Part shown: positions 1 to 62,000 of the stretch, piece by piece
Position numbering within the stretch: the first letter of the stretch is position 1
Layout of the letters: every line of letters begins with the position of its first letter
From: Octopus vulgaris
Lineage: Eukaryota
Direction: 5' to 3'
NCBI GenBank assembly: GCA_951406725.2
Contig: OX597815.1
Location: 189,864,001-189,926,000, forward strand
Length of the DNA: 62,000 bases
The notes under the pieces: generated by a model
The model's input: the letters and a program-made list of their open reading frames with translations, nothing else
Database searches by the model: none
What the model was told of the DNA's origin: nothing
Program-made: the position numbers and the translations under genes

Positions 1-40
<40 letters not shown>

Positions 41-43
41 TAC

Positions 44-207
44 TACGGGCTTCTTTCAGTTTCCGTCTACCAAATCCACTCACAAGGCTTTGGTCGGCCT
101 GAGGCAATAGTAGAAGACACTTGCCTAAGGTGCCACGCAGTGGGACTGAACCGGAACCATGTGGTTGGTAAACAAGCTACTTACCACACAGCCACTCCTG
201 TGCCTAT
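44..207 (-). mobile_element. tRNA-derived SINE family A, 5' half (cut by window edge at the central (AT)n)
   Basis: Reverse complement of head GGAGTGGCTGTGTGGTAAG...GGTTCAGTCCC (box A/B-like) and core GGCACCTTAGGCAAGTGTCTTCTAC...GTGGATTTGGTAGACGGAAACTG, repeated >15 times in the window. Confidence 0.9.
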
Positions 208-257
208 GGAAAAATAAACATTAATGTTTTTTTCTTTCTTCACAGGTTTCTTTATAT

Positions 258-453
258 CATCATCATCATCATTGTTGTTTAACGTCCGTTTTCCATGCTA
301 GCATGGGTTGGAGGGTTCGACCGGGATCTGGGAGGCCAGGAGGCTGCACCAGGCTCCAGTCTGATCTGGCAGTGTTTCTACAGCTGGATACCCTTCCTAA
401 CTCCAACCACTCTGTGAGTGTAGTGGGTGCTTTTTACGTGCCACCGGCACAGG
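258..453 (-). mobile_element. RTE LINE 3' end fragment with (GAT)n tail
   Basis: Matches the 3' UTR of the long RTE at 39041-42446 (CATCATCAT...TTTAACGTCCGTTTTCCATGCTAGCATGGGTTGG). Confidence 0.9.
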
Positions 454-1065
454 GGAAAAATGAATTAAAAAGGCTTTTCTGATAATTTCTCCACTTTAAC
501 GATTAGATGTTCATAAGTTCACAAAAAGGTGACTCAGATAGGAGTTTGAAAACCACTTTTAAGGGAGAAATTCCTATCAGAGTCACACTTTTGTAAGCTT
601 ATAAAGATCCAGTTATTAAAGTAATCTTATTAGAGTGTGAAAAGAGGGTTAGGGTTTTTTGAATAACTGTGTGTTTCTTAAATGGCTTACAAACACCTTC
701 CACACTGCAATTGTTTTCATTCCAGCACACGATCTCAGATCAAATCACTTGCCTTGCGAGTACATCTCCGTAATATATGGAGGTTACTGTAACTAAATTT
801 ACATCGATTTTATCTTTTAAAATTAGTTTACATGAAAGCCATATCAGATACAGTATGCTGTATGAATTCAAAATGTGATCTTCAGCAATCAAAGCAGAAA
901 GAAATATTCATTCTGTCTATGAAAATGAAGCTTTGAGAGTCTGGACATACTAAAAATGGTTTGGTCAGTTTTGCTCAGGAAATTTTTCTCTTGCAGATTC
1001 CCATCGATCTGAATTACAAAGTTCAGCCAATATCGAGTTTCTGAAAACCTTATTTACTCTTTACA

Positions 1066-1281
1066 CTTTCTTTACTCTTTTACATGTTTCAGTCATTTGA
1101 CTGCAACCATGCTGGAGCACCGCCTTTAGTCGAGCAAATCGACCCCGGGACTTATTCTTTGTAAGCCCAGTACTTTTTCTATCGGTCCCTTTTGCTGAAC
1201 CGCTAAGTGACGGGGATGTAAACACACCAGCATCGGTTGTCAAGCAATGCTAGGAGGACAAACACAGACACACAAACACAT

Positions 1282-1329
<48 letters not shown>

Positions 1330-1490
1330 CAGACTTCTTTCAGTTTCCGTCTACCAAATCCACTCACAAGGCATTGGTCGGCCCGTTGCTATAGCAGAAG
1401 ACACTTGCCCAAGATGCCACACAGTGGGACTGAACCCGGAACCATGTGGTTGGTTAGCAAGCTACTTACCACACAGCCACTCCTGTGCCT
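1066..1490 (-). mobile_element. SINE family A, full length
   Basis: Head, core, central (AT)/(AC)n and 3' tail all present; inserted in the mariner. Confidence 0.92.
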
Positions 1491-2135
1491 TTGATGAAAA
1501 TTCCAAGCAAGCTGGATGAGAATTAAGAAAACAATTCAGTTCAAGTCCCACTTTGATCATAAAGCACCTTCACGAATTAGAAAAAGTGTCTAAACTTGGT
1601 CAGATTGCTTCTCAGCTTAACCAAGGAGTTACTTTCTGCTTGTCATTGAAGATGGAACTGCAACAAAACCTCTTCAAGATAGAATCATCACAAATGATGG
1701 AAAGTTGGTTCCCTACAACCATATTCAATGAAAAACGATAATGGTTAGCAGCTAATGAGAAAAACAAATCAGAGCTAAGTTACATTCTTTGTCTGGTAGG
1801 ACATGAAGAGTGTTGGCTGCCATAGAGTTTTGAACCAAAATAGAACATTTAATACAAATACTGGAATCATTACACAAACTTTCGTAGAACAAGTGCAAAG
1901 TAATTCAGGAAATGATTACGACAGCAAATATGAATGTTTTGTCTCATTCTCCTTACTCGTCTGGTCTTGTTCCATCTGACTGTTATCATTTCAGATCATT
2001 GCAGCATTTTTTAGAAGGAAATTAGCTTATTAATTGTGAAAAGGTTGAAAATGGTGTGGAGTGCTTCTTTGCTTTGCAACTTGAAGAATTTTACAATTCG
2101 CCAAATAGATGGGATTATGTTATCAATGTTATCAG

Positions 2136-2314
2136 GTACAGGAGTAGCTGTGGTGTGATAAGTAGCTTGCTTACCAACCACATGGTTCTGGGTTCAGTCC
2201 CACTGCATAGCATCTTGGGCAAGTGTCTTCTACTATAGCCTCAGGCTGACCAAAGCCTTGTGAGTGGATTTGGAAGACAGAAACTGAAAGAAGCATGTCG
2301 TATGTGTGTGTGTA

Positions 2315-2369
<55 letters not shown>

Positions 2370-2570
2370 CTGTGTATGCGTGCATGTGTATTCGTTTGTC
2401 TGTGTTTGTATGTTTATGTCCCCATCACTTAGCAGTTCAGCGAAAGAGACCAATAGAATAAGTTATAGGCTTACAATGAATAAGTCCTGGGGCTGGTATG
2501 TTCTGCTAAAGGTGGTGCTCCAGCATGGCTGCAGTCAAATGACTGAAACAAGTAGATAAGTAATAAAGAG
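2136..2570 (+). mobile_element. SINE family A, full length
   Basis: GGAGTAGCTGTGG head, (GT)n centre, CAGTCAAATGACTGAAACAAGTA tail. Confidence 0.9.
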
Positions 2571-2668
2571 GGGAAATATTATCTTGATTAGATATATTAC
2601 TTAAGACCAAAGGAATATTGTTTCTTTTCCACCTGGAAGTGCTACTGTCATTTCTTCCCAACCTCTCT

Positions 2669-3065
2669 TTCTCTTTTACTCTTTTACTAGTTTCAGTCAT
2701 TTGACTGCGACCATGCTGGAGCACCGCCTTTAGTCGAGCAAATCGACCCCAGGACTTATTCTTTGTAAGCCCATTACTTATTCTATCGGACTCTTTTGCC
2801 GAACCGCTAAGTGACGGGGACCTAAACACACCAGCATCGGTTGTCAAGCAATGCTAGGGTGACAAACACAGACGCACAAACATATGCACATACATATATA
2901 CGACAGGCTTCTTTCAGTTTCCGTCTACCAAATCCACTCACAAGGCATTGGTCAGCCCGAGGCTATAGCAGAAGACACTTGCCCAAGATGCCACACAGTG
3001 GGACTGAACCCAGAACCATGTGGCTGGTAAGCAAGCTACTTACCACACAACCACTCCTATGCCTA
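2669..3065 (-). mobile_element. SINE family A, full length
   Basis: Same family sequence; (CTCTTTTA)n tail on + strand. Confidence 0.92.
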
Positions 3066-3356
3066 ATTCTTAGAAATTTAAATTGTTGTTCATAAACCCA
3101 TCATCATTTAATTTCCACTTGCATTGGTCAGATTAAATTTGTTAAGGCATATTTTCTACAGCCTGATGCCCTAGAAATTTAATGAAAATACACTGTAGCT
3201 GTTATTTGATTTGGAGGTCAATGCAGCCAAAATAGAAATGGGAAATAATTGTTGTGGGATTATCAAAATTTATTTAAAGGATTCAAAGTTTGTAACAGCT
3301 AAAACAAACAGTTATGAGAACAATAGGAAGAAAGAAATTTGTGAAGAATTTTTGAA

Positions 3357-3588
3357 GGCAGTGAGCTGGCAGAAACGTTAGCATGCTGGGCGAAATGCTC
3401 ATCAGTATTTCGTCTGTCTTTAAGTTCTGAGTTCAAATTCCGCCGAGGTCGACTTTGCCTTTCATCCTTTCGGGGTCGATTAGATAAGTACCAGTGACAC
3501 ACTGGGGTTGATATAATCGACTTAATCTATTTGTCAGTCCTTGTTTGTCCCCTCTGTGTGTAGCCCCTTGTGGGCAGTAAAGAAATAA
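3357..3588 (+). mobile_element. tRNA-derived SINE family B (central GCCTTTCATCCTTTCGGGGTCG block, Meta-domain-like)
   Basis: GGCAGTGAGCTGGCAGAA head, GAGTTCAAATTCC box B; flanked by an approximately 20-bp direct repeat AATTTGTGAAGAAT(C)TTTTGA (TSD). Confidence 0.9.
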
Positions 3589-3927
3589 GGAATTTGTGAA
3601 GAATCTTTTGAGAATTAATACATATGAGAGTCAACAACTATCAAAACGGTTGCAAGATAACGAAAATTTTAGTAAAAATGAATAAGTAAATGAAAGGAAA
3701 TCAGACTGGTGAGTGTGTTAAATCAATAAGGCATTAAAAGAGAATGACTCACCCCAGACACAATAAAATATGCTTCAACACACGAATTCACATAAAGAAT
3801 CTTGTAAACCAAATACAAAAACAAAATATATATGTAATGCTTTTATACTAGTATTGCTTATATATTACCAGTGTTGTTTATATAATGAACTATGTACATC
3901 AGCAGCTCAGTTAAAAATTATATTTTA

Positions 3928-4293
3928 CTAGCAGTATCGCCTGGCGTTGCTCGGGTTTGTAAGGGAAATAACTATATAAGCATTTTTAGAGAGTTATAGC
4001 CAAAAAATAGCAAAAAAATGCATTAAAAATGGAAAAAAAATTATGGTAATTTTTTTTTTAAATCGTTGACTCATCGTAGACATTTTTAGAGTTACTTCCC
4101 TTATATAATAGCGAGAAAAAATGCATTAAAATCATAGACTTATCGTAGACACGCGCTAATACCCAGAAGGGCTCGATATGAATCATGACTATAAGATACC
4201 CGGTTTTAGTTAAACTGCACCGCAAAATGTGTGAGTAGTTAGGAATCTAAATCATAGGAGACAGACACACAACTTCACTTTTATATATAAAGA
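3928..4293 (-). mobile_element. Non-autonomous Helitron
   Basis: On - strand starts A|TC, ends CCCGAGCAACGCCAGGCGATACTGCTAG|T (subterminal hairpin plus CTAG); related copies at 15098 and 31647. Confidence 0.8.
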
Positions 4294-5532
4294 TGTGTTA
4301 GGAAAGCATAACTATATCATATATATATATATATATATATATACCCAGGCCTATTCCTCATTTTTTTTGTGATGAGTGGGTAACCACAGCAAGACACACA
4401 CCAGGCATTCCATTTATTCCTCAGCTCAAAGGAGCGAGCCCGGTTCTATGCTCAGGTCAAGGGTGTGGGTTCGACTACTGCACCAGTGGGGCATTGCATT
4501 CTTGAGCAGAGCACTTAATTTTACATTGCTCCAGTTTGCTCAGCTATAATAAATAGCATCCAGGAACTGAAACAGCCCTCACTCCCTCAATGCAACCCCC
4601 AATATGAGCAGCAGGGCCTGACAAACTATGCTAGTTTATCCCAGCAAATAAGTATATCATAAGAATTGAAATTTATAGGAATTTGCTTAATATTTATTAT
4701 TTTTTTTATAGGAAAGTAATAAATCATAATAAACCATAATAAATCATTGCTTAAAGAGTACTAACTGTTATACAATAAATTAACATCGTCCAAATACATG
4801 TTATTTTTATGTATAATTATAGAACTGAACATAAAGTCAAGACAGTTTTATGAATGCTATTGAGATTTGTTAAACACCTCTAAATGCTGATGTGAGGAAA
4901 TCACAGTATCTCCATTTAAATGTTTCAGTTGGCTATGGAGTTATTCTGGTGACCACAATACTTAGAATTGAATAGCTTCCAAGATCTTTTTAGCACTACT
5001 TTTATCAATACTAAAGAGAAGAATGGCCAAATCATGGCAGACAACGTTCTGACTCAGAACCACAAGGCATGGCAAACTAATAACGATATTTTATTTTTCT
5101 TTGCTGTACTATACACTGATTAAGTATAAAAGTATAAAAAAAAAATAAGAAAAATAAAATTGAAAGAAACGGAAAGAAAGAGAAATCTAGCTTAAGAGAT
5201 GTAGCAAAATTTGTGCCAAAAACGTAATTATTCCTAATTTGAAATGCAATGTAATGTTGAATTGTAAGAAATGTAATGTAACGTAGGATTTTTTTTTAAT
5301 AAACATATAATTTTAGCTCTGCTGAGAAATATAAACAAAGCAGTGTAAATTAAATAATTAATCATATTTGGCAATAATGAAATTTTTTTTTAAATGTTTA
5401 TTTTTTAAGCTATAGAATTTAACTGGATATGGCAACCAAATATTAGTGAACGCATACTATGGTATTGATGTTAAACTAAGGATAGCCTATGACCAAAAGA
5501 TTTCCAGTCATGAACCACCCCATTTCTTTTAA

Positions 5533-5751
5533 CCCTTTAGTATTTAAACCGGCCATATCCGGCCAAAATAGCTAATCTGTTTTATGTTCAAAGTGACCAG
5601 ATCCAGGCCCTCACACCTACCCTACAATGTTATTCCACATTAAGTAATTACACCATCAAGATCTTGAAGATATGAGATAATGCATGATTAATTCAAATCA
5701 ATGGGAATCAATAAGCATTATGTTTGATAGAATAATCTGAACACTAAAGGG
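5533..5751. mobile_element. piggyBac-type MITE
   Basis: TTAA|CCCTTTAGT ... ACTAAAGGG|TTAA. Confidence 0.75.
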
Positions 5752-5824
5752 TTAAGCAATATGCATCCAGAACCAATGTGTCCTCTCCCTTCAAAGATGT
5801 CAGATTATGATATGAAGGAGAATA

Positions 5825-6072
5825 CGTCGTTGTGTGTATGTTCGTGTGTGTGTGTGAGTGTGTGTGTTTGTTTGTGTTTGTTCCCAACCACCACTTGACA
5901 ACTGGTGTTGGTGTGTTTACGTCCCTGTAACTTAGCAGATCAGCAAAAGAAACCAATAGAATAAGTACCAGAGTTTAAAAAAAGTGCTGGGGTTGATTTA
6001 TTTGATTAAAATTCTTCAAGGAAGTGTCCCAGCATGGCAGCAGTTTAAACAAGTAAAAGTAAAATAAAGAGA
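5825..6072 (+). mobile_element. SINE family A, 3' half (older copy)
   Basis: (GT)n, CCACTTGACAACTGGTGTTGGTGTG, CCAGCATGGC tail. Confidence 0.8.
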
Positions 6073-6087
6073 AGATATACATATATA

Positions 6088-6310
6088 GAGGCGCAATGGC
6101 CTAGTGGTTAGGGCAGCGGACTCGCGGTCGCAGGATCGCGGTTTCGATTCTCAGATCGGGCGTTGTGTGTGTTTATTGAGCGAAAACACCTAAAAGCTCT
6201 ACGAGGCTCCGGCAGGGGGTGGTGATCCCTGCTGTACTCTTTCACCACAATGGCGGTGCCCCAGCATGGCCACAGCTCAAGAGCTGAAACTGGAAAAACA
6301 AAAACAAAAT
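6088..6310 (+). mobile_element. tRNA-derived SINE family C head joined to a family-A-type tail
   Basis: GAGGCGCAATGGCCTAGTGGTTAGGG box A, GGTTTCGATTC box B; ends GGCGGTGCCCCAGCATGGCCACAGCTCAAGAGCTGAAAC. Confidence 0.8.
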
Positions 6311-6410
6311 ATAGCTTACTATACATGCTTGATTTTAGGTTTTCTATTTTCCTTGTAATGGGCCTGAGATTTTAGGTAAATACCCAGTTTGTACTTGGAA
6401 TGTGTGTGAA

Positions 6411-6674
6411 GGCGCATGGCTTAGTGGTTAGGGCATTTGGCTCACGATTGTAAGGTCGTGAGTTCGATTCCCGGCGACGCATCGTGTCCTTGAGCAAGAC
6501 ACTTTATTTCATGTTGCTACAGTCCACTCAGCTGGAGTTGTACCAATATTTCTACATTAGGGGTACACGTGTCTGTGGATTGCTCAGTCACTTGCACGTT
6601 AATTTCACAAGCAGGCTGTTCCATTGATCGTATCAGCTGGGACCCTCGTCGTCGTAACTGACAGAGTGCTCCTG
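6411..6674 (+). mobile_element. tRNA-derived SINE family D (CORE-like GTGTCCTTGAGCAAGACACTT)
   Basis: GGCGCATGGCTTAGTGG box A, GAGTTCGATTCC box B; CTTGGAATGTGT repeated on both sides; second copy at 32718. Confidence 0.85.
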
Positions 6675-7353
6675 CTTGGAATGTGTCCAGAAAAGAGATA
6701 TACTTAAAAGTTCGCAATTTTAATTTTCTTGCATGCAACAAAAAGAGAATGTTTCTTACCTCCTGTTTCAGATATTGGTGGATATGCCCAGTATTTGTCA
6801 GGACGCTTACATGTTCTATTTAATGCCACTACTGTTATATAGCTTTAACAGCTTCCCTCAACGTGATTGTAGAGGGAAGCTGCTAAATCTTTCAGCTACC
6901 AGATGTAGTTTGACTCTGAAGTGGAGCTGTGCTTTCTACAGTCGATGAATGAATGTGGTTATTATGTGTATTGGTTCGTGAATACATTTTCAGTGAACCT
7001 GAAAGCACTTCTTGGCTGAAAACAATTAAATATATTTCTACAGCTAAATTCATGCTAAGGTGATTGTGCAGTGTTTCTGGAAACGTCCTTGGGCTGAAAT
7101 TTGTGACTTTGTGTTGCCTGAATAATTACAGAAGATCTCAACAGAATGCTTATCAAATATTTTTGTGGTATCTACGAGAAGTGGGGAAGTGTGTACGTAT
7201 AAGGATTAGGAAGCATTTTGCGTTATTTGTGAAGACGTTTATACTGTATAGTCTAAAACGTTATTTTCCTGTTTCCGTGTTTAGTTAATCTTAATGCTGT
7301 GTTTACATATGACTAGTCTTGCCATTAGAAATCATTTCAGAATGATCAATACC

Positions 7354-7760
7354 CTTTTACTTGTTTCAGTCATTTGACTGTGGCCATGGTGGAGCACCAC
7401 CTTAAGTCGAGCAAATCGACCCCAGAACTTATTCTTTGTAAGCCTAGTACTTATTCTAGCGGTTTCTTTTGCCAAACCGCTAAGTAACGGGGGTGTAAAC
7501 ACACCAGCATCGGTTGTCAAGCGATGTTGGGTTGGGGGACAAACACACACACACAAACATATACACACATACATACATATATATATACATATATACGACG
7601 GGATTCTTTCAGTTTCCATCTGCCAAATCCACTCACAAGGCTTTGGTCGGCCCGAGGCTATAGTAGAAGACACTTCTCCAAAGTGCCACACAGTGGGACT
7701 GAACCCGGAACAATGTGGTTCATAAGCAAGCTATTTACCATACAACCACTCCTACCCCTA
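7354..7760 (-). mobile_element. SINE family A, full length
   Basis: Family sequence on - strand. Confidence 0.92.
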
Positions 7761-8103
7761 TGTAGAAATTAATAAGGAATGGTTTACGATTTTAGCTAAA
7801 TAAGTTACACATTACTGTTTCTATTGAGTACTTTTCTCCTGCTTGTTGCCACCAAACAGCAACAAAAGTCTGTGCCTGCTTCATGTCGGATGAGCTTTGT
7901 AATTGATCAGAGAATGTTAGCTGAATAATGGAAAAGCACACAATTAAGTACTAGCAGAAAAGAATTGGTATACTACCAATAAAACTATACACAAGCATCT
8001 GAATCTGAAAGAATGTTCAGAAGAACGAAATTGATGCCAGTCTCCTTCAACAAAGTTATTTCCATCTCCTCTCCTCTATGCATGTCTTTGGTTTCAGACC
8101 TAT

Positions 8104-8135
<32 letters not shown>

Positions 8136-8349
8136 ATCAGTTGGTTAGCATGTTGCCAATTGTGGTTATTAGCTCAGTAACCTCCAGCATGTAATTGGCT
8201 TGTAGTGTACACTACGGTAATACTAGTCAATTAATATTCCCGTTTTATCACCCAACCACAAGATTTTAATGAGATCCGGTATTCTGTAACTACAATGTCT
8301 GTAGCAGCATTAGTTACACACAACTTTCGTTGAACAAATATAATAAATT

Positions 8350-8625
8350 AAGATGAATAGACAATGACAGTTCAATGCATGCTACAAATGTTTCTATAGC
8401 ATGGTGATTTATTTGCAATTGGTGTCTTAGAAAAGTAGCGGACCAAAATTATTAGCCACCTCTGAACCACTGATAGAAAAAAAGTTGCTATTTTTTATTG
8501 ATGGTTCAGGATACCTGATGAAATGGTGGATAATTCTGACTTTCACAATATACCAATTGCAAATAGATTACTATAAGTTTGGAACATTTGTAGCATTCAT
8601 TGAAATGTGATTGTTCATTCATCTT
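8350..8625. mobile_element. Old fold-back/MITE-like element
   Basis: Imperfect about 75-bp inverted arms AAGATGAAT..GCTACAAATGTT..TTTGCAATTGG / CCAATTGCAAA..AACATTTGTAGC..ATTCATCTT. Confidence 0.6.
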
Positions 8626-8651
8626 CAGTTAGTGTATATGCACATGTGTGT

Positions 8652-8690
<39 letters not shown>

Positions 8691-8744
8691 TATGTATGTA
8701 CATATGTATAGTAACAGAAAGGGAGGAATTTCGATTATCCCCAT

Positions 8745-10416
8745 GTGGTGAGTTGTAATATGTATATGAAATTAAAGAAGGAAAATGCACACTTTACATA
8801 GTTTTAATATAATTTTTAATACATCATATATTGTGTTTGTTGACCGGTTTCACTTTCTCTAATCCTGACTTTAAAATATATTTAAATGTGTATCTTCTTA
8901 AGAAAAAACTTTTTGTCCATGTCTGAGGAGTTTATGAATGAATCATTCAACAAGTAGAAAAATTTAAATGCAGTTAAATTAGATATTTCCATTCTAAATT
9001 GTTGAAGTTTGAATTAATTTTTCGCTTATGGAAAGTATTTGGGAAATTCTGGATATGGTCACAGAAGTCATCTAGTGTTTTATTCCTACATTTAGGTGGA
9101 AGATTATTGCTTCTGTCTTTAACCAGTGATTCATCCTCGTTGTTGTAGTCAGTTAGTGCTTCTGTGAGTCATAGTTTTCTGCAGAATTCTGAAATATTGT
9201 TTTTAAATTCATTATGGTTAACTCTTCGTGGGGTTGGAATGAACTTTAATCCTTTAACTAGTATATTGATCTTTGTTGCAGAGAGATTTTTCTTTGATAA
9301 ATTTGTTACTTTGGGTTTCTCCGAGGAGTTTTGTTCCAACATGTGTCCCTGTTTCTCTCCACTCGGTCTAAAAAAATTTACTGTAATTTGGTTGGTAGAA
9401 GTTAGTATTATTTATATCATTAATTATATCAGTATTGTTATTGTTATTATTATATTGGGATTACTGGGAGGTTGGTATTGCTGTCTAGGTTAACTGGTTT
9501 TACTTACGTGGTTCAGGTTTCTTCGTTGGAATAAATTGTTGAGGTGCTTAATTATGTTTAGGATGTTGAGGAGTTGGTTGTGCTGTCTGGGTAAATAGGT
9601 TGAGTTTCTTTGTTGAGAGGTAGAGGAAGTTTCTTGGACGTTTCTAGTTGCTGGGGAGTAAAATTTACTCCTAACCCTAGGTTGGTTTTTTCTAGAATGT
9701 CTTATTAGTGAGTTGTCCCTATTACTAGATTGAGAATGGGTTATTTCCAGGTGAGAAGTCAGTTTTGTGTGTTTGTGTTCTTTTGGATGTTTATAGTTAG
9801 ATCTCAGTGGACGTGTATTTATGTCTGTAGATGTACGTGTTCTAGATTTTTTTAGGAAGGGGTTATATGAAGTGTAGTCTCTTTTAAATTGAGTTTCGTA
9901 ACTAAGGAAGAAATTAAAACTGCTTTCCCATCGTTGCAGGGAATATATTTCTTCCGACTCACAGCTGTCTTTCCATAGTTTTATAACACTTTCCAAAAGT
10001 TGTTCATCAGCATGTTTAGTGAGTCTAGTAAGCATTTCTTCAGCGGTCGTTTCATATTTTTGTTCGTTATTCGATGCCCTGAGTTTAAGTAACTCAATCT
10101 CTATTTTCATTTTAATGTCATGATTGATGAAAGTGAAACCGGTCGACAAACAATATAAGATATATTAAAAATTATATTAAAACTATGTAAAGTGTGTACA
10201 TTTTCCTTCTTTAAATCCTTATCTATATAAATTGGAGCAATCTCGGGTATAACCAGCTGAAATTGATTGCAAAGATAATCTGACGCTCGACTGAGGATAG
10301 AAAACTCCGAATGATCCGTCCTTGTTTTCCTTGTATCATCTGTCTGGATATTTTGTTGTCCCTTTCTTGTTTCACCTAATAGTCTGGATGTTTTACGTTC
10401 TTGTCCCATTTTTGTG

Positions 10417-10420
<4 letters not shown>
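8745..10420 (-). mobile_element. Internally deleted Penelope-like element with inverted pseudo-LTRs
   Basis: ORF 9490-10149 continues, frameshifted, into NLSKKNLSATKINILVKGLKFIPTPRR (9224-9300), the LxKGLKFxPTP motif preceding PLE RT. 8770-8870 is an inverted copy of 10118-10215, and both carry GTGAAACCGGTC(G/A)AC. Confidence 0.75.
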
Positions 10421-10475
<55 letters not shown>

Positions 10476-10492
10476 TAGAGAGAGAGAGAGAG

Positions 10493-10551
<59 letters not shown>

Positions 10552-10838
10552 TAGATATAGATATATATGGATGTACGTATGTGTGTGTGTATATATACAT
10601 ACATACATACATACACACAGTAATCCCTCGACTATCGAGAGTGTTACGTTTCAAAGCCCCCATAGTAGGTAAAAATCCACGAAGTAGTGCACTGTATATT
10701 TTTTAAATTATTTTTATAATTTGTATATATTTATTTTATTATGGAAGCAAAACAACCCCACGGAGGATTCAACGTAAGCTTAAATAATAAGCTACGATAT
10801 GTGAGTCGTGATAGGTGAACCGCGATATGGCAAGGAAT

Positions 10839-10901
<63 letters not shown>

Positions 10902-11004
10902 GGAGTAAACACATAAATGTGAAACAAGGTGGAAAAAAAGAGTACTCAAATACCAGTGGTAGAGTAATATGCTTTATTTAAAGCAGCAGAAAATTCAACA
11001 AAAC

Positions 11005-11042
11005 CTGTTACTCTGAGTTTCCCGTTGCCGTTCATCGGACAG
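11005..11042 (-). ncRNA. Minimal type I hammerhead-like motif (core CCGAUGA), left arm of palindrome
   Basis: CUGU-CCGAUGA-A CG GCAA CG G-GAAAC-UCAGA-GUA-ACAG; stem I CUGU/ACAG. Confidence 0.65.
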
Positions 11043-11121
11043 TTTTTGCTAGAATGGAACCGATATGTCAATTCTATCCAGACTGGATAGAATAGACTTA
11101 TCGGTTCCATTCTAGCAAAAA

Positions 11122-11159
11122 CTGTCCGATGAACGGCAACGGGAAACTCAGCTTAACAG
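11122..11159 (+). ncRNA. Mirror-image hammerhead-like motif, right arm, stem III damaged
   Basis: CUGU-CCGAUGA...GAAAC-UCAGC-UUA-ACAG. Confidence 0.5.
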
Positions 11160-11190
11160 ATTTTGTTGAATTTTCTGCTGCTTTAAATAA

Positions 11191-11225
<35 letters not shown>

Positions 11226-11426
11226 ATGTATGTATGTATGTATGTATGTATGTATGTATGTATGTATGTATGTATGTATGTATGTATGTATGTGTGTGTT
11301 TGCGTGCGTATACACACACAGACACACACGGACATATACATAGATACATTTATAACAATCAAGGTTGAGAGATAATTCCAGGTAGATATAAAATAAGTCT
11401 CAGATGTCTCAGATGTCTCAGAAGTC

Positions 11427-11528
11427 TCCCTGATGAAGCTGTTTTACTAAATAGATTGTATTGATTAACTATTTAATTATCTAATTATATAATTAGCTCT
11501 TGGTAAATCAGCTGAAACCTGTGTCGGA
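11427..11528 (+). ncRNA. Type I hammerhead ribozyme motif with long stem II
   Basis: UCC-CUGAUGA-AGCUG.UUUUAC...GUAAA.U.CAGCU-GAAAC-CUGU-GUC-GGA; canonical core, 3-bp stem I. Confidence 0.7.
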
Positions 11529-11640
11529 TGTTTTATTTATTTGCTTATTAATGTCTATATTTTATGGATTTTATAGATATAAGAATAAATGAATAACTAA
11601 TTAATACACCAGTTTCCATTGTTAACTTTGTTTTATAAAT

Positions 11641-11673
<33 letters not shown>

Positions 11674-11731
11674 CATTTACGTATATATATGTATATATAT
11701 ATATGTATGTGTATATATATATGTGTGTATG

Positions 11732-11804
<73 letters not shown>

Positions 11805-11899
11805 CGGGAAGGTTTACGAAAATAATCAAAAGGCGAAGGCAGGAGGAGTACAAACAAACAATGTATTAGTATGGCTCTCAGGAATAGAAATAAAACAAG

Positions 11900-11937
11900 T
11901 CTTTTACGTTTCGAGCCTACGCTCTTCGACAGAAAGA
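11900..11937 (-). ncRNA. Minimal hammerhead-like motif (core CUGUCGA)
   Basis: UCUUU-CUGUCGA-A GAGC GUAG GCUC-GAAAC-GUA-AAAGA; stems perfect, A6 changed to U. Confidence 0.55.
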
Positions 11938-12000
11938 TACACAGAAAAGAAACAAGGAGAGAAAAAAATTGCGTGTAGGGGCTAACGATCCAACATGGCG

Positions 12001-12069
<69 letters not shown>

Positions 12070-12610
12070 GAAATTTTACCACTATGTGGAAACCCTTATG
12101 CTAGAAGAAGATCCGCTATGGTCTTAACCACTAAGAATTGTTCTCTAGAAAATTTAGCAAACACCAGAACCGTAAGCGAGCAAGACAAATGAAAAGTAAC
12201 AAAAATATAGATTATTCATAAACACATGTTTCACTATCAACAAATTACGTAATTTTACTTACATAGTGTATACATATGGTAGAGTAACCATGCTTCAAGC
12301 TCACCAAAAAGAATTATAGCTGTGCATCCAACCTGAACTCCAGCATTTTATGCTACATTATAATAAAAAAAACCAACTAATCAACCATATAACTTCCACC
12401 TTCAGTCTCTGCTGTTGGGTTTTTTATAAACTCTAGATTTTTCGCTCTAACTTGTAAGTAGTTCTACTACCCGTTGCTAGACATTCCACCCCCTTTCACA
12501 AATTGGATTAAAATGTTATCTCTGATTAGTAAAATCTTCTCTAACTTTGTTGCAAGTATGTATTTGCTCTCTTGCGAATGTTTTTTTACCATTTGCAGTT
12601 GCCATTCTAA

Positions 12611-13196
12611 TGCTTCAAAAAAAAAAAAAAAAAAAAAAGGAAAAGAAAGAAAAAGAAAACAAAGTTTATGCCATGTAGACCAAATTTGAATTAAAAAAAC
12701 TGTTTAGCTAATTAATGAAGAATCATTAAGTTTAGTATAAACTCGAAAATCTATTTGAAAGGAGGCACCATAACTGAAAATTTTAAAAGCATAATCTGTT
12801 GTGTCTGAGGGAAGTCATTTTCTTTTTATGCCTTATAATTTAACACACTCACCGGTAAAATTTCCACTTGTTTCATATTTTTATTTTCCTAAAATTTTCG
12901 TTGCGTCTTGCAACCTTTTCAATAGTCTTAGCCTATTGAAAAAGTTGCAAAACACAACGAAAATTTTACCGGTGAGTGTGTTAAATTATAAGGCACAAAA
13001 AGAAAATGACTCTCCCCAGACACAACAGACTATGTATGGTTTTTAAAATTTCAAATATGGCACCTCCTTTCAAATAGATTTTCGAGTTTATACAAAACTT
13101 AATGATTCTTCATTAATTAGCTAAACAGTTTTTAAATTCAAATTTGGTCTACATCCTATAAACTTTGTTTTCTTTATCTTTTTTTTTTTCGAAGCA
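12611..13196. repeat. Large inverted repeat (arms about 250 bp, spacer about 95 bp)
   Basis: 12611-12865 is the reverse complement of 12960-13196; the family also occurs at 3705-3830 and 47590-47680. Confidence 0.85.
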
Positions 13197-13429
13197 CCAG
13201 ACAGAACAGAATATGCTTCAACACACGAACTCATATAAAGAATTTTGCAAACCAAATCCAAAAACGAAATATAAAAACCATAGAATTTCCATTTACTATC
13301 GGTAAACTATATTTTCTTCCGTCAGCATTACAGTCGCAATTGAAAATAAAATTTCCTACATGTAACATGTATTAGTTCTGAGAGTGTGTATCCTGTTTTC
13401 TTCTCTTCTCATCTCTTTAATAGCTTGAA

Positions 13430-14180
13430 AGGACGCTGCATATTGTTGCCATTGTTTCAGGTGTACATCTTTCAACTGAATTATTTGCTGCTCGTGCATT
13501 ATAAGCTTTTCACGGAATCAACAACATATAATTGAGCAAACTACCTTTGATAACAGAACCATCAGCTAGAAGCAATATGGGTCTCTTGCAGGTGAATGTA
13601 CTATGTGCGCTCTCATCGATGTAAAGGACAATATAAGAGTTATACAACCTCATATTTTGTTTGAAATCATTATAAAAGGATTATTGGAATCTGACATTCA
13701 GCTTCGCATCATTCAAAAGGAAGGAAGCAGTTTTCCCTTATGGCATTGTTATTGAAGTATCCGTCACTAGGTTGTTCAAATATGAAACGTTTGGCCATGT
13801 GAAGCTGACATAGGATATTCATATCTCCACAGTAAAGTAGTTAAATGTTTTGTTTATTTGCATGTTGAACTGGATACTCTTTCGACAACATGTTTTCGAT
13901 TTTGACCAGTTTTCACTCCTTTATCGTTAGGCTCTCTTCTATTATTGTTGCATTAATTCTTGTCCTCCAGATTTCGTTCCCTTCGCATCCTGGGCCACAT
14001 GGCATTTCTTCTAGTATTTCCCCATTCATCATTTTCCATTTGATTTACTTTATCTCTGGATTGAGCATTTCTCATAATTTCCTGCTAATTCTTCATTTAA
14101 CCAATGCCCTCGAGCTGTTTTTCGTATAACTTCTATTTCTTTTTGACTTAAAGTGGATTTTCTTCACAGTCTTTCTCTAT
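13430..14180 (-). pseudogene. Decayed Helitron Rep-helicase N-terminal region
   Basis: - strand frames give YCGDMNILCQ (13805-13840), CHKGKLLP (13722-13745), FKQNMRLYNS, FTSMRA, PYCF and FAQLYVVDS (13514-13540), in the order typical of Helitron Rep N-termini. Confidence 0.75.
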
Positions 14181-15059
14181 CTAATCTACGTGCGTGTTCG
14201 TACGTGGTGATTCCACATTTATCAGCTGGAACATTTCATAATAATATGTCAGCAATAAAGATAATATTATATATGCACACACGATATTAAAGTGTCCGAA
14301 AGATCGAACGAATTTGTTGCAACTGTGAAACGTTTTGCAAAGTAAATATGTCAAACTGTTAAAACAAACACCTCGTGCACCATTAGTGCAAAAGATTTCA
14401 AAATCCCTTTGCGTTCTTTCCTGCAAGAAGCTGTTGTTGTGAGGAATTTGCATACATATGTACATGCGTGCACACATACATGTATGCCCCTACCCCTCTC
14501 TCCTCCTTCCACGTGACTGATGTCCAGCCAGCTATGATCATTCTTTCTTGGCCTAAATGCCGACCGCCAACACTTCTTATGTACATCTCCTATGTCCCTG
14601 CCTTTAGGCTTTCACTGCCTTTAGGCTCAATTTGATTCATTCTCAGTCGAAAGACACCTGTTGTTATATTATTGTTGTTTGTATTTGTCATTGTGTACCA
14701 TGTTCTCCGTGTTTTGTCTTTGTTGCTGCATACATCTGCTAGATTTCTTACAAAGAATTCTAATGTTCTTAGCTTAGACTTTTTGGGGAGTAACCAGATC
14801 GAACTGTCTCAAGTGTAACTGCCCGAAACAGTAAGGACTGCTGGTAACTTGACTGAAGAAAGAAGGCCACGAATAGCCTGCCTTTTTTTGCCTGTCCTTC
14901 TAATTGTTGCTTCGCCTGTCCGCCTTTGTATCGTCTATCTGTCCGAATGTTTTATTGTCCTCTATTGCGTTTTTGCTACATTTTTTTATACGTACTTACA
15001 TACATACTTGCATAAGTACTAACATGTATGTGCGTGAGTTTGAGGTAAATGACAGTGTG

Positions 15060-15091
<32 letters not shown>

Positions 15092-15097
15092 TTGATA

Positions 15098-15470
15098 TCT
15101 CTCTCTGTATAAACGGCAGTTTGTCTGTGTGTCTGTCAGGTTGTACCCTCACCCTGACCACGGCTTTCAACCGATTCTGATGAAACTTGACACACACATA
15201 GCGCAATGTCATAATTCAAAACTAACGCAGCGAAAATTTTGAAAAGTTCCCCCAGTTCTGAAAAAAATCGATAAATTCGACATGGGGTCGAGAATGAGAA
15301 ACACAAACCACAGACCGTCTAGGGGACGCAACTCGACCTTTTTAACTCTCAAAAAAAAAATTTACCATCATTTTTTCCCATTTTTTTGCTATATTTTGGC
15401 TATAACTATCTAAAAATGCTTTATAGTTATTTCCCTTACAAACCCGAGCAACGCCGGGCGATACTGCTAG
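15098..15470 (+). mobile_element. Non-autonomous Helitron
   Basis: A|TCTCTCTCTGTATAAACGG ... CCCGAGCAACGCCGGGCGATACTGCTAG|T. Confidence 0.85.
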
Positions 15471-15774
15471 TCTGAATTAAAATTTGATCGTGTTCATTCT
15501 GAAAACACTTATACAACATAATATACTGTATTAGAATGAAAATGACGATAAAATGGGTGTAAAATATAGAAAAAAATGTCGAAACAAAAGCGACGGAATT
15601 ATAAATTTCATTATGTCTCTTTTCTGTCCAAACAACGAATATTGAGATACACTAAACTGCATTTCCGTTTCGTTTTCTTTCTCGCTTGTTTTTACTTTAT
15701 ATTAATTTTACGTTCAACTATGATACTTCCTTTGACTATTCTGAGGTAGAATGCAGCTGTAGTAGCACCCTAAA

Positions 15775-16260
15775 TTCATACACACACACACAAACACACA
15801 CGCACGAACGTATGCACGCACGCATGCACGCACACACGCACGCACTTATGTATGCATGTATGTATGTATGTATGTATGTATGTATGTATGTATGTATGTA
15901 TGTATCTATGTATGTATGTATGTATCTATGTATGTATGTATGTATGTATCACCTAAATTTATACACACACACGCACGAACGTATGCACGCACGCATTCAC
16001 GCACACACGCACGCACTTATATATATCTGTATGCATGCATGCATGCATGTATGCATGTATGTATGTATGTATGTATGTATGTATGTTTGTATGCATGTTT
16101 GTATGTATGTATGTATGTATGTATGTATGTATGTATGTATGTATGTATGTATGTATGTATGTATGTATGTATGTATGTATGTATGTATGTATGTAGCACC
16201 TACATTCATTCACAGACACGTTTGTATGTATGTACGTGTGTGTATGTGTGTATTGATATA
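15775..16260. repeat. Compound (AC)n/(ATGT)n microsatellite with an internal duplication
   Basis: CACCCTAAATT-(AC)n-GCACGAACGTATGCACG block occurs twice (about 15765 and 15948). Confidence 0.9.
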
Positions 16261-16487
16261 TGGTAACGGTAGACAATGACTTCGACGTTTCGGATTACTC
16301 GCCATTATTAGACTTGTGGTTCACTTTGGGTTTTTCTGTCTTCATATACATTTTGGCGAATTGCTCCTATGGTAGATGGGATAATGTGGATGAGAGTTAG
16401 GTATAATGAAGGTGGGAGGGGAATGTGCTTTTGTAAGAAGAGGGGGAATAGAAAAGGGTAGGAGGAACATATATGTTTGTAGTATCT

Positions 16488-16713
16488 CTCTTTTACTCTT
16501 TTACTTGTTTCAGTCATCTGACTGTGGCCATGCTGGAGCATCACCTTTTAGTCGAGCAAATCGACCCCACGACTTATTCTTTGTAAGCCTAGTACTTATT
16601 CTATTGGTCTTTTTGGCCGAACCGCTAAGTTACGGGGACGTAAACACACCAGCATCGGTTGTCAAGCGATGTTGGGGGGACAAACACAGACACACAAACA
16701 TATACACACGCAC

Positions 16714-16760
<47 letters not shown>

Positions 16761-16924
16761 CATACATACATACATACATACATACATACACACAGCGGGC
16801 TTCTTTCAGTTTCCGCCAGCCAAATCCACTCACAAGGCTTCGGTCGGCCTGAGGCTATAGCAGAAGACACTTGCCAAAGGTGCCATGCAACGGGACTGAA
16901 CCCGGAACCATGTGGTTCGTAAGG
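16488..16924 (-). mobile_element. SINE family A, head slightly truncated
   Basis: Family sequence with (GATA)n(CATA)n centre. Confidence 0.9.
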
Positions 16925-17379
16925 AAACTAGTATATAGGTTTAAATAAAACTTTGCCAATATTGAAACGCTGAATCCTCCCCAATTTTCTTCTTGAAGAC
17001 ACAACTACTGAACCTCATCTCTGATTTAGTCACTTCCTGCAAATACAAAATCTTTTAAACCATAAGCATTTAAAACCAATGAATTTCTTCATTGACTAAA
17101 CATGTCATTCGCCTTCCTCTTCTTCTAACATAAATAACCCTGACGCAGAAAAGGAACTCTCTACTAGCAACGACAACAATAGCTTTTCCACCTCATTCTT
17201 CGACTACAATTATCGACAAATTATGCAAGTATGAACTATGATACCTTCAAAAAGATTCTAATTAACGATCTATCTCTAGAACACAAACAAGACGAGGACA
17301 AATGGTCCCTAGAGACAAAGATGCTGAACAACAATATTTTCACCTACCTACATTCTTTTGTGAACATTATGTGAACATT

Positions 17380-17555
17380 AGGCGTAGGAGTGGCTGTGTG
17401 GTAAGTAGCTTGCTTACTAACCACGTGGTTCCGGGTTCAGTCCCACTGCGTGGCACCTTCGGCAAGTTTTTTCTACTATAGCCTCGAGCTGACCAAAGCC
17501 TTGTGAGTGGATTTGGTAAGCAAACTACTTACCACACAGCCACTCCTTCGTCTAT
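17380..17555. mobile_element. Fold-back SINE A head (head followed by inverted head)
   Basis: TAGGCGTAGGAGTGGCTGTGTGGTAAGTAG ... GATTTGGTAAGCAAACTACTTACCACACAGCCACTCC. Confidence 0.8.
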
Positions 17556-18336
17556 ACATCTTTAATATTCCGTATTCTTCTTGAAGGTCATACTCTAAAG
17601 GATTGACTGTAATTCTTAATTTATTTTCAACTCTAGATTACATTAAACAGTTCAATTCCGAAAGGAGTAATCTAGGGGATATCCAGTGGACATTTAACAA
17701 ATTTAAATCCAAATTCGTCAGATTTAGTTAGGACTTGTAAATATTTATCGAAATAATATGCGCTCTGTCGAAGTCTCTGAGTTAGTGAACTATTTTCTTT
17801 TAAGTGCGACCTGAAGCATAATTTCCTGTGTTAGACAACAGTATTTTTAGTCTGAAATGCCAATATACTGTTTTACATGATGTAACACTGTCAGAAAAAA
17901 GTATTGTAACGAAGTTACTTTAATACATTTACAATTTAATGATTGAGTAGACAAGACTTAAGCAAAGAACTCAATATGAGTTATATAAGCAAGTAGTGTA
18001 CAGTCCGACGGGCAGAGTAAATCTTTATTCTTCGTAATGACACGGCTGTTTCATAAGAAAATTATTGATTTCTAAGTAAAATCAAAATAAATTTTTTCTA
18101 GAAAAAACGTGGGAGAATACAGTTCTGTTGTAAACTAAGTCAACGGATTGAAGTCTTCTAAATCTTTTTTTTATTTTTTATTTTCTCTTACAAAGTTGGT
18201 TCAAACAATAAATTTGTAATAAATGGACGTAAATTGTCATGAGCATCTATTTCTATTGACTCGTTAATAAAATAGAAGCTGAATTTTATTTAATCTACAG
18301 TAAATCTATTTGGCTCTTTATAGCGGATAACTATAA

Positions 18337-18347
18337 GAAGCCCGTCG

Positions 18348-18412
<65 letters not shown>

Positions 18413-18640
18413 GTGTGTGCGTGTGTGTTTGTCCCCCCCCCCCAACATCGCTTGACAACCGATGCTGGTGTGCTTACATCCTCGTAACTTAGCGGTTCGG
18501 CAAGAGAGACCGATAGAATAAGTACTAGGCTTACAAAGAATAAGTCCTGGGAGGTCTCGATTTGCTCGACTAAAGGCGGTGCTCCAGCATGGCCGCGTCA
18601 AACGAATGAAACAAATAAAAGAAAAAAGAAAAAAAAGAAT
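18337..18640 (+). mobile_element. SINE family A, 3' half
   Basis: AGAAGCCCGTCG-(AT)(GT)n-tail. Confidence 0.85.
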
Positions 18641-19559
18641 AGGTGAGGAAACGTGAGTGTTCTGTTAGAACATCGAAGCAAAATGGTAGTTTTCATGATG
18701 GGTTGAAATCATAAAAAACACACACATGCACACACACACACACACACACATTCTATCATCACTTTTGAATGACAGGTCATCGTTCATCATGAGTATGTTC
18801 TGACGATCAAGAAAGAGTTTCCCTTGGATCTTCCTGTCGGGAGTCGTAGCGTCGTTGGCTGGTCTTAGATGACGATCAGTTGAATTGCTGAACGAAAATG
18901 TATATCTTTTGCCTGCGTGAAGAAGTAACTGACAACAACCGCGAACAATTAACTGAAGATTTTGATTTTATTATTGCCCATGGAGTTTTAACAGTGTTGG
19001 TCATTTACTAATAATAACAGCAATTACACTCCTAGAGAGACATATTGTTAGGTGTCTACAAACTTACTGATATAGTAGTTTGTGTTTGCCTCATCATAAC
19101 TAGAAACAATCGCGCTATATTTGTGGCGATTATAATCTTGTCCACTATCCACCTTAACCTACAATCCACCTTAACGAGAATGGAGACACAACGCTCAGCA
19201 TTCTGTAATTACCGCCAAAAACGGCCTCAATATAGGGCACAAGGAGAAGATTCTAGAAGAATGAATCACGTGATGGCCGAATGCTGATTGGTTGCTTGAT
19301 AGACAATTCAATTGAAATTACTGTAGTTTGATTGAGATGGATGACCGCGTACCTGTTACCTCGGTTTCGAAACATTGCTATAGTCCCGTGTTGTTGAGTC
19401 TATGCGATTGGCCTCGATTTAGACAAGCGAAATATGTATGGTGCACCATAATAAAGCACATGCTCACGTGTCACGCTTTATCTGTGATTTTTCGGAGAGG
19501 CACAGAGCACATTTTTGTCCCTCAAACCAAAACTCAACCTGAAAAGTCACCAATTTCAG

Positions 19560-19760
19560 TCGAGAGAACTGTTTGAAGAAAATTCCTTATGAGAACTGAG
19601 CACTGTCTCTGGAAATGCGTTCCAGGACGCATCCCAAAACTGGAACTGACATTGAGAATGGCGTATCAACAGTGGAGTGAGCGATTTTGAAGAAATTGAT
19701 TCTGATTAAATTGTAAACAGAGCGATAAATTTGTTTGCTTTCTTTTTGGACAGACCTCGA
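19560..19760 (+). mobile_element. Mariner-like 3' end remnant
   Basis: AFQDASQNWN..WRINSG-like C-terminus followed by TTTTGGACAGACCTCG, resembling a mariner TIR. Confidence 0.45.
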
Positions 19761-19987
19761 ATATTTTTGACAAAGTTTACTGTTTTAATTCAACACCCAG
19801 CAGAATTGTAACATTGTTTGAAATCTAAACATCATAATTTTAAATTTCCTTTTCCTGCATATCATTAGCGTCTTTGCAAGGAGTAAAACATTAATTTGGA
19901 AAATCGATCAAACTCTACCTTATTATTTGTACTGAGTTCTTTGATTAATTGGTGTCTAGTCAATCAATAGCTAATTTACACACACAC

Positions 19988-20053
<66 letters not shown>

Positions 20054-20189
20054 TAACTCATTCATACACACACACACACACACACGTCTATGTATACGAG
20101 CATGAGCTAAAAATTTCATAGGTTGACAATGAAGGAGTGGTGCTAGAGCTGTGAATTGAATTCTTACATGATTTAATTTCAATTCTCCT

Positions 20190-20558
20190 TAATTACCTCT
20201 GCCTTAGCGAAGGCGGAGGTATTGTTTCAGTCGTATTTGTCTGTTTTTCCTTGGACAAGATATCTAAAGAACCGCTTGAAGGACTCGGATGAAACATTCA
20301 GGATTGTTTGGCCTCGTGACTAGCACGAACTGATTAGATTTTGGGATCGATCCGGTACCAGACAAGGATTCTGGATTATTTTTCTGGGTTTTTTTACTTA
20401 AATTTTGAGAGCGTTCGGGTTCGTTTTTAGTATTCTCATTTGTGAGAGAAGTCAAGTTTATTTCAGATATTCTCATTCTAAAAATCATCTCTGGCTAATC
20501 TTTGAGAGGACGTTGGTGTTGCCTTGGCAGAGGTTTGCGCTCTCTGAGTGCTCTTGTT
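20190..20558 (+). mobile_element. Helentron-associated non-autonomous element (HINE-like)
   Basis: TTACCTCTGCCTTAGCGAAGGCGGAGGTA hairpin start; GGCAGAGGTTTGCGCTCTCTGAGTGCTCTTGTT end; inverse copy at 46130. Confidence 0.7.
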
Positions 20559-20743
20559 GATAATTGCACTGTTTCATTCCAGGTAAACTGTCATCTGACT
20601 CTTCAAGGAAGACTTCAAGAGTAACTAGTAGTGACTTCTCTTGAAAATGGACAAAAGTTGGCTTCGTGGTGTTATCAGGTACCAGCAGAAAAAAAGGTTT
20701 TAGACCCTAAGGTCATACTGATATGGTTACTACATTAGGGTAA

Positions 20744-20918
20744 GGCGCTCCAGTTTTTGGCTGTGTGGTAAGTAGCTTGCTAACCAACCACATGGTTCCA
20801 GGTTCAGTCCCACTGCGTGGCATCTTGGGCAAGTGTCTTCTGCTATAGCCCCGGGCCGACCAATGCCTTGTGAGTGGATTTGGTAGACGGAAACTGAAAG
20901 AAGCCTGTCGTATATATG

Positions 20919-20951
<33 letters not shown>

Positions 20952-21165
20952 TTGTGTGTCTGTGTTTGTCCCCCTAGCATTGCTTGACAACCAATGCTGG
21001 TGTGTTTACGTCCCCGTCACTTAGCGGTTCGGCAAAAGAGACCGATAGAATAAGTACTGGGCTTACAAAGAATAAGTCCCAGGGTCGATTTGCTCGACTA
21101 AAGGCGGTGCTCCAGCATGGCCGCAGTCAAATGACTGAAACAAGTAAAAGAGTAAAAGAGTGCAA
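20744..21165 (+). mobile_element. SINE family A, full length
   Basis: Family sequence ending (GTAAAAGA)2. Confidence 0.92.
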
Positions 21166-21169
21166 AAGT

Positions 21170-21475
21170 AGGCAGCTGAATTCAGAAGGGGAGGGGAATC
21201 TTGAAAGTGATCCCAGTTCTGGAAATCCTGAGTCTGCCATCAACGAGGAAAACATTGATCGGGTTCACCACATGGCGATGAATGACAGGCGATTGACAAT
21301 AAATCAAATAAGCAATTCTATTAGCATATCCCGTGACAGAGTTGAAAATATCATGTACAATGAACTTGGCGGCATGACGACGGTTTCTACTCGGTGGGTA
21401 CCACGGTCTTTCTTCTGACACCTGATCAAAACTGATTAAGGCTGATCACATCACGGGAAAACTTGACAACGAGAC
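21170..21475 (+). pseudogene. Mariner transposase fragment
   Basis: ESDPSSGNPESAINEENIDRVHHMAMNDRRLTINQISNSISISRDRVENIMYNELGGMTTVSTRWVPR (HTH plus WVPR motif). Confidence 0.85.
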
Positions 21476-22023
21476 CGAGGTGTTTTTGTTCATATTTTGA
21501 TTGTAAAGTGACAACACAAAAAATAACTGAGGCCCAAATACTTTGTCTAAAGAGACTCACACAAACCCTTAGAATCCTTTCAGCCATATGCATCTTGAAC
21601 AGCCGATAAGGTTTGTGATCACCAAGTATTTTTAATTCTTGTTAATTCTCGCTGCAGCGTTGCTTTCCGTGACATACAGGGTCTTTCTACGGACTTTTAT
21701 TCTTTGCATTAGGATCCAGCAAAGCCTTGTAAATTGATTGTTTTTCCTTTGGTAGCAGGGACATATCCTTGTTGTTGTTATTAAATCGGCCTTTGCGTTT
21801 CTTTCTTTTTACTCCCAATGTAGCGATGCTCAAATCATACACCTGGTCCTTGAAATTCGTTCAAGCTTCATCGAAATTGATATCATTGAACTTGTTTTAT
21901 ACAAGTTCTAATATATCCGATTGAGTTAATTTAGCAATATCAATTTGCGTTAGACGGTTCGCCCTATTTATGCATATTTCCTTATGTATAGATGCTTACA
22001 CACACACACACACGCACACATAG

Positions 22024-22059
<36 letters not shown>

Positions 22060-22234
22060 GCATATACATATACATATATATATATATATATGTACTTACA
22101 TATATACATGTATATACACACATACACACACATAGATACATACATACATACATACATACATACATACATACATACATACATACATACATACATACATACA
22201 TGCATGCATACATATTATATATATATATATATCT

Positions 22235-22552
22235 TCTTTTATTTGTTTCAGCCATGGTGGAGCACTGCCTTCAGTCGAGCAAATCAACCTCAGGACTTAT
22301 TCTTTATTACGGGGATATAAACACACCAGCGTCGGTTGTCAAGCGATGTTGGGGGAATAAACAGACACACAAACATACACACACATACGACAGGCTTCTT
22401 TCAGTTTCCGTCTACCAAATCCACTCACAAGGCTTTGGTCGGCCCCGACGCTATACTAGAACACACTTGCCCAAAAAGCCATGCGGTGGGACTGAACCCA
22501 GAACCATGTGGTTGGTAAGCAAGCTACTTACCACACAGCCACTACTGCACCT
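22235..22552 (-). mobile_element. SINE family A with an internal deletion
   Basis: Family head and tail present; part of the 3' body missing. Confidence 0.85.
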
Positions 22553-22663
22553 ATGTATATGTATATTTGTATCTCTCTCTCTCCCTCTGTATTATATCTT
22601 GATGGATGGATGAATGGATGCATACATTTATATATATATATATAAAGATATATATATATATAA

Positions 22664-22713
<50 letters not shown>

Positions 22714-23012
22714 GTGAGGTAAACAGATAGGGAGAAAGATGCATACTTACATGGCATATTATTGCATATTTTAAATATTTACTTTGCAACGTCAAGGATT
22801 AAATTTATTTTTCACATCTAATTGCTTTCAATAACGATAAAAAATTCGCTGAGTTTACTCCTTCAGTGTTATTAAGGACATAAATATAAACTTGTCAGTT
22901 CTTGAATTTATAAGGAGAGTCAAGTTGTTTTAGTGAGAAACATCGTAAATTTAGGAGTCCTTAATGGAAGTTAGAACACTTAATTATGCATGTATGTATG
23001 TTACAGACACAT

Positions 23013-23052
<40 letters not shown>

Positions 23053-23369
23053 GCGGACGTGTATATAATATATATGCGTGTGTTTGTGCACATATATATG
23101 CCTATGCATGTACAAGATATATGTGTGTGCATAATACATGCAGGCACGTATATATATGTGTGCATATACATGTACATGTATACACACTCACACTCATACA
23201 TGACAATATGTGTTTTTTATATGCGCGAAAGCAACAAACATTAACTGAATAAACCTCTCATTACGAGTGTAGATCAGAAGGAATTTTATTGACAGTAACT
23301 TCGAAATTTCCATAGATGGCAGGTTGATCAGCAAACGTGCAATTAGTTGTACCTAGTGAGTATATTGGC

Positions 23370-23410
<41 letters not shown>

Positions 23411-23445
23411 CTTAATTAAAATAAAAACATGATGCCAAGGATTCA

Positions 23446-23523
23446 GCAGTACATATGTTTCGGGCCTTTATTAGACGGATTTATAACAATGCATAATGTG
23501 TGTCTATGGCCTTCTTCAGCCGC
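23446..23523 (-). ncRNA. Type I hammerhead ribozyme motif, left arm of palindrome
   Basis: GCGG-CUGAAGA-AGGCC...GGCCC-GAAAC-AUAU-GUA-CUGC. Confidence 0.8.
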
Positions 23524-23590
23524 GCACAATTACTACCCCAAGGACGTAGAATTTTTGATGTAATACATGTCCTTGGGGTAGTAATTGTGC

Positions 23591-23668
23591 GCGGCTGAAG
23601 AAGGCCATAGACACACATTATGCATTGTTATAAATCCGTCTAATAAAGGCCCGAAACATATGTACCGC
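23591..23668 (+). ncRNA. Type I hammerhead ribozyme motif, right arm of palindrome
   Basis: GCGG-CUGAAGA-AGGCC...GGCCC-GAAAC-AUAU-GUA-CCGC; canonical core, palindromic ACAUAUGU stem III, predicted cut after 23664. Confidence 0.85.
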
Positions 23669-23851
23669 TGAATCCTTGGCATCATGTTTACTCCACCACC
23701 TACACCACCAAACGGTATATACAGGTGCTTACAATTATCAAGTACTCACCCTAAATTTCTATATATATATATATATATATATAAAGGTAGAAGAAAATGG
23801 AGATTGTGAAGTTAATAAGAGTTTATTATCAACAACAAATTGATCATTATT

Positions 23852-23930
23852 CCTTACAGCTGTTTCAATTATACACAGTGAAATTAATTAAATGTTAAGT
23901 TCATATTTCTGAGCATAATATCTTCAGAGG
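23852..23930 (-). ncRNA. Type I hammerhead ribozyme motif
   Basis: CCU-CUGAAGA-U AUUAU...AUAAU U-GAAAC-AGCU-GUA-AGG; palindromic ACAGCUGU. Confidence 0.7.
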
Positions 23931-23971
23931 GGAAAAAATATACCATTAGATGTTCTATATACTTGTTTATA

Positions 23972-24019
<48 letters not shown>

Positions 24020-24026
<7 letters not shown>

Positions 24027-24227
24027 ACCGCGTGTGTACCGTTGGCGATTTTTTCCCTCTGTCTTCCCTTCTCTGGATCTTTCCTTCTCCTATGTTTCCG
24101 ACGAAGAGCTCCGCTCGAAACGTTAGACCCTCCTTCTTTTCTTCTTTCCTGAGCGTCCAATAATACTGTATTTGTTCCACGTCCTCGCGTTGTTGTGTTT
24201 TTTTTTGTGCTTTCATGTTTGGATTAA

Positions 24228-24230
<3 letters not shown>
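24020..24230 (+). mobile_element. Short non-coding element carrying a CCGACGA-core hammerhead motif (24094-24128)
   Basis: GUUU-CCGACGA-A GAGC UCC GCUC-GAAAC-GUU-AGAC; flanked by (AT)n on both sides; near-identical copy at 47365-47575. Confidence 0.75.
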
Positions 24231-24278
<48 letters not shown>

Positions 24279-24986
24279 TATATATATATATATATATAAG
24301 TTCAGCAAAATTTAGATTCAGATGAATATGGTACTTAAGTTAAAGGCACCAGAATTTGGTATGGTATTATCCATACAAATCAAATAATCATAATAAGCAA
24401 CAAGGATATCCAAGGTAGTGTAGTACAATCATTTCATGCTACTTCATTTTATTAAACACTGTAAGTATTACATCAGTTTTAAAAGTATTGTTAATACTTA
24501 CATCACATCATAACATCATGAATAAAAGACAGGAATTAATGATACGATGTAAACATATTTACTACACTACTTTTAAGATTATTCCCTAGATAATTAATAA
24601 TTAATCATGTGAGTAATTGGATATTATAACACCCACAAACCATGGTATAATGGATTAGGAATAATGCATACTTAAGTAAAATAGCAACGGAGATTTTTTT
24701 TAGTTACTGCTATCATAGAAATATCCTTCCACATCTATCTTTTATTCTTTTTTATGATAGAAGGATTCCATTTATATTATTTTTCATTTTCCTATATTCA
24801 TTCTCTTATTTTTCACATTTTATTTTCTTTGTATTTTCTGTTGTCTTGGTTTTATACTCATTTTAATTTATATTTTGTTTGGTTTTTGTTTTTACTTATT
24901 CTTCTCATTTAATACCAGTGGAATTTACTACACCACCCTCTCAATGAATCGTGGCTTAGCACACCATTGCAGCAATACCAATGGTA

Positions 24987-26533
24987 TTGAGTCATCCCAT
25001 AAATAATGCGTTTTTTCAATTGCATGAACTAAAAGTCCAATCAGGACGGGATGAACTACCTGTATCGAGTTGCAAGCCAAAATTTTACCTTTTACTTATT
25101 CTTAGTGCAGATTCTGAAGAGTGCAGTACGATTTTAACAGTTATTTTTTTCAAAGCTACAAAGGAAGTGACAAAGGATCATATTCAGCATATTTTTATTT
25201 ATGAGTTCAATAAAGGCAACAACGCAACGGAAAGTGCGAGTAATATTAATGCAGTATATGGGGATCGGTCAAGAAGCGTAACCCAGTGTCAATGAGTGAC
25301 TGGTGACGAGAAATGGGTTCTCTATAAAAATGTCAAGCGCCGAAGACAGTGGGTAGGAAAATAGAAACATCGACACTCCAGTCTAAAAAAGGTCTTCACC
25401 TACGTAAGGTGTTGTTATATGTTTGGTGGTATATGAAAGGCTTAGTCCACTTTGAACTTTTAGACCCAAACCAAACGAGACCAAATCGGGTCAATGGGTT
25501 CCTCACAATCTTACCCAATCTAATCACGCGCAGAGAGTGAATGCGTGCTCTTCTTCGCTGTCACGTCTCACGAATGAATTTTTTTTTTTTTTGGACTGAA
25601 TAGTGACCGGTGACGAGAAATGGGTTCTCTATAAAAATGTCAAGCGCCGAAGACAGTGGGTAGGGAAAATAGAAAACGGTGCTCCACCTACCATATTCGT
25701 TGGACATTGCCCCATCTGATTATCATTTATACCGCAGGCTTCAAAATCATTTGAACGGAAAAAATATGAATTTTGTAGACGAGGTGAGAACAGTATTGGA
25801 GAGGTATTTTTCGTCATGACAAGTGAATTTTAGGATAATGTTTGACCACATACAGCAAAGATAACATTCCAAAGGCTGGAGCAGTTTGAATGGAAAACGG
25901 TGCTCCACCCACCATATTCCGCAGACTTCAAAATCATTTGAACGGAAAAAATATGAATTTTGTAGACGAGGTGAGAACAGTATTGGAGGGGTATTTTCGT
26001 CATGACAAGTGAATTTTGGAAGTGGAGCCTTGTAGAAAATGATCGTTAGATATTCTAAGCCTGATGTAGTCTTCGTAGTACTGTGACCTTACGTATTATA
26101 AGTTACAAGCATTATCGCCCGGCGTTGCTCGGATTTGTAAGGGAAATCGACCCCGGACTTATTCGTTGTAAGCCCAGTACTTATTCTATCGGTCTCATTT
26201 TGCCGAACCGCTAAGTGACGGGGACGTAAACACACCAGCATCGGTTGTCAAGCAATGCTAGGGAGACAAACACAGACAGACACACATACATATACATATA
26301 TACGACAGGCTTCTTTCAGTTTCTGTCTACCAAATCCACTCACAAGGCATTGGTTGGCCCGGGGCTATAGCAGAAGACACTTGCCCAAGGTGCCACACAG
26401 TGGGACTGAACCCGGAACCATGAGGTTGGTTAGCAAGCTACTTACCACACAGCCACTCCTGCGCCTATGTATGACTTAATTTTGAAAAATAAAAGAAGTA
26501 TAAAGAAACTGTACTATTTATGGGATGACCAGA
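24987..26533 (+). mobile_element. Rearranged mariner element with TIRs
   Basis: TA|TTGAGTCATCCCATAAATA ... TATTTATGGGATGACCAGA|TA; YEFNKGNNATESASNINAVYG, VTGDEKWVLY (twice), VLLYVWW, PPY..DIAPSDYHL; internal duplications and a SINE. Confidence 0.85.
26149..26468 (-). mobile_element. SINE family A lacking its 3' tail
   Basis: Family sequence begins at ATCGACCCCGG, directly after a Helitron-end fragment. Confidence 0.85.
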
Positions 26534-27238
26534 TATATCGTTAGATATTCTAAGCCTGGTGTAGTCTTTGTACTATTTTGTAGTACTTTGTAGTACATTG
26601 TAGTAACACCTTACGTGTTATAAGTTAATTATTTATTTTATTCCCTGACTTCCAGCCCTAACTATAACTATTAAATGTCCTGTACTAATATGAGTTCCTG
26701 TAACTCCGTAACAAGATAGATGTTGATACTTCACACTTAAAATAACTAGAAATACCCAGCTTCTCAATACCATAGCGTCCAAAATATTATAATAATCGCC
26801 AATAGCCTGCCTCTGGCCCCTAACGAATTCGTTCTGCATCAACTTTCTATACCGGATGTTAAGAATATTCATCCGTCGCAAGAGAAAACACCACCCTTGC
26901 ATAGCGTCGAAAATATTCTTGAATTCGTCGAAAGCCGGCCAAGTTGTTGAGTGTCAAATTTCAATAGTGGATGTTAATACTATTGAACCATGGTAAGAGA
27001 GAATAATAGTTTAAGGCTGATGGTCAGAAACAAGCGGCCAAATTCTGTGTAGATACAACAATGATCATATTCCTTCCTCTTCTTTTCTTTTCTTTACTTC
27101 TCTTTTCTTTTATTCCTTTACGTTGGTAGTTAATGTGTTGGGCTCTGACGACGATAGCGTTCCAATGGTCGATCACTGTATTTTCAATCCCTCAATCGAT
27201 CGATTAATTAAATTGAACCATGAGCGCACCCAAAATAA

Positions 27239-27660
27239 ATACTTATATCTTTACTACCCACAAGGGGCTAAACACAGAAGGGACAAACAAGGACAGACAA
27301 AGGGATTAAGTCGATTATATCGACCCCAGTGCGTAACTGGTACTTAATTTATCGATCCCGAAAGGATGAAAGGCAAAGTCGACCTCGGCGGAATTTGAAC
27401 TCAGAGCGTAACGGCAGACGAAATACCTATTTCTTTACTACCCACAAGGGGCTAAACACAGAGAGGAGACAAACAAGGACAGACAAACAGATTAAGTCGA
27501 TTATACCGACTCCAGTGCATAACTGGTACTTATTTAATCGACCCCGAAAGGATGAAAGGTAGAGTCGACCTCGGCGGAATTTGAACTCAGAAGATAGCGG
27601 CGGATGAAATACTGCTAAGCATTTTGCCCGGCGTGCTAACGATTCTGCCAGCTCGCCGCC
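27239..27660 (-). mobile_element. SINE family B partial tandem dimer
   Basis: Full copy 27421-27660 followed on the - strand by a head-less copy 27239-27420; junction GAAATACC. Confidence 0.85.
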
Positions 27661-27885
27661 TTCCAAAATGTATACCTGAAACAGCTGTAACTCTATAATG
27701 ATCAAGAGACCCATTATTTATGCCATACATTCACACACACACACATCCGCATGAATTAAGTTTTATCAACTGGTAAACATACTTTTAAGTATCTTTTATC
27801 TTATTATAAGCCTCGAAGCTTATACTCATTCAAGAATAAACATAATCATTCAAGAAATAAACTCTTGGAAACCATTGGAACACGC

Positions 27886-28296
27886 GGATCTTTTCGGTTT
27901 GACCGGCAGTTTTTAAAAATAATTTCCACGTAACTAAACACTTTTAAACATCGTATACTGGTAGAATGTGTTTATAAAATATCTTTTTCTCTTGGCTTTA
28001 TTGAGAAAATTCTATGGTTTGTAAGATATTTGTTGTTTCTTTTTCTTCAATTTCTGCAATTTCAACCAATCAATGACGTCTATTGAGGTGAAAACATTCT
28101 ATGCCGTATGAATATGTCTATCGTTTAAGAAACAGATTGGGTTTATTTACATTTCTGAAGAAAAAAAGATAGCCTTCCCCCATCCCTAACCCTAAAACAG
28201 ATTGAAATGCAATAGATCGATACTAGGGTCATAATTATGGGTGACAATTTCATATGACACCGCTAGAAAAATCTGCCGGTCAAACCGAAAAGATCC
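27886..28296. mobile_element. MITE with 24-bp TIRs
   Basis: GGATCTTTTCGGTTTGACCGGCAG ... CTGCCGGTCAAACCGAAAAGATCC; possible decayed 8-bp TSD GAACACGC/AAACTCGC. Confidence 0.8.
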
Positions 28297-28415
28297 AAAC
28301 TCGCAGCCAACTTTGTTGTTTCTTGCTTCTATTATTGACAAGCACAAAATTCTCATTTAGAAACAATTCGTTTTACTTCCTTACAATCCTCTCGTCATGC
28401 GTCACCCGTTACCAT

Positions 28416-28446
28416 TATATACATGTTTGAAACTTTCGTCAGCATA
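28416..28446 (-). ncRNA. Decayed minimal hammerhead-like motif
   Basis: UAUG-CUGACGA-AAGUUU-CAAAC-AU-GUA-UAUA; G12 position not G. Confidence 0.35.
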
Positions 28447-29219
28447 CACTTTTAATTTTTAGCAAGATGCCTGATATTTTATTACATATGCACAATTTCT
28501 ATCTCACTTATGATTTTCTATTTTCTATGTGCGTATTTTTTTCCAATTCACCACACACCTTTTCTCCTCTTTTCCCGCATCGATTTTTTTTCAACTACAG
28601 TTTGTTTTATGTCAGTTTTTTCGGCACCTAATCAAAGCTTTTTACGATATTAAAATATTTTCTGTATCATCTATTACGTCCTTGTTTCCCATGTTTTATT
28701 GATTAATGTCTGTAAATTGGAAAACCTGAAATTCGGAGTTATCGTTGAAGTTTTCAACAGAGAGCATTTTATTTCTATTCCATCTTGAAACTATTATCTG
28801 AAATATTCGATCGTGAAAACTGAAAACCTTAAAAGATTAAGGTGGATCATTAAAAAGTACGTAAATAAAAATATGAGACTCAGAACACGGAGAAATCTGT
28901 TACTTAACATGGACTTAAGAAACATCTTTAAAAAATCCCAGAAAATTCTACAATTGCTTCCGAAGATTGTTACCAAAGAAATTGTCGTAGTTACACGATT
29001 AAAAAAATGCTCCTGGTGGATAAGACCAAAAAATTTCAGGTTGTTACTTAACATTTAAAACAACATATAACTAAATCTGAAACCACCACAGACACACACG
29101 TCATGAACCTAGAAACTCAGAAAGCTTTACTGCCCTTAATATTTCTTTCAGGTACCACATACGATACTTTAGGTCTAGAAATCTAACTACACTATCAACT
29201 CTAAATGTAAGTTGATACC

Positions 29220-29450
29220 TATTTCTTTACTGCCCACAAGGGGCTACACACAGAGGGGACAAACAAGGACAGACAAACGGATTAAGTCGATTACATCGAC
29301 CCCAGTGCATAACTAGTACTTATTTAATCGACCCCGAAAGGATGAAAGGCAAAGTCGACCTCGGCGGAATTTGAACTCAGAACGTAACGGTAGACGAAAT
29401 ACCGCTAAGCATTTCGCCCGGCGTGCTAACGATTCTGCCAGCTCGCCGCC
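29220..29450 (-). mobile_element. SINE family B, full length, young
   Basis: Flanked by a perfect 13-bp TSD GTAAGTTGATACC (29207-29219 and 29451-29463). Confidence 0.95.
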
Positions 29451-29974
29451 GTAAGTTGATACCACAAAATAAATTGAGTTAGAAATAGTTAGCAGGCAAA
29501 TTACCTGGGAATTTATTCTTGGGGTTATAATGGGAGGCAAGGTTCACGATATCGGATGATTATCGCCTTGTCCCATTAAAATTGTTCTTTGTATTGTTTC
29601 AGGCTCCAGCAGGCGAGGAAAGAAGTCTCAAGTGGAAATGCAAATTCACAACCAGTTTTATTTACATAGTTACACAGAATAAATGAAGTGTGTCGCTCTC
29701 AATAGACCATCTCAAGCTGTGTACGTTTCGTTGTATCTCGGTTAACGCGGGCCCATTACCTCTGGAGATACGACGGGCAGGCAGGACTAGCCTGCAGACC
29801 CAGCCAGCGAATATGTATATTTAGCAAGCGCTTGCGGTGAAGAAGAGAGAGAATCTATTTGTTGGGCCCTTATATCCAGTTTGCCATCGCGAGCTTGTGC
29901 CGCTAGAAGGTAAATATGTATATAAACGATATTATTTCCATTGCGAAACAACTATATGGAAACAGGTGTTTCAA

Positions 29975-30187
29975 ATTTTGGCACAAGGCCAGTAATTTAA
30001 TCGACTTCCCCAGTACTCAACTGATGCTTATTTTATCGATCTCCGAAAGGATAAATGGCAAAATCGACCTCAACGGAATTTTAGCTCAGAACGTACATAC
30101 AGACATAGTTACAGGTAGGTGGATAAATACGAAATACCGCTAAGCATTTTGCCTAGCCTGCTAACGATGTTGTCAGCTCACAGCCTT
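29975..30187 (-). mobile_element. SINE family B, old copy
   Basis: Diverged family sequence. Confidence 0.75.
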
Positions 30188-30239
30188 CACTAAATGGTTT
30201 TGAAGAGTCCATGGTAAGTAGTATTGTAAATTTACATAA

Positions 30240-30890
30240 CTTGACATAACCGGTTTTTGTATGGCTATTCCTTCACTCTAACACTTTGACCTTTGCAAAT
30301 ACAATTGTAACGATTGACGAATCAAACATTAATATAAATAGGCGTTCAAGAAAACTCATTTACCTTTCGATAATTCCGCTTGGATAAGTAAAACAAAAAC
30401 AAGATAAATTATTTGATACTTGCATAGGCTAATTTAATGCGGTTCAATTGTGCAAATTAGAGACATTTATATCCTTGTCATTATAGGCAAAGGACACTTT
30501 ACAGAAAGGTTGGGTGGAATTTATAGAGAAGATGGACTCGCGAAATATGAGTGGATATGAATAGCCAGAATTAGGAAAGAACTAATAAAGCTATTTAAGG
30601 AAATAAGCGTACGCTTTACAGTAGATACTGTTCTTGGTATAGCTAACTTTTAGACATTACTTTCAATGAAGAGACAAAATATCAACCTTCATCATTAGCC
30701 TAATGAAAATTATGCTAAATAAATAAGAATTCCACACTCCTGGCTAATATTTTTTGTAATTCCTAACATTACTAAGGAAACCCGTTTGTCAGTGCTTCTC
30801 ATTATTAAAATGCATCTCCACGGAACATTGAATTCTTAGAGAAAATGCAATATCAGCATGCATCTAATATTTCAAAACGTAAAGTAGGAA
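30240..30890 (+). pseudogene. Decayed Penelope-like reverse transcriptase fragment
   Basis: FDI.., TLTFANTIVTIDESNINI..RSRKL, LFDT.IG, LGGIYREDGLA (30510-30542) and RIRKELIKLFKEI match the FDI..FYP / FDV.MG / GLYRDDGL-type PLE RT; frameshifted. Confidence 0.7.
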
Positions 30891-31115
30891 ACAGCGCATT
30901 ACGTGATGTAATCTCGTATATAATGTAAGGGTTAAAAGGAACGTAGATTTCGAGTTCTTTAAATTAATCTCGCTTCACTCTCCAAAACCATAAACCACAA
31001 AATTTGCAGTAGAAATTGATTAAGTTTTAGCTACACTACATGGATAAAAACTTCTCGTGTTCTATTAGAAAATACATTACCAACTGACTTTCTAATACAA
31101 TTAATTCAAATTATC

Positions 31116-31351
31116 GGTACTACTTGGGAACAGTGGTCCCGGTGCGCACACTCGCGTAGTCGCGCATCCGCGCTAGCTAGTCGTGACTAGTCGATCTTAC
31201 AACGACTACCTAGCAAAGTAAATAAAACACAAAATAAATTTTTTTACACAAAGTAAATAAAACACAAAAACAAAGTAAGGATCGACTAGTCACGACTAGC
31301 TAGCGCGGATGCGCGACTACGCGAGTGCGCACACTGTTCTCAAGTAGTACC
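31116..31351. mobile_element. MITE with long CpG-rich TIRs, MULE-like
   Basis: About 80-bp TIRs GGTACTACTTGGGAACAGTG.. / ..CACTGTTCTCAAGTAGTACC; 9-bp flanks CAAATTATC / CAAATCATC. Confidence 0.8.
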
Positions 31352-31646
31352 CAAATCATCCACTTACCTGTAACTGTGTCTACTTTGTAGAAAAACGCAG
31401 CAACTATAGATTTTATTTTAACAAAAAGAAATATGCATTCATTTCATCAGCAAAATACCCAAGTGATCATTGCTTGAACTAGACTCGTTTATATACGTTT
31501 GTGACTGGAGTACGAGGTAATCTAAGGATGTTACACATGATAGATAAGTACTTTCTCTAAGAGAAGATTTATCTCTTATAAACTAACACCATGAAATTAT
31601 ACAGCTTATGAGACATTTAATATTCTAATATTAGCTTTATCATTTA

Positions 31647-32040
31647 GTAGCAGTATTGCCCGGCGTTGCTCAGGTTTGTTTCGACCCTTTAGAATTGGAA
31701 TTTTTGAAAAGTAAAACTTTTGCATTATGTAGCTTGTTATTCTCTTTAAGTGAATATTTTTCTGGTTGAAATACACCGAAAAATGGCGACACAGGAGTAA
31801 AAAAATCGTAAAAAGTAGGTATTTTCATAGAAAAAAAAAGCACCTTTTTGATGTAAATAATTTTTGGTGTTAACATGGTCCGATTTGAATTTTGTCTTCT
31901 ACGGAATGAAGAGCAAGCCTTCTTCTATCATACTCTCAATTTTGGTCAACTTGTGCTGCAGGGTCTCGGAGGAGATAGTGTTAGTTGAAGGCTACCAAAC
32001 CTGCCATACACAGACAACGTCAGCTTTATATAGAGAGAGA
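31647..32040 (-). mobile_element. Non-autonomous Helitron, second subfamily
   Basis: AGTAGCAGTATTGCCCGGCGTTGCTCAGG end and TATAGAGAGAGA|T start on + strand, like 15098-15470. Confidence 0.7.
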
Positions 32041-32104
32041 TTACATGACTTAGGCAACAAACTTTACTTCACTTGTATACAATGTAATCTCAAATATAAT
32101 AAGA

Positions 32105-33243
32105 CATGGCTGTGTGATTAAGACATTTGCCTTGCAACAATGTGGATTTTAGGATTCAGTTCTTACTATGCAGCAACTTGAGCAAGTGTCTTCTACTATA
32201 ATCCTCAGTCAGCCAATGCCTTGTGAGTGAATTTGGTAAATGGAAACTGTGTGGAAGCCTATCGTGCGTGTATATATGAATGTATATAATTATTCAGTTT
32301 TATTTCAAGATTTCTTGCCAATAGAGAAAGAACAAGTTTCTAACCTAAATCCAGGGCTCCTTCATTGGAATTTCAACATCAACAACAGGGTATTTTTGTT
32401 TGTATGCATGTTTTCCTTTATGTATGTATTCTCATGCATATAGTTGCATATGTAGACATGCTCATATATATTTAAACGATAAATTTCTGGAAAGCTTTAC
32501 AGATTTTTACAGTTCCAGTGATGGATTGGATCAGTAATCTTCGAATTAGCTTTTTCCTTCCTGGTTTTCAGAAGCCTAATTTCTCAAGATTGGTATTTAG
32601 GCAGTGTGTTACATTTCCCAGAGCCCCCATAATTACAGTTATAAACCTGAACTTGTAATCTGGATAGAGCAAAATATATGTATGTTTGTATATGTGTATG
32701 TATGTGTATGTGGAGTGAAGGCACATGGTTTAGTGGTTAGGGCATTCTGCTCACGATTGTAAGGTCTTGAGTTCAATTCCTGGCAATGCGTTGTGTCCTT
32801 AAGCAAGAAACTTTATTTCACATTGCTCCAGTCCACTCAGCTGGCAAAAATGAATTGTACCTCTAATTCAAAGGGCCAGCATTGTCACACACTGTGTCAT
32901 GCTGAATCTCCCTGAGAACTTCATTAAGGGTCCAAGTGTCCGTGGAGTGCTCAACCACTTGCCCGTTAATTTCATGAGCATGCTATTCCATTGATTGTAT
33001 CAGCTGGGACCCTTGTTGTCATAACCAACAGAGTGCTCCTGTGTATGTTTGTGTGTGTTTGTTTTTGTCCTCACCACTGCTTGACAAACATTTGAGTTTA
33101 TTTATGTGCCTATAACTTACCAATTCAATTAAGTGACTGATAGTTTTGGGGACAAAATAAGTACTGGGGTTGATTTATCCTATCAAACCATTTAAAGTGG
33201 TGTTCCAGTATGGCCACAGTCCAATGATTGGAACAATTAAAAC
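32105..33243 (+). mobile_element. Old SINE family A split by nested insertions
   Basis: Head 32105-32270 and tail 33040-33243, separated by an unclassified element (about 32280-32675) and SINE D. Confidence 0.65.
32718..33040 (+). mobile_element. SINE family D
   Basis: GAAGGCACATGGTTTAGTGG head; matches 6411-6674 with a longer middle. Confidence 0.85.
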
Positions 33244-33254
33244 GTTAACCAATT

Positions 33255-33627
33255 AACATTATTTACATTTTTTACAATTGACGGATATTTGTCTTCATCT
33301 TGTTTGTTGTTAACACAACGTTTCAGCTGATATACCCTCCCGCCTTCATCAGGTGTCTTGGGGAAATTTCGAACCTAGGTTCTCATTCCTAAGGTATTTT
33401 TCAATGTTGTTGTTGTTGTTATTATTATTATTATTATTATTCAAGTCACTGCCTGGAATCGAACTTGGAATCTTAGGGTTAGTAGCCCGCGCTCTTAACC
33501 ACTATGCTATATGCCCATGGGCATATGGAGTAGTTGTTAACATTGTGTTAACAACAAACAAGATGAGGACAAATATTCGTCAAATGTAAATAGTGTAAAT
33601 AATTCCTCATCTCTTAAATATAGAACT
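33255..33627 (-). mobile_element. Composite element: tRNA-like head, (AAT)n, hammerhead, with inverted terminal duplication
   Basis: tRNA-like 33445-33516 (TAGCATAGTGG box A, GTTCGATTCC box B); HHR 33313-33356; 33543-33600 is an inverted copy of 33262-33318. Confidence 0.75.
33313..33356 (-). ncRNA. Minimal type I hammerhead ribozyme motif
   Basis: ACAC-CUGAUGA-AGGC...GCU-GAAAC-GUU-GUGU; palindromic AACGUU stem III. Confidence 0.75.
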
Positions 33628-33729
33628 GAATGACCAATGAAAATAATACATTTTTACCCTCTTCTTTTACTCTCTAACAAAATGTTACCCACCAATTTTA
33701 ACTATGCTATTTAATATTTCCTCATACTG

Positions 33730-33865
33730 CACATGACATGAGTAAATATGGTCAGCCCAAGGATAAAGTAAATTGCATTTGTCCAAGGTGCTACACAGCA
33801 GGACTGAAGCTGAGATCATGTGGTTGTGAAGCAAGTTTCTTACCACACAGCCATGCCTGCACCTG
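33730..33865 (-). mobile_element. Old SINE family A head
   Basis: CCAAGGTGCTACACAGCAGGACTGAA..ACCACACAGCCATGCC. Confidence 0.65.
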
Positions 33866-34077
33866 GTTAGGAGGTATTGTACATTCTTAAAATAGTTATT
33901 GGCTAGAATTATCTATAATTCTCAACAAATAATTATACAATTTAAAGAAAGAAGAAAAAAATTTATCTTCACCATAGTTTCATCAATAACAGGGCAAAAA
34001 CAAATAACTAAACGCATTAACAAAAACCGAGAGCAGAGAAATAAACAAAAATATACATACATACTTATATATTCATA

Positions 34078-35826
<1,749 letters not shown>

Positions 35827-35986
35827 ATAAAATGAGATAGGGGTTGAAAATTCAACCCACCATGGGATAATATATATGGATTGAGTATCATCGGATAGTT
35901 GATGTTTTACTGATTTAAGTATGTTTCTCCATTCTCTAATTTTGTTATATATATATATATATATATGTAGATATATATATATATGT

Positions 35987-36044
<58 letters not shown>

Positions 36045-36116
36045 GTAGATATATATATATATGTAGATATATATATATATATATATATGTAGATATATAT
36101 ATATATATATATGTAG

Positions 36117-36173
<57 letters not shown>

Positions 36174-36252
36174 GATATATATATATATATTTGTAAAAAA
36201 TGAAGTTCGAAAATGCTGCTGTATTATATAATTTTTAATTTTTATATATACA

Positions 36253-36294
36253 TTATAACATGTTTCAGTTCCTGAAATGAACCTTATCAAAAAA
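36253..36294 (-). ncRNA. Hammerhead-like motif with U3-A8 core
   Basis: UUGAUAA-GGUUC AUUUCAG GAACU-GAAAC-AU-GUU; palindromic AACAUGUU; stem I weak. Confidence 0.5.
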
Positions 36295-36669
36295 AGTTAT
36301 ATATAAAAAGAGACAGCTCATGCCGTCAAACACAAGAAATTCATTTATAATACACAACGGAGTCAGACATCTTAGAGTTCATGTATAGTTGATATATAGT
36401 TCATGTATAGTTGATATATAGTTTGAAGTATATTTCAAAGTGTTCGATGCAGTGGCCCACGGTGGCGATACGTATTCAATGCAAAAAACAGATCAAAGTG
36501 GTGGAAAGCGGTCAATACAGAAGATTGATGTTTCCGAAAGAGCGAGGAATTCATTTTTACCTTAAGCAATTGTGATGACCCATGGTGGAAGTTCGCTGGG
36601 TGGTTCTAGTGATTTTTTGTGAAATGCTTGGTTTTATAATGCCTGTTAGGTGGTCAATCTAGCGTAGCG

Positions 36670-37003
36670 TGACGTCATCAATGTTTTGACCAATCGTTTC
36701 GTTAGTTGGCTTTAATCAAGTGGAACGGGACGTCATCATTATTTTGACCAATCAGTGCATTATAACTCCCTCTTGTTTGTTTCCTGTCTTGACCAGTCGC
36801 TTCGTTAGTCAAGCATAGCGGGATGTCATTCAGATTCTGCCCAATCACGACTTATAGCTACATTAGATCTGTCCCCTGTCTGTACTTGTTAGGTGACTAT
36901 TCAAGCAGAAAAGGACGTCATCAATATTCTGACTAATGACTGTCCCCTGTTTGTATCCTGTCCATTCTAGCAGAGCTAGATGTCATCAACTTGTTGACCA
37001 ATC
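36670..37003. promoter_or_regulatory. Array of CRE/ATF-like plus CCAAT composite motifs
   Basis: Five copies of GA(C/T)GTCATCA-N6-TG(A/C)C(C/T)AAT at about 36670, 36729, 36821, 36913 and 36978. Confidence 0.55.
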
Positions 37004-37171
37004 AGAATCGGGTCTGACCCTTAGCTGTATCGTATGTATCAGGGTCAGATTTGCACGAAAGAATTTTTTTCCTTTTTTTACTAAGGCATATTTCCGTCAG
37101 AGTGAGTGTCTGTTTGAAGTAGCGGCCGTGGTGAAATTTGGTTCTCCTTTTCGGAGGACTTATCTTTTGTT

Positions 37172-37840
37172 TTAGTATTCCTGGCCCAGGGTGTTTAAAC
37201 TTGGTCTAAATTTTTTTATGAAATATAGTTCTTTATTTTGGCGTTGTGTGAAGGTTGCGTTGTCACTGAATTTATAGAGCGGGTTAGTTGTAAATTTCGG
37301 ATTTACATTTCCAGCACATCTATCTATGTGTCCGCTGACCGGTATTTTGCGGTAATCAGGGTTTCTAATTTGTGATTTATGCACCGCCATCCTGTTACGT
37401 AAGCTATTTTTTGTATGGCCTATATACTGCCTATTGCAGCCTGCGCATGTTATGACGTAAATTAAGTTTTCTGATGCGCAGGTGAAGTTTGTTCTAATGG
37501 TGAACTGGTGGCCTTGTTCCAGTATAAATTCTGATCCTTCTTTCAAGATGACACAGATTCCGCAGTTGGGCCTTCCACATTTTCTAACTGCTGGTTTTGT
37601 GGTTGATGTTGAGTGCAGTGTAGCTTGGGTTAAAATCCTTTTCAAGGATTTTGGTTGCCGTTTACTTTTAATGATCGTGTGTGTTTCGAGGATCCGGTTC
37701 ATCTTTGGGTCTCCCTTTAGTAGGGCTGTGCTTTGTAGTATGGTGTTGAAGGCCTCATTGTTGAGTGGGTTGTGTGTAGAGATGTAGGGAAGGGTTTTTA
37801 ATTGTTCTTTCTTTTTTGGTTTTGTTTGTCTCAGGTCTTC
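37172..37840 (-). CDS. Penelope-like element C-terminal linker and GIY-YIG endonuclease (5'-truncated open frame)
   Basis: [64 protein letters not shown]; frame open upstream of the annotated Met to 37840, where (AT)n begins. Confidence 0.88.
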
Positions 37841-39040
<1,200 letters not shown>

Positions 39041-42000
39041 TCATCATCATCATCGTTTAGCGTCCGTTTTCCATGCTAGCATGGGTTGGACGGTTCTACT
39101 GGGGTCTGTGAAGCCAGAAGGCTTCATCAGGCCCAGTCAAATCTGGCAGTGTTTCTACGGCTGGATGCCCTTCCTAACGCCAACCACTCCGTGAGTGTAG
39201 TGGGTGCTGTTTACGTGCCACCCGCACTGGTGCCAGACAGAGCTGGCAAACGGCCACGAACGGATGGTGCTTTTTATGTGCCACCGGCACGAGGGCCAGG
39301 CAAGGCTGGCAACGGACACGAAACGGGGCGGTGCTGGCAACGGTCGCAAAACGGAAAGTTCTCTTACATGCCACCGGCACTGGTAACACATCTGCAATTT
39401 CCATTGATCGATTTCCATTGATCGATTTCGATTCTGATCCTCACTTGCCTCAACGGGTCTTCACAAGCAGAGTTTTGACATGCCACCGGCACTGGTAGCA
39501 CATCCGCAATTTCCATTGATCGATTTCGATTCTGATCCTCACTTGCCTCAACACGTCTTCACAAGTAGAGTTTTGTGTCCCAAGAAGGGAAGGTATGCAT
39601 ACGTAGGCCGGCTCCATCCCATGTAGAAGGCCACGGGTTATGGACTCACTTGTCCTGCCGGGTCTTCTCGCGCACAGCACACTTCCAGAGGTCTCGGTCT
39701 CTAGTCATTTCCTCAGTGAGACCTAAAGTTCGAAGGTCGTGCTTCACCACCTCGTCCCAGGTTTTCCTGGGTCTGCCTCTTCCACAGGTTCCCTCAACCG
39801 CTAGGGTGTGGCCCTTTTTCACACAACTATCTTCATCCATTCTCGCCACATGACCATACCAGTGCAAACGTCTCTCTTGCACACCACAACTGATGCTTCT
39901 TAGGTCCAGCTTTTCTCTCAAGGTACTTACACTCTGCCGAGTGTGAGTACCGGCATTACACATCCATCGGAGCATACTGGCTTCATTTCTAGCGAGCTTA
40001 CGCATATCCTCAGCAGTCACGGCCCATGTTTCACTGCCATGTAGCATGGCTGTTCGTACACACGCATCATACAGTCTGCCTTTCACTCTGTGCGAGAGGC
40101 CTTTTGTCACCAGCAGAGGTAAGAGCTCTCTGAACTTTGCCCAAGCTATTCTTACTCTAGCAGTTACACTTTCAGCACACCCGCCCCCGCTGCTGACTTG
40201 GTCACCTAGGTAACGGAAACTATCAACTATTTCTAGTTTTTCTCCCTGGAAAGTGACGGAAGTTGGTCTCAGAGCATTTTCAGTGTTTATTGTTCCTGAG
40301 CATCTGCCACATACAAAAACCATCTTCCTAGTTAGCCTTCCTTTGACATTGCTGCATCTCTTATGTGTCCATAGCTTACACTTGGTGCATCTTATAGAGT
40401 TTCTACCTACACCTTTTCTACAGATCGAGCAGGGCCATCTACCTGAAGGTGTTTGTGATTTGTCTACCTTCCTACTGATTACGACTTTGGTTTTAGCTAG
40501 ATTGACTCTGAGGCCCTTCGATTCTAATCCTTGTTTCCACACCTGAAACTTCTCCTCCAGTTCTGATAGCGACTCAGCAATTAGAGCAAGGTCATCAGCA
40601 TAGAGGAGCTCCCAAGGGCATCCTGTCTTGAATTCCTCCGTTATTGCCTGGAGGACTATGATAAATAGGAGGGGGCTGAGTACTGAGCCTTGGTGGACTC
40701 CTACCTCTACCCGGAATTCTTCACTGTACACATTTCCAACCCTCACCCTACTAGCGGCGTCCCTATACATGGCCCGCACAGCTCTCACTAACCATTCATC
40801 TATCCCTAGTTTCCTCATTGCCCACCAGATAAGGGATCGGGGGACCCTGTCGAAGGCTTTCTCCATGTCAACAAAAGCCAGGTACAGGGGCTTATCTTTG
40901 GCTAGGTATTTCTCCTGCAGCTGCCTTACCAGGAATATAGCATCAGTAGTACTTTTCCCTGGCACAAACCCAAACTGCATCTCATCTAAACTAACTCTCT
41001 CTCTAATTAGTTGGGCTATGACCCTCTCCGTAACCTTCATCACCTGGTCCAACAGCTTGATACCTCTGTAGTTATTTGTATCTAGGGCATCACCTTTACC
41101 TTTGTAGCAGTTGACTATTATACTGCTACACCAGTCATTGGGTATGACCCCTTTGTGTATCACCTGATTAACTATACGGGTGACTAGGCTATAGCCGACA
41201 CTACCAGACATTTTGAGCATCTCTGCAGTGATTCCTGATGGGCCTGGGGCTTTCCCTGTCTTCATGCTTCTAATTGCCTTAGCTACCACGGAACTATCAA
41301 CTCGGATAGCTGGTCCCTCTGTTGGGTCAACATTCGGCAGACTCTCTTTATCCCATTCATTTTCTTCATTCAGCAACCTTTCATAGTGGCATCTCCAAAC
41401 CTCTCTCTTTGCATCCTCATTTAGCGCAAGTGAACCATCTTCCATGCGAACACACTTCTCTCCTACCACATCACGATTCTCTCTCACACACTGTCTTGCA
41501 ACACGAAACACCTCCAGTCTTTGGTCCTCACGGCGCAGAACATTGGCAAATTTTTTCTTATCTGCTTCCCCTCTGGCTAAATAAACCTGTCTCCTAGCTT
41601 CTCTTTTGGCAGTCTGATACAATCCCCTGCTACCCCCATTTTTCCAGACCTTCCAAGCCTGTCTCTTTTCTCTAATAGCCCTGTCTACAATATTGTTCCA
41701 CCACCACGTTATTCTAGGTCGAGAGGGGACTTTGCACCAGCCACAGATCTGGTCAGTGGCTCTCAGCAGGTTGTCCCTTAGAAACGTCCAGCTGTCTTCT
41801 ACCCCCTGTGATGCTCTATCCCCTTCTACTTCGTCAGAGGCTTCAAGTAATATGTCCCTAAATCTCTGTCCATTTGCAGGATCTTTAAGCTTCCAGATCC
41901 TTCTTCTCCATATTTGTCATCTTCTGGTTGTCCTCCTAGTCCTGATCCTAAAGTCACTAACTACCAGTCTATGTTGTGGGGTACATTCTTCACCTGGGAA

Positions 42001-42446
42001 GGTTTTGGCATTTATAAGCAGCCATCTCTCCCTTTGCCTTGTAAGGATGTAGTCAATTTGGCTGGTATGTTGGCCCGATTGGTAAGTGACTAGGTGGCTG
42101 GTAGGTTTCCTGAAGTTAGTGTTGCAAATCATAAGATTATTTGCATCGCAGAACTCCAGCAGCCTGGTTCCCTCCTCGTTGCGGGAGCCATAGCCATAGC
42201 CTCCATGTATGCCATGGAAGCCCCCAGCATGTCGTCCAACGTGACCATTGAAGTCACCAGCCACAAAGATAAGGTCTCTGTCGTTCGTCAACGAGGTAGT
42301 CTGCAGTAGAGTGTCATAGAATCGGTCTTTCTGTCCATCGGGTAGCCCCGACTGAGGAGCATAGGCTGATATAATGGTTGCTAAACTATGATGAAGCACT
42401 AATCTAATCTTAAGTATTCTGTCACATACTCTGATTACCTCAATTA
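39041..42446 (-). mobile_element. RTE-clade non-LTR retrotransposon, 5'-truncated, young
   Basis: APE fragment, RT, structured 3' UTR and (GAT)n tail; candidate 21-bp TSD ATATATATATATCTACATATA at 39020-39040 and 42447-42467. Confidence 0.93.
39646..42441 (-). pseudogene. RTE ORF2 (endonuclease-reverse transcriptase) with one in-frame TGA at 41917-41919
   Basis: APE motifs [27 protein letters not shown]; RT motifs NYRGIKL, FVDMEKAFD, GVHQGSVLSPLLF, LLYADDL; 41916-41623 is exactly 98 in-frame codons joining the two annotated ORFs. Confidence 0.92.
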
Positions 42447-42459
42447 ATATATATATATC

Positions 42460-42523
<64 letters not shown>

Positions 42524-42880
42524 GATAGATATATATATATATATATGTAGATATATATATATATATATGTAGATATATATATATATATGTAGATAGATAT
42601 ATATATATATGTAGATAGATATATATATATATATGTAGATAGATATATATATATATAGATAGATATATATATATATATGTAGATAGATATATATATATGT
42701 AGATAGATATATATATATGTAGATAGATATATATATATGTAGATAGATATATATATATGTAGATAGATATATATATATATGTAGATAGATATATATATAT
42801 ATAGATATATATATGTAGATATATATATATATATAGATATATATATGTAGATATATATATATATATAGATATATATATGT

Positions 42881-42915
<35 letters not shown>

Positions 42916-43030
42916 GATAGATATATATATATATATATATGTAGATAGATAGATACATATATATGTAGAGATATATATATATATAGATAGATAGATACTC
43001 ACATACATACATACATACGTACATATTATA
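42447..43030. repeat. Compound (AT)n/GTAGATAG microsatellite
   Basis: Directly visible. Confidence 0.97.
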
Positions 43031-43691
43031 TATCCATATATAAACTCAATTAATTTGAGCAAATGCTTTGCGACAAATATTTTTGCCCAGAAATAAACAG
43101 AAATAATGCAGACAACATCCAAATAAGAATACAAACAAGCGAGCAAAATATATAATGAGACTATACAGTGGAACGGCAATCCTGCACATATAAATGTAGA
43201 CAATGTAAGACATAGCTGAATTCAAAAATATACAATATCTCGTCTCAGTTATTAACAGAGTTCAGAAAAGACAAAAATAATCAAAGAAACAAAACCAAGA
43301 TTAACTATCTTAGAAGTAATCACCGACTCGATGTTCAGCCAAAGTAAAAGAAACTATGCTTCTGATATGCTATAAATATAGCAGACATTTCCTAGACTAT
43401 GTCAATTTTGGTTCATGCCCACATTACAAACTGTGGCTTATAAATCAAAACAAACTACAAATATTTCAAAATCACACTATGAATTATGATAAGCTGTGTG
43501 TTGTACTACAGCAGACACTGACCACCAAATGCATATTATTGCAGTGTAGGAGAAAGCCTTGTCAATATATTTATTTAACCAGTCACACTTTGGGATTATT
43601 TGCTGTCAATGCAGGCCTTCCAAGTTCCCTATATTTCTGGATTATATCTTATTAAAGTTCACCTCTCTCTCTCTCTCCCTCTCCATTTCCT

Positions 43692-43722
<31 letters not shown>

Positions 43723-43728
43723 CCTGAA

Positions 43729-43983
43729 TGACACAACAATGGACTATAATAACTGCTATAATTTAATCATCCATAGTCTGATATAATAATAATATTTCAG
43801 AATATAAAAATTCCTTCTTCAGATAAACAATGTTTCAAGTGAACTATATCTCTACGCCTGGGCTGGGCCAAGTTCGCAACTGCTTGGGAGTTTATCTGAA
43901 GAAGGAATTTTTATATTCCGAAATATCATATCAGATTATGGATGATTAAATTATAACAGCTATTATAGTCCATTGTTGTGCCA
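43729..43983. mobile_element. Inverted repeat carrying two divergent hammerhead-like motifs
   Basis: Arms 43729-43828 and 43890-43983; CUGAAGA-A GGAAU UUUUAU AUUCC-GAAAU..AUC on + (43896-43932) and mirror on -; stem I poorly paired. Confidence 0.65.
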
Positions 43984-44064
43984 TTTAAGACACATTATAT
44001 TTTTTACAAACAATACACCATGCTTCAATCAAACTACAATACTCTCCTATATATATATATATAT

Positions 44065-44398
44065 CATCATCATCATCATCATCATTAACATCATTTAGCA
44101 TCCGCTTTCCATGCTAGCATGGGTTGGACAGTTCAACTGGGGTCTGTGCAGCCAGAAGGCTGCATCAAGCCCAGTCTGATCTGGCAGTGATGCCCTTCCT
44201 AATGCCAACCACTCCGTGAGTGTAGTGGGTGCTTTTTACGTGCCACCCGCACAGGTGCCAGACGGAGCTGGCAAACGGCCACGGACAGATGGTGCTTTTT
44301 ACGTGCCACCGGCACGGGGGCCAGGCGAGGCTGGCAACAGCCACGAACGGATGGTGCTTTTTACGTGTCACGGGCACGGAGGCCGGGTAGCACTGGCA

Positions 44399-44400
<2 letters not shown>
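44065..44400 (-). mobile_element. RTE 3' end fragment
   Basis: (CAT)n, family 3' UTR with about three repeat units. Confidence 0.88.
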
Positions 44401-44431
<31 letters not shown>

Positions 44432-44482
44432 CATATATATATATACACATGTAGAAGGTTGAAAGGAACACACAAGTTGGAT

Positions 44483-44628
44483 ATATATGGGAAAACAAGT
44501 CAAGACAGAAAATGGTAAAATAATTTTATAAAAACATTTCAGTACCAGTTTTAGTCATTGAGACTTTTTCAACTGTAAATATGGAAAACAATTGAATATT
44601 TTAGCATTTTCTACCTTGACTTGTTTTT

Positions 44629-44664
<36 letters not shown>

Positions 44665-44825
44665 AAATACAAAATGGGACAAGAACGCAAAACATCCAGA
44701 CAACTAGGTGATAAAAAAAGGGACAACAAAACATCCAGATAGACGATACAAAAAAACAAGGACAGGTCATTCGAAGCCTTTTATCCTCAGTCAAGAACCG
44801 GATCATCCTCGCAATTTCGGCTGTA
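44483..44825 (-). mobile_element. PLE-type non-coding element with decayed HHR (44540-44575) between 40-bp inverted repeats
   Basis: CAG-UUGAAAA-AGUC UCAAU GACU-AAAAC-UG-GUA-CUG; 44483-44522 inverted at 44598-44636; 44680-44825 resembles the 10250-10420 family. Confidence 0.55.
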
Positions 44826-45455
44826 TTAGTAAGTCTTAGTGAGTAGGAAGACTGTCAAATCACAAACCCTTTCAGGTAGATGGTCCTGCTCAATCTGTAG
44901 AAAAGGCATGGGTAGAAACTCCATACGATGTACCTGGTGTAAGCTATGGACACATAAAAGGTGCAGCAATATCAAAGGAAGGTTAACCAGGAAAATAGTT
45001 TTTGTGTGTGGCAGATGCACAAGGGCAATAAGCACTGAAGATGTACAGAAAACAGATTCCATTACATGCCAGGGGTGAAACTAGAAGTAGTTAATAGCTT
45101 CCATTACTTAGGCAACCAAGTCTGTAATGGGGGTGGTTGCTCTGAGAGTGTAGTAGCTTGGGCAAATTTCAGGAAGCTCCTATCTCTGCTGGCAATTAAG
45201 GGCCTCTCGCTCAGGATGAAAGGTAGACTGTATGATACATGTGTGTGAACTGCCATACTACATGGAAGTGAAACAGGGGCCATGACTACTGAGGTCATGC
45301 GTAGGCTTGAAAGAAACAAAACTAGTATGATCAGCTGGATGTGTAATGTCAGTGTGCAGACATGATAGAGTGTAAGCACCCTCAGAGAAAAGTTGGACCT
45401 AAGAAGCATCAGATGTAGTATGCAAGGAGGATGGCTGCACTGGTGTGGTCATGTG
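44826..45455 (+). pseudogene. Older RTE RT/PHD-region fragment
   Basis: WSCSICRKGMGRNSIRCTWCKLWTHKRCS..CGRC, KGRLYDTCV; frameshifts and stops. Confidence 0.88.
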
Positions 45456-45564
45456 TTATGTATCAATTGTTGATAATAAAGTAATATGTAGTCAGACACA
45501 GTACACTGCCAAAAACAGGTTACGGAATTGTGTTGTGAATTTTCTTCTGATGGTCCATGTGACT

Positions 45565-45795
45565 TTGCAGCGAGCTGGCAGAAATGTTAGCACGCCGGGC
45601 AAAATGCTTAGTGGTATTTTGTCTGCCATTACGTTCTGAGTTCAAATTCTGCCGAGGTTGACTTTGCCTTTCATCCTTTCAGGGTCGATAAACTAAGTAC
45701 CAATTATGCACTGGGGCCGATGTAATCGACTTAATCCGTTTGTCTGTCCTTGTTAGTCCCCTCTGTGTTTAGCCCCTTGTGGGTAGTAAAGAAAT
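45565..45795 (+). mobile_element. SINE family B
   Basis: Family sequence. Confidence 0.9.
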
Positions 45796-46129
45796 ATATA
45801 TTTTCATTGGAGGCTAACACACATCCATTTGCAATAAAGGTGAATGTTTATATTTGTGTTTCTCATACTTAAGTCAAACATTTCGGCTGAATAAAATGAT
45901 TGATTCTCAGCAACTATTTTTCATCACCGCATTCAGCTAACTGTCCCCACCCTCATCTTGTTGCCCAATGCACTTTTAACACAGCCATTCCTGCTCTCCA
46001 AAAAACATATAATCTGGATTCTCCATAAGCAAATATCTATTATTGGTTAAACATAAGGATACTGTAATAACCATGTATTGATCTCCTATTTCCAATACAA
46101 AAATATACAATATTGCAAAAACTAATAAG

Positions 46130-46496
46130 AACAAGAGGACTCAGAGAGTGCAAACCTCCACCAAGGCAACACCAACGTCCTTTCAACGATTAGCTAGAGA
46201 TGATTTTTAAAATGAGAATATCTGAAATAAACTCGACTGCTCTCATGAATGAGAATACTAAAAATTAATCCAACTGCTCTCAAAAATTAAGGAGAAAAAA
46301 ACAGAAAAATGATCCAGAATCCTTGTCTGGTGCTGGATCGATCCCAAAATCTAATCAGCTCGTGCCAGTCACGAGGCTAAACATCCCTGAAAGTTTCATC
46401 CAAATCCATCCAGCGGTTCTTGAGATATCTCGTCCACTGTCAAACAAACAAACATGACTGAAACAATACCTCCACCTTCGATAAGGTGGAAGTAAT
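46130..46496 (-). mobile_element. HINE-like element, same family as 20190-20558
   Basis: Reverse-complement match at both termini. Confidence 0.75.
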
Positions 46497-46509
46497 AATT
46501 ATTTCAAAC

Positions 46510-46700
46510 TTTGCCTCAAGGTTAGCAAGTCTGGGGGAAAGGGGACAGTTGATTACATCGATTCTTGTACTCAGCTGATAGTTCTATCGACCTCTAAAAT
46601 TATGAAATACCCAATGGAAACTGAATTCATAATTTAAAGCCAGAAGTGCAGGTAAGCATTTTGGCAAGCATATTAACGACTGCCAGTTCACTGTCTTAAT
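46510..46700 (-). mobile_element. SINE family B, very old copy
   Basis: TTGATTACATCGA..AAGCATTTTGGCAAGCATATTAACGACTGCCAGTTCAC. Confidence 0.5.
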
Positions 46701-47099
46701 TAAAATAAAACTATTTAATTTGAAATACTTTTCGCTTTCCTAAGTCTTCAATCTCCCATTAAGTTATTAACATTCTATTATAAACAGTGATGATTCTCAG
46801 TAATCCAACACAAGACTAAATCAACTGTTACAATCTTGTCTCTCACTTTGCTTAAATACTAAGAAAATACACTACATTTTCAGTCAAACTATACCACTAG
46901 GTATGTACAATGGAATCCAAGACTGAAATATGGTATGTCAGGTGGATATACCATATTTTGAAGCATTCATTAGTCCTCTCCTTCAATTATTCTGAATTCT
47001 TCATTTTGCGGTCATTTTGCCATGTCTCTCTCTCTCTTTGAGTTAAACTGATGCTGTTGGAATACCAAAAAATATAAAAACCAAGTTGGTGTTAATATT

Positions 47100-47865
47100 G
47101 CTCTCTTTACTCTTTTACTTGTTTCAGTCATTTGACTGTGGCCATGCTGGAGCAGTGCCTTTAGTCAAGCAAATAGCCCCTCAGGACTTATTCTATTGGT
47201 CTCTTTTGCCAAACCGCTAAGTTACGGGGACGTAAACACACCAGCATCAGTTGACAAGCGATGTTGGGGGGAGGGAACACAGACACACAAACACATACAT
47301 ACATACACACATACATACATACACACATACATACATACACACACTCATACATATATATATATATATGTGACCGCGTGTGTACCGTTGGCGATTTTTTTTC
47401 CTCTGTCTTCCCTTCTCTGGATCATTCCTTTTCCTATGTTTCCGAGGAAGAGCTCCGCTTGAAACGTTAAACTCTCCTTCTTGCTTTCTTTCCTGAGCGT
47501 CCAATAATACTATTTGTTCCACGTCCTTGCGTTGTTGTGTTTTTTGTGCTTTCTTGTTTGGATTAACTTTATATATATATATATATATATTGTTTTGGGA
47601 TTTGGTTTGCAAGATTCTTTATATGTTAAATAATAAGGCACTAAAAGAGAATGACTCTCCCCAGACACAACAGAATATATATATATATATATGACGGGCT
47701 TCTTTCAGTTTCTGTCTACCAAATCCACTCACAAGGCTTTGGTCGGTCTGAGGCTATAGCAGAAGACACTTGCCCAAGGTGCCATGCAGTGGAACTGAAC
47801 CCGGAACCATGTGGTTCATAAGCAAGCTACTTCCTACACAGCCACTCCTACGCCTATATTTGTTA
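47100..47865 (-). mobile_element. SINE family A with insertions in its central microsatellite
   Basis: Tail 47100-47365 and head 47690-47865, split by an HHR element and an inverted fragment. Confidence 0.85.
47365..47575 (+). mobile_element. Short HHR element (motif 47438-47472, core CCGAGGA)
   Basis: GUUU-CCGAGGA-A GAGC UCC GCUU-GAAAC-GUU-AAAC; homologous to 24020-24230. Confidence 0.75.
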
Positions 47866-48094
47866 TATTTACTTTACAATGTTACGTTCTTTGATTATCT
47901 CCCTTGAAAACACGTTCATGGTTTTCACATAACCTATGGTGGCGTTGCTGTTTCCAAAGTTTTATTTCCGTTTCTCTATTAGTAATTTTACTTGCATATC
48001 TATCTTCCTAGAAACTGATGGATAAAGAGATCAAACTCCATAAATAAACAGCAGCGAAACAGTTCAGAAATTAAATGACACTAACAGCACCATC

Positions 48095-48457
48095 CGAACG
48101 TGGCCGATGCCAGCGCCGCCCCGACTGGCTCCTGTGCCGGTGGCACATAAAAAGACCATCCGAACGTTGCCAGCACCGCCTTGGCTGGCTTCCGTGCCGC
48201 TGGCACGTTAAAAGCTCCAACCGATCGTGACCGATGCCGGACCCCACCCTGGTACCTGTGCAGGTAGCACGTAAAAAGCACCCACTACACTCGCGGAGTG
48301 GTTGGTGTTAGGAAGGGCATCCAGCCGTAGAAACTCTGCCAGATCAGACTGGAGCCTGGAGCAGCCCCTGGCTTCCCAGACCCCGGTCGAACCGTCCAAC
48401 CCGTGCTAGCGCGGAAAACGGACATTAAACGATGATGATGATGATGATGATGATGAT
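48095..48457 (+). mobile_element. RTE 3' end fragment
   Basis: Family 3' UTR ending GGACATTAAAC(GAT)n. Confidence 0.88.
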
Positions 48458-48639
48458 ATTCAAGGGTTGCTAAAAGCAGCAGCAGAAGAGGAGGCAGTGG
48501 TAGCAACAACTGATGTTGGACACTTGAGGGATGATTGCTACTATACTGACCACAGAGGGATGTAAAGTAGGTAGGTAGGTTTAGTTTGGTACGGTTAGGG
48601 TTAGGGCTTTTTTTTTTTTAAATCATATGGCTGTGTTAT

Positions 48640-48778
48640 TTTTTTTAACCATTCCAAGGAGATTATGTTTTTGTCGGGCTTTGGTTTGGGAAATTGGGCG
48701 ATTTTCAGCATGCATGTTTATGGGTGGAAATGAGCGGCTTGGCAGAGGTCTGCGCCCTCCAAGTGCTTTTCCAGTTTT
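48640..48778 (+). mobile_element. Short HINE-like element
   Basis: TTAACCATTCCAAGGAGATTATGTTTT start; GGCAGAGGTCTGCGCCCTCCAAGTGCTTTTCCAGTT end. Confidence 0.55.
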
Positions 48779-48884
48779 AAATGGAAACATGTCAGATACT
48801 GTTAACATAATGACAAGATTGCAGGAGAAGCAAACATGTGCGCACTTGCAGATTTGTACACTTTATACACACATCCATCCCTCT

Positions 48885-49260
48885 CCTTTTATCTCTCTCT
48901 CTCTCTCTCTCTCTCCACACATACCTGTGTGCATGTGCATGCACATGTGCGTATGCATGTATGTGTATGTGTGTGTGTGTATGTGTAAGTTTGTGCATGT
49001 ATGTGTGTTTGTACGTGCATGCGTCTGTGTGGATGTGTGTGCATGCATGTGTGTGTGTGCATGCATGTGTGTGTGTGTGCATGCATGCGTGTGTGTTTGC
49101 ATGCATGCATGTGTATGTGTTTGTGCATGTGTGTGTGCATGCATGCGCGTGTGTGTGCATGCACGTGTGTCTGGGCATGCATGTGCGCGCATGTGTTTGT
49201 GCATGCACGTGTGTGTGTGTGTGTGTGTGTGTAATAGAGAGAGAGAGAGAGATGCACAGA
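48885..49260. repeat. Compound (CT)n/(GT,GCAT)n/(GA)n microsatellite
   Basis: Directly visible. Confidence 0.95.
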
Positions 49261-49589
49261 CGAAAAGGCAAGACAGGCATCGTCGGAACGGCTTTGATCA
49301 AAGGTCTGCCGAATCAGAGCTCAACCAGGTCTGAACAATAACAACAACAACAAAAACCGCTTGCAAATAAGTCTACATGTTAACATGTAAAGGAGAATGT
49401 CAACATCAAAAATATAGATCAAACCCAATTTATTCAATATGTCAACCAATTTGTCTGAAGTTAAATGAGATATGTAAAATAACACGACAAATAAATCATT
49501 AAAATGTCTTCCAAACGTGAACAACTTAAACAATTAAATGATTCGCTTTCACATCCAGAACATTACTCAGCTGCCGTCAAGTTTATAGA

Positions 49590-49910
49590 TGTAATGCATT
49601 AACTATGGAATGAAATCGAAGACATAATTTATTATACATACAACATTTATGCTATTTGTAAGACAATTTACTCGTAAACTATGGAATGACATTAGAGACA
49701 TAATCTGTTTCGAGACAAAACGTTGATGCTGTTCATAAGAGAACTGACAAATAAATTATTGAATGAAATTGAAGATGCTATCTATTATAGACACAGTATT
49801 TATACTTATACGTAGGACAATTGACTAATAAACTATGGAATGAAATTAGAGACATAATCTACAATACATACAACATTTATTCATCAGTCTATTGACTGAT
49901 AAAATGAAAT
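49590..49910. repeat. Degenerate about 77-bp minisatellite
   Basis: (C/T)TAT(G/T)GAATGA at 49603, 49679, 49756 and 49833. Confidence 0.75.
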
Positions 49911-50119
49911 CAAGAATATTGAAGATAGAAAGCCCTATAGCTATGATATATTCAGTGATAGGCAGGAAGTCAAATTGATGTATAAGATATATTCAAAATA
50001 CTTCTTTGATTTGTTTATTTATGTTGCTAATTCAAAGTTTTACTGTTAAGTGTAGTTGCTAGGAATACTCTAGGCTGTGCTGTGCTGTGTCTATACATAC
50101 ATGATAAACACAGAGATAA

Positions 50120-50370
50120 TATTCTTTTATTCTTTTACTTGCTTCAGTCATTTGACTCTGGCCATGCTGGAGCACCACCTTTAGTCAAACAAAGTGACCC
50201 CAGGACTTGTTCTTTCTAAGCCTAGTACTTATTCTATCGGTCTCTTTTGCTGAACCGCTAAGTTACAGGTACGTAAACACACCAACATCGGTTGTCAAGT
50301 GATGGTGGGATAACAAACACAAATACATAAATACATGCATACATACATGCATACATACATGCATACATAC

Positions 50371-50414
<44 letters not shown>

Positions 50415-50592
50415 ATGTATGTATGTATATGACAGGCTACTTTCAGTTTCTGTCTACCAAGTTCACTCACAAGGCTTTGGTCAGCCTGAGGCTATAGCAG
50501 AAGACACATGCCCAAGGTGCCACGCAGTGGGATTGAACCCGGAACCATGTGGTTGGGAAGCTAGCTTCTTACCACACAGCCACTCTTGCACC
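50120..50592 (-). mobile_element. SINE family A, full length
   Basis: Family sequence. Confidence 0.9.
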
Positions 50593-50744
50593 TATATTAT
50601 TATAACATTTATTGTACATATTTATATAAATTTCTGATGACTGCTGGTAGAGATGTAGGAGATCAGAATAGGGTGTATGCATAACAACTGTACATAGCAA
50701 TAATTAGTAAGGTGCAAGATGCCAGAAAGAGGAAGAGTTGGTCC

Positions 50745-51000
50745 ATGTAGAAAGCACCCATGCTGGTACCATAAGAAAATCGCTCATGCTGGGTACCTCA
50801 TGAAAAGCACTTGTGCTGGTGCAACATAAAAAGTACCCAGTCCACTCTGTAAAATGGTTGGCATTAGGAAGGGCATCCAACCATAAAAAAACCATGCCAA
50901 AACAAACAAGTAAAGCTTGGTGCTGCCCTTCGACATGCTGGCTCTTGTCAACCCATACCAGCATGAAAAATGAATGTTAAATGATAATGATGATGATATG
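50745..51000 (+). mobile_element. Old RTE 3' end fragment
   Basis: GGTTGGCATTAGGAAGGGCATCCAACCATAAAAA..(GAT)n. Confidence 0.7.
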
Positions 51001-51246
51001 GATTCTGCATGTGTGTTTGCTTGTTGAAAGCTGAGATGTGCTTTTAGCAAAAACTAATCTGCCTCTAGCTTGTTTTTGGTGAGAAGTGAAGATGTGTCTC
51101 ACGGGTTTCTCTCTCAAACTCTGCAGTTGTTCTTTGTGGGTTTTTGTTTTTGGTTTTAATACACTGAAAAGAGAAGGAACCACAAAGACATTAGGAATGG
51201 TTTACATGACATGAAATGCTATCCCTGCAAACTGATTGATTGTTAA

Positions 51247-51465
51247 CCCTTTTTTTTACTATATTTCTGTTGAGATGCTCTGTGTTTCATTCAATCATTT
51301 TTAAATATAACAAAGAATTTAACAAAATAACTTAGTTATCATTAAGCTAGTGTTATGAACATAAATTGTGACTAAGGTTTGGAAGATTTTAATTCAAGAC
51401 TTATGAAGACAAGACATTTGTACTCAGAGCCAGTGGTGGTTTCAGCCAGGATGATAACAAAAGGG
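51247..51465. mobile_element. piggyBac-type MITE
   Basis: TTAA|CCCTTT ... AAAGGG|TTAA; same family at 55326 and 55576. Confidence 0.8.
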
Positions 51466-52096
51466 TTAATAAGGATAGACCACATGACATGAGTGTGATC
51501 TATGTCTGGTATGGACCTGTTAACTGAAAAATGTGAGGTTCAATTCTAGGTCTCACCGCATATATATTGTAGGAGCTAAATTCAGATTTTGTAGGCTCCT
51601 GGGCTGCATATACTGACCTGGCTCACAGTGATATTTTCAAGAACTCTTCCCTAAATTTCTAGATTAACTAAAAACTTATTGACAACTCTCAGAGGTCCCT
51701 GAATTACAGCTCATGCCTTAATCCCTGGATTAACAGCTTAGTGACAGCTTACTGAGCTGCATGGATTACAGTCTCTAAAGCACATGCCTTAATCCGGCAC
51801 TGGACATCATATGTATTCTGGCATCTTGGAATTGATTATCTTTAGTGATGTGAGACATTCCATACATAGCACAACTGTGTTCGAATGATTTCCTGCCATT
51901 ATTTATAAGTTCCGAGAAGACACATTCAGTTTAGTTTATGTGACAAGATAACAAGTGCATAATAATTATATTTGCATATTTGTACAATTGTTTATTTTTT
52001 CATTTTCCCACCTGCCAAGATTATGTAACAAGGTAATTATCATTGTTATTATTATCATCTTCATCATTATATTCATCATTATTATTAACATTATAA

Positions 52097-52300
52097 AGGC
52101 GGTGAGCTGGCAGAATCGTGAGCATGCCGGGTGAAATGCTTAGCGGAAATTCATCTGTCTTCACGTTCTGAGTTCAAATCCTGCCAAGGTTGACTATGCC
52201 TTTCATCCTTTCAGGATAGATAAATTAAGTACCAGTTGAACACTGAAGTCAATGTAATTGAATCATCCCCCTCCTTCCTCAAGCTTCCTCCATATTTGCT
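52097..52300 (+). mobile_element. SINE family B
   Basis: GGCGGTGAGCTGGCAGAATCG head and central block. Confidence 0.8.
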
Positions 52301-52624
52301 GCCCTTGTGCCAAAATTCGTTACATGGCACAGGCACCAGTGTTTTTTATGTGACACCATCACCAACAGAGTCACCAAGTGCCTTGCTAGACAAAAAAGAC
52401 AAAACCCCCTCAGTCAGGTGGGTAGTAGTGAGGGAGAGTACAGGACACCACAAATAAACGTAGAACACAATGAGAAAACATAAAAACAAACACGGAAACG
52501 GACTTTTTTTAACAACGAAAAAACAGAATACAAGACAAACAATACAAGGAATATTCCCCTTCATCAGCTGCCCCTGGTTCGACTCAATGCGTGTTTCGAA
52601 GGTAAGGGTATATATATATATATA

Positions 52625-52860
52625 TAAATGTGTTTCTGTGTGTGTGTGTGTGTGTATGTGTTCTCCACTACTTGGTAACTGGTGTTGGTGTGTTTATGTT
52701 CCCATAACTTAGCAGTTTGGCAAAAGAGACCAATAAGTACCGGGTCTGAAAAACCAAAAAAAAAAGAAAACTGGAATTGATATTCATTTGACTAACATTT
52801 CTTCAAGGCAGTGCTCCAGCATAGCCACAATCAAATGACTATAAGATGAAAGATAAAAGA
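52625..52860 (+). mobile_element. Old SINE family A, 3' half
   Basis: Diverged tail. Confidence 0.65.
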
Positions 52861-53137
52861 TACTGTCAACGAGACACACATACAAACATCCTTCTCTCTT
52901 ACGTAGACACATGCACAATTTCTCTCTCTGTCTCTCCTCACCTCTTTCTCTCTCTCCCACCTCTCTCTCCCACCTCTCTCTCTTCTCACTTCTCTCTCTC
53001 ACACACACATACACACGCTCTCTCTCTCTCTAAAAGAGGTCTCCATTAACAAAGATAACACAAAAGGAGAATAAGATTTATATATTATGTTCAGTCATTT
53101 CTGAAGAAAATTTTCACATAGGAGTGGCTGTGTGGTA

Positions 53138-53520
53138 AGTAGCTTGCTTACCAACCACATGGTTCCAGGTTCAGTCCCACTGCGTGGCACCTTTGGCAAG
53201 TGTCTTCTACTATAGCCTCGGACTGACCAAAGCCTTGTGAGTGGGTTTGGTAGACGGAAACTGAAAGAAGCCCATCGTATATATGCATATACATGCATGT
53301 GTGTGAATATGTTTGTGTGTGTGTGCTTTTCCCCCCAACATCACTTGACAACCAATGCTGTTGTGTTTACATACCCGTAACTTAGCGGTTCGGCAAAAGA
53401 GACCGATAGAATAAGTACTAGGCTTACAAAGAATAAGTCCCGGGGTTGATTTGCTCGACTAAAGGCAGTGCTCCAGCATGGCCGCAGTCAAATGACTGAA
53501 ACAAGTAAAATAATAAAAGA
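53138..53520 (+). mobile_element. SINE family A, full length
   Basis: Family sequence. Confidence 0.92.
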
Positions 53521-54211
53521 AAAGAAAAGAATTTTATTTCAGTTATAAAATAACTGTGAGAACAGAAACTTGGGAAATTAATGTATTTGAACTAAAGGAT
53601 GGAAATCCTATGTGGTCGCTCAACCTGATAGGAGTTCAACCACTGAGAAAGTCAGATAGAGACAGAGACACACAAAGATATCTATTAACCCAGAAAATAA
53701 TGAAAGGCAAAGATGACTGTGGCAGGATTTGAACTCTGGATGCAAAGAGCCATAACAAGCTCTGCAAGACTGATTATTTTGCCAGTCATCCCCCATATTG
53801 AATAATGTGGAAGTATGTGAAACTAAATAAACTGAATTTTATTCCATATTTTGATTATTAAATTGAAAACGACAATGGCTTTAAAAAATGTAAATGACAT
53901 TAATATCAATTTTTAATTAAGTTGAACTATCTTTCAATTAAATTCCAGAAATATCATTGATAGTCTTTCATTACAAACTGAATTGTCATTACAATGCTGA
54001 AACCTCACTCCATCCAACCAATTATCATATTCTTATTTTTAAAATAAAATTCAAGCTCATTTAAACACATCATTATGACAAAATATCATGGCACAAATCT
54101 GATTTTGTGTCAAGTCATTGAAATGCTGCAAAAATGATTAAATGTCACTTATAGTGAATGTTAATGTATTTAACTAACCTGAAATGTTTAATCAATAAAG
54201 TCCACTTACAT

Positions 54212-55105
54212 CAGGGGTTCTCAACCATTTTTTTATCTATGGACCCCTTCAATTACTATTTTTTTTCTGGTGGACTCCCATAGCCATTTGATGTTTAAAA
54301 ATAGTTTTATAGAAACTGGGATGAGGTGGTCAAGCATGACCTTCGAACGTTGGACCTCACAGAGGCAATGCCAAAAGACCGAGACCTCTGGAGATATGCT
54401 GTGACTGCGAAGACCCGACAAATGAAGTGAGTTCATGGCTCGCAGGACAGCCGGCTGTGCTGACCTTGGATTGTAGAGTGACCTGCTGTGCTTGAGGAGA
54501 CCTATTGAGTCAAGTACATCAACATCAAAATAAGAATCAAATGGAAATTGTAGTTGGGATGCCTGTGCCAGTGGTACATAAAAATCACCATCTGAACGTG
54601 GCAGATGCCAGCGCTGCCTTAACTGGCATCCATGCCAATGGTACGTAAAAAGCACCAACTGAGTATGGACATTGCCAGCCTCCTCTGGCTCCTGTGCTGG
54701 TGGCACGTAAAAAGCACCCACTACATTCATGGAGTGGTTGGTGTTAGGAAGGGCATCCAGTTGTAGAAACACTGCCTGATCAGACTGGAGCCTGGTGCAG
54801 CCTACTGGCTTGCCAGTCTTCAGTCAAACTGTCCAACACATGCTAGCATGGAAAACGGACGTTAAACGACGACGATGATGATAATGTCTTTTAAAATTCC
54901 TAGTTTGTTTTTCACACATTTACTCATGTAGGTTGAACCATATAAAATGTTAGAGGAAGAAACCTAGCTGTTTCTTGCAACACATACCAAGATATACATC
55001 TAAAACCAAATTTTTTGAGGATCCCTAATTTTCTATTTTGTTACATGGACCCCCAAAAATCTTATATGGACCTTCAGGGGCCATGTGGACCCTTGAGAAA
55101 CACTG
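54212..55105. mobile_element. hAT-type MITE containing an RTE insertion
   Basis: CAGGGGTTCTCAA ... TTGAGAAACACTG; 8-bp flanks ACTTACAT/GCTTACAG. Confidence 0.75.
54313..54885 (+). mobile_element. RTE 3' fragment including the last ORF2 codons
   Basis: WDEVVKHDLRTLDLTEAM..DRDLWR, then 3' UTR and (GAT)n. Confidence 0.9.
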
Positions 55106-55325
55106 GCTTACAGAGTTTAAACATCACGAAGAAGAATGATAAATACGGTCCCTTATGGGTGGAATGTCATTCAACATGATGTGTTGCATCCATTTTGCAG
55201 TCTGGGTCTCATCAGGTGCATCCACACATTATGTTGTGTCTCGCTAAAGGTCCTGAGTTTTGGTTGTCATGTCGTTATGTGCCCGTCTGGTTAGCGACTG
55301 AAACTTTACAACAATTCTCAATCAA

Positions 55326-55794
55326 CCCTTTCGTTACTGTATTTTTTTGAGATGCTCTGTGTTTCTTTCAATTAATTTTAAATATAACAAAGAATTTAGT
55401 AAAATAACTTAGCCACCATTCAGCTAGTATTAGGAACATAAATTGTGACTAAGGTTTGGTGGAAGATTTTTATTCAAAACTTATGAAAATAAGACATTTG
55501 TACCCAGAGCCAGAGTTGGTTTCAGCCAGGTTGGTAACCCAAGGGTTAGGATTGTTTCTCTATTATATATTTTAACCCCTTTGTTACCATATTTCTGTTG
55601 AGATGCTGTGTTTCTTTCAATTAATTTTAAATATAACAAAGAATTTAGTAAAATAATTTAGCCACCATTCAGCTAGTATTAGGAACATAAATTGTGACTA
55701 AGGCTTGATAGGAGATTTTAATTCAAAACTTATGAAAATAAGACATTTGTACCCAGAGCCAGAGCTGGTTTCAGCGGGGTTGGTATCAAAAGGG
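55326..55794. mobile_element. Two adjacent piggyBac-type MITE copies (55326-55545, 55576-55794)
   Basis: Direct near-identical copies of 51247-51465 with CCC/GGG ends and TTAA-like flanks. Confidence 0.8.
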
Positions 55795-57075
55795 TTAAAT
55801 TAGCTTTCTATAATAATTGCAAACATTTGTAAAATATAGACAAATAACTGCTTATAAAAAAGAAAAAATTGGTAGGGGAAGTGAACGGATGGGCAGGGAT
55901 GGATTGAGTCACATTGGGTTTAAGACAAAAGAATGGTACTAGAAAAGAGAAGGGGGCAGATATATGCAGGCTAGAATGTCTAGGGGCTGAAAGGTTGTTG
56001 AGCTAGCTATCATAGGTCAGGATGCATATACATGCATTCACATACACATGCTCATACATACACTCACACAAGGGATATTGGTCCACCTGCCCTTATTGTC
56101 AGGTTTGTATAATTCATGTTTGTATAACCCATGATTGGAAGACAATCTTACCAGAAGTCTGTCATTGCAGTCACCTCAAAACTAGGGCAGCTCGCAGACA
56201 ATCTGACTCGCTTCACATTTATATTACTGAAGGTGAATCACATACCCCTACACATATATATACATACCCACATGCATACATACACTCACACATACATATG
56301 TACATATACATGCACTTTTTTATATGTATATATTTACACATACATATACATACCTGCTCCTACCTAATACATATATTTTTATAAACACCCATGTACACCC
56401 ACCCACACACACACAGGTGTATGCATATACCCATACACATATATATTTATACACACACACATATATACACATGCATATATATATATATATATATCTGCAT
56501 ATACACATAATAGAAAAATGTTACAAAATAGAAGCTACATGTGGAAATGTAAGGGGAATGTATATATATTCATACACATGCATGTGCAATCCACATACAT
56601 GCACATACATGTATGTAGGCATACACCCACACATAAACGCCCCACTCTCCCCACACATGTATACATATATCTACACACGCCCACCCACACACAAATATAC
56701 TTGCACACATACACATTCCTGCATCACGTTAGTTTTTCAAGCATTAACTAATTGTTGGTATATAATATCATTATTATTATTATTATTATTATTAATAAGT
56801 AGCTGCATTGTAAGGTTACATATCTGAACTTATATGAACATCAATATTTGCTCACAAGTGCAAAAATATAGAAAAACATATTTTTGCTTCTCTACATAAT
56901 CCATCTGTTCTGTTAGTTTAGAGGCTAATCTCTGATACCTTTTAGTTTACATACTTTAGTGACTCACAGTTGTGTTCCAGAGGTATCATGTAGGAACGTT
57001 GCTACAGGTCACTCAGCTATAGAAATGAGTTGCGACATCACTAGTGCCAAGCTGTATCGACCTTTGCCTTTCGCC

Positions 57076-57311
57076 ACCAGCGTGGTGGTATCTCTTAGAT
57101 ACCCTAAATTATAATTTTAATAATAATTATTACCTTTGAAGGTTTTTATTCCCATGCTGGCCACCTGATATGATTGGTATTTAAATAACGATCTTATCCT
57201 TATTTATATAAATTTATATATTTACTTCGTCATTATATTCACTGTGGTGGTATTTTGATCATATCACACCAGGAGTTTTAGGCAGACAATTTAAACTGGT
57301 CGTGTGCATAC

Positions 57312-57369
<58 letters not shown>

Positions 57370-57400
57370 ACGTTCGTATATGTAAGTATATCATATGTTG

Positions 57401-57459
<59 letters not shown>

Positions 57460-57690
57460 TATTTGTATTTATGTGCTATCTGAGTATATTCCACTGATGA
57501 AGGCAAAGCATTTCTTATGCAGAGCCAGAAATCCGGGATCTGGAATTATCCAGTATTTTTTTGTTTTGCTAGTTCATTTTGTCTCTTCTCTCCTGGTGCT
57601 GTATGACCATTTAATGTTGTTTTAGAGTCAAGTTTTGGCTGCTATTTCCAGCGTGATTGTATCTCTTAGATACCCTAAATTATAATTTTA
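57076..57690 (+). mobile_element. Partial-tandem non-coding element carrying a hammerhead
   Basis: About 43-bp direct repeat CCAGCGTG..GTATCTCTTAGATACCCTAAATTATAATTTTA at 57076-57119 and 57649-57690. Confidence 0.65.
57490..57546 (+). ncRNA. Type I hammerhead ribozyme motif
   Basis: UUCCA-CUGAUGA-AGGC..GCAU..AUGC..GCCA-GAAA-UCCGGGA-UC-UGGAA; 5-bp stem I, canonical core, near-palindromic stem III, predicted cut after 57541. Confidence 0.85.
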
Positions 57691-58895
57691 TATACATACA
57701 TATATATATATATACACACATACACACACACATATATTTGAGTTGTGATATGCCATTTAATTTAGATATATCATATAAAACACTTCACAAAAAGAGTTAC
57801 ATTTTTGTTGTTCGTTAGGCTTCTAAGTAAGTTCAGATCACACTGACAGATGATTCACAATTATAACGAGGGATTATTCAACCCAGGACTTGAAGTGCCA
57901 TGGAAACCAGTATCCATAAGAATCTGATAGGCTAATTCCTCTTCAAAAAAGAACAAAAACACCTCACTATCATCTTGAATTTTGAAGGGACTTCCACTCA
58001 ATTCCAGCGCCTGAAAGCCTTTTTGTTCTACCAGCTAAAACTCTTTTGAATGCCCAGCTATTAATCAAGTTATGTTAGCTTTGACCAACCTGTATTCTTG
58101 TATAATCTGGAACTACATTTCCCAATATGTAAAACAAGAGGATATGATTTGAGGGAGATTTTCACATATTTTTAGTAGGCTGAGCGCCCTTTTATTGGTT
58201 TCATATTGGCTTTTCTTTAGGACATGTTTTGACATATTGTGGTATTAAATTTCTTCATTTACTACGAATTGTCGCATAGTAATAAATCAAAGAATAATGG
58301 AATCACTTCCCGCACATATAAAGAGAAGATGAACTCCTAAAGCTAAATCTAACCTTCTGCAAGGTAGAATACTTTTCTAAAAACATTATGACATATCCAT
58401 TATTGACACTGTTATCCCAACTACAATAATTTGATTACCTCTACGACAATAGCCTGCAGAGATTCTAGCTTATTTTCCTTTATTGCATGATTCTATTTCC
58501 AGGTAGCAATCAGAATGCATTCATAGTTTTAATGGGTTATGGAAAAATATATGGGAATCGAATTGAATTTAATTCAATTTGAAAGGGAAACGATAGTGTA
58601 TTGCCTTGGCATCACATGCTTCGGTAAATATATAATGGGTTCAGATTTAGAAATGAAATATTCTGACTGTTTATTTACCTTTTTTATTTTTATTTATTTA
58701 TCTTATATATTGCAGGTTTGTGAACAATAGAGTCGTTAGTGACAAGTTTGCAATGCATCAGTCTACAATCTTTGCTCCATTTCTGACAGCAAGAGTGACA
58801 GGGGAGCACGACCGGATTTTCACTAATATTTATAATCTTCAAATCTTCACCAATATACATTGGCAAAAGACTTACAATACGTGTAAACAGATGTG

Positions 58896-58934
<39 letters not shown>

Positions 58935-59004
58935 CAAATAAGAAAATGGAGAAACAAATTCAGTTTGTTCATCAACTTACGGATATTATAATGTTAGATT
59001 ACGT

Positions 59005-59195
59005 GCGGATGGCACGTAAAAAGCACCCACTACACTCACGGAGTGGTTGGCGTTAGGAAGGGCATCCAGCCATAGAAACACTGCCAGATTTGACTGGGCT
59101 TGATGAAGCCTTCTGGCTTCACAGACCCCAGTAGAACCGTCCAACCCATGCTAGCATGGAAAACGGACGTTAAACGATGATGATGATGATGATGA
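59005..59195 (+). mobile_element. RTE 3' end fragment
   Basis: Nearly identical to the tail of 39041-42446. Confidence 0.9.
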
Positions 59196-59361
59196 TTTAC
59201 AAATGAGAATATCAAAAGCATACAAAATATTATATAAATCAATAGATAATATATTATAATACAAATACAGTCTTTAAAAGTCATATTATAAATTATTGCC
59301 CGTAGTGGGTTACACCCATAACCCCTATCTTACTTTATACATATATATATATATATATCTT

Positions 59362-59545
59362 GTATAAACTTTCGTGGGTAAGACTGGAACAATGCAAAAT
59401 ATGGAACAATGCTGGAACAATGCAAAATAAATCAAAGGTAAATCACAAGAAAACAGGCAAATGAATTAATGATTTACCTGATTTCTTGTGATCTATCTTG
59501 GATTCCTTTGACATAGTTCCAGCCTTGCCCACAAGTTTTATATAA
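59362..59545. repeat. Imperfect fold-back element
   Basis: TATAAACTT..GTGGGTAAGACTGGAAC..AATCACAAGAAA.CAGG.AAAT / ATTTACCTGATTTCTTGTGAT..GTTCCAGCCTTGCCCACAAGTTTTATA. Confidence 0.6.
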
Positions 59546-59879
59546 TTCATTCCACACAATGCTTCATACTAACTATTCCATATATATATAATCAAAATAA
59601 GCAACAGGATATCAAGTAGTGATGCAGTGTGACCAGTGGCTCCATTTAATTGAACAATGTAATCATTACATCAATTTAAATGCAGTGCCATCTTCAGCTG
59701 CATAAATAAATAATGGAATTTTAACAAGTAGGATTTTTAACATTAATATGATAAATATAAATTAATATAATTAATAAAAATAACATTAATATAATTTGTC
59801 TTAAACATTTTAACAGAGCAAGAATATGGACGAAATTCATGTTGTCACTATTGTAGCTATATATATATATATATATATT

Positions 59880-60347
59880 GTTGTTGTGACCCCTTTGATC
59901 ATGAATGACCATGAGATTGCACCGTGAAAGACCAGCAGTCACCCATGCATACCAGCCACCCCTCTCCATGCCGGCGATGTTTTCCATGGGAAAGGCAAAG
60001 GCCAATACAGCTTGGCACCAGTGACATAGCAGCTCATATATTAATGTGCAGGAGGCTGAGTACTCCACAGACACGTATACCCTTAATGTAGTTCTCAGGG
60101 AAATTCAGCATGGCACAGAGTATGACAAGGCTGGCCCTTTGAAATACAGGTACAACAAAACACGAAAAAAGAGTGAGGGAAAGCTGTGGTGAAAGAGTAC
60201 AGCAGGATTCACCACCACCCACTACTGGAGCCTCATGGAGCTTTAGGTGTTTTCGCTCGATAAACACTCACAATGCCCATTTTCAGAATTGAAACCATGA
60301 TCCTACAACTGCGAGTCTGCTGCCCTAACCACTGGCCATTGCGCCTC
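59880..60347 (-). mobile_element. SINE family C head with family-D-like body and a (CAA)n-ended tail
   Basis: Head matches 6088; 60060-60170 matches 32860-32950; tail matches 57030-57075. Confidence 0.7.
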
Positions 60348-60391
60348 TACATATATATATATATATATATATACATACACAACTATTGTAG

Positions 60392-60434
<43 letters not shown>

Positions 60435-60487
60435 CACATATATACATACATATGTATATGTACATACTTACATCTATAAGTATATAT

Positions 60488-61230
60488 ATCATCATCATCA
60501 TCATTTAACGTCTGCTTTCCATGCTAGCATGGGTTGGACGGTTCAACTGGGGTCTGGGGAGCCCGAAGGCTGCACCAGGCCAGTCAGATCTGGCAGTGTT
60601 TCTACAGCTGGATGCCCTTCCTAACGCCAACCACTCCAAGAGTGTAGTGGGTGATTTTATGTGCCACCGACACAGGTGCCAGACGAGGCTGGCGAACGGC
60701 CACGCTCGGATGGTGTTTTTATGTGCCACCGACACAGGTGCCAGACGAAGCTGGCGAACGGCCACGCTCGGATGGTGTTTTTATGTGCCACCGACACAGG
60801 TGCCAGACGAAGCTGGCGAACGGCCATGCTCGGATGGTGTTTTTATGTGCCACCGACACAGGTGCCAGACAAGGCTAGCAGACGACCACGCTCGGATGGT
60901 GTTTTTATGTGCCACCGACACAGGTGCCAGACGAAGCTGGCGAACGGCCATGCTCGGATGGTGTTTTTATGTGCCACCGACACAGGTGCCAGACAAGGCT
61001 AGCAGACGACCACACTCGGATGGTGTTTTTTTATGTGCCACCGACACAGGAGCCAGATTAGGCTGGCGATCGGCCACGATTGGATGGTGATTGTTACGTG
61101 CCCACAGCATGGAGGCCAGTCGGTGCGGTACTGGCTACGGCCACGTTCGGATGGTTTTCTTGTGTGTCACCGGCACTGGTATCACAAGATACAAATTCCA
61201 TTGATGTTCATCTATTTTGATTTTGTTTGA
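60488..61230 (-). mobile_element. RTE 3' fragment with an expanded 62-bp tandem repeat
   Basis: GTGCCACCGACACAGG unit starts at 60661, 60723, 60785, 60847, 60909, 60971 and 61035. Confidence 0.92.
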
Positions 61231-62000
61231 TTTTTGATTTTATGCATATATATATATGCATATTGGGCACAGGGTATCAAGAAACGTGTACAACAAAATG
61301 TACGAGTACATGGAATATGAGCTACTTTTTTATTAACAACGAAAGACATAAATGGAAAACAAGAGAAACAACATAAAGAACGACCCTTCGTTGGTTGTTG
61401 GCTGTTTTTCTAGTCTCGTATTTTGAGCATTTAACAATATATGCTTTCGATAAAATAGTTGCTCCCGCAAAGCAAATTAAATAAAATTTGGGATTTTGCA
61501 GAGGGTCAAAATCGGTAACACAAACAGGACAGTGAAAACAAACAGGAAGGGCTGCTAAGCCTAAACGAGGTTGTGGTGGCAAACGCATAAATCAGGCTTG
61601 GACAGGAGACAGACAAGAACACGTCTTCCACACAGCCACACTTTTATACAAGAGGAAGATATGGTAGGCCTATAGAGACATTTAATCTATTTCTTCATTA
61701 TCACTCTTTTGTTACTTTTCTTCAGCTTATCTAAATATATTAATTTACAGGGTATTTTTCCCTGATTTATGATATTCCTTGTAATAATTGTAATAATTTC
61801 ATACTCAAGCACCATGTAATTTGAAGAAAATGGTTTTGTTAATTTAATTAAAAGTACATTACAGCTAATAAATATAGAATTTATGAACTTCCTATGAAGA
61901 CAAAAATTGATTATTGATATCAATGTAAATATCTTAAACCCTGGTGACTACTGTTTTTGTAGTAATTTTCTTCAAGAAATTAATGTAAATATACTTTATA

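What the first reader, a model, noticed from the sequence alone, without database searches (positions are those of the whole stretch)
23425..23689. 265-bp palindrome carrying two divergent, canonical hammerheads
Seen: near-perfect arms (23425-23545 and 23569-23689) each hold GCGG-CUGAAGA...GAAAC-AUAU-GUA-C(C/U)GC reading outward. The one arm difference in stem I (CCGC vs CUGC) still pairs by G-U. Both outer ends run into (AT)n. Inference: a single integration produced an inverted duplication. A transcript from either strand would contain one ribozyme and its antisense, so the long hairpin would compete with ribozyme folding. That could act as an off-switch and make a dsRNA substrate for siRNA or ADAR pathways.
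Basis: partly seen in the sequence, partly recalled or inferred. Interest (0 to 1): 0.75.

Follow-up and report, generated by a model that had tools for sequence, protein, structure and literature searches.

The report
Penelope-like retrotransposon inverted insertion with hammerheads
The 265-bp palindrome is real, but it is the ordinary footprint of a young, high-copy Penelope-like retrotransposon that lands in (TA)n repeats as two head-to-head truncated copies, each carrying the weak, dimer-type hammerhead motif typical of these elements.

Summary
The arms are 23425-23545 and 23569-23689, 120/121 complementary, with a 23-nt spacer. Each carries an outward-reading type-I hammerhead (HHR) motif.

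It is not a stand-alone ribozyme device. The arm belongs to a repeat family with over 1,300 candidate copies, the best-scoring 98-100% identical, in this 2.8-Gb genome. Longer copies run into an ~842-aa ORF. Its modelled fold matches telomerase reverse transcriptase best, and its C-terminus has GIY-YIG motifs. That is a canonical Penelope-like element (PLE).

The window holds one composite insertion, 23410-23759, in a (TA)n microsatellite:
- an untailed 5'-truncated copy on the minus strand;
- a 25-nt-longer copy on the plus strand, whose extra 23 nt are the "spacer";
- a 70-nt "tail" on one side only.

Seventeen head-to-head pairs with different breakpoints occur elsewhere, and 16 have exactly one tailed end. 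This matches published PLE architecture, and opposite-strand HHR pairs were reported in 2014.

The HHR is the PLE minimal type, not a canonical one:
- 4-bp helix I;
- 2-bp helix III with a palindromic loop that allows dimers;
- a long helix II;
- no Rfam hit.

A read-through transcript would fold into a hairpin of about -240 kcal/mol. The off-switch, siRNA and ADAR ideas remain untested. Verdict: a new member of a known kind, of low to moderate interest.

The parts
23373..23409 (.). (TA)n microsatellite flanking the insertion on the left (target)
   Evidence: Read directly. Almost every copy of the family, tailed or not, abuts (TA)n.
23410..23545 (-). Untailed, 5'-truncated copy of the PLE 3' region. 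The 3' end is at 23410 and the 5' end at 23545. It contains the left palindrome arm.
   Evidence: blastn against a long family copy covers 23545-23412 at 96%. The 3' end, GTTTTTATTTTAATTAAGT, differs at 2 positions from the family end GTTTTTATTTTGATTAAT.
23446..23523 (-). Hammerhead motif of the left copy (CUGC variant in helix I). The predicted cleavage site lies after the A complementary to 23450.
   Evidence: Descriptor scan. Sequence read directly.
23544..23545 (.). Inner junction of the two copies, with a 2-nt overlap (AC) shared by both
   Evidence: The blastn ends of the two copies overlap by 2 nt.
23544..23689 (+). Tailed, 5'-truncated copy of the PLE 3' region. It contains the 23-nt spacer (23546-23568) and the right palindrome arm.
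   Evidence: blastn covers 23544-23689 at 98%. The spacer is contiguous family sequence in all longer copies.
23591..23668 (+). Hammerhead motif of the right copy. Core CUGAAGA is at 23595-23601 and GAAAC at 23653-23657. Predicted cleavage is between 23664 and 23665.
   Evidence: Descriptor scan. The MFE of the isolated 78 nt is the three-way junction; a dimer forms through ACAUAUGU.
23690..23759 (+). PLE tail, an AC-rich extension present at one end only. In this copy 16 nt (TTATTTTGATTAATTT) are missing between body and tail.
   Evidence: The tail matches 47 places and always follows the family's 3' end. Its continuation maps to the start of the 842-aa open frames.
23760..23783 (.). (TA)n microsatellite flanking the insertion on the right
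   Evidence: Read directly.
23784..23935 (-). 3' end of a second, older PLE-like family (F2). It has its own hammerhead-like motif at 23852-23930 (-) and abuts the same (TA)n. The 5' limit was not determined.
   Evidence: Relaxed descriptor hit. There are 1,126 first-look candidates; those scored are about 84-93% identical, and several sit in head-to-head pairs. Fold.

Best explanation
The palindrome is a single composite insertion of a young Penelope-like retrotransposon (PLE: telomerase-like RT plus a C-terminal GIY-YIG endonuclease) into a (TA)n microsatellite.

**What is shown.**
- The insertion is two 5'-truncated copies of the element's 3' region joined head to head, with 3' ends pointing outward.
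- One copy ends at the proximal 3' end (GATTAAT). The other continues through a 70-72-nt AC-rich tail.
- The hammerhead motif lies 35 nt upstream of the proximal end. In the unit it sits just upstream of the ORF start, which is the pLTR position.

**What is inferred from published PLE biochemistry.**
- The PLE protein nicks both strands of AT-rich target DNA and extends both.
- It starts reverse transcription at two internal sites on the RNA. The sequence between them is the tail.

**What is inferred from this family.** The arm lengths within a pair are nearly equal and the central loops are 22-34 nt. This suggests the second arm is often made by fold-back (snap-back) copying of the nascent cDNA, or by an equivalent template switch. 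Joining uses 1-8 nt of microhomology.

**The hammerhead.** It is the PLE minimal type I form. It can form an active-like fold only weakly as a monomer, and better as a dimer through its palindromic helix III/loop 3. Its likely role is processing multimeric PLE transcripts.

**In this palindrome.** The sense ribozyme would be sequestered in a 121-bp hairpin. This is a by-product of insertion, not a switch.
For: **A dispersed repeat, not a unique structure.** There are 1,376 first-look candidates for the arm; the 46 scored are 98-100% identical.

**Fixed 3' end, variable 5' end.** The 3' end is constant and followed by (TA)n. The 5' ends vary.

**Link to the coding element.** Longer copies are contiguous with an ORF (L064, L066). 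Open frames reach 842-936 aa, with over 20,000 first-look candidates.

**RT.** The ORF has DKT, FDI..FY.SIS, MGS and YRDD motifs. The best fold matches of its AF2 model are TERT (3du5_A, E 2.8e-10), followed by other RTs.

**Endonuclease.** The C-terminal domain's top fold hits are the GIY-YIG nucleases I-TevI and T4 EndoII, but weakly (E 0.28, TM 0.63). Invariant Y, Y-G, R, H, E and N columns are present. One homologue is named a GIY-YIG endonuclease by JGI.

**Tail.** Tails are 72, about 83, or about 156-160 nt, always after GATTAAT. The tail's continuation lies at the start of the open frame, about 2,545 nt upstream of the stop, at 10 or more loci.

**Pairs.** Adjacent copies are 17 head-to-head, 1 tail-to-tail and 0 tandem. 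16 of 17 head-to-head pairs have exactly one tail. Every pair has different breakpoints, with 1-8 nt overlaps or short fillers. Arm lengths are correlated: 9 of 14 pairs differ by 35 nt or less, against 2.0 expected.

**Hammerhead.** The descriptor gives 2 hits against 0.005 expected. The MFE of the isolated 78-nt segment is the HHR junction; the dimer is -34.8 against 2 x -11.5 kcal/mol. A second family (F2) has the same architecture with different helices.

**Literature.** PMC8557442 describes the adjacent inverted 5'-truncated copy, the tail at one end, (TA)n targets and the HHR in pLTRs. PMC4209133 describes PLE minimal HHRs, including opposite-strand pairs 100-700 bp apart. PMC11167929 shows both strands extended, two RT start sites that define the tail, and an AC-rich start region.
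Against: - No Rfam hammerhead model matches.
- Sequence-only searches of the ORF found no RT or GIY-YIG hit in NCBIfam, PHROGs or PDB.
- The GIY-YIG fold match is not statistically significant.
- Self-cleavage is untested. Published PLE minimal HHRs cleave poorly, and HHR mutants did not affect insertion in vitro (PMC4209133, PMC11167929).
- Copies are too similar to test covariation within the family.
- In vitro, the two RT start sites showed no strand preference (PMC11167929). The strict one-tail-per-pair rule is therefore not fully explained.
- I did not see a full-length copy with the upstream pLTR directly.
Confidence: 0.88

Rival explanations
1. The element first inserted as a much longer, or full-length, perfect head-to-head palindrome. 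The centre was later deleted by hairpin or cruciform processing and end joining, leaving short near-equal arms with a small spacer.
For: Arm lengths within pairs are correlated, and junctions carry microhomology or fillers, as end joining would leave. Long palindromes with 2.2-kb arms do exist (L064).
Against: Single copies show the same broad spectrum of 5' truncations, so truncation at insertion is common anyway. The shortest pairs repeatedly have 22-34-nt loops. That fits a snap-back geometry better than random deletion. The two routes cannot be separated with these data.
Confidence: 0.2
2. A foldback or MITE-type DNA transposon, or a hairpin RNA or miRNA gene, whose arms happen to contain hammerhead-like words.
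For: Hairpin-shaped miRNA models score on the region: MIR7993 at 67.5 bits and mir-2733 at 42 bits, all below their gathering scores. The outer ends are constant.
Against: The inner ends vary from pair to pair. About two thirds of unique copies have no inverted partner within 1.4 kb. Arms are colinear with the 3' region of an RT-EN element. The two outer ends are not equivalent, because the tail is on one side only. The miRNA hits reflect only the perfect hairpin shape.
Confidence: 0.02
3. A fold-back assembly or sequencing artefact, such as a chimeric long read.
For: Palindromes with short loops are a known artefact class. Craig et al. note that PLE structures cause assembly problems (PMC8557442).
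Against: The two sides differ. One has a tail and the other does not. There is a 16-nt deletion on one side, 2 substitutions at the left 3' end and 1 arm mismatch. The same architecture recurs at 17 or more loci on many chromosomes, each with unique flanks and different breakpoints.
Confidence: 0.03
4. The hammerhead-like motif is a non-functional relic or a chance match. The element's RNA is never cleaved there.
For: There is no Rfam hit. Helix I has only 4 bp and helix III only 2 bp, and the 10.1/11.1 register is irregular. At 0.005 chance hits per 62 kb, a 2.8-Gb genome would hold a few hundred chance matches. Published PLE HHRs have low activity and are dispensable for insertion in vitro (PMC4209133, PMC11167929).
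Against: The motif sits where PLE HHRs are known to sit. It shows three features that the 2014 paper lists as emerging beyond its own search descriptor: an extra nucleotide after position 9, a palindromic 15.2-loop3-16.2, and a long helix II. The isolated 78 nt folds into the HHR junction as its MFE. An independent family (F2) keeps the core and architecture with different helix sequences.
Confidence: 0.3

Closest known systems
Penelope-like elements (canonical EN+ PLEs: Penelope/Poseidon, Neptune, Nematis). Insertion architecture as described by Evgen'ev & Arkhipova 2005 and Craig et al. 2021 (PMC8557442).
   Same: Telomerase-like RT plus a C-terminal GIY-YIG-type domain. Heavy 5' truncation. 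An adjacent inverted 5'-truncated copy. A tail at one end only. (TA)n targets. A hammerhead in the repeat next to the ORF start.
   Different: The tail is 72 nt, with longer 83- and about 160-nt versions, against the 30-40 nt usually quoted. No direct tandem (pLTR) arrangement was seen in my sample, which was chosen by similarity to the arm. The clade within PLEs was not determined; there is a Cys-rich block before the GIY-YIG motif.
PLE minimal hammerheads (Cervera & de la Pena 2014, PMC4209133)
   Same: Type I. Helix I of 4 bp. [quoted passage not shown] An enlarged helix II. A 1-2-bp helix III with a palindromic loop that permits dimers. Motifs mostly solitary. Pairs on opposite strands 100-700 bp apart were already noted.
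   Different: Helix II is about 50 nt here, interrupted (4 bp + 5 bp + 5 bp), rather than 7-8 bp. The G10.1-C11.1 register is ambiguous.
Poseidon PAc in-vitro system (Frangieh et al. 2024, PMC11167929)
   Same: Both target strands are nicked and extended. There are two internal RT start sites whose interval is the tail. The start region is AC-rich and the targets are AT-rich.
   Different: In vitro there was no strand preference for start site. Here 16 of 17 pairs carry exactly one tail. Near-equal arm lengths are not predicted by two independent extensions.
Animal non-LTR retrozymes (Cervera & de la Pena 2020, PMC7229834; Li et al. 2026 bioRxiv 10.64898/2026.07.22.740005)
   Same: Type I dimer-type hammerheads derived from or related to PLE pLTRs. 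Non-autonomous short copies.
   Different: Retrozymes are head-to-tail tandem arrays that give circular RNAs. Here there were 0 tandem and 17 head-to-head arrangements.
LINE-1 twin-priming inversions
   Same: Use of both target 3'-OH ends. Microhomology at the internal junction.
   Different: Twin priming inverts a different, upstream segment of one RNA. Here the same 3' segment is duplicated in inverted orientation.
Inverted Alu pairs and palindromic Harbinger repeats as ADAR substrates (Porath et al. 2017, PMC5625713)
   Same: Would give long near-perfect dsRNA if transcribed. Penelope is reported there as massively edited in lizard.
   Different: No expression or editing data were examined for this locus or family.

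Membership tests
Hammerhead ribozyme, type I (PLE minimal type) | Catalytic core: C3-U-G-A-N-G-A9, G12-A-A14, A15.1-U16.1 and a non-G at position 17 | tested here: met
   CUGAAGA ... GAAA-C-AUAU-G-U-A in both arms.
Hammerhead ribozyme, type I (PLE minimal type) | Three helices around the core, with helix I open-ended | tested here: met
   The MFE of the isolated 78 nt is exactly this junction: helix I 4 bp, helix II 4+5+5 bp, helix III 2 bp, at -11.5 kcal/mol. In the 91-nt context the z-score is 0.72, no better than shuffles.
Hammerhead ribozyme, type I (PLE minimal type) | [quoted passage not shown] | tested here: met
   An A follows CUGAAGA in this family, and a U does so in family F2.
Hammerhead ribozyme, type I (PLE minimal type) | Conserved G10.1-C11.1 pair | tested here: inconclusive
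   Two registers are possible. One has an A.C mismatch followed by GGCC/GGCC. The other has G-C, G-C with a bulged C. They cannot be told apart.
Hammerhead ribozyme, type I (PLE minimal type) | Palindromic 15.2-loop3-16.2, allowing a dimeric ribozyme | tested here: met
   ACAUAUGU is self-complementary. The cofold dimer forms an 8-bp helix III at -34.8 against -23.0 kcal/mol for two monomers. F2 has ACAGCUGU.
Hammerhead ribozyme, type I (PLE minimal type) | Match to curated covariance models (Rfam Hammerhead_1 and the other hammerhead families) | tested here: not met
   No hit at gathering score, or at E<=10, on 62 kb, 501 nt or 101 nt.
Hammerhead ribozyme, type I (PLE minimal type) | Compensatory changes in helices among relatives | tested here: inconclusive
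   Copies are 98-100% identical. Only F1 against F2 could be compared. They share the core and architecture but have different helices I and II and a different loop 3. Further loci could not be fetched.
Hammerhead ribozyme, type I (PLE minimal type) | Site-specific self-cleavage | not testable with these tools
   Needs transcription and cleavage assays or RNA-end mapping.
Penelope-like element (EN+) | Reverse transcriptase most similar to telomerase RT | tested here: met
   The AF2 model has pLDDT 79. The top PDB fold hits are TERT (3du5_A E 2.8e-10; 6usr_A), followed by DRT, retron, LINE-1 and group II RTs. RT motifs are seen in the sequence.
Penelope-like element (EN+) | GIY-YIG endonuclease domain fused to the RT | tested here: inconclusive
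   VIYSCEV...YIGCST...R..NH...E...N are invariant across 30 homologues. The top fold hits are I-TevI and T4 EndoII, with UvrC GIY-YIG lower in the list, but the best E is 0.28. JGI gives one homologue that name. PDB, NCBIfam and PHROGs sequence searches were negative.
Penelope-like element (EN+) | Insertions 5'-truncated, with an adjacent inverted 5'-truncated copy | tested here: met
   17 head-to-head pairs with different breakpoints.
Penelope-like element (EN+) | Tail extension present at only one end of the insertion unit | tested here: met
   16 of 17 pairs have exactly one tail, including the window's pair.
Penelope-like element (EN+) | Hammerhead located in the repeat (pLTR) next to the ORF start | tested here: met
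   HHR, GATTAAT, tail and tail extension are contiguous in L014 and L052. The extension maps to the start of the 842-aa open frames at 10 or more loci.
Penelope-like element (EN+) | Direct partial tandem (pLTR-ORF-pLTR) | not tested
   No full-length copy with its upstream flank could be fetched. There were 0 tandem pairs among the 3'-end copies sampled.
Non-LTR retrozyme | Head-to-tail tandem repeats of 170-400 nt, each with a hammerhead | tested here: not met
   0 tandem arrangements among 18 adjacent pairs.
Foldback or MITE DNA transposon | Terminal inverted repeats of fixed extent with equivalent ends | tested here: not met
   Inner limits vary from 78 to over 2,200 nt. The outer ends are non-equivalent, tailed against untailed. 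About two thirds of unique copies have no inverted partner within 1.4 kb.

The most novel reading that the evidence does not exclude
PLE head-to-head insertions in this genome are mostly near-symmetric hairpins: arm lengths within 35 nt of each other, 22-34-nt loops, and exactly one tail. This suggests the PLE RT often makes the second arm by snapping back on its own nascent cDNA, rather than by an independent second priming. With thousands of such young, near-perfect palindromes, PLEs could be a main reason why octopus-like genomes have an unusually high density of loci able to form long perfect dsRNA, and so of ADAR hyper-editing substrates.
Probability: 0.3. Interest if true: 0.55.

Novelty: new member of a known kind. 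Interest (0 to 1): 0.27.

Why it matters
For annotation, these palindromes should be masked as PLE insertions. They should not be called ribozyme genes, miRNA hairpins or MITEs.

For PLE biology, the family is a clean, young natural data set, with hundreds to thousands of copies of which the best-scoring are 98-100% identical. Three features constrain the still unresolved second half of PLE integration:
- one tail per pair;
- correlated arm lengths;
- microhomology at the junctions.

For cephalopod RNA biology, the family is a candidate source of perfect dsRNA. None of this changes the general picture. Opposite-strand PLE hammerhead pairs and the inverted-copy-plus-tail architecture are already published.

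Tried and rejected
- **Rfam.** Searched at gathering score and at E<=10 on three region sizes. No hammerhead hit. Only sub-threshold miRNA-shaped hits caused by the perfect hairpin, which I rejected.
- **Folding.** Folding the 91-nt arm core alone gave no special stability (z 0.72). Only the exact 78-nt motif folds as the hammerhead junction.
- **ORFs near the palindrome.** ORFs of 100 aa or more in 14-33 kb were listed without translation and not examined further. A later tblastn of the PLE ORF against the whole window found nothing.
- **Sequence-only identification of the ORF.** NCBIfam, PHROGs, PDB phmmer and a PDB profile search all gave nothing. Fold comparison was needed.
- **LINE ORFs in L065.** LINE-type RT ORFs lie between the arms. 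They were set aside on motif inspection alone as an unrelated nested or adjacent LINE.
- **Arm identity within pairs.** Arms of a pair are only slightly more alike than arms of different pairs, about 97.4% against 95.9% over 400 nt. The family is too young for this to be decisive.
- **Other hammerhead-like hits.** F3-F5 in other loci and three hits in the window came from a relaxed descriptor. They are not followed by (TA)n and were not pursued.

Full report
**1. The observation**

The inverted repeat is exactly as described. The arms are 23425-23545 and 23569-23689, 121 nt each, 99% complementary, 23 nt apart. The sequence shows in each arm, reading outward:

GCGG / CUGAAGA / A / GGCC...(about 40 nt)...GGCC / C / GAAAC-AUAU-GUA / CCGC

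The left copy has CUGC instead of CCGC.

I wrote a type-I hammerhead (HHR) descriptor with these requirements:
- 4-bp helix I;
- the core boxes;
- helix II of 4 bp or more;
- a self-complementary helix III/loop 3;
- U followed by a non-G.

It finds only these two sites in the 62-kb window, against 0.005 per shuffled window. The descriptor was written after seeing the motif. At that rate a 2.8-Gb genome would hold a few hundred chance matches, so the motif alone proves little.

No Rfam hammerhead model matches. This holds at gathering score on the window, at E<=10 on 501 nt, and at E<=10 on 101 nt. Only sub-threshold miRNA hairpin models respond to the perfect hairpin. "Canonical" is therefore the wrong word.

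**2. It is a repeat family**

The arm has 1,376 first-look candidates in the window's own genome (2.8 Gb, 227 contigs). The 46 that were scored are 98-100% identical.

Aligning 30 loci shows three things:
- a fixed 3' end, ...GGCATCATGTTTTTATTTTGATTAAT, followed by (TA)n;
- gradually disappearing 5' homology, which is 5' truncation;
- in about half of the copies, an extra 72-nt segment between GATTAAT and (TA)n. It starts with an AC-rich run: TTACTCCACCACCTACACCACC...CCCTGAATTTC.

The tail can also be about 83 or about 156-160 nt long. It always continues the same sequence.

**3. What the family is**

Longer copies extend 1 kb (L033), 2.2 kb (L064) and 3.5 kb (L066) upstream of the 3' end. They run into an ORF whose C-terminus carries a Cys-rich block and GIY...YIG-like motifs. 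That ORF piece has over 20,000 first-look candidates in the genome, with open frames up to 842-936 aa.

A 767-aa stretch (L075) shows the PLE-type DKT/G motif and the RT motifs FDI..FY.SIS, MGS and YRDD. Its homologues are 29-44% identical. They include proteins of the octopod Argonauta hians, and one that JGI names a GIY-YIG endonuclease.

Sequence-only searches failed: NCBIfam, PHROGs, PDB phmmer and a PDB profile. Fold comparison was more informative:
- An AlphaFold model built on a 31-sequence alignment (pLDDT 79) has telomerase RT as its best PDB matches (3du5_A, E 2.8e-10). DRT, retron, LINE-1 and group II RTs follow.
- The C-terminal domain model (pLDDT 86) has I-TevI and T4 EndoII as top hits, with UvrC GIY-YIG further down the list. 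The best E-value is a non-significant 0.28, with TM 0.63.
- The invariant Y, Y-G, R, H, E and N columns are the GIY-YIG hallmark residues. That reading rests on established knowledge of the superfamily.

Together this is a canonical EN+ Penelope-like element (PLE).

**4. Where the hammerhead sits in the unit**

In L014 and L052 the order is HHR, GATTAAT, tail, then a further 90 nt. That further sequence maps at the very start of the 842-aa open frames, about 2,545 nt upstream of the stop codon, at 10 or more loci (one search compared).

So the HHR segment lies immediately upstream of the ORF in the repeating unit. That is the pLTR position where PLE hammerheads are known to be (PMC4209133, PMC11167929).

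**5. Anatomy of the window locus**

blastn against a long copy gives a plus-strand copy at 23544-23689 and a minus-strand copy at 23545-23412.
- The 23-nt "spacer" is simply the extra 5' sequence of the longer right-hand copy.
- The two copies overlap by 2 nt (AC).
- The left copy ends at 23410 without a tail and meets the (TA)n at 23373-23409.
- The right copy continues through the tail (23690-23759) to the (TA)n at 23760-23783. It lacks 16 nt (TTATTTTGATTAATTT) that all other tailed copies have.
- The single arm mismatch (23448 against 23666) is a CpG to TpG change relative to the family consensus.

**6. The inverted form is recurrent**

Among the loci held, adjacent copies are 17 head-to-head, 1 tail-to-tail and 0 tandem. 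Ten of the pairs are visible already among the 46 best arm hits.

16 of 17 head-to-head pairs have exactly one tailed end, and none has two. Each pair has different 5' breakpoints, joined by 1-8 nt overlaps or 1-24 nt fillers, with one 204-nt filler of element-derived sequence.

This matches the published description of PLE insertions (PMC8557442):
- an inverted 5'-truncated copy adjacent;
- a tail often at one end only;
- (TA)n as the preferred target;
- the HHR in the pLTR.

Cervera and de la Pena (PMC4209133) already reported pairs of PLE minimal hammerheads 100-700 bp apart on opposite strands. Frangieh et al. (PMC11167929) showed in vitro that a PLE protein nicks and extends both target strands. 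They also showed that it starts reverse transcription at two internal RNA sites, and that the interval between the sites is the tail.

Its proposed refutation, that homologues are never inverted, fails. An assembly fold-back is unlikely given the asymmetries between the two sides and the recurrence at unique loci.

**7. The ribozyme**

The motif has three features that the 2014 paper lists as emerging beyond its own search descriptor:
- an extra nucleotide after position 9;
- a palindromic 15.2-loop3-16.2 (ACAUAUGU);
- a long helix II.

The G10.1-C11.1 register is ambiguous.

Folded alone, the 78-nt segment takes the three-way junction as its MFE, at -11.5 kcal/mol. Two copies cofold through an 8-bp helix III at -34.8 kcal/mol. 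This fits the dimer model.

An independent, older family (F2) lies at window 23784 to at least 23935 on the minus strand. It has 1,126 first-look candidates; those scored are about 84-93% identical, and several are also in head-to-head pairs. It keeps CUGAAGA, an extra nucleotide, a roughly 50-nt helix II and GAAAC-AGCU-GUA, but with different helix sequences. It also ends 68 nt further on at the same (TA)n. That is suggestive covariation, but it rests on only two families.

Activity was not tested. Published PLE minimal hammerheads cleave poorly, and core mutants did not affect insertion in vitro.

**8.

A transcript through the whole composite would fold into the long hairpin at -240 kcal/mol. 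It would contain one sense motif and one antisense motif. No dimeric ribozyme could form, so the sense motif would be sequestered.

That part is sound physics. It describes a consequence of an insertion by-product, not a switch.

The dsRNA idea is reasonable in context. Porath et al. (PMC5625713) found octopus to have an exceptional density of loci able to form long near-perfect dsRNA and the strongest hyper-editing signal. They also found Penelope to be the one massively edited "LINE" in lizard. No expression or editing data were available here.

**9. Something beyond the textbook picture**

Arm lengths within pairs are strongly correlated. Spearman's rho is 0.77. Nine of 14 pairs differ by 35 nt or less, against 2.0 expected (permutation P < 5e-5). 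The five shortest pairs have length differences of 22-34 nt.

Two independent primings would not give this. Fold-back copying of the nascent cDNA would. So would symmetric deletion of the centre of longer palindromes. The loci were chosen by similarity to the arm, so some ascertainment bias is possible.

**10. Verdict**

The object is a typical insertion of a young PLE family, probably in an octopod genome. That guess rests on genome size, the Argonauta homologues and published PLE activity in Octopus (PMC13282606). It is a new member of a known kind, of low to moderate interest.

Noticed in passing
window 23784-23935 (-), possibly to about 23960: The 3' end of a second, older PLE-like family (F2). 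Its own hammerhead-like motif is at 23852-23930 (-): CCU CUGAAGA U AUUAUGC...GUAUAAU U GAAAC AGCU GUA AGG. It ends at the same (TA)n as the palindrome. There are 1,126 first-look candidates; those scored are about 84-93% identical, and several are in head-to-head pairs. The (TA)n tract was hit at least twice.
   Followed up: partly
loci L001-L067 (pairs listed): Arm lengths within head-to-head pairs are correlated. Nine of 14 pairs differ by 35 nt or less, and the shortest pairs have 22-34-nt loops. Junctions show 1-8 nt overlaps or short fillers, some of them element-derived. This suggests snap-back synthesis or symmetric centre deletion.
   Followed up: partly
window 37175-37768 (-), with about 36251-36295 (-): A third PLE-like fragment. 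Its ORF tail has a GIY..YIG block that aligns to the PLE profile (hhalign E 8e-5). It is flanked by kilobase-long (TA)n tracts at 33.9-36.2 kb and 37.8-38.7 kb. A possible U3-A8 core-variant hammerhead (UUGAUAA ... GAAAC-AU-GUU) lies near its 3' end and was not tested.
   Followed up: partly
window 39646-43221 (-): Long ORFs of 756 aa and 434 aa. They carry LINE-type reverse-transcriptase motifs and a putative N-terminal endonuclease region, judged by eye. This is an unrelated non-LTR retrotransposon.
   Followed up: no
window 23448 and 23666: The only arm mismatch is a CpG to TpG change in the left copy relative to the family consensus CCGC. The retained G-U pair is probably coincidental.
   Followed up: yes
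window 23689/23690: The right copy lacks 16 nt (TTATTTTGATTAATTT) between body and tail. All other tailed copies have them. The deletion is bounded by short T runs.
   Followed up: partly
untailed 3' ends in L026, L042, L043, L058 and L062: Untailed ends stop at slightly different points inside the AT-rich ...TTTTATTTTGATTAAT before (TA)n. Tailed ends stop at discrete sites (+72, +83, about +156-160). The untailed junction may form by annealing to the (TA)n target.
   Followed up: no
L065:2708-4983 (-): LINE-type RT ORFs of 381 and 404 aa lie between two 834-bp inverted PLE arms. This is a nested or neighbouring LINE, not part of the PLE.
   Followed up: no
window 33900-36230, 37830-38740 and 42400-43050: Very long (TA)n/(TG)n-type microsatellite tracts dominate the window. 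The region is repeat-rich, and no convincing host exon was seen among ORFs of 180 aa or more.
   Followed up: no
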